Below are positions 1 through 12,772 of a stretch of 12,772 nucleotides of DNA, one piece after another; within the stretch, counting starts at the first letter, position 1, and each line of letters begins with the position of its first letter. Source of the DNA: a virus (Duplodnaviria > Heunggongvirae > Uroviricota > Caudoviricetes); the IMG/VR virus record IMGVR_UViG_2531839178_000014, one strand, 5' to 3'. The notes under the pieces are model-generated. The model was given only the letters and a program-made list of their open reading frames with translations. It had not been told where the DNA came from and did not search any database. Position numbers and translations under genes: made by a program.

Positions 1-155
1 AGCAGAGCGTTCTGGCAACGTCGCTGACACGGTCGCCCCCGGTGCAGCATCAGCATGGCAGTCAGTCTGCGGGCATAATTTTTATCGTGTGTTTTATGGA
101 TGGCTTTCTGCATCAGGCGTCGTTCGTCACGGGAAATTGGTGCTATGATCGGCAT
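1..155 (-). CDS. IS630-family-like transposase, N-terminal part (MPIIAPISRDERRLMQKAIHKTHDKNYARRLTAMLMLHRG...); ORF runs off the window start
   Basis: Minus-strand ATG at 155-153 with an open frame to position 1. The N-terminus resembles Tc1/IS630-type transposases as I recall them. The element end abuts a CTAG site inside IS2 at 256/257. Confidence 0.5.
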   Translation of the reverse strand, partial: MPIIAPISRDERRLMQKAIHKTHDKNYARRLTAMLMLHRGRPCQRRCQNAL

Positions 156-256
156 TGCTCAGTCCGGTTGGTGATTTGTTTTGATTTGGCGATTGTTCAG
201 ATCGCACAATCCGGGCTAAGTTCCCTCAAAGTGATCTACTATTCCGCGCAGCTATT

Positions 257-332
257 TAGTCTAAAAACTAGTATTAAGACTATCACTTATTTAAGTGATA
301 CTGGTTGTCTGGAGATTCAGGGGGCCAGTCTA
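257..332 (-). mobile_element. IS2 left-end fragment (IRL plus about 76 bp), internally truncated by the IS630-like insertion
   Basis: Reverse complement is identical to the first 76 bp of the IS2 copy starting at 12339 (TAGACTGGCCCCCTGAATCTCCAGACAACCAG...TTTTTAGACTA). Identity is lost exactly after GACTA. Confidence 0.8.
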
Positions 333-349
333 GGGGATAAATTAGCCAT
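333..349 (-). pseudogene. 5' stub of a gene (SD GGAGGAA, ATG at 349, codons M-A-N-L-S-P) severed by the IS2 end
   Basis: Minus strand reads ...cagcGGAGGAAttaacTGATGgctaatttatcccc, then the IS2 IRL begins. The start overlaps the native stop of the upstream 113-aa ORF (TGATG). Confidence 0.4.
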
Positions 350-415
350 CAGTTAATTCCTCCGCTGATATATGAGGTGTACTGGCAATAGCGGACACTA
401 CCATTTGTTCTTTTT

Positions 416-1234
416 TTAAGCAGCCATCTGATGATATTTTTCCCTGAAGGCTGCCGGGGAGATATTCCCCAGACGAGAGTGACGACGCTGACGATTGTAG
501 AAAATCTCAATGTATTCCCGTATTACTGAGATGGCTTCATCCCGGTTATTAAAACGATAGTGGCTCAGGCTCTCATTTTTCAGCGTTCCCCAGAAGCTTT
601 CCATCGGAGCGTTGTCGTAACTGTTACCTTTACGCGACATTGATGTTTTCAGACCAAACTGCTCCTGTATGACCCGGTAATCGTATGCGCAGTACTGTGA
701 ACCTCGATCAGAGTGGTGGATTAGCCCGGCAGGTGGGCGCTGGCTCCTGAGCGCCATAAACAGGGCTTTACCTGTCAGCTCTTTTGTCATGCGCTCTCCC
801 ATGGCGTAGCCGACAATTTCGCACGTATAAACATCTTTGATGCCAGCGAGGTACAACCATCCCTCCTGTGTGGCAACATACGTCAGGTCCGCCACCCAGA
901 CCTGATTTGGTGCTGTAGGAGCGAACGTCTGGTTCAGCAGATTTGGCGCAACTGGCAGATTGTGGTTCGGGTTCGTAGTCGCTCTGAACTTGCGTTTCTG
1001 CTTACAGCGTAGCCTTAGCTCCTTACGAAGACGTGCCAGTCGGTCACGACCAACGATGATGCCATTCTCTGCCAGCTCCGTCTGGAGCCGCCGGGTTCCA
1101 TATGTTTCGCGAGTGCGGATATGTGCCACCTTAATCTCCAGTTTTAGCCGCTCATCACTTTGTTTTCTGTCTGAGGGTTCATGCTGTACCCAGTTGTAAT
1201 AACCGCTCCTGGATACACCAAATACCTGACACAT
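416..1234 (-). CDS. IS3-family transposase OrfB segment (DDE integrase-like catalytic region), IS911-like
   Basis: 272-aa ORF with typical IS3-family OrfB features (ADLTYV..., HSDRGSQY..., YDNAPMESFWGTLK...). The orfB frame upstream of the Met is closed by a TGA at 1283-1285. Confidence 0.85.
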   Translation of the reverse strand: MCQVFGVSRSGYYNWVQHEPSDRKQSDERLKLEIKVAHIRTRETYGTRRLQTELAENGIIVGRDRLARLRKELRLRCKQKRKFRATTNPNHNLPVAPNLLNQTFAPTAPNQVWVADLTYVATQEGWLYLAGIKDVYTCEIVGYAMGERMTKELTGKALFMALRSQRPPAGLIHHSDRGSQYCAYDYRVIQEQFGLKTSMSRKGNSYDNAPMESFWGTLKNESLSHYRFNNRDEAISVIREYIEIFYNRQRRHSRLGNISPAAFREKYHQMAA

Positions 1235-1310
1235 CGCTTCAATGGGAAATTGTTGTCGCCATTGTTCGATTAACGCGTATTTTCAGCGACTCCTGTGCAA
1301 AATACGCTGT

Positions 1311-2531
1311 TGTAGATTCAATCTGTCAATGCAACACCCCTTTCAATTATCTCTTTCGGTGTTTTGAACTTCAGTGTCTTTCTCGGTCTGTTGTTTAGCT
1401 GAGCAGCAACCAGATCTAGTTCATGTTGAGTATATTGGGCAAGACATGTCTTTTTAGGAAAGTACTGCCGAATTAGCCCATTTGTGTTCTCATTTGTTCC
1501 CCGCTGCCAAGGACTCTGAGGATCGCAGAAGTAAACTTTAACGCCGGTGCTGACAGTAAATTCTAGATGTCTGGCCAGTTCCATTCCTCTGTCCCATGTC
1601 AGTGATTTTCTGAGTTCTGACGGTAAACTCAGGAATTTGTCGGTAAGAGCCTGATTTACTGAGACAGAATCTTTGCCCCTGAGTCTAAGGATGATCGTAT
1701 AACGTGATTTTCGGTCTACAAGTGTGGCTATATGAGAGTTTTTTGTACCTGAGACTAAATCGCCCTCCCAATGCCCCAGAGAGCGTCTGTTATCGATATT
1801 TCGGGAACGTTCGTGAATTGGTGTTCCGTTCACTATGTTAATCGTACCTCTTTCGCCTTTGCGGGTATGACGCCTGCCATGGCGAAGGCTATGCGACCGT
1901 CGCAGATGCTGTATATTCAGGTGGTGTAGCGCTTCACGGCTACGAAAGTACAGCGTTTTATAAATTGTCTCAGGTGATATTCGCAGCGTTTTTTGACGTG
2001 GTTTTGTTCGCCTTAACCATCCTGATATTTGCTCTGGAGACCATTTCATCTCCAGCTTTTCCAGAACAAGCTTTCGCAATGGTAAATTTTGATCCAGTAA
2101 GCACGGTTTTGGCCTTTTCGCCATTCTGTTGGCTCGGTTATTAGCATCAACAGCTTTGTAATAGCGTCTGCCCCGATTACGCTGAACTTCACGTGAGATC
2201 GTCGAAGGACTGCGATTCAGCGCAGTAGCTATCGCACGAATGCTCATTTTGGCTGACAAACCAGCTCGTATCTCCTCGCGCTCAGACAGTGTCAGGTGAG
2301 CTACAGCCCGCTTACGCTCATGGGGTTTTATGCCGCCAGTATCCCTTAACATAGTGAAGATCGTTCCGGGTTTTGAACCCAGGATATTCGCTATTTCACT
2401 GAAGCCTGTTCCGTTCTTCCATAGTTCAAAAACAGAGGCTTTTTCCTCTGCTGTAAATGTTCGTCTCATTCAAAAAACCTCCGCGACCCCATGTTTTCAC
2501 ATAACTGTTGCGTTGACCAATTGAATCTACA
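1311..2531 (-). mobile_element. IS30, copy 1 (1221 bp), inserted in the IS911-like element; 2-bp direct repeat GT
   Basis: Terminal inverted repeats TGTAGATTCAAT... at both ends. GT at 1309-1310 and 2532-2533. Encodes a 383-aa transposase. Confidence 0.9.
1318..2469 (-). CDS. insI: IS30 transposase
   Basis: 383-aa ORF, identical to the second copy at 10006-11157. Sequence and length match the IS30 transposase as I recall it; N-terminal HTH and C-terminal DDE region. Confidence 0.9.
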   Translation of the reverse strand: MRRTFTAEEKASVFELWKNGTGFSEIANILGSKPGTIFTMLRDTGGIKPHERKRAVAHLTLSEREEIRAGLSAKMSIRAIATALNRSPSTISREVQRNRGRRYYKAVDANNRANRMAKRPKPCLLDQNLPLRKLVLEKLEMKWSPEQISGWLRRTKPRQKTLRISPETIYKTLYFRSREALHHLNIQHLRRSHSLRHGRRHTRKGERGTINIVNGTPIHERSRNIDNRRSLGHWEGDLVSGTKNSHIATLVDRKSRYTIILRLRGKDSVSVNQALTDKFLSLPSELRKSLTWDRGMELARHLEFTVSTGVKVYFCDPQSPWQRGTNENTNGLIRQYFPKKTCLAQYTQHELDLVAAQLNNRPRKTLKFKTPKEIIERGVALTD

Positions 2532-2794
2532 GTTGCTTTTTTTAATATATCTCGCTCAAGGCGAGCTTCATTTAACGCCTTACGCAGTTGCAGAATTTCA
2601 GATTCCAGTTCAGCCACCGTGCGGGAGCCAGGAGTACCGAGCCCTTTTCTGGCGGCGGTAACCCATTGTCCTAAAGTGCCTTCAGGAAGGGATAATCGGG
2701 AAGCGCCTTCACTGATCGAAAGTTGATTTTCAAGAACCGTTCTGACAGCTTCGGCTTTGAACTCTTTAGAGTAACGTTGGGTTTTTCTGCTCAT
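2532..2794 (-). pseudogene. IS911-like OrfA (MSRKTQRYSKEFKAEAV...DILKKAT), interrupted by IS30 just after the A-run; ORF reads on into the IS30 end (to 2426)
   Basis: ATG at 2794 lies 64 bp inside the IS end. HTH and leucine-zipper-like OrfA. The same segment is present in three copies in the window. Confidence 0.8.
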
Positions 2795-2855
2795 TATTAG
2801 CTCCTTCTGATGCCATTCTATTTCAGGAAGGAGTGTCCGTTAAACTCAGGCTACC

Positions 2856-3197
2856 TCAATATTTTTCTTTCGCGTAATCAATAACCTCTTGTAAAAGGTT
2901 GTCTATAATTAACTTTCCGGTTTCAGCCTGGTATTCAGTATGTTGATTAATCCCGATAGCATTCTGGTATGCAGTGCGGATTTCGGTTTCACCCTCCACT
3001 CGGCCCAATTCACCACGGGTAATACCTTCAAAGCGTAACAGCAACTGGTTTATAAACTGTTCTGTTATTTCTATGGTCGTAATGTTCCCATCCAGAAGGT
3101 CAACAATAAGCAGATCACCACCTGTTTTACGTTTTATTCGATGGAGTGCCGCAACAGCTATACGGCGACGATATGTATTAATGGGTTCATGTGTCAT
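2856..3197 (-). CDS. hypothetical protein, 113 aa as found; last about 6 native codons removed by the IS insertion
   Basis: ORF whose stop codon TGA is supplied by the IS terminus. Rejoining the flanks at the ATA duplication restores ...YAKEKYISGGIN*. In frame with the 37-aa ORF upstream. Confidence 0.6.
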   Translation of the reverse strand: MTHEPINTYRRRIAVAALHRIKRKTGGDLLIVDLLDGNITTIEITEQFINQLLLRFEGITRGELGRVEGETEIRTAYQNAIGINQHTEYQAETGKLIIDNLLQEVIDYAKEKY

Positions 3198-3200
3198 TTG

Positions 3201-3314
3201 TTATTTCCCGTATGCTTTACGCAGAAATAAGCAGGCAATATGCATGTAATTTTCACCGTATTGTGCAATAAGGCTGGCGGTCTTGTGTGATGCCATATTC
3301 TTTATAAAAGTCAT
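3201..3314 (-). CDS. small ORF, 37 aa (MTFIKNMASHKTASLIAQYGENYMHIACLFLRKAYGK), strong SD; in frame with the downstream 113-aa ORF across a single TAA
   Basis: AGGAGG sits 7 nt upstream of ATG 3314. Not in the supplied track (below the length cut-off). Checked codon by codon. Confidence 0.4.
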   Translation of the reverse strand: MTFIKNMASHKTASLIAQYGENYMHIACLFLRKAYGK

Positions 3315-3392
3315 AATAAAGCCTCCTGTGGATTAAGGTTGTAACAATCCCCAGCGATAAAACCGCAATAAACGTTCAGGGCATATTTGTTG

Positions 3393-3758
3393 TTATTGCG
3401 CTAATTCTTTTTCAACAGCGGCTTTTGCATATTCACATGCAAAATTCAGAATTTCACTGCCAAGTGTTTTTGTTTCGTTATTACTGGACGTATGTAACAC
3501 CTGTGTTGCATGCAATAAATGATAAACATTTACCGCAAATGAATCAGGCTCCAGACAAATGCCTTCGTAATTATCTTGCTGTGAGGTTGTTTCTGTCATT
3601 GCTCCTGAAGTGCATGCGAGCCTGTTTTTGACAATTCTCTTTCCTCTAATCACTATATCGGCAACATCTATTGCCTTTACAACCTCCGGGAGAAGTTCCT
3701 GGTTTGTATAATCAAAGTTATCAACATGGAGAACAGTTATGTTTTCGAACTTTTTCAT
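3393..3758 (-). CDS. hypothetical protein, 121 aa, no recognisable domain
   Basis: ORF with SD GAGGAA upstream of ATG 3758. Same strand and operon position as the repressor genes. Confidence 0.6.
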   Translation of the reverse strand: MKKFENITVLHVDNFDYTNQELLPEVVKAIDVADIVIRGKRIVKNRLACTSGAMTETTSQQDNYEGICLEPDSFAVNVYHLLHATQVLHTSSNNETKTLGSEILNFACEYAKAAVEKELAQ

Positions 3759-3796
3759 GGCTTCCTCAGCTGACTTATATGTTCTGCTATATAGCG

Positions 3797-3825
3797 AGTC
3801 TCAGAAGTGTTTTCATATTGAGACT
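3797..3825. promoter_or_regulatory. inverted repeat AGTCTCA-N15-TGAGACT between the HTH gene and the 121-aa ORF
   Basis: 7-bp perfect arms seen directly. No T-tract follows, so more likely an operator or RNA structure than a terminator. Confidence 0.3.
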
Positions 3826-3886
3826 GTTTCCGCAATGATTGATAAAAATGTTCGCATGTACCTTGAGGGGCGAAGCGGCGATTATG

Positions 3887-4390
3887 TCACCATTGGTATT
3901 GGTTCTTCCGTAGAAGAGCTTCGCGAGATAAGGAGCAAACTTGTTGAGATGCGTTATGGTGTTGCTGCTCCTCACTTTTTGGTTGCACCGGAGGAGTAAC
4001 CGCGCCAGTTAACAGCCACATCGGATCGCAGCCAAGAATATTTGCCAGTGGGATAAGCATACTGATAGTTGGTTCATACTCTCCGCTCTCCCACTGGATG
4101 ATGACTTCTTCATCGAGATCGAGCAGCCTGGCGAGTTCGGCGGTTGTTAAGCCGCAGGCTTCGCGTTGGGTGCGAAGACGGTTGTTGATTGCAGAATTTT
4201 TGTTCTGTAAAAGCATTGCTGACGATAGCTTTCTGGATATGCTATTTGTCATATCCCATGCCAGTCCTGCGCATGACTCTATATCGCTAGAGAGCGTAGC
4301 ATCTGGTGTTGCTTTTGCTATTAGTGTAATGAGGCTGCCGAGGTTTTTCAGTTCTTCGAGACAGTCAAGAGTTGTAGCTTTATTGATCAT
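3887..4390 (-). CDS. XRE-family helix-turn-helix DNA-binding protein (167 aa) with an extra N-terminal segment
   Basis: Central HTH_XRE-like segment INNRLRTQREACGLTTAELARLLDLDEEVIIQWESGEYEPTISMLIPLANILG. The 5' end is uncertain (internal Met codons at 4252 and 4216 lack an SD). Confidence 0.65.
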   Translation of the reverse strand: MINKATTLDCLEELKNLGSLITLIAKATPDATLSSDIESCAGLAWDMTNSISRKLSSAMLLQNKNSAINNRLRTQREACGLTTAELARLLDLDEEVIIQWESGEYEPTISMLIPLANILGCDPMWLLTGAVTPPVQPKSEEQQHHNASQQVCSLSREALLRKNQYQW

Positions 4391-4421
4391 GAGATGATAC
4401 CCCAGTTACGAACTTTGTTTC

Positions 4422-4450
4422 ATGGTAACTAAGGCATCAAAGCATGGCAA
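4422..4450 (-). promoter_or_regulatory. candidate sigma70 promoter for the HTH gene (-35 TTGCCA, 17-bp spacer, -10 TACCAT on minus strand)
   Basis: Hexamers read directly from the sequence; a TTGATACTTTGG motif copy lies just upstream at 4458-4469. Confidence 0.3.
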
Positions 4451-4486
4451 GTAGTTTTTGATACTTTGGTTTCTTTTTGTATCTGG

Positions 4487-5143
4487 TCAGAAAATATCCC
4501 ACCTGGCATCAACCACAACACCTACTATTTCGCAATCATTGTCCATTTCTATGATGGGATATTGTGGATTAAGGGGCTTTAGAAACGCCTTCCCCATTTC
4601 AGAAATATATTTTTTGAATGTTGCTTCATTGGTGGATTTTTTTCTGGCGATGACGTAACACCCTGAAAAAACTTCTTTATCTGGATTGACAAGGATCGAC
4701 ATTCCTTCAGGAAATGTTATTCCTATAGGCGAAGTCATTGAGTCTCCGTGTACTTCCAGCCAGAAGCCCCTCTCACCAGCGTATTTTACAGAATGCCTCC
4801 AATTATCCTGATCATACATGTTGTAGTCATCACCTGCAGTTGCGAATAATCCTGCCTGAACCCAGTTAATTACAGGGTAAGAGTGTGCTGTGTCTCTCTG
4901 GGGACAGCTCTTAACATTATTTTCCCAATACTTACCTTTTTCATCTCCGTTCTGAAGCCACTGCGGTGAACACTGCAGTGCCGCTGCGACTTTAAAAAGC
5001 GTGTCACCGTTGAAACTTTTTGTAAGACCTTGCTCGGCTTTACTGATTGCAACTCTGGTGACCCCAGCTTTTTTAGCCAACGCATCTTGCGTTAACCCAG
5101 CTTTTTGTCGTGCGTTGATGAGGCGTTCACCTAAAGATTTCAT
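4487..5143 (-). CDS. CI-like phage repressor: N-terminal XRE HTH plus C-terminal LexA/S24 peptidase domain (218 aa)
   Basis: HTH LGERLINARQKAGLTQDALAKKAGVTRVAISKAEQG; Ala-Gly site (VQAGLFATAG); GDSM serine motif and a downstream Lys (ARKK). SD AAGGAG precedes ATG 5143. Confidence 0.85.
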   Translation of the reverse strand: MKSLGERLINARQKAGLTQDALAKKAGVTRVAISKAEQGLTKSFNGDTLFKVAAALQCSPQWLQNGDEKGKYWENNVKSCPQRDTAHSYPVINWVQAGLFATAGDDYNMYDQDNWRHSVKYAGERGFWLEVHGDSMTSPIGITFPEGMSILVNPDKEVFSGCYVIARKKSTNEATFKKYISEMGKAFLKPLNPQYPIIEMDNDCEIVGVVVDARWDIF

Positions 5144-5189
5144 TTTTCTTCTCCTTTCATGGCTGCTGATACTAAAGTAACAGAATGTC

Positions 5190-5218
5190 TTGATACTTTG
5201 GATTCTCATGTTTAACAT
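5190..5218 (+). promoter_or_regulatory. candidate rightward promoter (-35 TTGATA, 17 bp, -10 TAACAT) in the repressor/Cro-like intergenic region
   Basis: Hexamers read from sequence; overlaps the second TTGATACTTTGG motif copy. Confidence 0.3.
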
Positions 5219-5254
5219 TCTTGGATAACAGAGTATCCGGTGTGAGGCTAAAGA

Positions 5255-5464
5255 ATGACCCTTTATGAAATATTAAAAACTCAATTTAAAACCAATGCCG
5301 CTATTGGCCGCAGGTTCCCAAAGAAAGGAAAGCCTCGTGGTAGTCAGGGAGTTGGAAAGTGGAAAACGCGGGGCGTTCCGGAGGATGTTGCCATTCTCTG
5401 CCATCTGGATCCGAACATTCCATATACACATCCAAGCTTAGCGCACACAGAGGATGAGAAGTGA
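5255..5464 (+). CDS. small basic protein (69 aa) divergent from the repressor; positional Cro analogue
   Basis: ORF with SD GTGAGG 7 nt upstream. Assigned by position only; no clear HTH recognised. Confidence 0.45.
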   Translation: MTLYEILKTQFKTNAAIGRRFPKKGKPRGSQGVGKWKTRGVPEDVAILCHLDPNIPYTHPSLAHTEDEK

Positions 5465-5504
5465 TGGTGGTGATATGAGCGAAAAAATAACTATTAAATA
5501 CGAT

Positions 5505-5527
5505 GGGGCAACAATTTCGATTGCCCC
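5505..5527. terminator. GC-rich hairpin (GGGGCAA-N9-TTGCCCC) between convergent genes, followed on the minus strand by a T-rich stretch
   Basis: 7-bp perfect stem seen directly. It lies 8 nt beyond the native stop of the 97-aa minus-strand gene once the IS is removed in silico. Confidence 0.35.
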
Positions 5528-5597
5528 AATCACATTAGGCTGTGTCCCTTAATCATCTGAGCTATAGTAACTGTCTGTTTACACAACATATTGAACT

Positions 5598-6047
5598 ATG
5601 GCTCGCTACGACCTTCCCGATGAGGCATGGACCATCATCAAGCCCCTGTTACCTCCTGAACCCGCCACACCACGGGCCGGACGCCCATGGGCTGAGCACC
5701 GTAAAATCATCAATGGCATGTTCTGGGTGTTATGTTCCGGTGCACCATGGCGCGATTTACCCGAACGATATGGGTCATGGAAAACTGTTTATAACCGCTT
5801 TAACCGATGGTCAAAGTCAGGCGTGATTAATATTATTTTCAACAGGTTGCTTTCGCTACTTGATGCAAACGGCTTTATTGACTGGTCTGCCACCGCGCTG
5901 GATGGCAGTAATATCCGGGCGCTGAAATGTGCCGCCGGTGCTCAAAAAAACATCCCGATATCGACGGAGATAATGGGCTGGGTCGCTCTCGCGGCGGTTT
6001 TGGCACCAAAATCCATCTGGCAACAGACGGAAGTGGCCTCCCGTTAA
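5598..6047 (+). CDS. IS5-family transposase ORF1 (N-terminal DNA-binding part)
   Basis: 149-aa ORF MARYDLPDEAWTIIKPLLP...WRDLPERYGSWKTVYNRFNRW. Confidence 0.8.
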   Translation: MARYDLPDEAWTIIKPLLPPEPATPRAGRPWAEHRKIINGMFWVLCSGAPWRDLPERYGSWKTVYNRFNRWSKSGVINIIFNRLLSLLDANGFIDWSATALDGSNIRALKCAAGAQKNIPISTEIMGWVALAAVLAPKSIWQQTEVASR

Positions 6048-6442
6048 ATATCGTGCTAAGCCCCGGACAAGCTCATGAAAGCCAGTTCGCGCAACGACTT
6101 CTGGACGGGATTGGCGTTCAGCGTCAGAACGGCAGCATGAAACGCCGTGGACATGCGGTACTGGCTGATAAAGCGTATTCAGGGCGCGCATTGCGCAACG
6201 AGCTGAAAAATAACGGTATAAAGGCAGTAATCCCCCGAAAGTCAAATGAGAAAATGGCATCGGATGGACGTGCACAGCTTGATCGTGATGCGTACTGCAA
6301 TCGTAATGTCGTTGAACGGTGCTTTGGGCGGCTGAAAGAATATCGCCGCATCGCCACGCGTTACGACAAAACGGCGAGAAATTACCTGGCGATGGTGAAA
6401 CTGGGCTGCATCCGACTCTTTTATCAACGCTTACGTAATTAA
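5927..6442 (+). CDS. IS5-family transposase ORF2 (DDE catalytic part), -1 frame relative to ORF1
   Basis: 171-aa ORF ...GGFGTKIHLATDGSGLPLNIVLSPGQAHESQ...; overlaps ORF1 by about 120 nt. Confidence 0.8.
   Translation: MCRRCSKKHPDIDGDNGLGRSRGGFGTKIHLATDGSGLPLNIVLSPGQAHESQFAQRLLDGIGVQRQNGSMKRRGHAVLADKAYSGRALRNELKNNGIKAVIPRKSNEKMASDGRAQLDRDAYCNRNVVERCFGRLKEYRRIATRYDKTARNYLAMVKLGCIRLFYQRLRN
5944..5950 (+). promoter_or_regulatory. A7 slippery run (A AAA AAC in the ORF1 frame), candidate programmed -1 frameshift site fusing ORF1 and ORF2
   Basis: The frames were checked: ORF1 reads GAQKNIP and ORF2 reads CSKKHPDID over the same A-run. Confidence 0.5.
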
Positions 6443-6452
6443 GGGACACAGC

Positions 6453-6746
6453 CTAGCGTTCGCTGAGAAGTTGTTGGTAAGCCTTAAAGGATGCGAACTG
6501 CATTCTACCTTCGGCATTGATTCCAATGCCTTCGCTTGTGCACCAGGCGATGAACTCGGCTGTATCCGCTTCAGCTTTAATAACTCGTTGCCCGCTTCTT
6601 TCGACACGCTTAATCAATTTTTCAGCGTCGTGTTTCCACTCGGTGTAACTGTCGGAGAGCACATCAGCATCAGTAAAAATATTTTTGAGCTCATGATACT
6701 GAATCGCATCGCGAAACCAGAATAAACCAACGGCCTGAACTTTCAT
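6453..6746 (-). CDS. hypothetical protein, 97 aa, strong SD; native TAA stop overlaps the IS5-family insertion point
   Basis: AAGGAGG sits 6 nt upstream of ATG 6746. Protein-like composition. The plus-strand ORF 6471-6725 is the antisense reading. Confidence 0.65.
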   Translation of the reverse strand: MKVQAVGLFWFRDAIQYHELKNIFTDADVLSDSYTEWKHDAEKLIKRVERSGQRVIKAEADTAEFIAWCTSEGIGINAEGRMQFASFKAYQQLLSER

Positions 6747-6865
6747 GTCGAACCTCCTTTGGTTCTTTTGTTTATAGGGATCAAAAGGATAACTGAAGGA
6801 TGGTTCGGCACCAACAAGTACGAATGTGCGGAATCTTAAAAGAATTTATCCGTAAGGAGATGGCA

Positions 6866-7573
6866 GTGAACACCGCAATTTTTAACGACAAAGTATCCAT
6901 GACCAGCGTTGAAATCGCAGAGCTGGTTGGAAGTCAACACGGCAATGTCAGAATATCAATAGAGCGTCTGGCAAAACGCGGGGTGATTCAACTTCCTGCA
7001 ATGCAAAAAGTTGAGAACGAACAATCATTTAGCCAAAACAAATTCACAAACGCATATATTTTCGAAGGCGAACAAGGCAAACGCGACAGCATCATTGTCG
7101 TCGCACAACTTTGCCCGGAATTCACTGCCCGCCTGGTAGATCGTTGGCGCGAACTGGAAGAGCAGGTGCGCAAACCAATGAGCGAAATCGAAATGGTTGC
7201 CGCGATGGCTCTTGAAGCCGTTCGCCAGCAGAAACGGATCACTCAGGTGGAAGAAAAAGTCAGCCATGTTGCCGAAACAGTTGAGCAAATCAAAAAGGGT
7301 ACCATTCGTGAGGGCTATGCCGGATATCGCCAGCTGAAAGCAAAAACCGGTATGTCAGATGCGAAATGTCGCACGCTTGTAAATGCATACAACATCCCGA
7401 CAGACACTCATGAATTTTTGACGCCAGATGGATTACTGGCACGTCGTGAAATTGTTGCTGTGGAACCGTTTCTGAAGGCGTTTCATCACATGATGTGTGG
7501 TGCCGTTCAGCGTGGTACCCGCTGGTATCACCCGAGAATGGGCCTGTTTCAGGCTACTGGCTGGCAGGTGTGA
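6866..7573 (+). CDS. Rha-like phage regulatory protein (putative antirepressor family)
   Basis: N-terminal ...SMTSVEIAELVGSQHGNVRISIERL... resembles the Rha N-terminus of the second copy. Start chosen at GTG 6866 (AAGGAG 6 nt upstream); the longer track ORF from 6800 has no SD. Confidence 0.65.
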   Translation: MNTAIFNDKVSMTSVEIAELVGSQHGNVRISIERLAKRGVIQLPAMQKVENEQSFSQNKFTNAYIFEGEQGKRDSIIVVAQLCPEFTARLVDRWRELEEQVRKPMSEIEMVAAMALEAVRQQKRITQVEEKVSHVAETVEQIKKGTIREGYAGYRQLKAKTGMSDAKCRTLVNAYNIPTDTHEFLTPDGLLARREIVAVEPFLKAFHHMMCGAVQRGTRWYHPRMGLFQATGWQV

Positions 7574-7592
7574 CGATGTTTACGGGTAATTT

Positions 7593-7769
7593 ATGCAAGT
7601 CCTCAATCGCTGGTTCCGTGATGGCAGAGGGCGCCGCGTCCACGTTATACGCTGGGAGCCTGAAACACAGCGGGTTATTTATCTGCGTGATGGTTATCCA
7701 TATGAATGTTTCAGCCCGTTGTGGTTGTTCAGGCGTGATTTTGTGGAGTGTGAAGCGCCGCCGGAATGA
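7593..7769 (+). CDS. small ORF, 58 aa (MQVLNRWFRDGRGRRVHVIRWEPETQRVIYLRDGYPYECFSPLWLFRRDFVECEAPPE)
   Basis: ATG to TGA open frame in the gap between the Rha gene and the two-gene module; no good SD. Confidence 0.25.
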   Translation: MQVLNRWFRDGRGRRVHVIRWEPETQRVIYLRDGYPYECFSPLWLFRRDFVECEAPPE

Positions 7770-7790
7770 CGGCACGGTATATACGAAAAA

Positions 7791-8150
7791 TTACGCCGCC
7801 TTGCCCAGCGTAAAATCAAAGTGGATGTCGTCATACGGGAATGACGTTCCGCGCTCGCTTTTTTCCAGTAAACCGTTGCTGATGAGTGCGGTCACGTCAG
7901 TATGCACGCTTTTTACATCACGTCCAACCAGGGCTGCAATTTTTCGGATGGGCATTTCTCCGGCACCAGTCATTGCCATCAGAATGTCCATGCGTTTTGG
8001 TGTCAGTACCTTATGCATCATTTGCCAGTCAGGAAATGAAATAACGTTTTCTCTGGTTGCTTTTGCTCCGGTAGCTGCTTCCTGGAACGCAGACAGCACA
8101 TCAGCCGTGAAATTATCCATTGACTCGATTCGGATTGTTACGGTTCTCAT
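7791..8150 (-). CDS. HTH DNA-binding protein (119 aa), antitoxin-like second gene of a coupled pair
   Basis: ATG 8150 lies 1 nt after the upstream gene's stop (TGAcATG). C-terminal HTH-like segment MPIRKIAALVGRDVKSVHTDVTALISNGLLEK. Confidence 0.6.
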   Translation of the reverse strand: MRTVTIRIESMDNFTADVLSAFQEAATGAKATRENVISFPDWQMMHKVLTPKRMDILMAMTGAGEMPIRKIAALVGRDVKSVHTDVTALISNGLLEKSERGTSFPYDDIHFDFTLGKAA

Positions 8151-8151
8151 G

Positions 8152-8439
8152 TCAGATACCTCTGCGGATGGATTCAACGTCAGCCAGAAAATCAGCGAGC
8201 AGTTGTTCAATGGTGACAAAGCTGGTGCTGACTTCCTGACTACCAATGTGTTTGTGATCGCCTTTACCCCGTTCGTTGTCGTAACGCATCACACACATGC
8301 CATCAACGACATAAGCCATGCTGTATTTGTAGTTGTGCTGGCTACCCAATACAGCAGGCTCCACTTCCCATATGCGGATTCGTATGTATTCAGATTCACC
8401 GAGATGACGGATGAACTGTTTATACAGTCTGGATGGCAT
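8152..8439 (-). CDS. small protein (95 aa), toxin-like first gene of a coupled pair; family not recognised
   Basis: SD GAGGAAG sits 6 nt upstream of ATG 8439. Stop is translationally coupled to the next gene. Confidence 0.55.
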   Translation of the reverse strand: MPSRLYKQFIRHLGESEYIRIRIWEVEPAVLGSQHNYKYSMAYVVDGMCVMRYDNERGKGDHKHIGSQEVSTSFVTIEQLLADFLADVESIRRGI

Positions 8440-8457
8440 TTAAAGCTTCCTCTGGTT

Positions 8458-8481
8458 CTTGTTGTAAACAATAACAACAAG
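8458..8481. promoter_or_regulatory. inverted repeat CTTGTTGT-N8-ACAACAAG in the promoter region of the two-gene module (candidate operator)
   Basis: 8-bp perfect arms seen directly, about 20 bp upstream of the start codon at 8439. Confidence 0.4.
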
Positions 8482-8793
8482 GCTTCGCGTTGTCCACAGC
8501 TACAACATTTTGATATTGATTCTGCAAGTCCGGGACGTTACACTGTCTCTGCACCTTATAAAGCGGGTGCCGGGATTGGCGTCCTGAAATTCAATATAGA
8601 GCATAACCGCGCTCATGCGGTTTTTTCGTGTCATGAGCATTGCTACGCCCAAATTATGGTGGGGCGTGCAGGGGCATCGCAAGATGCGCCGGGTTCTATG
8701 TTGACCGGTTACGCCAACCCTGTACGTCTCACCACCTCTGTGATTGGCGTCCCATGTGGTGAGTTCTTTGAATTCAACATAGGGGCTGTCACC

Positions 8794-9357
8794 ATGACTA
8801 CACTCCCAACCCTCTCTCAACCTGAAATTGCCATCGTTGATGGTCAGGCTGTTACTTCATCTCTGGCTGTTGCTGACTTCTTCTCTAAACGTCATGACGA
8901 TGTTCTGAAAAAGATCCGCATTTTGGATTGTTCTCCAGAGTTTTGTGCCCGCAATTTTGCGGAGACATCAATTTTGGTACACCAGCCCAACGGCGGTACT
9001 CGCAAACTTCCTTGCTACCACATCACCCGCGACGGCTTCGCATTCCTGGCAATGGGCTTCACTGGCAAACGTGCTGCCCGCTTCAAAGAGGCATACATCA
9101 ACGCCTTTAACCTGATGGAGAAGAGTTTATCAGGTGCCGATGCGTCTGATATGTCAGCTGTCGCACGAAACGCCAGAGGCGTATACCTGCATTTGCGTGA
9201 AATCCATCAAATCTGGATAAGCCAGCTTTATCCAATGCTTAAGGCCGTTGAGTCTCCGCTGGCTGGCAAACTGTACGACCGTGTAGGTGATGCTGTTTTT
9301 GGTGCTGCACTTGTTGATTCCAGACTGAATGGTTCTGACAAGGAGGGGCGCCCATGA
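8794..9357 (+). CDS. Rha-family phage regulatory protein (187 aa)
   Basis: MTTLPTLSQPEIAIVDGQAVTSSLAVADFFSKRHDDVLKKIR...FKEAYINAFNLMEK matches the Rha family pattern. It is only the 3' part of the 620-aa track ORF. Confidence 0.8.
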   Translation: MTTLPTLSQPEIAIVDGQAVTSSLAVADFFSKRHDDVLKKIRILDCSPEFCARNFAETSILVHQPNGGTRKLPCYHITRDGFAFLAMGFTGKRAARFKEAYINAFNLMEKSLSGADASDMSAVARNARGVYLHLREIHQIWISQLYPMLKAVESPLAGKLYDRVGDAVFGAALVDSRLNGSDKEGRP

Positions 9358-9587
9358 TCCGCCACATCGTTAATTCCCTGTATCACCGATACAACCGTTG
9401 CCCCCGAGTGGGGCAGTGGTTCACCACCAGCAACGGCCACGTTCTGCGGGTTTGCCTGGTCAATACAGAAAGCCAGAAGGTTGTCTGCCAGGTTCAGGGA
9501 CGTACTCATACCCTGAGTTATCCGCTGGTGGCGTTTCAGTCCGGAAAAATGTTTAAACGCCTGGGAGGTGGCTATGCGTCCGTCTGA
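9354..9587 (+). CDS. hypothetical small protein, 77 aa, start overlaps the Rha stop (ATGA)
   Basis: Strong SD AAGGAGGGG upstream of ATG 9354. Confidence 0.5.
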   Translation: MIRHIVNSLYHRYNRCPRVGQWFTTSNGHVLRVCLVNTESQKVVCQVQGRTHTLSYPLVAFQSGKMFKRLGGGYASV

Positions 9588-9617
9588 TCTTCTGCTCGAT
9601 TTTGGACATCCGGTTGC
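9574..9617 (+). pseudogene. 5' stub of a gene (MRPSDLLLDFGHPVA...) cut by the IS911-like left end
   Basis: SD GGGAGG plus ATG 9574; the open frame runs into the IS terminus at 9618. Confidence 0.4.
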
Positions 9618-9943
9618 TGAGGTAGCCTGAGTTTAACGGACACTCCTTCCTGAAATAGAATGGCATCAGAAGGAGCTAATAATGAGCAGAAAAACCCAAC
9701 GTTACTCTAAAGAGTTCAAAGCCGAAGCTGTCAGAACGGTTCTTGAAAATCAACTTTCGATCAGTGAAGGCGCTTCCCGATTATCCCTTCCTGAAGGCAC
9801 TTTAGGACAATGGGTTACCGCCGCCAGAAAAGGGCTCGGTACTCCTGGCTCCCGCACGGTGGCTGAACTGGAATCTGAAATTCTGCAACTGCGTAAGGCG
9901 TTAAATGAAGCTCGCCTTGAGCGAGATATATTAAAAAAGCAAC
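9618..9943 (+). mobile_element. IS911-like 5' segment (IRL plus OrfA up to the A-run), 326 bp, abutting the IS30 IRL
   Basis: Near-identical to the reverse complement of 2532-2858 except that the A-run is A6 rather than A7. OrfA (9682-9948) therefore reads ...DILKKQL* into IS30. Confidence 0.85.
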
Positions 9944-11164
9944 TGTAGATTCAATTGGTCAACGCAACAGTTATGTGAAAACATGGGGTCGCGGAGGTTT
10001 TTTGAATGAGACGAACATTTACAGCAGAGGAAAAAGCCTCTGTTTTTGAACTATGGAAGAACGGAACAGGCTTCAGTGAAATAGCGAATATCCTGGGTTC
10101 AAAACCCGGAACGATCTTCACTATGTTAAGGGATACTGGCGGCATAAAACCCCATGAGCGTAAGCGGGCTGTAGCTCACCTGACACTGTCTGAGCGCGAG
10201 GAGATACGAGCTGGTTTGTCAGCCAAAATGAGCATTCGTGCGATAGCTACTGCGCTGAATCGCAGTCCTTCGACGATCTCACGTGAAGTTCAGCGTAATC
10301 GGGGCAGACGCTATTACAAAGCTGTTGATGCTAATAACCGAGCCAACAGAATGGCGAAAAGGCCAAAACCGTGCTTACTGGATCAAAATTTACCATTGCG
10401 AAAGCTTGTTCTGGAAAAGCTGGAGATGAAATGGTCTCCAGAGCAAATATCAGGATGGTTAAGGCGAACAAAACCACGTCAAAAAACGCTGCGAATATCA
10501 CCTGAGACAATTTATAAAACGCTGTACTTTCGTAGCCGTGAAGCGCTACACCACCTGAATATACAGCATCTGCGACGGTCGCATAGCCTTCGCCATGGCA
10601 GGCGTCATACCCGCAAAGGCGAAAGAGGTACGATTAACATAGTGAACGGAACACCAATTCACGAACGTTCCCGAAATATCGATAACAGACGCTCTCTGGG
10701 GCATTGGGAGGGCGATTTAGTCTCAGGTACAAAAAACTCTCATATAGCCACACTTGTAGACCGAAAATCACGTTATACGATCATCCTTAGACTCAGGGGC
10801 AAAGATTCTGTCTCAGTAAATCAGGCTCTTACCGACAAATTCCTGAGTTTACCGTCAGAACTCAGAAAATCACTGACATGGGACAGAGGAATGGAACTGG
10901 CCAGACATCTAGAATTTACTGTCAGCACCGGCGTTAAAGTTTACTTCTGCGATCCTCAGAGTCCTTGGCAGCGGGGAACAAATGAGAACACAAATGGGCT
11001 AATTCGGCAGTACTTTCCTAAAAAGACATGTCTTGCCCAATATACTCAACATGAACTAGATCTGGTTGCTGCTCAGCTAAACAACAGACCGAGAAAGACA
11101 CTGAAGTTCAAAACACCGAAAGAGATAATTGAAAGGGGTGTTGCATTGACAGATTGAATCTACA
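9944..11164 (+). mobile_element. IS30, copy 2 (1221 bp)
   Basis: Same terminal repeats as copy 1. Flanked by AC on the left and GT on the right, which are reverse complements rather than a direct repeat. Confidence 0.9.
10006..11157 (+). CDS. insI: IS30 transposase
   Basis: 383-aa ORF identical in protein sequence to 1318-2469. Confidence 0.9.
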   Translation: MRRTFTAEEKASVFELWKNGTGFSEIANILGSKPGTIFTMLRDTGGIKPHERKRAVAHLTLSEREEIRAGLSAKMSIRAIATALNRSPSTISREVQRNRGRRYYKAVDANNRANRMAKRPKPCLLDQNLPLRKLVLEKLEMKWSPEQISGWLRRTKPRQKTLRISPETIYKTLYFRSREALHHLNIQHLRRSHSLRHGRRHTRKGERGTINIVNGTPIHERSRNIDNRRSLGHWEGDLVSGTKNSHIATLVDRKSRYTIILRLRGKDSVSVNQALTDKFLSLPSELRKSLTWDRGMELARHLEFTVSTGVKVYFCDPQSPWQRGTNENTNGLIRQYFPKKTCLAQYTQHELDLVAAQLNNRPRKTLKFKTPKEIIERGVALTD

Positions 11165-11491
11165 GTTGCTTTTTTTAATATATCTCGCTCAAGGCGAGCT
11201 TCATTTAACGCCTTACGCAGTTGCAGAATTTCAGATTCCAGTTCAGCCACCGTGCGGGAACCAGGAGTACCGAGCCCTTTTCTGGCGGCGGTAACCCATT
11301 GTCCTAAAGTGCCTTCAGGAAGGGATAATCGGGAAGCGCCTTCACTGATCGAAAGTTGATTTTCAAGAACCGTTCTGACAGCTTCGGCTTTGAACTCTTT
11401 AGAGTAACGTTGGGTTTTTCTGCTCATTATTAGCTCCTTCTGATGCCATTCTATTTCAGGAAGGAGTGTCCGTTAAACTCAGGCTACCTCA
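11165..11491 (-). mobile_element. IS911-like 5' segment (IRL plus OrfA up to the A-run), 327 bp, inverted, abutting the IS30 IRR
   Basis: Matches 2532-2858 (A7) with one substitution (A at 11260 versus G at 2627). OrfA from ATG 11427 reads into the IS30 end (track ORF 11077-11427). Confidence 0.85.
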
Positions 11492-11627
11492 AAGGACCGA
11501 ACAAACGAAACAGCAATGAGACCGTTGCGAAAAGCGACAATAGACAAATTCCCTGAATATATCGACCCGCGCCTGCGTAATTACCGCTCACGCTATGGCG
11601 CTATCAGTAATGACTGAGGAATTTACC

Positions 11628-11795
11628 ATGAGAGGACTTGCATACAATCCCGGCATTCTTCCGGCAGAAATGATTATTCGCCAACGCGTAAAGCCAATGC
11701 CATCGAGAGAGGAATTGCTTAAGAGAAATTCTTTTCCGTCAGTGAATCAAAACAAATATCTGAATGCTATGTGGCGCAAAGGAGGCAAACAGTGA
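11628..11795 (+). CDS. hypothetical small protein (about 55 aa from ATG 11628; longer track ORF from 11595)
   Basis: GAGGA sits 7 nt upstream of ATG 11628; in frame with upstream ATGs at 11595 and 11610. Confidence 0.4.
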
Positions 11796-12338
11796 GCGAA
11801 ATTGACTATCAGGCACTGCGTGAAAAGGCAGAGAAAGCAACGTGGGGTGTGTGGTCGCTCGAATATGGAGAGGAGAAACTTGATGCTGATGATGCGCTAA
11901 TTCACCGTGAAGTTGTTGGATATCTTCCTATTTGCAGAATTGAAGGAGCGCATCCTGAAAGCGGTTTCGATGAAGATTTCCAAATGGAACAGCAGGCCAA
12001 TGCTGAATTCATCGCCGCAGCCAATCCGGCTACTGTGCTGACACTGCTGAGCGAGCTGGAAACAGCAAAAAAGCGCATAGCAGAACTGGAAGCCAAACCT
12101 GTAAGCCAGACTTACAAGTTGAATGAGATGTCGGGCAACTCTCCGGTAATTCCGGATGGTTGGATAAGCTGTAGTGATCGAATGCCTGAAAAGGGCCAGA
12201 ACGTACTTATTTCGGTGAATTTCGATAGCTCTCTGGTTGAACCGCTAATATGCTCCGCACGCTATACCGGAGGTACATTCCGGCGTGGAGATGTAACGGT
12301 TAAGCCAGGTAATGGTATTGAACAGGCAACCCACTGGA
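11792..12338 (+). pseudogene. Ea22-like prophage protein, C-terminus cut by IS2 (frame continues into the IS2 IRL to 12388)
   Basis: SD AAGGAGG sits 6 nt upstream of GTG 11792. N-terminal [20 protein letters not shown] resembles Ead/Ea22-like prophage proteins as I recall them. The IS2 IRL starts at 12339. Confidence 0.55.
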
Positions 12339-12529
12339 TAGACTGGCCCCCTGAATCTCCAGACAACCAGTATCACTTAAATAAGTGATAGTCTTAATAC
12401 TAGTTTTTAGACTAGTCATTGGAGTACAGATGATTGATGTCTTAGGGCCGGAGAAACGCAGACGGCGTACCACACAGGAAAAGATCGCAATTGTTCAGCA
12501 GAGCTTTGAACCGGGGATGACGGTCTCCC
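12339..12529 (+). mobile_element. insC: IS2 left end with the first 33 codons of InsC ([33 protein letters not shown]), interrupted by another IS
   Basis: IRL TAGACTGGCCCCCTGAATCTCC at 12339; InsC ATG at 12430. Identity to IS2 is lost at about 12530. Confidence 0.85.
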
Positions 12530-12772
12530 TGAACCGCCCCGGGTTTCCTGGAGAGTGTTTTATCTGTGAACTCAGGCTGCCAGATCATCGTTTCCGATGG
12601 AAGCATAATAAGCTTTTTCTGCTTCTGCCGGAGGAGTATGGCCCAGCCTTTCCAGCAATCGTCGATTGTTATACCAGTCCACCCACGTGAGTGTGGCCAG
12701 TTCCACTTCTGCACGGTTTTTCCAGCTCTTACGGTGTATTACCTCCGCTTTGTAAAGACCATTGATGCTCTC
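12530..12772 (-). mobile_element. IS3-family element (IS629/IS1203-like) right end with the OrfB C-terminus; continues beyond the window
   Basis: Terminus TGAACCGCCCCGGG. Minus-strand frame 12572-12772 encodes ...[66 protein letters not shown]. Confidence 0.7.

Follow-up and report, generated by a model that had tools for sequence, protein, structure and literature searches.

Anatomy of the nested insertion

An insertion sequence (IS) that lies inside another IS, itself inside a phage gene, raises the question of whether the pair was put together where it now stands or arrived ready-made. We asked this of positions 373-2858 of a 12,772-nucleotide stretch of DNA (the window), which is a whole contig of the draft Shigella assembly GCA_000268145.1. 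Direct reading places an outer IS3-family element there on the minus strand, with ATA on both sides (370-372 and 2859-2861), and an IS30 of exactly 1221 bp on the same strand at 1311-2531, which splits the outer element and has GT on either side (1309-1310 and 2532-2533; AC on the coding strand of the outer element). Matching 3-bp and 2-bp flanks of this kind would be expected by chance in about 1/1024 cases. When the IS30 and one GT were taken out in silico, an outer element of 1263 bp remained, with imperfect terminal inverted repeats of about 27 bp that start with TGAGGT. The observation, in the preliminary description, of one simple insertion within another, each still flanked by its target duplication, is confirmed as correct to the base.

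The inner element has the features of IS30, namely a length of 1221 bp, 26-bp terminal inverted repeats (TGTAGATTCAAT.., as read from the sequence), a single 383-aa transposase encoded by an intact open reading frame (ORF) at 1318-2469 and a 2-bp target duplication; relative to K-12 IS30A, 3 of the 1221 positions are changed. The outer element is left in two parts, both on the minus strand. Its right part (373-1308), with the right terminal inverted repeat starting at 373, is 99.6% identical to annotated IS600 and contains an orfB ORF of 272 aa at 416-1234; rve domains are on record in Pfam for an identical 272-aa product. The left part (2534-2858), in which the left terminal inverted repeat ends at 2858, contains orfA as far as the A AAA AAG frameshift heptamer. 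Reading through from orfA into the IS30 produces a chimeric 122-aa ORF (2426-2794, minus strand), made of 88 aa of OrfA and 34 residues read from IS30.

Identity of the outer element

Judged by its sequence, the outer element is IS600, of the IS3 group within the IS3 family, and not IS911. Copies that PGAP names IS600 match it at 99.6-99.8% identity, and the restored length of 1263 bp compares with 1264 bp in relatives. The restored OrfA has 100 aa and OrfAB in intact relatives has 385 aa; OrfA and OrfB are joined by -1 frameshifting at A AAA AAG, and PF01527 and PF00665 are on record for the products. The 3-bp duplication is ATA here and CAT, CGC, AAC or TGC at other copies. The label "IS911-like" given earlier therefore has to be dropped, since the blastn match between IS600 and K-12 IS911 is limited to 24 nt at the frameshift site where IS30 sits, which is their sole nucleotide similarity.

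The right part of IS600 has a run of four T residues (1280-1283) where all relatives have one T more. We considered whether this 1-nt deletion was a second inactivating mutation that truncates OrfAB and makes the element "doubly dead", and rejected the idea; the relatives have the full run, and a homopolymer change in a draft assembly may be an error.

The interrupted prophage gene

The empty site provided the decisive test, for which window positions 332-372 were joined to 2862-3300 with a single ATA retained. The rejoined flanks align without a gap over 480 nt to two insertion-free E. coli prophages, at 99.4% and 99.0% identity, so that the comparison with empty-site alleles proposed in the preliminary description reproduced the uninterrupted allele. 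In both E. coli records a 119-aa coding sequence and a 71-aa coding sequence share one base in a TGATG stop/start overlap, just as had been reconstructed for the ancestral arrangement. The loss of the last six codons was also called correctly: the window holds a 113-aa ORF (2856-3197, minus strand) that lacks exactly ISGGIN, and IS600 supplies its stop codon, TGA, with its first three bases. The severed six codons and the original stop codon lie on the far side of the insertion, at 349-369 on the minus strand. PHROGs placed the gene only in a family of unknown function (phrog_1737), and a Pfam search with the 119-aa product returned no match.

The same description held that the insertion separates the next gene from its operon, and this does not stand. 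All that is left of the downstream 71-aa phage gene, whose full-length counterparts in relatives match phrog_340, is a stub of its first six codons (MANLSP; 349 down to 332, minus strand), and the rest is absent from the window. Because homology to the E. coli prophages stops at 332 and debris of other ISs starts there, no functional gene is left to sever from the operon. The debris consists of a 76-nt fragment of another mobile element (257-332, minus strand), an exact inverted copy of 12339-12414, and the end of an IS630-family element (1-256, minus strand) inserted at CTAG within that fragment; relatives have a 343-aa DDE_3 transposase at this place.

The prophage sits at the yecE-yecN-cmoA locus and is riddled with other ISs. 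Relatives of the early region in the phage collection are only 83-92% identical. An Ead/Ea22 ORF in the window found its match when its start was placed after AGGAGG and not at GTG.

Inheritance in Shigella

Four chromosome-scale Shigella assemblies (CP026824.1, CP027027.1, PSSP01000001.1 and UYIS01000022.1) share this nested insertion, flanked by TAT/TAT when read on the strand of the gene, and in them the element at the ATA site spans 2482-3642 bp. The exact 113-aa product, through which the source of the window was identified, occurs on 56 contigs, and those that are named are Shigella only. A scan of viral contigs for the unique junction between flank and IS600 gave no match. These matches in Shigella show an old insertion that has been vertically inherited within Shigella in a decayed prophage. 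No functional consequence of the insertion is evident.

The window contains a second structure of the same two elements at 9618-11491, in which an IS600 left arm (9618-9943, plus strand) and an IS30 (9944-11164, plus strand) are followed by an inverted IS600 left arm (11165-11491). Its outer flanks are TGC and AAG, and there is thus no target duplication. We first viewed this structure as a real recombinant of composites in opposite orientations, since its arms differ, and downgraded that view after comparison with PSSP01000001.1 and a sister contig; a real junction would mean that about 1 Mb had been lost. Probably the assembler fused two different composites within IS30. Stretches of the draft contig that span one of its IS30 copies should not be relied on.

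Recurrence of IS30 at the frameshift site

IS30 is known to prefer nearly palindromic hot spots, to make 2-bp duplications and to interrupt IS911 in K-12 (PMC9333248). We looked at where it lies in other copies of IS600, as the preliminary description had suggested for E. coli and Shigella, and found it at the identical dinucleotide: the AC located 5 nt past the frameshift heptamer. Among the 5426 complete E. coli genomes in the collection, 997 have IS600::IS30 in the orientation of the window, and the four Shigella assemblies have it at the same place. At this GT IS30 also occurs the other way round, with its two junctions found in 850 and 624 of the 5426 genomes, and an example in that orientation retains a perfect GT/GT duplication. 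Uninterrupted IS600 is present in 1638 of them.

The pattern extends beyond IS600. In species-representative genomes, 8 of 13 IS30 left-end flanks fall in IS3-family frameshift sites. Among these hosts are an IS911 of E. albertii, hit in the opposite orientation, and another IS3-like element of Serratia, hit at the same register. Within E. coli, two loci with the duplications CGC and AAC carry the composite in some genomes and uninterrupted IS600 at the identical site in others (at least two genomes for CGC and four for AAC). At the AAC locus the uninterrupted and composite IS600 are 100% identical, down to a SNP that is private to the locus.

Recurrence at the same dinucleotide is well supported by these comparisons, and independent insertions at one dinucleotide, in either orientation and with a 2-bp duplication, indicate that the site is a recurrent natural hot spot for IS30, as judged from genome sequences. 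A 24-bp nearly palindromic hot-spot consensus for IS30 was reportedly published by Olasz et al. in 1998; in the IS600 target, the two half-sites agree with one another at 7 of 14 positions. The recurrence may already have been described, for example in that 1998 paper on IS30 target specificity. A literature search for IS30 targeting of IS600 or IS911 frameshift sites brought up only the map of IS911::IS30 in K-12 (PMC9333248).

A broader generalization can be offered tentatively, and we regard it as somewhat doubtful. The programmed-frameshift window of IS3-group ISs, with insertion directly after ATATTAAAAAARGCNNC, may be a conserved natural IS30 hot spot through which IS600, IS911 and their relatives are repeatedly and independently disabled across Escherichia, Shigella, Kluyvera and Serratia. 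An OrfA-like fragment would remain after every hit, and the composites, present in about one-fifth to one-third of complete E. coli genomes, would also seed hybrid arm-IS30-arm junctions such as that of K-12 KpLE2.

Origin of the composite

Very probably, the window records an insertion of IS600 into a prophage gene and of IS30 at a hot-spot AC within it, in an old, vertically inherited copy of a composite that forms recurrently and has had no evident consequence here. IS600, moving by copy-out/paste-in transposition, would have entered the last codons of the lambdoid-prophage gene and duplicated ATA. IS30 would have entered IS600 at the AC located 5 nt downstream of A AAA AAG, duplicating AC/GT and splitting orfA from orfB, which would abolish the OrfAB transposase. 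The position is not special to this copy; IS600 and IS911 share the hot spot with one further IS3-family element at least, so composites of this kind form repeatedly. For the ATA site itself, we infer that IS30 entered an IS600 already in place, and not that a composite arrived ready-made; no uninterrupted IS600 was found at this site in the genome sets searched.

The least credible alternative is that the nested structure at 373-2858 is a repeat-assembly artefact of the draft genome. The window is a draft contig, its second IS600/IS30 structure and the sister contig look misjoined, and two homopolymer length differences resemble read errors. Yet the same junctions and TAT flanks are present in four chromosome-scale Shigella assemblies, so the structure is not an artefact, and both junction types recur in some 1000 finished E. 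coli genomes; the complete genomes already refute that reading. It is also quite improbable that the opposite-orientation composites arose from a single original hit in IS600 by inversion of IS30 in place. The IS600 arms are identical in both orientations, in a comparison of a few E. coli copies, as inversion would predict. The GT/GT duplication is perfect in both orientations, however, and we know of no mechanism that flips a 1221-bp IS between 2-bp repeats. IS911 too has IS30 in both orientations, in different species, and composites have formed in place at two separate loci.

More weight must be given to the possibility that the 2487-bp IS600::IS30 composite is itself mobile, using its intact IS600 ends and OrfAB supplied in trans, and that its copies arrived ready-made, although we think this unlikely. 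Same-orientation composites do lie at four sites, between perfect 3-bp duplications that differ from site to site (TAT in the window, TGC in PSSP01000001.1, CGC and AAC at the two E. coli loci), and the lack of an uninterrupted IS600 at the ATA site fits such a history. PSSP01000001.1, the closest complete genome, has three composites in the same orientation within 20 kb, and the TGC copy is missing from sister strains. In a haplotype comparison, in which SNPs of the draft contig are unreliable, this trio shares a left-arm SNP (C232) and an IS30 SNP (C47), which would fit local spread as a unit. The IS30 and the right arm are mosaic, however: the IS30 of the TGC copy differs from its neighbor's at two positions and matches that of an opposite-orientation copy 1 Mb away, and the right arm of the same copy is a mosaic. 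The sites are also not exclusively composite. Uninterrupted IS600 occurs at the CGC and AAC sites, at AAC with the private SNP of the composite, so those composites formed on the spot, barring a later precise excision of IS30. IS3-family transposases, as known from IS911, act mainly in cis, which argues against help in trans. Furthermore, the two orientations, the hits in IS911 and the third host element require independent insertions regardless. The suggestion in the preliminary description that the composite propagates as a unit is consequently not needed to explain its recurrence, given the use of the same dinucleotide in both orientations, the homologous site in other IS3-family elements and the uninterrupted IS600 at two composite loci.

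Significance

The feature in the window is an ordinary IS-in-IS at the margin of a decayed prophage, and for the window itself the finding matters little, as it concerns a dead IS within a dead IS. Its use lies elsewhere. Because the same junction arises independently, IS600::IS30 at this position can serve neither as evidence of common ancestry nor as a sign of a mobile composite. The frameshift window of IS3-group elements would lend itself well, as a natural target, to work on hot-spot choice by the IS30 transposase.

Comparison with known systems

The closest counterparts are the IS600::IS30 composites of E. coli (e.g., NZ_CP148275.1, 2331779-2334265), which are 2487 bp long and 99.7-99.8% identical to the window over the whole 2486 bp, a few SNPs apart. 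They share the dinucleotide, the orientation and the AC/GT duplication, but lie at other chromosomal sites with outer duplications of CGC or AAC, or with none. In K-12, the cryptic prophage CP4-6 contains IS911A::IS30A (insN / insI1), an arrangement described in PMC9333248. There IS30 occupies the homologous AC, 5 nt past the heptamer, with an AC duplication and the same orientation relative to orfA as in the window. Its host, unlike that of the window, is an IS911, dissimilar to IS600 outside the 24 nt, and IS911A is truncated. The statement that a defective K-12 prophage holds the same composite was only approximate: an IS3-family::IS30 composite is indeed present in CP4-6, but its host is IS911A, and KpLE2 holds a hybrid of IS911B, IS30D and an IS600 fragment (insO, insI3, insM). 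In that hybrid, IS30 lies between IS3-family left arms cut at the hot-spot position, which makes it the same kind of structure as 9618-11491 in the window. The KpLE2 arms come from two different ISs in a finished genome, however, whereas both arms in the window are IS600 and their junction is probably an assembly chimera. Finally, the lambda LHS hot spot (bp 33244-33498), a preferred IS30 target (PMC9333248), has an A-rich run, a G and a few bases before the insertion, which follows AATAAAAGTGGCGA; the counterparts are TTAAAAAAAGCAAC in IS600 and TTAAAAAAGGCTAC in IS911, a likeness of one half-site only, by our own alignment.

Structure and identity of the nested insertion

The nested insertion near the left end of this decayed lambdoid prophage was confirmed, and its first interpretation proved partly right. 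The outer element (373-2858, minus strand) has imperfect terminal repeats that begin TGAGGT and is flanked by ATA at 370-372 and 2859-2861. Within it lies a 1221-bp IS30 (1311-2531, minus strand; ends TGTAGATTCAAT..) flanked by GT at 1309-1310 and 2532-2533, with an intact transposase ORF of 383 aa (1318-2469, minus strand). The coordinates in the preliminary description were exact, and both target duplications that it reported, ATA for the outer element and GT for the inner one, are present. With IS30 and one GT taken out in silico, the outer element is 1263 bp long and has a 100-aa orfA, which ends just past the A AAA AAG heptamer and is followed by orfB. The outer element had been called IS911-like, an assignment we revise: blastn against K-12 IS911 returned a sole match of 24 nt at the frameshift site, whereas identity to copies named IS600 by PGAP is 99.6-99.8%. 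On this similarity the element is IS600, and IS30 nested within IS600 (IS600::IS30, hereafter the composite) is a known kind of object, already annotated in many public genomes.

Relatives carry a composite of 2487 bp, except CP026824.1 (2482 bp). At 1280-1283 the window has a run of four T where every related copy has five, and the T4 run would cut IS600 OrfAB to 100 aa. Because the missing base falls in a homopolymer run, it may be a read error rather than a second inactivating mutation. Another short homopolymer, at 9933-9938, is A6 in the window and A7 in every related copy, and sequencing error in the draft assembly may account for both short runs.

The interrupted gene and its empty-site alleles

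Comparison with empty-site alleles was performed by joining 332-372 to 2862-3300. The joined flanks gave a gap-free 480-nt alignment with the uninterrupted alleles of two insertion-free E. coli lambdoid prophages (99.4% and 99.0% identity). These records show the target to be a hypothetical CDS of 119 aa. Its stop codon overlaps by one base the start codon of a CDS of 71 aa, an arrangement that matches the stop/start overlap reconstructed earlier as ancestral. Measured against the 119-aa CDS, the 113-aa ORF at 2856-3197 has lost its last six codons (ISGGIN), as previously proposed, and it now stops at the terminal TGA of IS600. Both proteins have matches in families of unknown function, the 119-aa one in phrog_1737 (full length) and the 71-aa one in phrog_340; a Pfam search of the 119-aa protein gave no match. 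The further proposal that the insertion separated the downstream gene from its operon did not hold, since only six codons of the 71-aa gene (ATG GCT AAT TTA TCC CCT, 349 down to 332) are present at the left flank. Phage homology ends at 332, where a 76-nt fragment begins, and the 71-aa gene is not a gene within the window. In the closest complete genome (PSSP01000001.1) the remainder is found 2.5 kb further on, past IS debris.

Distribution in Shigella and neighboring elements

The same nest, with TAT flanks on the gene strand, is found in four chromosome-scale Shigella assemblies (CP026824.1, CP027027.1, PSSP01000001.1, and UYIS01000022.1), which shows the insertion to be genuine and inherited. 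The exact 113-aa product was found in 74 blocks of the searched collection, and NCBI lists it as "MULTISPECIES: hypothetical protein [Shigella]"; the usual form in E. coli and S. flexneri is 119 aa. UYIS01000022.1 and the S. dysenteriae-type contig AAMJ02000025.1 carry an IS630-family element within IS30 at the window equivalent of 1417/1418, a triple nest of 3642 bp, with a 2-base overlap of the alignments where the element is inserted. The prophage adjoins genes with DUF72, MAPEG, and methyltransferase domains, which we take to be yecE, yecN, cmoA, and cmoB.

Exact inverted copies of a 76-nt mobile-element end lie at 257-332 and 12339-12414. An IS630-family element that runs off the contig interrupts the left copy at a CTAG. 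The right copy continues into an ORF (12415-12530) that may be IS66-family-like, and gives way at 12530 to the end of an IS3-family element. An IS5-family-type element of ~915 bp (5539-6453), with 27-bp inverted repeats and two ORFs (DUF4096 and, in relatives, DDE_Tnp_1), is present in all Shigella relatives but missing from the E. coli prophage relatives, whose flanks overlap by 3 bp. The prophage early region also holds a TumE toxin gene paired with an HVO_A0114 DNA-binding gene (7791-8439, minus strand), a pair conserved in the E. coli relatives.

A second IS600/IS30 structure

A second structure, at 9618-11491, consists of an IS600 left arm (the orfA side; plus strand, A6 run), IS30 (plus strand), and an inverted IS600 left arm (A7 run, T at arm position 232). 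Its flanks are TGC and AAG, so that no duplication is present. Window positions 1-11164 are colinear with PSSP01000001.1 (99.92%), which at the 9618 site carries a normal composite flanked on both sides by TGC, with a phage replication gene after it. Positions 11165-12772 match a locus 1 Mb away in the same genome, where an opposite-orientation composite (orfB arm, IS30, orfA arm) lies ahead of an Ead/Ea22-DUF551 gene. Both IS30 copies run in the same direction on that chromosome, and a genuine junction would therefore equal a deletion of ~1 Mb. Another contig of the draft assembly, AKNA01000038.1, has the same Ead/Ea22 region as window 11492-12772 with IS30 reversed, and its IS30/IS600 junction lacks 55 nt between two GTTGC repeats, which suggests repeat-driven misassembly in this genome project. 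The assembler probably crossed between composites inside IS30, which would make 9618-11491 chimeric. The junction sequences there are genuine, and the lineage therefore carries IS30 in IS600 in both orientations.

Formation of the composite

Whether the composite propagates as a unit, as was suggested earlier, can be judged from its insertion sites. Same-orientation composites have perfect but differing 3-bp duplications at four sites, TAT (here), TGC (PSSP01000001.1), and CGC and AAC (E. coli), a pattern compatible both with transposition as a unit and with formation in two steps at every site. At the CGC site the composite is present in 33 genomes, and at least two others align contiguously across an uninterrupted IS600 at exactly this position. 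For the AAC site, an IS600 without IS30 was found in four genomes, and its sequence agrees at 100% with the flank and arms of the composite, a locus-private SNP included. These uninterrupted copies favor formation of the CGC and AAC composites in place; the alternative would be precise excision of IS30 from both sites. The Shigella lineage gives a more mixed picture. In PSSP01000001.1, three same-orientation composites lie in 20 kb and have in common C232 (left arm) and C47 (IS30), and one opposite-orientation composite lies 1 Mb off. However, at two other positions the IS30 of the TGC copy agrees with this distant copy, and the right arm (the orfB side) of the TGC copy is mosaic. Some copies may thus have been mobilized as a unit, although this is unlikely; unit mobilization is not required, and it leaves the two orientations and the other host elements unexplained.

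IS3-family frameshift windows as IS30 targets

Among 5426 complete E. coli genomes, the composite was found in the window orientation in 997 (≥80% of 2486 bp). In the opposite orientation, the IS30 right end lies beside the orfA arm in 850 genomes and the left end beside the orfB arm in 624; the uninterrupted IS600 target site was found in 1638. In an opposite-orientation example IS30 occupies the same GT, with a GT/GT duplication. The site is an AC dinucleotide (GT on the window strand) 5 nt after the frameshift heptamer, and in K-12 CP4-6 IS30A lies in IS911A at the homologous AC (..ATATTAAAAAAGGCTAC, IS30, ACCGCG..) with an AC duplication. This interruption of IS911 in K-12 has been described, as have the preference of IS30 for nearly palindromic hot spots and its 2-bp duplications (PMC9333248).

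An unbiased sample of every exact IS30 left end, with one genome per species, gave 13 flanks, eight of which are IS3-family frameshift windows. These include IS911 in E. coli and two Kluyvera species, IS911 in E. albertii (opposite orientation), IS600 twice, and a different IS3-like element in Serratia, where IS30 follows ..ATATTAAAAAAAGCCGC at the same register. In this Serratia case (S. marcescens JADMXW010000041.1), IS30 (802-2022) comes after ..GACATATTAAAAAAAGCCGC in what is, besides IS600 and IS911, a third IS3-family element. The OrfA of this host element reads MSGKRYPEEFKTEAVKQ...RDILKKA, the insertion register is that of IS600 and IS911, and no duplication is visible because the other flank is an IS1 fragment. 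IS600 and IS911 DNA have in common just the 24 nt at the frameshift site, and IS30 insertion here is most simply read as sequence-directed. Taken together, the sequence comparisons provide clear evidence for the IS3-group frameshift window as a recurrent IS30 target, an only mildly interesting by-product of this analysis. The literature covered by our search contained no statement of such a target, and the recurrence is not claimed as new.

On its left side the IS600 site resembles LHS, the lambda hot spot (insertion after ..AATAAAAGTGGCGA), a likeness of one half-site. A real arm-IS30-arm hybrid is found in K-12 KpLE2 (NC_000913.3 4507125-4509801), which comprises the left arm of IS911B, IS30D, and 327 bp of IS600 left arm, with IS911B resuming ~120 bp downstream of the hot spot. 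This hybrid, which recurs in the complete genome CP178308.1, is genuine, with IS30 linking hot-spot halves that come from two different IS3-family elements.

What the first reader, a model, noticed from the sequence alone, without database searches (positions are those of the whole stretch)
3197..3314. Single in-frame TAA splits one reading frame into the 37-aa and 113-aa ORFs
The minus strand reads ...AAA GCA TAC GGG AAA TAA CAA ATG ACA CAT..., so the 37-aa ORF (strong AGGAGG SD) and the 113-aa ORF (weak SD) share one frame separated only by TAA and CAA. This fits either a roughly 160-aa gene inactivated by a nonsense mutation or two coupled small genes. Combined with the IS insertion that removes the native C-terminus (ISGGIN), the locus may be decaying.
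Basis: seen in the sequence. Interest (0 to 1): 0.5.

Follow-up and report, generated by a model that had tools for sequence, protein, structure and literature searches.

The report
Two adjacent small prophage genes, not one
The TAA is the normal, conserved stop codon of a real 37-residue prophage gene that sits three bases upstream of the next gene, so this is an ordinary gene boundary and not a gene broken by a mutation.

Summary
On the minus strand a 37-aa ORF (3314..3201, stop TAA 3203-3201), a CAA (3200-3198) and the ATG (3197) of a 113-aa ORF share one frame.

The nonsense-mutation reading is refuted:
- Relatives of the small ORF in every locus examined end at ...KAYG-x (three carry two more residues) followed by a stop.
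- The gene after it differs between phages (phrog_340 or phrog_1737) and starts from 4 nt overlapping to 7 nt downstream, in varying frames.
- Megablast similarity to phiP27 and PhiR49_2 ends at the TAA.
- Of 77 IMG/VR loci with the downstream gene, 49 show TAA-CAA-ATG, 14 TAA-CT-ATG (out of frame), 2 an ATGA overlap and 12 an intervening gene. None has a sense codon.
- Full-length homologues of the downstream protein are 118-120 aa and start at this ATG.
- The small ORF is under purifying selection (dN/dS 0.06-0.29).

Its last codons (GGG/GGA plus purines) probably serve as the ribosome-binding site of the next gene, giving translational coupling. This step is inferred.

The IS claim is right. 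An IS3-family element (IS600 from memory, carrying an IS30) cuts off the last six residues (ISGGIN) and supplies the stop. The finding is ordinary and of low interest.

The parts
3322..3327 (-). AGGAGG ribosome-binding site of the small gene, 7 nt upstream of its ATG
   Evidence: Read directly. A purine-rich GGAGG or GAGG-like motif sits at the same place in most relatives (upstream 20 nt).
3201..3314 (-). Small gene, 37 aa (MTFIKNMASHKTASLIAQYGENYMHIACLFLRKAYGK) plus TAA. It belongs to a conserved 32-38 aa family of temperate enterobacterial phages and matches no family in Pfam, NCBIfam, PHROGs or PADLOC.
   Evidence: ORF. 15 homologous loci at 49-92% aa identity. pS 0.67-1.1 against pN 0.15-0.32, and dN/dS 0.06-0.29 where measurable. 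Indels are whole codons. It is annotated as a hypothetical protein in PhiR49_2, Stx1 phages, SaltyDalty, Fraca and EKP1. The exact sequence is on record in 362 blocks of the public collection, and it is called as a separate gene in 10 of 10 places shown. No family hit.
3201..3203 (-). TAA, the native conserved stop codon of the small gene
   Evidence: A stop (TAA or TGA) follows KAYG-x, or KAYG-x plus two residues, in all 15 phage and E. coli loci and in 76 of the 77 IMG/VR loci. In the remaining locus, L027, the small ORF is frameshifted upstream, yet the TAA-CAA-ATG junction itself is intact. 54 of 54 IMG/VR contigs matching AAAGCATACGGGAAANNNCAAATG have NNN = TAA. All four identity classes sampled among 117 complete E. 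coli genomes keep TAA.
3198..3200 (-). CAA, a 3-nt intercistronic spacer
   Evidence: It is invariant in the window-type junction (49 IMG/VR loci). In other lineages it is replaced by spacers of 1, 2, 4 or 7 nt or by an ATGA overlap.
3204..3209 (-). GGGAAA, the last two codons (Gly-Lys) of the small gene and the probable weak Shine-Dalgarno element of the downstream gene
   Evidence: The Gly codon is GGG (21) or GGA (6) and never GGC or GGT in 27 distinct junction sequences, while neighbouring codons vary synonymously (AAA/AAG, GCA/GCT/GCC/GCG, TAC/TAT). Relatives have GGGAGA or GGGAGG here. The function is inferred.
2856..3197 (-). Downstream gene, phrog_1737 family, function unknown. 113 aa here, truncated from the native 119 aa. 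The stop TGA 2858-2856 is the first three bases of the inserted IS.
   Evidence: The full-length homologue L001:4604-4963 hits phrog_1737 with E = 5e-50, residues 3-118 on profile 2-117 of 118. Full-length homologues are 118-120 aa with a variable N-terminus at residues 2-5. Truncation shown.
373..2858 (-). IS3-family element (IS600 by my recollection of its OrfA), itself interrupted by an IS30-type element (transposase ORF 1318..2469)
   Evidence: Window against L001 and L006. Ends and junctions. ORFs. L006 annotates the related element as 'IS3 family transposase, programmed frameshift'. The same arrangement is in CP026824.1 (L153).
2859..2861 (-). TAT, one copy of the 3-bp target-site duplication (codon Y113)
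   Evidence: compared with the uninterrupted L001 sequence.
370..372 (-). TAT, second copy of the target-site duplication
349..369 (-). Orphaned native 3' end of the phrog_1737 gene (ISGGIN plus TGA)
   Evidence: It matches L001 4943-4963.
3393..3758 (-). Upstream neighbour, 121-aa ORF (phiP27 L08-like, phrog_5451), same operon orientation

Best explanation
These are two separate, adjacent genes of the early leftward operon of a phiP27/Fels-1-like prophage. The genes run rightward to leftward on the minus strand, from the repressor towards xis and int. The first encodes a conserved helical peptide of about 37 residues that ends ...LRKAYGK, and TAA is its ancestral stop codon. The second starts 3 nt later at ATG 3197. 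It encodes a 119-aa protein of unknown function (phrog_1737), shortened here to 113 aa by an IS insertion. That both share a frame is coincidence. The stop and the next start are only 3 nt apart, and the only purine-rich ribosome-binding element for the second gene (GGGAAA) lies inside the last two codons of the first. The second gene is therefore most likely translated by ribosomes that terminate at TAA and re-initiate, or are recruited locally (translational coupling). Shown: there are two genes, the stop is conserved, the small ORF is under purifying selection, the downstream partner is interchangeable, and the IS truncates the second gene. Inferred: the coupling and the Shine-Dalgarno role of the last codons. 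What either protein does is unknown; a host-directed or regulatory early function is my guess from their position.
For: (1) Alignment of the junction in E. coli prophages, PhiR49_2, phiP27 and Stx phages shows the small ORF always ending in a stop. The next gene differs and is out of frame in the phages (TAAtaATG, TAAgtcaATG). Megablast similarity to phiP27 and PhiR49_2 stops at query 600-603, which is the TAA/CAA. (2) All 77 IMG/VR loci with a phrog_1737 gene have the small ORF upstream: 49 TAA-CAA-ATG, 14 TAA-CT-ATG, 2 ATGA overlap and 12 with an intervening 56-74 aa gene. None is fused. (3) 54 of 54 junction matches carry TAA. 117 complete E. coli genomes carry the junction, and all four sampled identity classes keep TAA. 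10 of 10 public places call two genes. (4) Full-length phrog_1737 homologues are 118-120 aa, and the profile is 118 long and aligned from residue 3. (5) For the small ORF, dN/dS is 0.06-0.29 and synonymous sites are saturated in distant pairs. (6) The Gly codon is restricted to GGG/GGA in 27 of 27 distinct junctions. (7) The IS junctions are.
Against: The 90%-identity protein cluster represented by the 119-aa protein P0001 also contains the 37-aa proteins. That would be expected if some member were a fusion product. None of the 15 listed members exceeds 119 aa, and ten conceptual fusions are absent from the collection, but I could not list all 205 members. The Shine-Dalgarno element of the downstream gene in this lineage (GGGAAA) is weak, and coupling has not been measured. 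No RNA structure that would enforce coupling was found (z = 0.24). The junction sequences counted are not phylogenetically independent.
Confidence: 0.92

Rival explanations
1. A single gene of about 158 aa was inactivated by a nonsense mutation (sense codon to TAA), leaving two fragments.
For: The two ORFs are in one frame and separated only by TAA and CAA. The second ORF has a weak Shine-Dalgarno element. The surrounding prophage is damaged by IS elements. The 37-aa and 119-aa proteins are lumped in one 90% cluster.
Against: No relative has a sense codon there: 0 of 77, 0 of 54, 0 of 15 and 0 of 10 loci, and none in the sampled E. coli classes. The same gene pair is out of frame in Fostie-type loci and separated by another gene in Fels-1-type loci. 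The small ORF occurs without the second gene in phiP27 and Stx phages. Full-length homologues of the second gene are 118-120 aa. The small ORF is under purifying selection.
Confidence: 0.01
2. Sequencing or base-call error created the TAA.
For: None beyond the generic possibility.
Against: The identical junction is found in 71 complete E. coli genomes at 99% identity or more to the 45-nt probe. It is also in 54 IMG/VR contigs and in 10 independent NCBI and Logan assemblies, including CP026824.1, which is colinear with the window at 99.7%.
Confidence: 0.005
3. Programmed read-through of the TAA produces a 158-aa fusion protein in addition to the two separate products.
For: The in-frame arrangement and the invariant junction GGGAAATAACAAATG in 49 IMG/VR loci of the window type. 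The unexplained cluster lumping.
Against: To my knowledge UAA is the least leaky stop codon in E. coli. The frame relation is not conserved in sister lineages carrying the same two genes (2-nt spacer, ATGA overlap, intervening gene). No stimulatory RNA structure is predicted. The N-terminal residues 2-5 of the second protein are variable, as expected for a true N-terminus.
Confidence: 0.03
4. The small ORF acts mainly in cis as a leader or upstream ORF whose translation, possibly with a stalling C-terminus RKAYG-x, controls expression of whatever gene follows, rather than as a free-standing protein.
For: It is always directly abutted to the next gene (4-nt overlap to 7-nt spacer) although that gene is interchangeable. 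It has a strong Shine-Dalgarno element of its own and a weak one downstream. The C-terminal LRKAYG is the most conserved part, and the Gly codon is constrained to purine-rich codons.
Against: The whole peptide, including the N-terminal MTFIKD and the central K-T-A-x-L, is conserved under purifying selection. This argues for a protein that functions in trans. No attenuator or terminator structure was found. Close spacing of genes is the rule in phage early operons (my knowledge).
Confidence: 0.1

Closest known systems
Translationally coupled adjacent cistrons with termination-reinitiation (for example E. coli trpE-trpD, trpB-trpA and galT-galK; from my knowledge of the literature)
   Same: The stop of the upstream gene and the start of the downstream gene lie within a few nucleotides, or overlap as ATGA in relatives L081 and L082. 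The ribosome-binding element of the downstream gene sits inside the upstream coding sequence.
   Different: Coupling is inferred from sequence only. The upstream cistron is unusually short (32-38 codons), and its downstream partner differs between phages.
phiP27 / Fels-1 / PhiR49_2 / yecE-type Stx prophage early-left regions (GenBank records NC_003356, NC_010391, PV340570, LC567819)
   Same: Same gene order: repressor, HTH protein, L08-like gene, small ORF, next gene, then on to xis and int. The small ORF is 68-92% identical in phiP27, PhiR49_2 and the Stx phages and 59% in Fels-1, and is annotated as a separate hypothetical protein in several records.
   Different: In phiP27, PhiR49_2 and the Stx phages the gene after the small ORF is a phrog_340 protein in another frame. 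In Fels-1 a 69-aa gene (STM0898.4n), which I did not assign to a family, lies between the small ORF and the phrog_1737 gene. The window's lineage has the phrog_1737 gene directly after the small ORF.
Nonsense-split pseudogenes of IS-rich Shigella/EIEC genomes
   Same: Genomic setting: several IS elements (IS3-family with IS30, IS630-like, another of about 915 bp) disrupt this prophage. The second gene does lose 6 codons to an IS.
   Different: The TAA itself is ancestral and conserved. No intact fused homologue exists.
Programmed stop-codon read-through (for example Q-beta A1 protein; from my knowledge)
   Same: Two in-frame ORFs separated by a single stop codon.
   Different: The stop is UAA, not a leaky UGA or UAG. 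The in-frame relation is not conserved, and no stimulatory structure is predicted.

Membership tests
Gene split by a nonsense mutation (pseudogene) | Intact relatives encode both parts as one continuous ORF | tested here: not met
   0 fused among 77 IMG/VR loci, 15 phage and E. coli loci and 10 public places. Full-length homologues of the second part are 118-120 aa. The search with the 37-aa part finds proteins of 37-38 aa, and the longer hits are upstream extensions, truncations or frameshifts that never continue into phrog_1737.
Gene split by a nonsense mutation (pseudogene) | The stop position is a sense codon in relatives | tested here: not met
   NNN = TAA in 54 of 54 contigs. TAA or TGA is present in all other lineages.
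Gene split by a nonsense mutation (pseudogene) | Relaxed selection on the fragments | tested here: not met
   Small ORF dN/dS is 0.06-0.29, with pS near saturation against pN 0.15-0.32.
Translationally coupled cistron pair | Upstream stop within a few nt of, or overlapping, the downstream start | tested here: met
   3 nt here. From a 4-nt overlap to a 7-nt spacer in all relatives.
Translationally coupled cistron pair | Downstream ribosome-binding element embedded in the upstream coding sequence | tested here: inconclusive
   GGGAAA here is weak, while relatives have GGGAGA or GGGAGG. The Gly codon is only GGG or GGA in 27 of 27 distinct junctions although neighbouring codons vary synonymously. 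This is suggestive, but the sequences are related.
Translationally coupled cistron pair | Downstream translation depends on translation of the upstream ORF | not testable with these tools
   Needs reporter fusions or ribosome profiling.
Programmed stop-codon read-through | In-frame relation of the two ORFs conserved among relatives | tested here: not met
   Of the 77 loci, 14 have a 2-nt spacer, 2 an ATGA overlap and 12 an intervening gene.
Programmed stop-codon read-through | Leaky stop context or stimulatory RNA structure | tested here: not met
   The stop is UAA. The fold of 3340..3150 (-) is no more stable than shuffles (z = 0.24). No Rfam family lies here.
PHROG family phrog_1737 (the 113/119-aa protein) | Significant full-length match to the family profile | tested here: met
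   E = 5.1e-50, residues 3-118 on profile 2-117 of 118. The function of the family is unknown. There is no Pfam or NCBIfam hit and no fold match to an AF2 model of pLDDT 78.
IS3-family insertion (IS600 by recollection) | Element ends flanked by a 3-bp direct target duplication at a site that is uninterrupted in relatives | tested here: met
   TAT at 2859-2861 and 370-372. L001 is uninterrupted at 4940-4942. OrfA and OrfB ORFs. L006 annotates the related copy as an IS3-family transposase. The name IS600 is from memory and was not tested against ISfinder.

The most novel reading that the evidence does not exclude
The KAYG peptide of 32-38 residues is an uncatalogued, strongly conserved early-operon element of temperate enterobacterial phages. 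It may act as a portable translational coupler or nascent-peptide regulator for whichever gene is placed behind it. Its last codons double as the downstream ribosome-binding site. It is also obligatorily linked to phrog_1737, since 77 of 77 loci with that gene carry it upstream.
Probability: 0.1. Interest if true: 0.45.

Novelty: already known. Interest (0 to 1): 0.1.

Why it matters
It matters little for biology at large. The result removes a false pseudogene call and shows that the in-frame TAA is an ordinary gene boundary. There are two minor practical points. First, the 37-aa gene is real, conserved and under purifying selection, yet it is absent from Pfam, NCBIfam and PHROGs. It is also left unannotated by RefSeq/PGAP in the six E. 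coli genomes I inspected, so it is a small gene that pipelines miss. Second, it always abuts the next gene and co-occurs with phrog_1737 in 77 of 77 loci. That makes the pair a reasonable candidate for anyone studying small proteins or coupling in prophage early operons.

Tried and rejected
I used the exhaustive representative search instead. Its multi-stretch hits to long ankyrin-repeat proteins such as P0019 are summed short matches to G-x-x-x-LH-x-AC, and I regard them as spurious.
- The genome-contig scan with the 119-aa alignment found no confirmed relative.
- The literature search for phiP27 L07/L08 returned only irrelevant papers.
- The RNA fold of the junction showed no significant structure.
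- The promoter and terminator scan of 2800-5400 found nothing that stands out from shuffles, and no minus-strand site between the 121-aa gene and the small ORF.
- Rfam has no family at the locus.
- Pfam, NCBIfam, PHROGs and PADLOC gave nothing for the 37-aa peptide. PADLOC gave only a non-significant REase_II match (E = 0.0076) for the 119-aa protein.
- The AF2 model of the 119-aa protein (pLDDT 78; only one of five models was confident) has no match with E at or below 0.001 in PDB or BFVD.
- The single-sequence AF2 model of the 37-aa peptide is one long helix (pLDDT 81), which is not informative.
- Exact look-up of ten conceptual read-through fusions found none in the collection.
- A type I toxin reading for the small peptide was considered and rejected. 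From the sequence, the longest uncharged hydrophobic run is about 7 residues, so there is no transmembrane segment.

Full report
**Observation.** On the minus strand the window reads ...AAA GCA TAC GGG AAA TAA CAA ATG ACA CAT.... The 37-aa ORF runs 3314..3201 with its stop TAA at 3203-3201. CAA is at 3200-3198. The 113-aa ORF runs 3197..2856. The two start codons are 117 nt apart, so the ORFs share a frame. AGGAGG (3327-3322) precedes the first ATG by 7 nt, while only GGGAAA (3209-3204) precedes the second.

**Setting.** The region is the early leftward part of a phiP27/Fels-1-like prophage of E. coli or Shigella. The order on the minus strand is:
- a LexA/S24-type repressor (4487..5218);
- an HTH protein (3887..4390);
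- an L08-like 121-aa gene (3393..3758, phrog_5451);
- the 37-aa ORF;
- the 113-aa ORF.

In intact relatives the genes continue on to xis and int. The window is colinear at 99.7% with CP026824.1 (L153), which has the same IS arrangement.

**Is the TAA a mutation?** No.

(a) Aligning the junction with E. coli prophages, PhiR49_2, phiP27 and yecE-type Stx phages shows that the small ORF is conserved and always ends ...RKAYG(K/R) plus TAA. In the phages the next gene is different (a phrog_340 protein) and starts in another frame (TAAtaATG, TAAgtcaATG). Megablast similarity to phiP27 and PhiR49_2 ends at query position 600-603, which is the TAA/CAA. The stop codon is therefore also a mosaic module boundary.

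(b) A tblastn search with the peptide finds it in 32 phage records from Escherichia, Salmonella and Cronobacter hosts, plus one record labelled Elizabethkingia, at 49-92% identity.

(c) I fetched 77 IMG/VR loci encoding a relative of the downstream protein. Every one has the small ORF upstream. In 76 it ends in a stop right after KAYG-x, or KAYG-x plus two residues. In one, L027, the small ORF is frameshifted, but the TAA-CAA-ATG junction itself is intact. The junction types are:

| Junction | Loci | Frame relation |
|---|---|---|
| TAA-CAA-ATG (window type) | 49 | in frame |
| TAA-CT-ATG | 14 | out of frame |
| ATGA overlap | 2 | out of frame |
| intervening gene of 56-74 aa | 12 | separated |

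None has a sense codon at the stop position.

(d) A pattern scan that leaves the stop codon free (AAAGCATACGGGAAANNNCAAATG) returns 54 IMG/VR contigs, all with TAA.

(e) A 45-nt probe centred on the TAA matches 117 of 5,426 complete E. coli genomes. I inspected one genome from each of the four identity classes, and all keep TAA-CAA-ATG. The mismatches lie in the flanking codons.

(f) The exact 37-aa protein is on record in 362 blocks of the public collection. In all 10 places shown it is called as its own gene, followed 3 nt later by a separate gene of 119 aa, or of 113 or 44 aa where an IS has cut it.

**Does the second protein start at ATG 3197?** Yes. The uninterrupted homologue (L001:4604-4963, 119 aa) matches phrog_1737 over residues 3-118 against profile positions 2-117 of 118 (E = 5e-50). 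All full-length homologues in the protein search are 118-120 aa. In their alignment residues 2-5 are variable and conservation begins at I6 and R10-R12, as expected of a true N-terminus. PGAP places the start at the same ATG in six E. coli genomes.

**Is the small ORF a real gene?** Yes. Across 15 loci its length is 32-38 aa and its indels are whole codons. In distant pairs synonymous differences are near saturation (pS 0.67-1.1) while non-synonymous ones stay at pN 0.15-0.32. Where dN/dS can be measured it is 0.06-0.29. Conserved features are MTFIKD at the N-terminus, K-T-A-x-L, a central Gly, and LRKAYG at the C-terminus. It matches no Pfam, NCBIfam, PHROG or PADLOC family. A single-sequence AF2 model is all-helical. 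It has no transmembrane-length hydrophobic run.

**How the pair most likely works.** The small ORF is always followed immediately by the next gene, anywhere from a 4-nt overlap to a 7-nt spacer, whichever gene that is. In 27 distinct junction sequences the penultimate Gly codon is GGG (21) or GGA (6) and never GGC or GGT. The neighbouring Lys, Ala and Tyr codons vary synonymously. The last codon is usually AGA, AGG or AAA. I infer that these codons double as the Shine-Dalgarno element of the next gene, and that the next gene is translationally coupled to the small ORF. In the window's lineage the element is weak (GGGAAA), and the junction GGGAAATAACAAATG is invariant in the 49 IMG/VR loci of this type. 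No RNA structure (z = 0.24) or promoter or terminator signal suggests another mechanism. This step is not shown experimentally.

The functions of the two proteins are unknown. An AF2 model of the 119-aa protein (pLDDT 78, helices plus a beta hairpin) has no significant match in PDB or BFVD.

**IS damage.** Compared with uninterrupted relatives, an IS3-family element (IS600 by my recollection, itself carrying an IS30-type element) occupies 373..2858. It has a TAT target duplication at 2859-2861 and 370-372. Its terminal TGA ends the ORF after Y113. The native tail ISGGIN plus TGA survives at 369..349. The next gene, whose ATG is at 349-347, is cut by an IS630-like end at or before position 331.

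**Unexplained.** The 90%-identity protein cluster represented by the 119-aa P0001 also holds the 37-aa proteins, although the two share no sequence. A rare fusion product, for instance from an assembly with an error or an ambiguous base, or a clustering artefact, could explain this. None of the 15 listed members exceeds 119 aa. Ten conceptual fusions are not in the collection. I could not list all 205 members.

**Verdict.** The TAA is an ordinary gene boundary between two small, probably translationally coupled prophage genes. The nonsense-mutation, sequencing-error and read-through readings are excluded or very unlikely. Both proteins already exist in public databases as separate hypothetical proteins. 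Interest is low. The only mildly useful by-product is the recognition of a conserved small-gene family that no protein-family library holds and that PGAP left unannotated in the genomes inspected.

Noticed in passing
window 8551-8739 (+): Rfam gathering-level hits to isrK (8551-8627, 61.9 bits) and C4 antisense RNA (8652-8739, 80.1 bits). They lie next to Rha/antirepressor-like ORFs (6800-7573 +), which suggests a P1/P7-type c4-icd-ant immunity module in this prophage remnant.
   Followed up: no
window 9618-11498: A second IS3-family (IS600-like) copy is again interrupted by an IS30-type element (transposase 10006-11157 +). Here the IS30 is in the opposite relative orientation to the copy at 373-2858.
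   Followed up: no
window 5539-6453: An insertion of about 915 bp relative to E. coli CFSAN029787 (L006). It carries two overlapping transposase-like ORFs (5598-6047 and 5927-6442 +, DUF4096/DDE type) and sits just beyond the repressor gene.
   Followed up: no
window 1-331 (-): An IS630-like element end and the start of its transposase (MPIIAPISRDERRLMQKAIHK...). It truncates the 71-aa gene that follows the phrog_1737 gene. The family name is from memory.
   Followed up: partly
protein cluster of P0001: The 37-aa and 119-aa proteins, which share no sequence, are members of the same 90%-identity cluster. Ten conceptual fusion proteins are not in the collection. This remains unexplained; it may be a rare read-through call or a clustering artefact.
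   Followed up: partly
L001 4202-4408, L006 3202-3408, against window 3393-3758 (-): RefSeq/PGAP annotates the upstream L08-like gene as 68 aa (C-terminal part, matching phrog_4587). Phage records and phrog_5451 support the 121-aa form, so the start site is unsettled. PGAP also leaves the 37-aa gene unannotated in all six E. coli genomes inspected.
   Followed up: partly
P0018, P0020, P0037, L027, L147: Other genomes carry damaged versions. These are an IS630 insertion inside the small ORF (P0018), frameshifted small ORFs (P0020, P0037, L027), and a phrog_1737 gene flagged 'internal stop' in E. coli 2015C-3163 (L147).
   Followed up: no
one search hits P0016, P0019, P0021-23: The 37-aa peptide gives summed multi-stretch matches (about 45-49 bits) to long ankyrin-repeat proteins through the motif G-x-x-x-(L/M)H-(I/L)-AC-L. 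This is probably a chance resemblance of one helix-turn-helix unit.
   Followed up: partly
L013 (OM284015.1, 'Elizabethkingia phage EKP1'): A phage recorded with a Bacteroidota host carries this enterobacterial-type early region, including the small ORF at 61% identity and a lambdoid repressor module. The host assignment looks doubtful.
   Followed up: no

Follow-up and report, generated by a model that had tools for sequence, protein, structure and literature searches.

The 12-mer TTGATACTTTGG occurs on both sides of a gene for a CI-like repressor in a 12,772-bp stretch of prophage DNA (the whole stretch analyzed, hereafter the window), and this raises the question of whether the repeat serves as an operator and, if so, which of the DNA-binding proteins encoded nearby would recognize it. 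The initial annotation had regarded the repeat as a candidate binding site for the CI-like repressor and/or the XRE (HTH) protein encoded next to it, and had suggested that the repressor controls a downstream cargo operon as well as the lytic promoter. By sequence identity, the window corresponds to the immunity region of an E. coli prophage of the phiP27 type. It was 99.9% identical to the chromosome of E. coli O121, with matches in 341 of 5426 complete E. coli genomes, 95% identical to the Stx2e phage phiP27, and approximately 84% identical to several Stx1a- and Stx2a-converting phages.

The genes of the immunity region are listed in Table 1, together with the other features discussed below. 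The repressor is 98% identical to phiP27 L11, and some Stx1a and Stx2a phages carry a CI of about 93% identity. Its N-terminal domain is of the P22/434 type, not the lambda type, and its C-terminal domain matched that of lambda CI (E 2.5e-33) in an alignment in which VQAG, GDSM and FKK are retained; Ala97-Gly98, Ser135 and Lys177 were assigned via the alignment to lambda CI. Because the leftward genes past cI in intact phiP27 run on to xis and int, the genes called a downstream cargo operon correspond to the early-left (PL) operon. In the 167-aa protein encoded by the first gene of this operon, HTH_3 is preceded by a conserved N-terminal domain of unknown function that spans about 65 aa. Homologues of this protein are 215-216 aa long in L102 and Stx2_12E129, and a second HTH copy is present in L102 (gene from 1522 onward). 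The gene lies where lambda and P22 carry the N/gp24 antiterminator gene, and no N-like gene was seen. On the other side of cI, the 69-aa protein at the cro position showed no significant sequence match in Pfam, NCBIfam or PDB. Its family comprises 42 homologue clusters, all from Enterobacterales, and in 40 of these the best local alignment was at least 64% identical. AlphaFold gave an unusable model from the single sequence (pLDDT 56.6), and one with pLDDT 90.6 when 38 homologues were supplied. In this latter model, an unusually long basic loop (FPKKGKPRG) lies between the putative HTH helices.

Insertion elements lie around the immunity region. An inverted repeat of about 1.56 kb, 100% identical between 1299-2858 and 9618-11176, flanks a 6.76-kb segment with the immunity region. 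The repeat was detected as two arms, 1244 and 321 nt long, that adjoin each other, with an extra 321-bp copy at 11171-11491, and it consists of an element with an IS30-like transposase (HTH_38 and rve, 383 aa) inserted into an IS3-family element; an IS-mediated inversion or a composite structure could account for this layout. Similarity to the O121 prophage stops at about 5538, followed by an IS4/IS5-family transposase region (about 5540-6450) with two overlapping ORFs, DUF4096 (5598-6047) and DDE_Tnp_1 (5927-6442). This insertion lies directly downstream of the cro-position gene and splits PR from the remaining early-right operon.

Table 1. Genes, candidate promoters and predicted operator sites of the immunity region (positions in the window; site centers are given relative to the inferred promoter starts)
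Feature	Position	Core	Strand	Sequence or product	Center	Remarks
cI repressor gene	4487-5143		-	218 aa; N-terminal HTH_3, C-terminal Peptidase_S24		
cro-position gene	5255-5464		+	69 aa; orphan family phrog_4749		Divergent from cI
First gene of leftward operon (XRE/HTH gene)	3887-4390		-	167 aa; C-terminal HTH_3		Directly downstream of cI
PR candidate	5190-5218		+	TTGATA (5190-5195), 17 bp, TAACAT (5213-5218)		Consensus scan; upstream of cro-position gene; inferred start ~5225
PL candidate	4450-4422		-	TTGCCA (4450-4445), 17 bp, TACCAT (4427-4422)		Consensus scan; upstream of HTH gene and early-left operon; inferred start ~4415
OR3	5167-5182	5168-5181		TGATACTAAAGTAACA	PR ~-50	One mismatch to GATAC-N4-GTATC; nearest cI; upstream of PR
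OR2 (second 12-mer copy)	5191-5206	5192-5205		TGATACTTTGGATTCT	PR ~-26	Consensus half contains PR -35 TTGATA; site covers -35 and spacer
OR1	5223-5238	5224-5237		GGATAACAGAGTATCC	PR ~+5	One mismatch; over predicted PR start region
OL site c (first 12-mer copy)	4459-4474	4460-4473		TGATACTTTGGTTTCT	PL ~-51	One mismatch; upstream of PL
OL site b	4424-4439	4425-4438		GGTAACTAAGGCATCA	PL ~-16	Overlaps PL spacer and -10, whose first three bases are the half-site end
OL site a	4395-4410	4396-4409		TGATACCCCAGTTACG	PL ~+12	Two mismatches; in 5' leader of HTH gene, overlapping its Shine-Dalgarno

The repeat itself was confirmed. Exact copies of the 12-mer are present at 4458-4469 and 5190-5201, both on the plus strand; the 17-mers that contain them, TTGATACTTTGGTTTCT (4458-4474) and TTGATACTTTGGATTCT (5190-5206), are identical at 16 of 17 positions, and the related CTGATACT was found at 5166-5173, at the OR3 site. 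When matches with up to two mismatches were counted over the whole window, the 12-mer was unremarkable, with three matches against 1.18 expected and an equal count in 23 of 200 shuffles. This whole-window count was replaced by tests restricted to the intergenic DNA and by a dyad model. An exact word of at least 12 nucleotides common to both intergenic regions flanking cI (96 and 111 bp) arose in 12 of 5000 composition-preserving shuffles, indicating that the shared 12-mer is unusual in this setting.

We found that the 12-mer is not the predicted functional unit but a consensus half-site plus the spacer of a dyad of 14-16 bp, with the consensus (T)GATAC-N4-GTATC(A). Six such predicted dyads flank cI, three on the cro-position side (OR) and three past the cI stop (OL), and the two copies of the 12-mer belong to two of these six. 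With up to two mismatches, GATAC-N4-GTATC has seven sites in the 12,772 bp, five of them inside the 207 intergenic bp around cI, and all three one-mismatch sites of the window fall within the same 207 bp. In a blind enumeration of all 5-mer dyads with spacers of 0-8, GATAC-N4 ranked top, with five intergenic matches versus two elsewhere, and the entries ranked next were frame shifts of this motif. Since the consensus was derived from the regions later scored for enrichment, the within-window p-values are optimistic, and the cross-genus data described below serve as the independent test. Every predicted operator combines one consensus half with one weaker half, like the operators of the lambda type. 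The sites are spaced 24 bp (OR3-OR2) and 32 bp (OR2-OR1) apart on one side of cI, distances kept in all relatives, and 29 bp and, from site b to site c, 35 bp apart on the other. OL site a repeats site b almost exactly in inverted orientation, and is restricted to the relatives with the HTH gene, those of E. coli and Providencia. OL site b of the window departs from GTATCA in its consensus half, where a T-to-C change at 4435 gives GCATCA. This C is unique to the window, as 27 of the 28 other distinct OL variants read GTATCA and one reads GTGTCA; such a change may have weakened the operator in a prophage that is decaying.

The predicted sites are closely associated with the two candidate early promoters. 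In agreement with the initial annotation, the second copy of the 12-mer overlaps a σ70-like -35 element, that of PR, and the first copy lies just upstream of a candidate promoter of the HTH gene: OL site c begins 18 bp past the cI stop, and 8 bp separate it from the -35 of PL on the minus strand. As the centers of the sites relative to the inferred starts differ, the two copies occupy non-equivalent promoter positions, the second over the -35 and spacer of PR and the first about 51 bp upstream of the predicted PL start. Equivalents of both promoters were seen in the relatives. At the same position as PR and with the same 17-bp spacing, Klebsiella, Salmonella and Providencia have TACTAT, TAGTAT and TAAATT, respectively, as -10. 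The PL equivalents, read directly from the sequences of the relatives, begin with TTGCAC, TTGCGA or TTGACA and, after 17 bp, continue with TAC-N-N-T. A second promoter-like match on the minus strand, ATGAAA-18-TATCAT (4423-4394), was discarded, as its start would lie at or past the ATG of the HTH gene. For the repressor gene itself, the consensus scan passed no minus-strand promoter in 5144-5254. The best candidate for PRM found by eye is GTATCA-16-TAGTAT on the minus strand, with the -10 inside OR3 and the -35 inside OR2. OR3 thus probably overlaps the putative PRM; since the -35 of this candidate lies within OR2, it fits poorly with activation in the style of lambda.

A motif search across homologous immunity regions, which the initial annotation had proposed as a check, showed that the motif is conserved across four genera and shifts with the CI recognition helix in Serratia. 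Within the immunity type, we compared 25 distinct OR variants and 29 distinct OL variants. Invariant columns made up 47 of 60 half-site positions versus 28 of 106 other intergenic positions (Fisher p 8e-11, a value that treats related sequences and neighboring columns as independent). The divergent relative L105, whose CI is 86% identical to that of the window, has a perfect GATACTTTAGTATC at OL site c, and OR1 of Stx2_12E129, also divergent, is the perfect palindrome GATACTTAAGTATC.

More distant prophages of Klebsiella, Salmonella and Providencia were located through homologues of the 69-aa protein. Their repressors are 66%, 74% and 63% identical, respectively, to that of the window, and the helix-turn-helix AGVTRVAISKAE(Q/L)GLTK is identical in all four. 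Each of the three prophages has three OR dyads with spacings of 24 and 32 bp, as in the window, and the OR2 14-mer GATACTTTGGATTC shows no difference among these three genera and Escherichia. On the OL side, a pair of dyads at a distance of 34-35 bp surrounds the PL -35 in Klebsiella and Providencia; for Salmonella the scan listed a single OL match, and the site-c position was assigned by eye. The Serratia repressor is 50% (BLASTP) or 53% (MAFFT alignment) identical to that of the window and has the recognition helix SRMAISKIEMG, as compared with TRVAISKAEQG in the window. At the corresponding positions, the Serratia relative has TAAAC-N4-GTTTA; its cI is flanked on either side by perfect copies of this dyad, and its outer OR sites are 56 bp apart, the same distance as in the window. 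Thus, across these prophages the predicted operator sequence tracks repressor specificity, being the same with an identical helix-turn-helix and changed with an altered recognition helix.

These comparisons suggest that the six dyads are very probably operators bound by the prophage CI, as parts of a switch of the lambda/P22 type. The proposal that the repeat is an operator is supported for CI by its conservation in four genera and its covariation with the CI helix, and the XRE protein is an unlikely binder. The possibility that the 167-aa XRE/HTH protein binds the dyads instead of CI appears highly improbable. This protein does carry an HTH_3 domain, and OL site a lies in the leader of its own gene and occurs in no relatives other than those with that gene, which could mean autoregulation. 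Nevertheless, OL site a fits the same consensus as the other five sites, and between the window and L105 the identity of the HTH protein falls to 65% with the dyads and the CI recognition helix unchanged. The relatives in Klebsiella, Salmonella and Serratia have no 167-aa homologue downstream of cI, yet they keep OL dyads and all three OR dyads. Since the dyads persist without the XRE gene, CI is likely to be the protein that binds them, probably along with the 69-aa protein at the cro position.

The 69-aa Cro-position protein was also considered as the protein that selects the dyads, with CI binding elsewhere. It co-occurs with the motif in each genus examined, and its AlphaFold model is all-alpha, with Cro and YdaS-type proteins as the best structural neighbors, although these matches are weak (E 0.13-3.5, TM about 0.5-0.65). 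As every relative examined encodes both this protein and CI, co-occurrence cannot tell which of the two binds. The change of half-site in Serratia, however, is accompanied by evident changes in the recognition helix of CI, whereas residues 30-40 of the Cro-like protein, which cover AlphaFold helices, vary equally among genera that share one operator sequence, and we regard sole selection of the dyads by this protein as very unlikely. In the characterized lambdoid switches, CI and Cro use the same operators, so the Cro-position protein is more likely a complement to CI than an alternative, and by this analogy it probably shares the CI operators. An explanation of the repeat without any operator function, by its similarity to a -35 (TTGATA) combined with chance or by an RNA or terminator element after cI, seems extremely unlikely. 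The 12-mer was indeed non-significant by the whole-window count, and its second copy includes a -35, but the first copy has no -10 after it and is oriented away from PL, and the six sites with their cross-genus conservation and covariation go beyond chance. For the RNA element, GATAC at 4460 and GTATC at 4480 of the window could pair as a 5-bp stem. This reading of the first copy was rejected, as no terminator-like site was found in 4300-5300, Rfam gave no family match, and conservation is missing for the GTATC at 4480, where phiP27 and most variants carry an insertion.

Assigning the dyads to CI places this system beside the well-characterized switches of phage P22 and lambda. The P22 repressor binds six sites of rotational symmetry whose central bases it does not contact (PMC4267663). 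P22 C2 is 45% identical to the CI of the window over 211 aligned residues, nearly the full length. In our scan, P22 showed TTAAG-N4-CTTAA cores with OR spacings of 23 and 25 bp, that is, the same 5-4-5 geometry with an A/T-rich center, and, like the window, it has six sites, of which three lie between the divergent repressor and cro genes. Two OL sites of P22 are 35 bp apart and bracket the PL -35, like sites c and b of the window, and, by position, OL site c corresponds to the OL site that P22 has upstream of its PL -35. The geometry is common to both, whereas the half-site sequence is not, being TTAAG (ATTTAAG) in P22 and GATAC in the window, so the two types should be heteroimmune. Judged from these features, the system of the window is a relative of the P22 system with a different immunity. 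Further differences from P22 are the OR1-OR2 spacing (32 bp in the window, 23 bp in P22), the additional site downstream of the PL start in the window, the lack of sequence similarity between the cro-position protein and P22 Cro (BLASTP gave no alignment), and the first gene behind PL, which encodes the HTH_3 protein in the window and the gp24 antiterminator in P22.

The overall logic is also that of lambda, to which the CI C-terminal domain is homologous, with the Ala-Gly, Ser and Lys kept. In both, cI is flanked on either side by operators that pair a consensus half with a weaker one. In contrast, the N-terminal domain of the window CI is unlike that of lambda, the dyads are 14-16 bp as compared with 17 bp, and the site spacings differ as well. 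Unlike lambda, the window lacks rex genes between cI and OL, and the OL-OR distance is therefore only about 730 bp. The Stx-associated lambdoid prophages 933W and H-19B have CI operators at PL and PR, like the type studied here, and the number of operators varies among Stx phages, with three OR and two OL sites in 933W and four OR sites in H-19B (PMC8065619). The 933W-type CI is only about 36% identical to that of the window, and its immunity specificity differs. Our literature search found no mapping of phiP27-type operators and no binding, footprint or transcript data for phiP27-type immunity, and a search with the motif strings returned unrelated eukaryotic papers only. The operator sequence of this immunity group therefore appears to be undescribed in the literature searched. 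The architecture is that of the textbook lambda/P22 switch, and conceptually it adds nothing to that paradigm.

From these data we propose the following mechanism. CI, a homologue of P22 C2 with an SOS-cleavable S24 domain, would bind as a dimer to the (T)GATAC-N4-GTATC(A) dyads. In the lysogen, CI on the OR and OL clusters would block PR and PL and thereby silence the rightward and leftward early operons, and RecA-stimulated autocleavage of CI in the SOS response would free both. Control of both the leftward and the lytic promoters by CI, as envisaged in the initial annotation, is thus favored by the comparative evidence, with the leftward target being the canonical early-left PL operon rather than a cargo operon. 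Since the CI C-terminal domain is homologous to that of lambda, cooperativity and looping between the OL and OR clusters, about 730 bp apart, are possible. In the OR of lambda and P22 the sites are 23-25 bp apart, a range that the spacings of the window (OR, 24 and 32 bp; OL, 29 and 35 bp) do not follow, and hence pairwise cooperativity in the style of lambda cannot be assumed.

The arrangement of OL sites b and a also allows a further, rather doubtful idea, namely that in phiP27-type E. coli prophages these two sites may act as operators in DNA and, when transcribed, pair as the two arms of a hairpin. In RNA read through from cI on the minus strand (4396-4440), sites b and a would form a stem of 15 bp plus four outer pairs (dG -35.2 kcal/mol, z -3.9), which would bury the Shine-Dalgarno sequence and AUG of the 167-aa HTH gene. 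The stem was 99.6% paired in 16 variants, with three one-sided wobble changes, and no compensatory double substitutions were found across these variants. No intrinsic terminator was detected between the cI stop and OL in the E. coli phiP27-type prophages (4470-4486 in the window); the Klebsiella, Salmonella, Providencia and Serratia relatives (L121, L123, L125 and L107) have a GC-rich hairpin and T-run after cI (GCCGG...CCGGC-T8). If the idea is true, the hairpin would hold the early-left operon untranslated in lysogens despite a cI gene without a terminator. Because the predicted PL start falls in the hairpin loop, transcripts from PL would escape the structure. Such a hairpin would resemble the fold-back inhibition of the IS10 transposase.

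Taken together, the analysis gives a probable operator consensus and a map of six sites for one immunity group. Members of the group are phiP27 (Stx2e), several Stx1a- and Stx2a-converting phages and the prophages found in 341 of the 5426 E. coli genomes, and relatives occur in other Enterobacterales. The map offers targets for studies of Stx-prophage induction and for the prediction of homoimmunity. In addition, the half-sites TTAAG of P22, TAAAC of the Serratia relative and GATAC of the phiP27 type form a natural series within one repressor family, in which recognition by the helix-turn-helix may be compared.

Follow-up and report, generated by a model that had tools for sequence, protein, structure and literature searches.

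An IS5-family insertion sequence at the stop codon of a 97-residue phage gene

The window analysed here, 12,772 nucleotides of Caudoviricetes DNA, contains an apparently intact 916-bp insertion sequence of the IS5 family (positions 5538–6453), a known enterobacterial element labelled ISSfl1 or ISSfl7. It lies between the open reading frame (ORF) of a small phage gene encoding 97 amino acids (the 97-aa gene), exactly at the stop codon, and a conserved RNA hairpin (Table 1). We hold with high confidence the account as a whole, namely that a known IS5-family element with a frameshifted transposase transposed into a prophage immunity region, with the consequences for the locus described below. The element itself is already known and this is one more insertion site of an ordinary Shigella and Escherichia coli insertion sequence; the finding matters little beyond annotation. 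For annotation, the element is best treated as a single frameshifted transposase gene and not as two ORFs, and the 97-aa gene is intact but separated from its conserved 3′ hairpin. The more interesting by-product is the combination of that hairpin with an antisense-nested plus-strand ORF, both of which are properties of the prophage and not of the insertion sequence.

Table 1. Features of the insertion locus, in window coordinates.
Feature	Position	Strand	Remarks
CI/LexA-type repressor gene	4487..5143	-	HTH_3 and Peptidase_S24 domains
Cro-like gene, phrog_4749	5255..5464	+	69 aa; first gene of the rightward early operon that receives the element
Truncated plus-strand ORF	5475..5552	+	MSEKITIKYDGATISIAPITLGCVP, then stop; 25 codons; 10 nt after the stop of the cro-like gene; Shine–Dalgarno-like GGTGGTGAT
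Conserved RNA hairpin GGGGCAA-N9-TTGCCCC	5505..5527	-	Ancestrally began 7 nt past the 97-aa stop; now 918 bp further away
Left copy of the TA target duplication	5536..5537		Inside target TTAG, which fits YTAR
Insertion sequence	5538..6453	+ (transposase strand)	916 bp; boundaries shared by 17 genomic contexts
Left terminal inverted repeat	5538..5553	+	GGCTGTGTCCCTTAAT; the TAA within it (5550-5552) is the stop of the truncated plus-strand ORF
orfA	5598..6047	+	149 aa without frameshift; DUF4096 N-terminal domain and first catalytic Asp, D102
Slippery heptamer A AAA AAC, orfA frame	5945..5951	+	In the A7 run 5944-5950; proposed -1 frameshift site
orfB frame, -1 relative to orfA	5951..6442	+	From shift point to stop; D191, E240, Y233-R236-E240-K247
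Right terminal inverted repeat	6438..6453	+	ATTAAGGGACACAGCC; includes the transposase TAA stop (6440-6442)
97-aa phage gene, phrog_4753	6453..6746	-	Strong Shine–Dalgarno AAAGGAGGT; stop TAG, ancestrally TAA
Right copy of the TA target duplication	6454..6455		Source of T and A in the TAG that now ends the 97-aa gene

A preliminary description, made from the sequence alone, had proposed an IS5-family element, and database searches bear this out. The DNA of the element is 99.5–99.9% identical to named ISSfl1 and ISSfl7 copies in Shigella and E. coli. The choice between the two names rests on GenBank and NCBI labels: the GenBank record of plasmid pCP301 reads ‘ISSfl1 ORF1/ORF2’, and the NCBI label is ‘IS5-like element ISSfl7 family transposase, programmed frameshift’, the words ‘programmed frameshift’ also standing in the NCBI annotation of identical copies. 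Copies that cover query positions 1–916 exactly occur in 46 E. coli records and in 154 plasmid records, mostly from Shigella, and because these independent copies align exactly over that length we set the limits of the element accordingly. Its terminal inverted repeats are perfect, with 16 of 16 positions complementary; by our own estimate, roughly 1e-4 such 16-nt repeats without mismatch would arise by chance in a stretch of some 1.2 kb. With a repeat finder the arms reach 27 nt at 85%, the flanking TA included. ISSfl7 has been reported in fimD of Shigella boydii (PMC4374849).

The transposase is divided between two overlapping frames, and a −1 fusion of the two, with the shift at residue 118, is 281 aa long. 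This fusion matches the NCBIfam model NF033580 (‘IS5 family transposase’) with 318 bits against a cutoff of 110, over model positions 2–257 of 258, and in Pfam it matches DUF4096 (103.7 bits) and DDE_Tnp_1 (77.2 bits), the latter over residues 99–271, a stretch that spans the shift. Catalytic residues, assigned by inspection of motifs and not from structure, are the DDE triad D102, D191 and E240, with the signature Y233-R236-E240-K247 (Y-x2-R-x3-E-x6-K) in DAYCNRNVVERCFGRLK. orfA supplies an N-terminus of the DNA-binding type and, upstream of the shift, D102; D191 and E240 lie downstream of it in the −1 frame. A polymorphism at 6296 changes residue 234, outside the signature positions: the present copy, the pCP301 copy and several others encode Cys (TGC), and 14 of 21 copies encode Arg (CGC).

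At the proposed junction, the heptamer A AAA AAC starts at codon position 3 of orfA and has the X XXY YYZ form in the 0 frame. The two-ORF, −1 arrangement had been recognized from the start; the coordinates given for the heptamer at that time, 5944–5950, are those of the A7 run, and the heptamer itself occupies 5945–5951. The A7 run is kept in 20 of 21 copies of the element. In-frame A-rich heptamers occupy the same position in more distant elements, as A AAA AAC in a Citrobacter relative (63% identical), A AAA AAA in ISLpl3 and A AAA AAG in a Rhizobium relative. The two-frame arrangement recurs in relatives from other phyla, most of which need two tblastn pieces, and because high-GC relatives keep the two frames with the A-run absent, the exact joining mechanism may vary within the group. 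The only close copy found with an uninterrupted transposase frame, on a Shigella sonnei plasmid (L059), has A8 in place of A7, and its frames are fused exactly at the proposed shift site. Around the heptamer we detected a weak GGTG only, 5 nt upstream, and no stable structure downstream, where the predicted fold of the 121 nt from position 5940 is no more stable than that of shuffled controls (z = −0.63). A literature search returned nothing specific on frameshifting in ISSfl1 or ISSfl7 and no experiment on the present element; according to PMC3281130, IS1 and IS3 were the only families for which transframe products had been demonstrated. We propose that the full transposase would be made only after a backward slip of the ribosome by one base on A AAA AAC, and a low efficiency of this step would keep transposition rare. 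The present copy may be active at this time.

The position of the element agrees with its target preference. TA is found on both sides at 17 of 17 distinct insertion sites, with Y before it in 16 of the 17 and R after it in all of them. Because the element prefers such YTAR/TA targets, landing on a stop codon is expected and needs no special explanation; the same rule explains why elements of this kind often lie on or beside TAA and TAG stop codons. We reconstructed the empty site as the window minus the element and one TA. In BLAST searches, this reconstruction aligned as one ungapped piece (802 of 802 nt, 99.6% identity) with prophages in seven E. coli chromosomes, and at 95–98% identity with many further sequences; the junction reads ...CCCCAATCACATTAGCGTTCGC..., which matches the prediction, with a single TA there. 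Nearly all relatives, which range from E. coli to Serratia, Pectobacterium and Phytobacter, have a TAA stop followed by the hairpin; two lineages stop with TAG or TGA. Such uninterrupted sites confirm directly that the insertion lies at the stop codon, between ORF and hairpin, as first claimed. The excision originally put forward, removal of 5538–6455 and of the duplicated TA, was right in that TAA is restored, and needs rewording since 5538–6455 already includes the second TA.

We considered whether the arrangement with the element could be ancestral and the empty sites products of precise excision, which would likewise leave a single TA. This is otherwise only a logical possibility, and we regard it as extremely improbable. 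Every other lineage examined is uninterrupted, including those of other genera with protein identities as low as 74–82%; the same insertion was found in none of the complete E. coli genomes and in just one other contig (L013/L080); and the element is near-identical to copies elsewhere, as expected of a recent arrival. A scan of species-representative genomes returned a single relative, from Phytobacter. A second alternative concerns the joining of the transposase frames, which could come about by transcriptional slippage, with RNA polymerase adding an extra A in the A7 run. Slippage of this kind on long A or T runs reportedly occurs in some insertion sequences, and it would suit a junction made up of seven consecutive A, the A8 variant of the DNA with its exactly fused frame, and the lack of a detected stimulatory RNA structure downstream. 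Efficient transcriptional slippage, however, usually requires runs of about nine or more, and A7 is shorter than that. The canonical heptamer, moreover, stands in the 0 frame in this element, as it does in relatives that have A6C or A7G, and ribosomal slippage requires just this placement. In IS1, the A AAA AAC motif serves ribosomal frameshifting (Sekine and Ohtsubo 1989, as cited in PMC3281130). We therefore judge slippage of the polymerase to be unlikely, and slippage of the ribosome on the heptamer the probable route to the transposase.

The protein encoded by the 97-aa gene is unchanged by the insertion. Its stop codon (6453–6455, minus strand) has gone from TAA to TAG, as had been noted from the sequence, and the uninterrupted relatives end in TAA; the G of the new TAG comes from the element, whose final base, C6453, is complementary to it. 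Substitutions among relatives are distributed over codon positions 1, 2 and 3 as 129:52:397, a bias that identifies the minus strand as the selected coding frame. Full-length relatives are 97 aa long, except for one 95-aa form, alongside a few truncated entries. We rejected the reading of this gene as a mere shadow of the plus-strand ORF on the grounds of the same bias, of a protein that is 78–82% conserved against 46–54% for the antisense frame, and of its full-length PHROG family. An AlphaFold2 model of the protein is reasonable (pLDDT 87); compared with PDB folds it gave no significant match (best 2ox6, E = 0.5), and the protein had no match in Pfam or NCBIfam.

Directly 3′ of the ancestral 97-aa gene, on the gene’s own strand, lies a G+C-rich stem-loop with a stem of 8–9 bp and a folding energy of −17.4 to −21 kcal/mol (z about −2.8 to −3.1). 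Across 13 lineages, 116 of 117 cells are paired in the minus-strand RNA, and two pairs have compensatory double changes; in the first 10 lineages, 83% of the helix is paired on the plus strand against 98.9% on the minus strand. Most one-sided changes in the stem are transitions, and a transition in a Watson–Crick pair gives G·U on one strand only. Hairpin and stop are always 7 nt apart where the product has 97 aa; in the Serratia form of 95 aa (L082), 13 nt separate them. The preliminary description had placed the hairpin 8 nt after the stop and its displacement at about 0.9 kb; the arrangement holds, with the figures refined to 7 nt and 918 bp. Orientation and spacing fit a 3′-end element of the 97-aa gene. 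An Rfam scan of positions 5100–7000 returned nothing relevant.

The same hairpin had been called terminator-like. The hairpin is conserved, with covariation, and its role as a terminator is putative. Its tail, TCGTATTTAA, passes the threshold of the terminator scan (5 T in 8) but is interrupted, and the tails of relatives are often not T-rich (ATCAACTGTT in L040, for example); the scan flags the hairpin, yet matches in the region are no more numerous than in shuffled sequence. Because the T-tract is weak and not conserved, loss of a terminator through the insertion is uncertain. The hairpin may, then, not be the terminator of the 97-aa gene at all, being instead a stabilizer of the 3′ end or a palindrome kept for some other reason inside the plus-strand ORF, in which case the insertion would matter mainly through the plus strand, by ORF truncation and polarity on the early-right operon. 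The tail and the shuffled expectation speak for this, and so does the position of the hairpin within codons 11–18 of an ORF that has a conserved start codon and Shine–Dalgarno sequence and third-position-biased substitutions (38:15:55). The stem, however, is preserved at the expense of the protein sequence of the plus-strand ORF, which in L084 changes from A to E and from A to S; one-sided changes all remain paired only in minus-strand RNA, and the spacing from the stop is fixed in the 97-aa lineages, with the Serratia form as the exception. On this evidence, we find a reading without a terminator possible but doubtful.

An effect on the plus strand had been missed in the preliminary description: the ORF starting at 5475 retains just 25 codons, and 916 bp are placed inside the cro-side early operon. 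At empty sites this ORF runs for 110–147 codons, antisense to the 97-aa gene, which in the nine lineages examined lies wholly inside it except in the E. coli group. The ORF occupies the ‘cII position’, has a strong Shine–Dalgarno sequence of its own and starts 1–30 nt after the cro-like gene; in exact codon-antisense register with the 97-aa gene, it meets no stop over the whole of that gene or almost the whole. Its TGA overlaps the start codon of the next early gene in eight lineages outside E. coli (ATGA, GTGA or ATGAATGA). Its openness is not significant when judged by stop avoidance alone, since with only 4–6 Leu and 2–6 Ser codons the chance of meeting no antisense stop is 0.09–0.30 per lineage; it is the conserved start codon, the Shine–Dalgarno sequence and the stop/start overlaps that speak for translation. 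Homology searches with the ORF brought up nothing but these loci with the opposite strand called, with no free-standing family, and it had no PHROG or Pfam match. Because the body of the ORF is not conserved as protein, we suggest, tentatively, that it might be a ‘bridge’ translated for the sake of translation itself, which could tie cro to the early genes further along and protect the transcript against Rho across the antisense gene; the insertion would then truncate it and uncouple the early operon. The two-strand coding arrangement at the ancestral locus is unusual and may be undescribed.

The CI/LexA-type repressor gene identifies the region as a prophage immunity region, and relatives have Cro/YdaS-type genes at the cro-like position. 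We propose that the IS5-family element transposed into the immunity region of a decaying lambdoid prophage, where its DDE transposase would have recognized a YTAR site and duplicated the central TA, and that the TA used happened to belong to the TAA stop of the minus-strand 97-aa gene. Because the hairpin has been displaced 918 bp downstream, transcripts of the 97-aa gene should continue into the element, in antisense orientation to its transposase gene. The early-right operon is split by 916 bp of foreign DNA, with effects that are likely to be polar; both read-through and polarity are expectations from the arrangement of the locus. The host was probably a strain of the Shigella or enteroinvasive E. 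coli type. IS expansion in Shigella is well described (PMC7373316), and the present insertion is consistent with it. The prophage remnant also carries IS3-family, IS30-family and IS2-type sequences.

The nearest known counterpart is ISSfl1 of the Shigella flexneri 2a 301 plasmid pCP301 (AF386526), which has the same 916-bp length, inverted repeats, two ORFs and A7 junction. The present element differs from the pCP301 copy at 5 nt and from E. coli chromosomal copies at 1–2 nt, and, apart from the polymorphism at codon 234, the insertion site is the sole difference we can name. Its organization appears to be of the IS427 type, a subgroup placement that rests on organization and not on ISfinder classification. 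Elements of the IS427 group, such as IS1248, ISPpa2 and ISPaes1 of Paracoccus, are likewise small, with short terminal inverted repeats and a duplication of mostly 2 bp; their two ORFs overlap and have a frameshift motif, and the DDE set is complete in the fusion only (PMC3281130). With 916 bp and a 2-bp duplication, the present element is within the range taken for the group (about 0.8–1 kb, 2–4 bp); it is somewhat longer than the Paracoccus examples (830–865 bp), and its transposase shares about 30–45% protein identity with distant members of the group. The slippery motif of IS1 is A AAA AAC. In IS1, as here, this motif joins a small upstream ORF to a catalytic one (insA-insB′), presumably with the same logic, in which low-efficiency frameshifting limits the amount of transposase. 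Frameshifting has been demonstrated for IS1 (Sekine and Ohtsubo 1989, as cited in PMC3281130), unlike for the present element. IS1 nevertheless belongs to an unrelated family, with another transposase, other ends and a target duplication of 8–9 bp. IS5 proper, the target preference of which is of the YTAR type, shares with the present element a DDE transposase with the Y-x2-R-x3-E-x6-K signature and TA-containing targets; it is about 1.2 kb long, with a single long transposase ORF and a 4-bp duplication, whereas the present element has two frames and duplicates 2 bp.

The locus of insertion is the immunity region of the prophage, and the element, placed in the IS5 family by the preliminary description, is an already known insertion sequence. 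The fused transposase matches NCBIfam NF033580 at positions 2–257 of 258 (318 bits). The element spans 916 bp (5538–6453). Records matching exactly its positions 1–916 number 46 for E. coli and 154 for plasmids, with up to 99.9% identity, and 130 of the 176 plasmid records with any match to the element are from Shigella. The pCP301 record names the genes of its copy ‘ISSfl1 ORF1’ and ‘ISSfl1 ORF2’; in chromosomal copies NCBI annotates a single joined CDS as ‘IS5-like element ISSfl7 family transposase’ or ‘IS5 family transposase’, noted as ‘programmed frameshift’. ISSfl7 has also been described as interrupting fimD of S. boydii (PMC4374849). The window copy differs from the pCP301 and NCBI-annotated chromosomal copies at 1–5 positions, and contains no premature stops; its two inverted repeats are intact, as is the A7 run, and its exactly repeated ends are the top inverted pair of the repeat finder (27-nt arms, 85% complementarity with TA included). 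Because the element is known and its behaviour here is typical, it is of low interest. Codon 234 (window 6296) is polymorphic, being CGC (Arg) in 14 of 21 copies, as in a 63%-identical Citrobacter relative, whereas the window copy has TGC (Cys), a codon shared with pCP301 and five others; each allele is present at several different insertion sites.

Coordinates of features in the window
Feature	Position	Strand	Remarks
IS3-family element interrupted by IS30-family element	370–2860		orfB 416–1234, orfA 2426–2794; IS30-family transposase 1318–2469
CI/LexA-type repressor gene	4487–5143	-	Prophage immunity region
cro-like gene	5255–5464	+	Prophage immunity region
Rha/antirepressor-type genes			Right of the cro-like gene
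Hairpin	5505–5527	-	3' of the 97-aa gene; covariation across genera (alignment A6)
Target duplication TA	5536–5537 (left), 6454–6455 (right)		Directly outside the element ends
Left terminal inverted repeat, GGCTGTGTCCCTTAAT	5538–5553		Exact reverse complement at 6438–6453; direct reading of 5100–6700
orfA	5598–6047	+	149 aa
Second transposase ORF	5927–6442	+	171 aa from first ATG; -1 frame relative to orfA
A7 run	5944–5950	+	orfA and second ORF overlap across the run
Heptamer A AAA AAC	5945–5951	+	Starts at codon position 3 of orfA

Across 21 copies at 17 distinct sites, drawn from E. coli, Shigella plasmids and IMG/VR contigs, TA stands on both sides of the element at every site, preceded by a pyrimidine at 16 and followed by a purine at all 17. 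Insertion is thus into YTAR, with TA duplicated, and this preference predicts a stop-codon target because TAA and TAG both contain TA. The stretch 5538–6455 was deleted in silico and the joined 802-nt flank used as the query; it aligned as a single ungapped piece to seven E. coli chromosomes (99.3–99.6% identity), with many further matches at 95–98%. The junction at the E. coli empty sites, ...TTGCCCCAATCACATTAGCGTTCGCTGAG..., is the same as the reconstruction and bears out the earlier proposal that this deletion restores the TAA of the minus-strand 97-aa gene, which is included in the NCBI annotation there. The uninterrupted layout also occurs in relatives further removed, including IMG/VR contigs, metagenomes, Phytobacter, Pectobacterium and Serratia (74–93% protein identity). 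The element is at this site in no complete E. coli genome and in one IMG/VR contig (UViG_2874920711_000002), which shares 99.85% identity with the window across 3.3 kb. With empty sites widespread and a single other occupied contig, the comparison indicates that the insertion is derived and recent.

At the 97-aa gene, the insertion turned the stop from TAA to TAG (6453–6455, minus strand), C6453 being the terminal base of the element, and left the protein unaltered; it also shifted the hairpin 918 bp away. The changed stop and a shift of about 0.9 kb agree with the preliminary description. The ancestral minus strand read ...GAA CGC TAA TGTGATT GGGGCAATC-loop-GGTTGCCCC..., and the lower stem takes in the AA of the stop codon. 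The window allele folds at -17.7 kcal/mol and the majority allele at -21 kcal/mol (z near -3). Scored as minus-strand RNA in 13 distinct lineages, the 9-bp helix has 116 of 117 cells paired, the single exception being the loop-closing C.U of the window lineage, which is the only stem-weakening change. At two pairs both partners have changed in compensation (C-G to A-U, A-U to G-C); at four others a single side varies, and each such change is to or from G.U. As plus-strand RNA the helix reaches 83% pairing, compared with 98.9% on the minus strand (first 10 lineages), and each one-sided change breaks a pair. This minus-strand pairing and covariation across lineages indicate that the hairpin is real, conserved and specific to the strand that carries the 97-aa gene. 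As a terminator it is no more than putative: a terminator scan picks it out, but hits of this kind are just as numerous as expected from shuffled sequence, and the T-tract that follows is interrupted and unconserved in relatives. The data would fit a role in stabilising the 3' end just as well. Inside the element, antisense to the transposase, is a terminator-like stem with a TTTTGG tail (6031–6012, minus strand; a consensus match only), the nearest such match on that strand within the element, some 420 nt beyond the relocated stop. Read-through transcripts from the 97-aa gene could end at this putative site.

At empty sites, a plus-strand ORF overlaps the 97-aa gene over its whole length or nearly so, in exact codon-antisense register; in the window this ORF begins with ATG at 5475, ten nt after the cro-like stop and preceded by GGTGGTGAT. 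Substitutions in the overlap fall 129:52:397 over the codon positions of the minus frame, and protein identity is 78–82% for that frame versus 46–54% for the plus frame. Both measures place selection in the overlap clearly on the minus frame, which makes the 97-aa gene the true protein-coding gene of that stretch. Its product is assigned to phrog_4753 and has a confident AlphaFold model, for which no significant fold match was found. In two IMG/VR relatives (L031 and L038) a premature TAG at codon 36–37 implies that the gene is dispensable, or decaying, in some prophages.

The preliminary description, essentially right in observation and interpretation, did not see the consequence on the plus strand, namely truncation of the plus ORF and insertion into the early-right unit. 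In the window this ORF (5475–5552) is shortened by the element to 25 codons, reading MSEKITIKYDGATISIAPITL-GCVP*. At empty sites (L003–L005, L010, L040, L041, L043, L044, L055, L057 and L081–L084) the E. coli group has a 110-codon ORF, and other lineages with a mapped start have one of 145–147 codons. The ORF occupies the ‘cII position’, its body is unconserved as protein, and the openness of the antisense frame is insignificant when taken alone. Every lineage checked for the start has a start codon and a strong, differently spelled Shine–Dalgarno; the N-terminal segment differs by 15 nt, a multiple of three, between lineage groups and has substitutions of 38:15:55 on codon positions 1:2:3; and in eight non-E. 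coli lineages the TGA overlaps the start codon of the next early gene, with two different downstream genes. Together these suggest, as a lead rather than a conclusion, that the ORF is translated; its unconserved body suggests translation as a ‘bridge’. The insertion places 916 bp in the early-right transcription unit, the transposase gene being co-oriented with that unit, and a polar effect on downstream early genes would be a reasonable inference.

Other mobile elements surround the locus. The block 1311–2858 recurs inverted at 9618–11164 (99.9% identical; second composite region 9618–11492), so that two copies of the IS30-in-IS3 composite, oppositely oriented and separated by about 6.8 kb, flank the region holding the element. 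These, the start of an IS2-type orfA and the Shigella-centred distribution of the element suggest that the host is of Shigella type or an enteroinvasive E. coli, with a prophage that is riddled with IS and probably defective, which fits the well-known picture of IS expansion in Shigella (PMC7373316). Near the window ends are a perfect 76-bp inverted repeat (257–332 and 12339–12414) and an IS2-type TnpA N-terminus (at about 12427, in 12427–12690), in which 34 residues match PRK09413 before disruption. Two small overlapping minus-strand genes lie among plus-strand early genes at 7791–8439; they correspond to two genes annotated ‘transcriptional regulator’ and ‘TumE family toxin-antitoxin protein’ in the E. 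coli CFSAN029787 prophage (L003 7238–7886). Over this pair runs a 620-codon plus-strand ORF (7495–9357), the first two thirds of which look spurious and the end Rha-like.

The -1 arrangement over an A-rich heptamer, as originally proposed, recurs in relatives. When orfA and the -1 frame are joined at A AAA AAC, a 281-aa protein results, with DUF4096 at residues 6–80 and DDE_Tnp_1 at 99–271 (Pfam). A shift at residue 118 puts D102 in orfA and leaves D191, E240 and the Y233-R236-E240-K247 signature to the -1 frame; catalytic completeness can, on this prediction, be reached only in the fusion protein. Most plasmid relatives, from Streptomyces to Lactobacillus and Rhizobium, split into two tblastn pieces, and among six relatives inspected every intact one has orfB in the -1 frame. 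An in-frame heptamer stands at the same place in the Citrobacter element (A AAA AAC), ISLpl3 (A AAA AAA) and a Rhizobium element (A AAA AAG), and the A-run is absent in two high-GC relatives. No stimulatory structure was found downstream of the heptamer (folding z = -0.63), and transcriptional slippage on A7 is a minority alternative to programmed frameshifting as the source of the fused frame. Of 21 close copies, 20 retain A7. Just one close copy carries a single long ORF (281 codons); it is on S. sonnei plasmid CP104417.1 (L059, 128853–129995; 99.3% identical), where A8 replaces A7 and fuses the frames exactly at the proposed shift point. This variant may be a genuine mutant whose frames are constitutively fused, or may stem from a sequencing error in the homopolymer. 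For the IS427 group of the IS5 family, the transframe product was undemonstrated when the group was described with a 2-bp duplication, two overlapping ORFs, a frameshift motif and a complete DDE in the fusion only, and the organisation of the element matches that published description (PMC3281130).

Follow-up and report, generated by a model that had tools for sequence, protein, structure and literature searches.

The arrangement of an IS30 element between two inverted copies of the 5' part of IS600 (IS600 5' part, IS30, inverted IS600 5' part) is probably an artefact of a draft assembly, in which a repeat was traversed along a chimeric route, and would not exist in the cell. The window, meaning the whole stretch of 12,772 bp that was analysed, corresponded to the entire contig AKNA01000035.1 of the Shigella boydii draft assembly GCA_000268145.1, a short-read-era assembly, and IS elements were present at both ends of this contig. 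The parts of the arrangement are ordinary: an IS30, an IS600, and the widespread nested IS600::IS30 composite, which occurs in both orientations.

The comparison was centred on PSSP01000001.1, the genome of a near-identical strain assembled in one 5.1-Mb contig. Only 2 SNPs distinguished it from the draft across 6.7 kb of unique DNA, which makes it a close relative, although identity of the two strains is not proven. Two loci of this genome, locus 1 (L030) and locus 2 (L024), were compared with the window, as were the contig AKNA01000038.1 (L026) of the same draft and an uninterrupted relative (L003).

Structure of the IS30 element and its two arms

The left arm (9618-9943, plus strand, 326 bp) was an IS600 5' part with a run of six A (A6), derived from an insertion that interrupts a replication gene. 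The right arm (11165-11491, minus strand, 327 bp) was the same part of IS600 with a run of seven A (A7) and an A at 11260, and came from a composite in an anti-RecBCD gene. The IS30 between them (9944-11164, plus strand, 1221 bp) is the repeat that joins the two loci. Each arm consisted of the IS600 terminal repeat (TGAGGTAGCC...) and orfA, and ended 5 nt beyond the A-run, which serves in programmed frameshifting. The arms differed only at 11260 (G in the left arm, A in the right one) and in the length of the run, and at 326/327 nt the inverted repeat is much too long to have arisen by chance. This bracketing of an IS30 by two inverted copies of one 5' segment had been reported in the first-pass annotation of the sequence, and it was recovered at the same coordinates. 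The segment had been called IS911-like, a name that was right only at the family level (IS3), since the element itself is IS600: full-length copies with 99-100% identity to it carry the RefSeq label 'IS3-like element IS600 family'.

The two ends of the IS30 were joined to the same IS600 nucleotide (...GCAAC/IS30/GTTGC...), with AC and GT as the 2-bp flanks, as had been claimed. The left junction, in which ...AAAAAGCAAC is followed by TGTAGATTCAATTGG, was the same in a second composite of the window (copy A, 373-2858) and in locus 1. The right junction, GAATCTACA followed by GTTGCTTTTTTT, was the same in composites of the opposite orientation (L001, L024 and L036-L044). No 2-bp direct target duplication was present at the IS30 of 9944-11164, with its AC and GT flanks, whereas the copy at 1311-2531 has GT on both sides; hence, in the form that the contig gives it, this copy did not result from a simple insertion. 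In addition, orfB, the IRR and the 3-bp duplication were all absent from the IS600 arms, and the outer flanks were TGC and AAG, in agreement with the earlier description.

The IS30 itself appeared complete. Its length of 1221 bp fits an IS30 with imperfect 26-bp terminal inverted repeats (TGTAGATTCAAT...), its ends being TGTAGATTCAATTGGTCAACGCAACA and the reverse complement of TGTAGATTCAATCTGTCAATGCAACA, and it carried an intact single transposase ORF (10006-11157) of 383 aa with the domains PF13936 (HTH_38) and PF00665 (rve). Identical copies are labelled 'IS30-like element IS30 family transposase' in RefSeq, and the identity with the inverted IS30 at 1311-2531 was 100%.

This other IS30 (1311-2531, minus strand), also encoding a 383-aa HTH_38 and rve transposase and flanked by the GT/GT duplication, was located inside copy A. 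The IS600 3' part of this copy, with orfB and the IRR (373-1310, minus strand), matched the IS600 copies annotated in L003 at 99.6-99.8% identity, and its 5' part (2532-2858, minus strand) comprised the IRL and orfA to 5 nt beyond the A7 slippery run. The full IS600 (373-2858) therefore had both IRL and IRR, orfA and orfB, the A7 run and an ATA duplication. In L003, positions 333-372 were contiguous with 2859 onwards and a single ATA was present, which is the empty site and identifies copy A as a plain nested insertion. The first-pass annotation, which had used the copy at 1311-2531 as its example of a simple insertion, was thus borne out.

The rest of the window was formed by prophage DNA and by fragments of other IS elements. 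The contig began inside an IS630-family fragment (1-256, minus strand), colinear with L030 1598-1853 in a 343-aa DDE_3 transposase gene. It was followed by a 76-nt inverted copy of 12339-12414 (257-332, minus strand), which we take to be an IS2 left-end fragment; in L030 this IS2 extends past the IS630-family insertion. Positions 2859-9617 belonged to a lambdoid prophage and covered its immunity and early-right region, according to PHROG matches, colinearity with L003 and L030, and gene calls. This region encoded a LexA-like repressor (4487-5143, minus strand), Rha regulators and a TumE toxin-antitoxin pair, contained a 915-bp IS5-family insertion (5539-6453), and ended in the replication gene, which was cut by the left arm 44 nt past its start. 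To the right of the right arm, an early-left operon fragment (11492-12338, plus strand) contained the 3' end of the anti-RecBCD gene, a DUF2737 gene and an Ea22-like gene, in an order that was inverted relative to 2859-9617 when compared with the normal lambdoid order. The Ea22-like gene was interrupted by an IS2 left end (12339-12530, plus strand), and the resulting 198-aa Ea22::IS2 fusion protein is common to S. boydii assemblies. Inside this IS2 lay the 3' end of another IS3-family element (12531-12772, minus strand), with a 66-aa rve_2/rve_3 gene call, and the contig ended within it.

Colinearity with two loci of a close relative

The two sides of the IS30 corresponded to two separate places in PSSP01000001.1. 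Positions 1-11164 of the window aligned colinearly to approximately 647-658 kb (locus 1) at 99.92%, and positions 9944-12772 to approximately 1,657-1,660 kb (locus 2) at 99.86%. The overlap between the two alignments was exactly the 1221-bp IS30, and the right arm (11165-11491) was colinear with L024 9374-9700. At locus 1, the IS30 was followed by ACAGCG... (ACAGCGTATTTTGC..., the IS600 3' part), the IRR, the duplicated TGC and what remains of the replication gene (TGCTTATTACCCTGG...); the empty site of this gene in L003 had one TGC only. The first-pass annotation had named such a normal order (5' part, IS30, 3' part) as the sign of misassembled repeats and had proposed a search for the missing target duplication. 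Both were found at locus 1, the order itself and the TGC past the IRR. At locus 2, the order was recT, the IS600 3' part (inverted), IS30, the IS600 5' part (inverted) and the 3' end of the anti-RecBCD gene. The truncated product of the replication gene, of 299 aa, is on record solely for this 5.1-Mb relative.

These features are those of a chimeric contig: its two parts meet within a repeat, the two sides are colinear with separate loci, and the same unique DNA is placed conflictingly in the draft (see the following section). If the strain of the draft is arranged like its close relative, as seems probable, its genome would hold a composite 1 with the order U-(IS600 5' part, IS30, IS600 3' part)-replication gene. 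A composite 2 would lie about 1 Mb away, with the order recT-(IS600 3' part inverted, IS30, IS600 5' part inverted)-anti-RecBCD gene 3' end, and its IS30, turned the other way relative to IS600, would interrupt it at the same dinucleotide. The assembler would have entered the near-identical 1221-bp IS30 from locus 1 and left it into locus 2, and the join would presumably be its product; all of the local junctions are real, and only the long-range connection would be false. The same IS600 nucleotide would be found at both ends of the IS30 because the element occupies the same site in both orientations, and the outer flanks TGC and AAG would not match because they come from two different IS600 insertions. 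A join of two loci would also account for the reverse-complementary AC and GT flanks and for the SNPs that differ between the arms. Furthermore, the connection through the IS30 cannot be established by reads shorter than this 1.2-kb element.

The alleles within the repeats were examined in the same comparison. At positions 795 and 797 of the IS30, TT was present both in the window and in the copy at 1311-2531, versus CC in both parental-type copies of the relative. At position 11275, the right arm had a C and both L024 and the sister contig AKNA01000038.1 had a T. Homopolymer undercalls with respect to PSSP01000001.1 were observed in the draft at positions 36, 1280 and 9933, the last of them being the A6 run. 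The TT alleles, the C at 11275 and the A6 undercall point to a collapsed repeat consensus and not to a locus-specific sequence. The arm differences noted in the first-pass annotation were therefore present, both the G/A at 11260 and A6 versus A7, but the second one looks like a homopolymer undercall.

That annotation had preferred a rearrangement between two differently oriented composites. Its central part stood, since the arms came from two IS600::IS30 composites with opposite IS30 orientation, but the assembly artefact, which it had offered as the alternative, is the explanation favoured here: the limits of the IS30 are precisely those of the join, and a second contig of the draft also contains the right flank.

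The right flank in a second contig and the possibility of a real recombinant

Positions 11492-12772 were found again in AKNA01000038.1, where gamL, recT and an IS600::IS30 composite lie upstream of them. The right flank represents 847 bp of unique DNA, which was present in two contigs of the draft and in single copy in PSSP01000001.1, so that at least one of the draft contigs must be wrong. AKNA01000038.1 is not a clean witness, being itself anomalous: its IS30 was flipped with respect to that of the relative, and 53 bp of IS600 were missing between two CAGTTGC repeats.

The two draft copies of the right flank differed at 11275 and in a homopolymer at 11749, which shows that a single consensus was not the source of both. 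These differences could be read as a sign that both contigs are correct, either because the prophage segment of the right flank is duplicated or because the culture was a mixture of rearranged subpopulations. We consider this highly improbable. In the relative this segment occurs once. Of the two differences, one concerns the length of a homopolymer, and the other, at position 11275, falls within IS600, a multicopy element whose other copies can contribute reads that alter the consensus. As for the mixed culture, a subpopulation with the deletion-type junction would be without 1 Mb of DNA.

A second possibility is that the junction is real, and that two composites with oppositely oriented IS30 recombined within this element and their halves were fused. 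Such an event could proceed by RecA-dependent exchange, by the IS30 transposase through site-specific dimerisation of distant copies followed by dissolution of the dimer, or by intramolecular transposition into the IS600 hot spot. Its outcome would depend on how the copies are arranged in this strain, with a deletion from direct copies and an inversion from inverted ones, and an exchange between inverted IS30 copies would yield precisely the contig observed. Both parental types exist: the standard one was found in 373-2858 and in L030, and the opposite one in seven loci including L024. Differing SNPs are what would be expected of arms derived from two parental copies, Shigella chromosomes often rearrange at IS copies, and deletions and inversions mediated by IS30 via IR-IR junctions are documented even between distant copies (PMC9333248). 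An analogous hybrid is also fixed beside cobU in numerous complete E. coli genomes.

Nevertheless, an origin by recombination is unlikely in view of three observations. In PSSP01000001.1, the IS30 copies of locus 1 and locus 2 had the same orientation and were 999.8 kb apart, so that the junction of the window would be a deletion-type product, with the loss of 1 Mb. Moreover, the right flank was also present in AKNA01000038.1 in its parental context. Finally, the TT in the IS30 versus CC in both parental-type copies, and the C versus T at 11275, do not fit a simple crossover between the parental loci.

The contig taken as correct, that is, as an IS30-mediated recombinant in Shigella boydii with a functional IS30 between two inverted IS600 left ends, is quite doubtful. 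If it were real, it would be the mark of a large chromosomal inversion driven by IS30, or of a duplication, that connected the replication module with a prophage early-left operon, and the two IRL termini might be mobilised in trans by the IS600 transposase. It would add another IS30-driven rearrangement in an IS-rich Shigella genome, a modest gain given that the mechanism is well described.

Three other origins were considered and rejected. A simple inversion between two IS600 copies would leave normal 5'...3' IS600 elements and not two 5' parts. A palindrome formed by fold-back or hairpin at the broken end of an IS30 does not agree with a right arm that ends exactly at the IS600 terminus and is followed by unrelated prophage DNA instead of an inverted copy of the left flank. 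Insertion of the structure as a composite transposon was discarded in the absence of a flanking duplication, and because the flanks were never contiguous in 5,426 E. coli genomes.

Occurrence in other genomes and comparison with known systems

The structure was searched for in 5,426 complete E. coli genomes and 72,556 plasmids, and no single aligned piece covered it in full. The best single piece in either collection reached 83-84% of the structure and consisted of the IS30 with one arm. The two outer flanks were never adjacent in the 5,426 complete E. coli genomes, where they mapped to different prophage modules, and each of the flank alignments ended exactly at the IS600 terminus. These results indicated that the arms come from two different IS600 insertions, an origin that accounts both for the SNP by which they differ and for the missing 3-bp duplication. 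The left outer junction gave no exact match in the species-representative genome collection. The 88-aa product of the A6 orfA and a 77-aa phage protein matched only in unrelated or uninterrupted contexts, and the 88-aa product also occurred in many fragmented, error-rich assemblies.

Insertion of IS30 in IS600 with the opposite relative orientation was common (L001, L024, L036, L038, L040, L042 and L044). As a separate observation, IS30 recurred just downstream of the frameshift run in IS3-family elements, in both orientations. This recurrence of the site, together with the genuine composite hybrids of many E. coli genomes, is of small value for IS biology.

The closest known structure is the nested IS600::IS30 composite, widespread in E. 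coli and Shigella, with which the window shares the same IS30, the same IS600 dinucleotide (AC) and the same junctions. It differs in that the nested composite has one 5' and one 3' part of IS600 and the 2-bp duplication, whereas the window has two 5' parts and no duplication. In E. coli K-12, an IS3-family element ('IS911') interrupted by IS30A has been described (PMC9333248).

The ability of IS30 to promote deletions and inversions by IR-IR junctions and (IS30)2 dimers has been studied by the Olasz/Kiss laboratory (PMC9333248). This mechanism would give, as in the window, a single IS30 with flanks from two parental copies; unlike in that mechanism, no IR-IR junction, dimer or reciprocal product was seen for the window.

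In the hybrid next to cobU, an IS30 is bracketed by a 5' end from another IS3-family element on the left and by an inverted IS600 5' end on the right, each of the two cut just after its A7 run. This hybrid is certainly real, as it is found in dozens of independently finished genomes. It resembles the window in the lack of a 2-bp duplication (GC/GT), in the identical right junction and in the same 'A' SNP, but its left arm belongs to a different element and no palindrome is formed. By analogy with it, IS30-bearing junctions like that of the window can arise biologically.

The repeat-induced chimeric contig is the system to which the preferred reading assigns the window. If the arrangement is indeed an artefact, it illustrates clearly that nested IS elements, when they occupy a single hot spot in either orientation, can mimic palindromic rearrangements convincingly in draft genomes, and contigs of this sort are to be left out of counts of IS-mediated inversions. 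The window resembles contigs of this kind in its breakpoint within a 1221-bp repeat that is the same at both loci, its colinearity with two loci of a finished-quality relative, the duplication of its unique flank in the draft and the alleles of its repeat consensus, which fit neither locus.

Position of IS30 in IS3-family elements

IS30 was found in one and the same dinucleotide of IS600, located 5 nt 3' of the A7 slippery run; either orientation of IS30 occurs there, and several loci of the chromosome show it. In the window, the IS30/IS600 target dinucleotide was located at 1309-1310, 2532-2533, 9942-9943 and 11165-11166. In another IS3-family element, IS30 likewise sits at the corresponding position. 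Beyond the window, these observations cover L001, L036-L044, L024 (locus 2 of the 5.1-Mb relative) and L045 2564-2995. In K-12 DH10B, the 5' end of this second IS3-family element adjoins a truncated IS30. A hot spot for IS30 seems to lie in the conserved frameshift window of the IS3-family elements.

Homopolymer differences and related IS600::IS30 structures

Homopolymer lengths at window positions 36, 1280, 9933 and 11749 were one base off those of the 5.1-Mb relative or the sister contig, and such differences are typical of pyrosequencing-type undercalls. The first-pass annotation had taken A6 versus A7 as a difference between the two IS600 arms. The A6 of the left arm results from the single-base homopolymer difference at 9933.

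In the sister contig AKNA01000038.1 of the same draft (L026 9420-9440), the orientation of IS30 was opposite to that in the 5.1-Mb relative, and the adjacent IS600 5' part lacked its first 53 bp, with the gap lying between two 7-bp repeats, CAGTTGC. The 53-bp loss reflects either another assembly error or a genuine deletion at a microhomology.

At L024, an IS600::IS30 composite was located between recT and the anti-RecBCD gene (boundaries 7214 and 9700), with unlike flanks (ATT versus AAG). It takes the place of the 3' end of recT, the exonuclease gene and the 5' end of the anti-RecBCD gene; therefore, the composite itself is associated with a deletion.

Other insertion elements and prophage genes

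A perfect 76-nt inverted repeat (257-332 and 12339-12414) corresponded to two outward-facing IS2 left ends. The left IS2 is interrupted by an IS630-family element (1-256), and the right one, which starts at 12339 and interrupts an Ea22-like gene, is itself interrupted from 12531 by another IS3-family element.

A 915-bp IS5-family element (5539-6453; DDE_Tnp_1, two overlapping ORFs) is inserted directly beside the repressor and cro-like genes, on their right-hand side, and was absent from the relative L003. The alignments on its two sides overlap by 3 bp, which suggests a duplication of that length.

The 620-aa ORF at 7495-9357, taken from a mechanical ORF list, was rejected as a gene. Only its last 317 codons (8404-9357) match the Rha-family regulator. 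A TumE/HVO_A0114 toxin-antitoxin-like pair (7791-8439) overlaps its upstream part on the opposite strand.

The hybrid unit adjoining cobU

In E. coli EJN001 (L002 4776-6574), a unit adjoining cobU consisted of an IS3-family 5' end, IS30 and an inverted IS600 5' end. The left arm belongs to an IS3-family element other than IS600, its 5' end stopping at ...ATATTAAAAAAAGCCGC, and the inverted right arm starts with GTTGCTTTTTTT... The IS30 is flanked by GC/GT, with no 2-bp duplication. The same type of hybrid was found in L039, L041, L043 and dozens of further matches among complete E. coli genomes. It is a genuine structure, present in many of these genomes, and looks like a fixed recombination product of two IS3-family elements, each carrying IS30.
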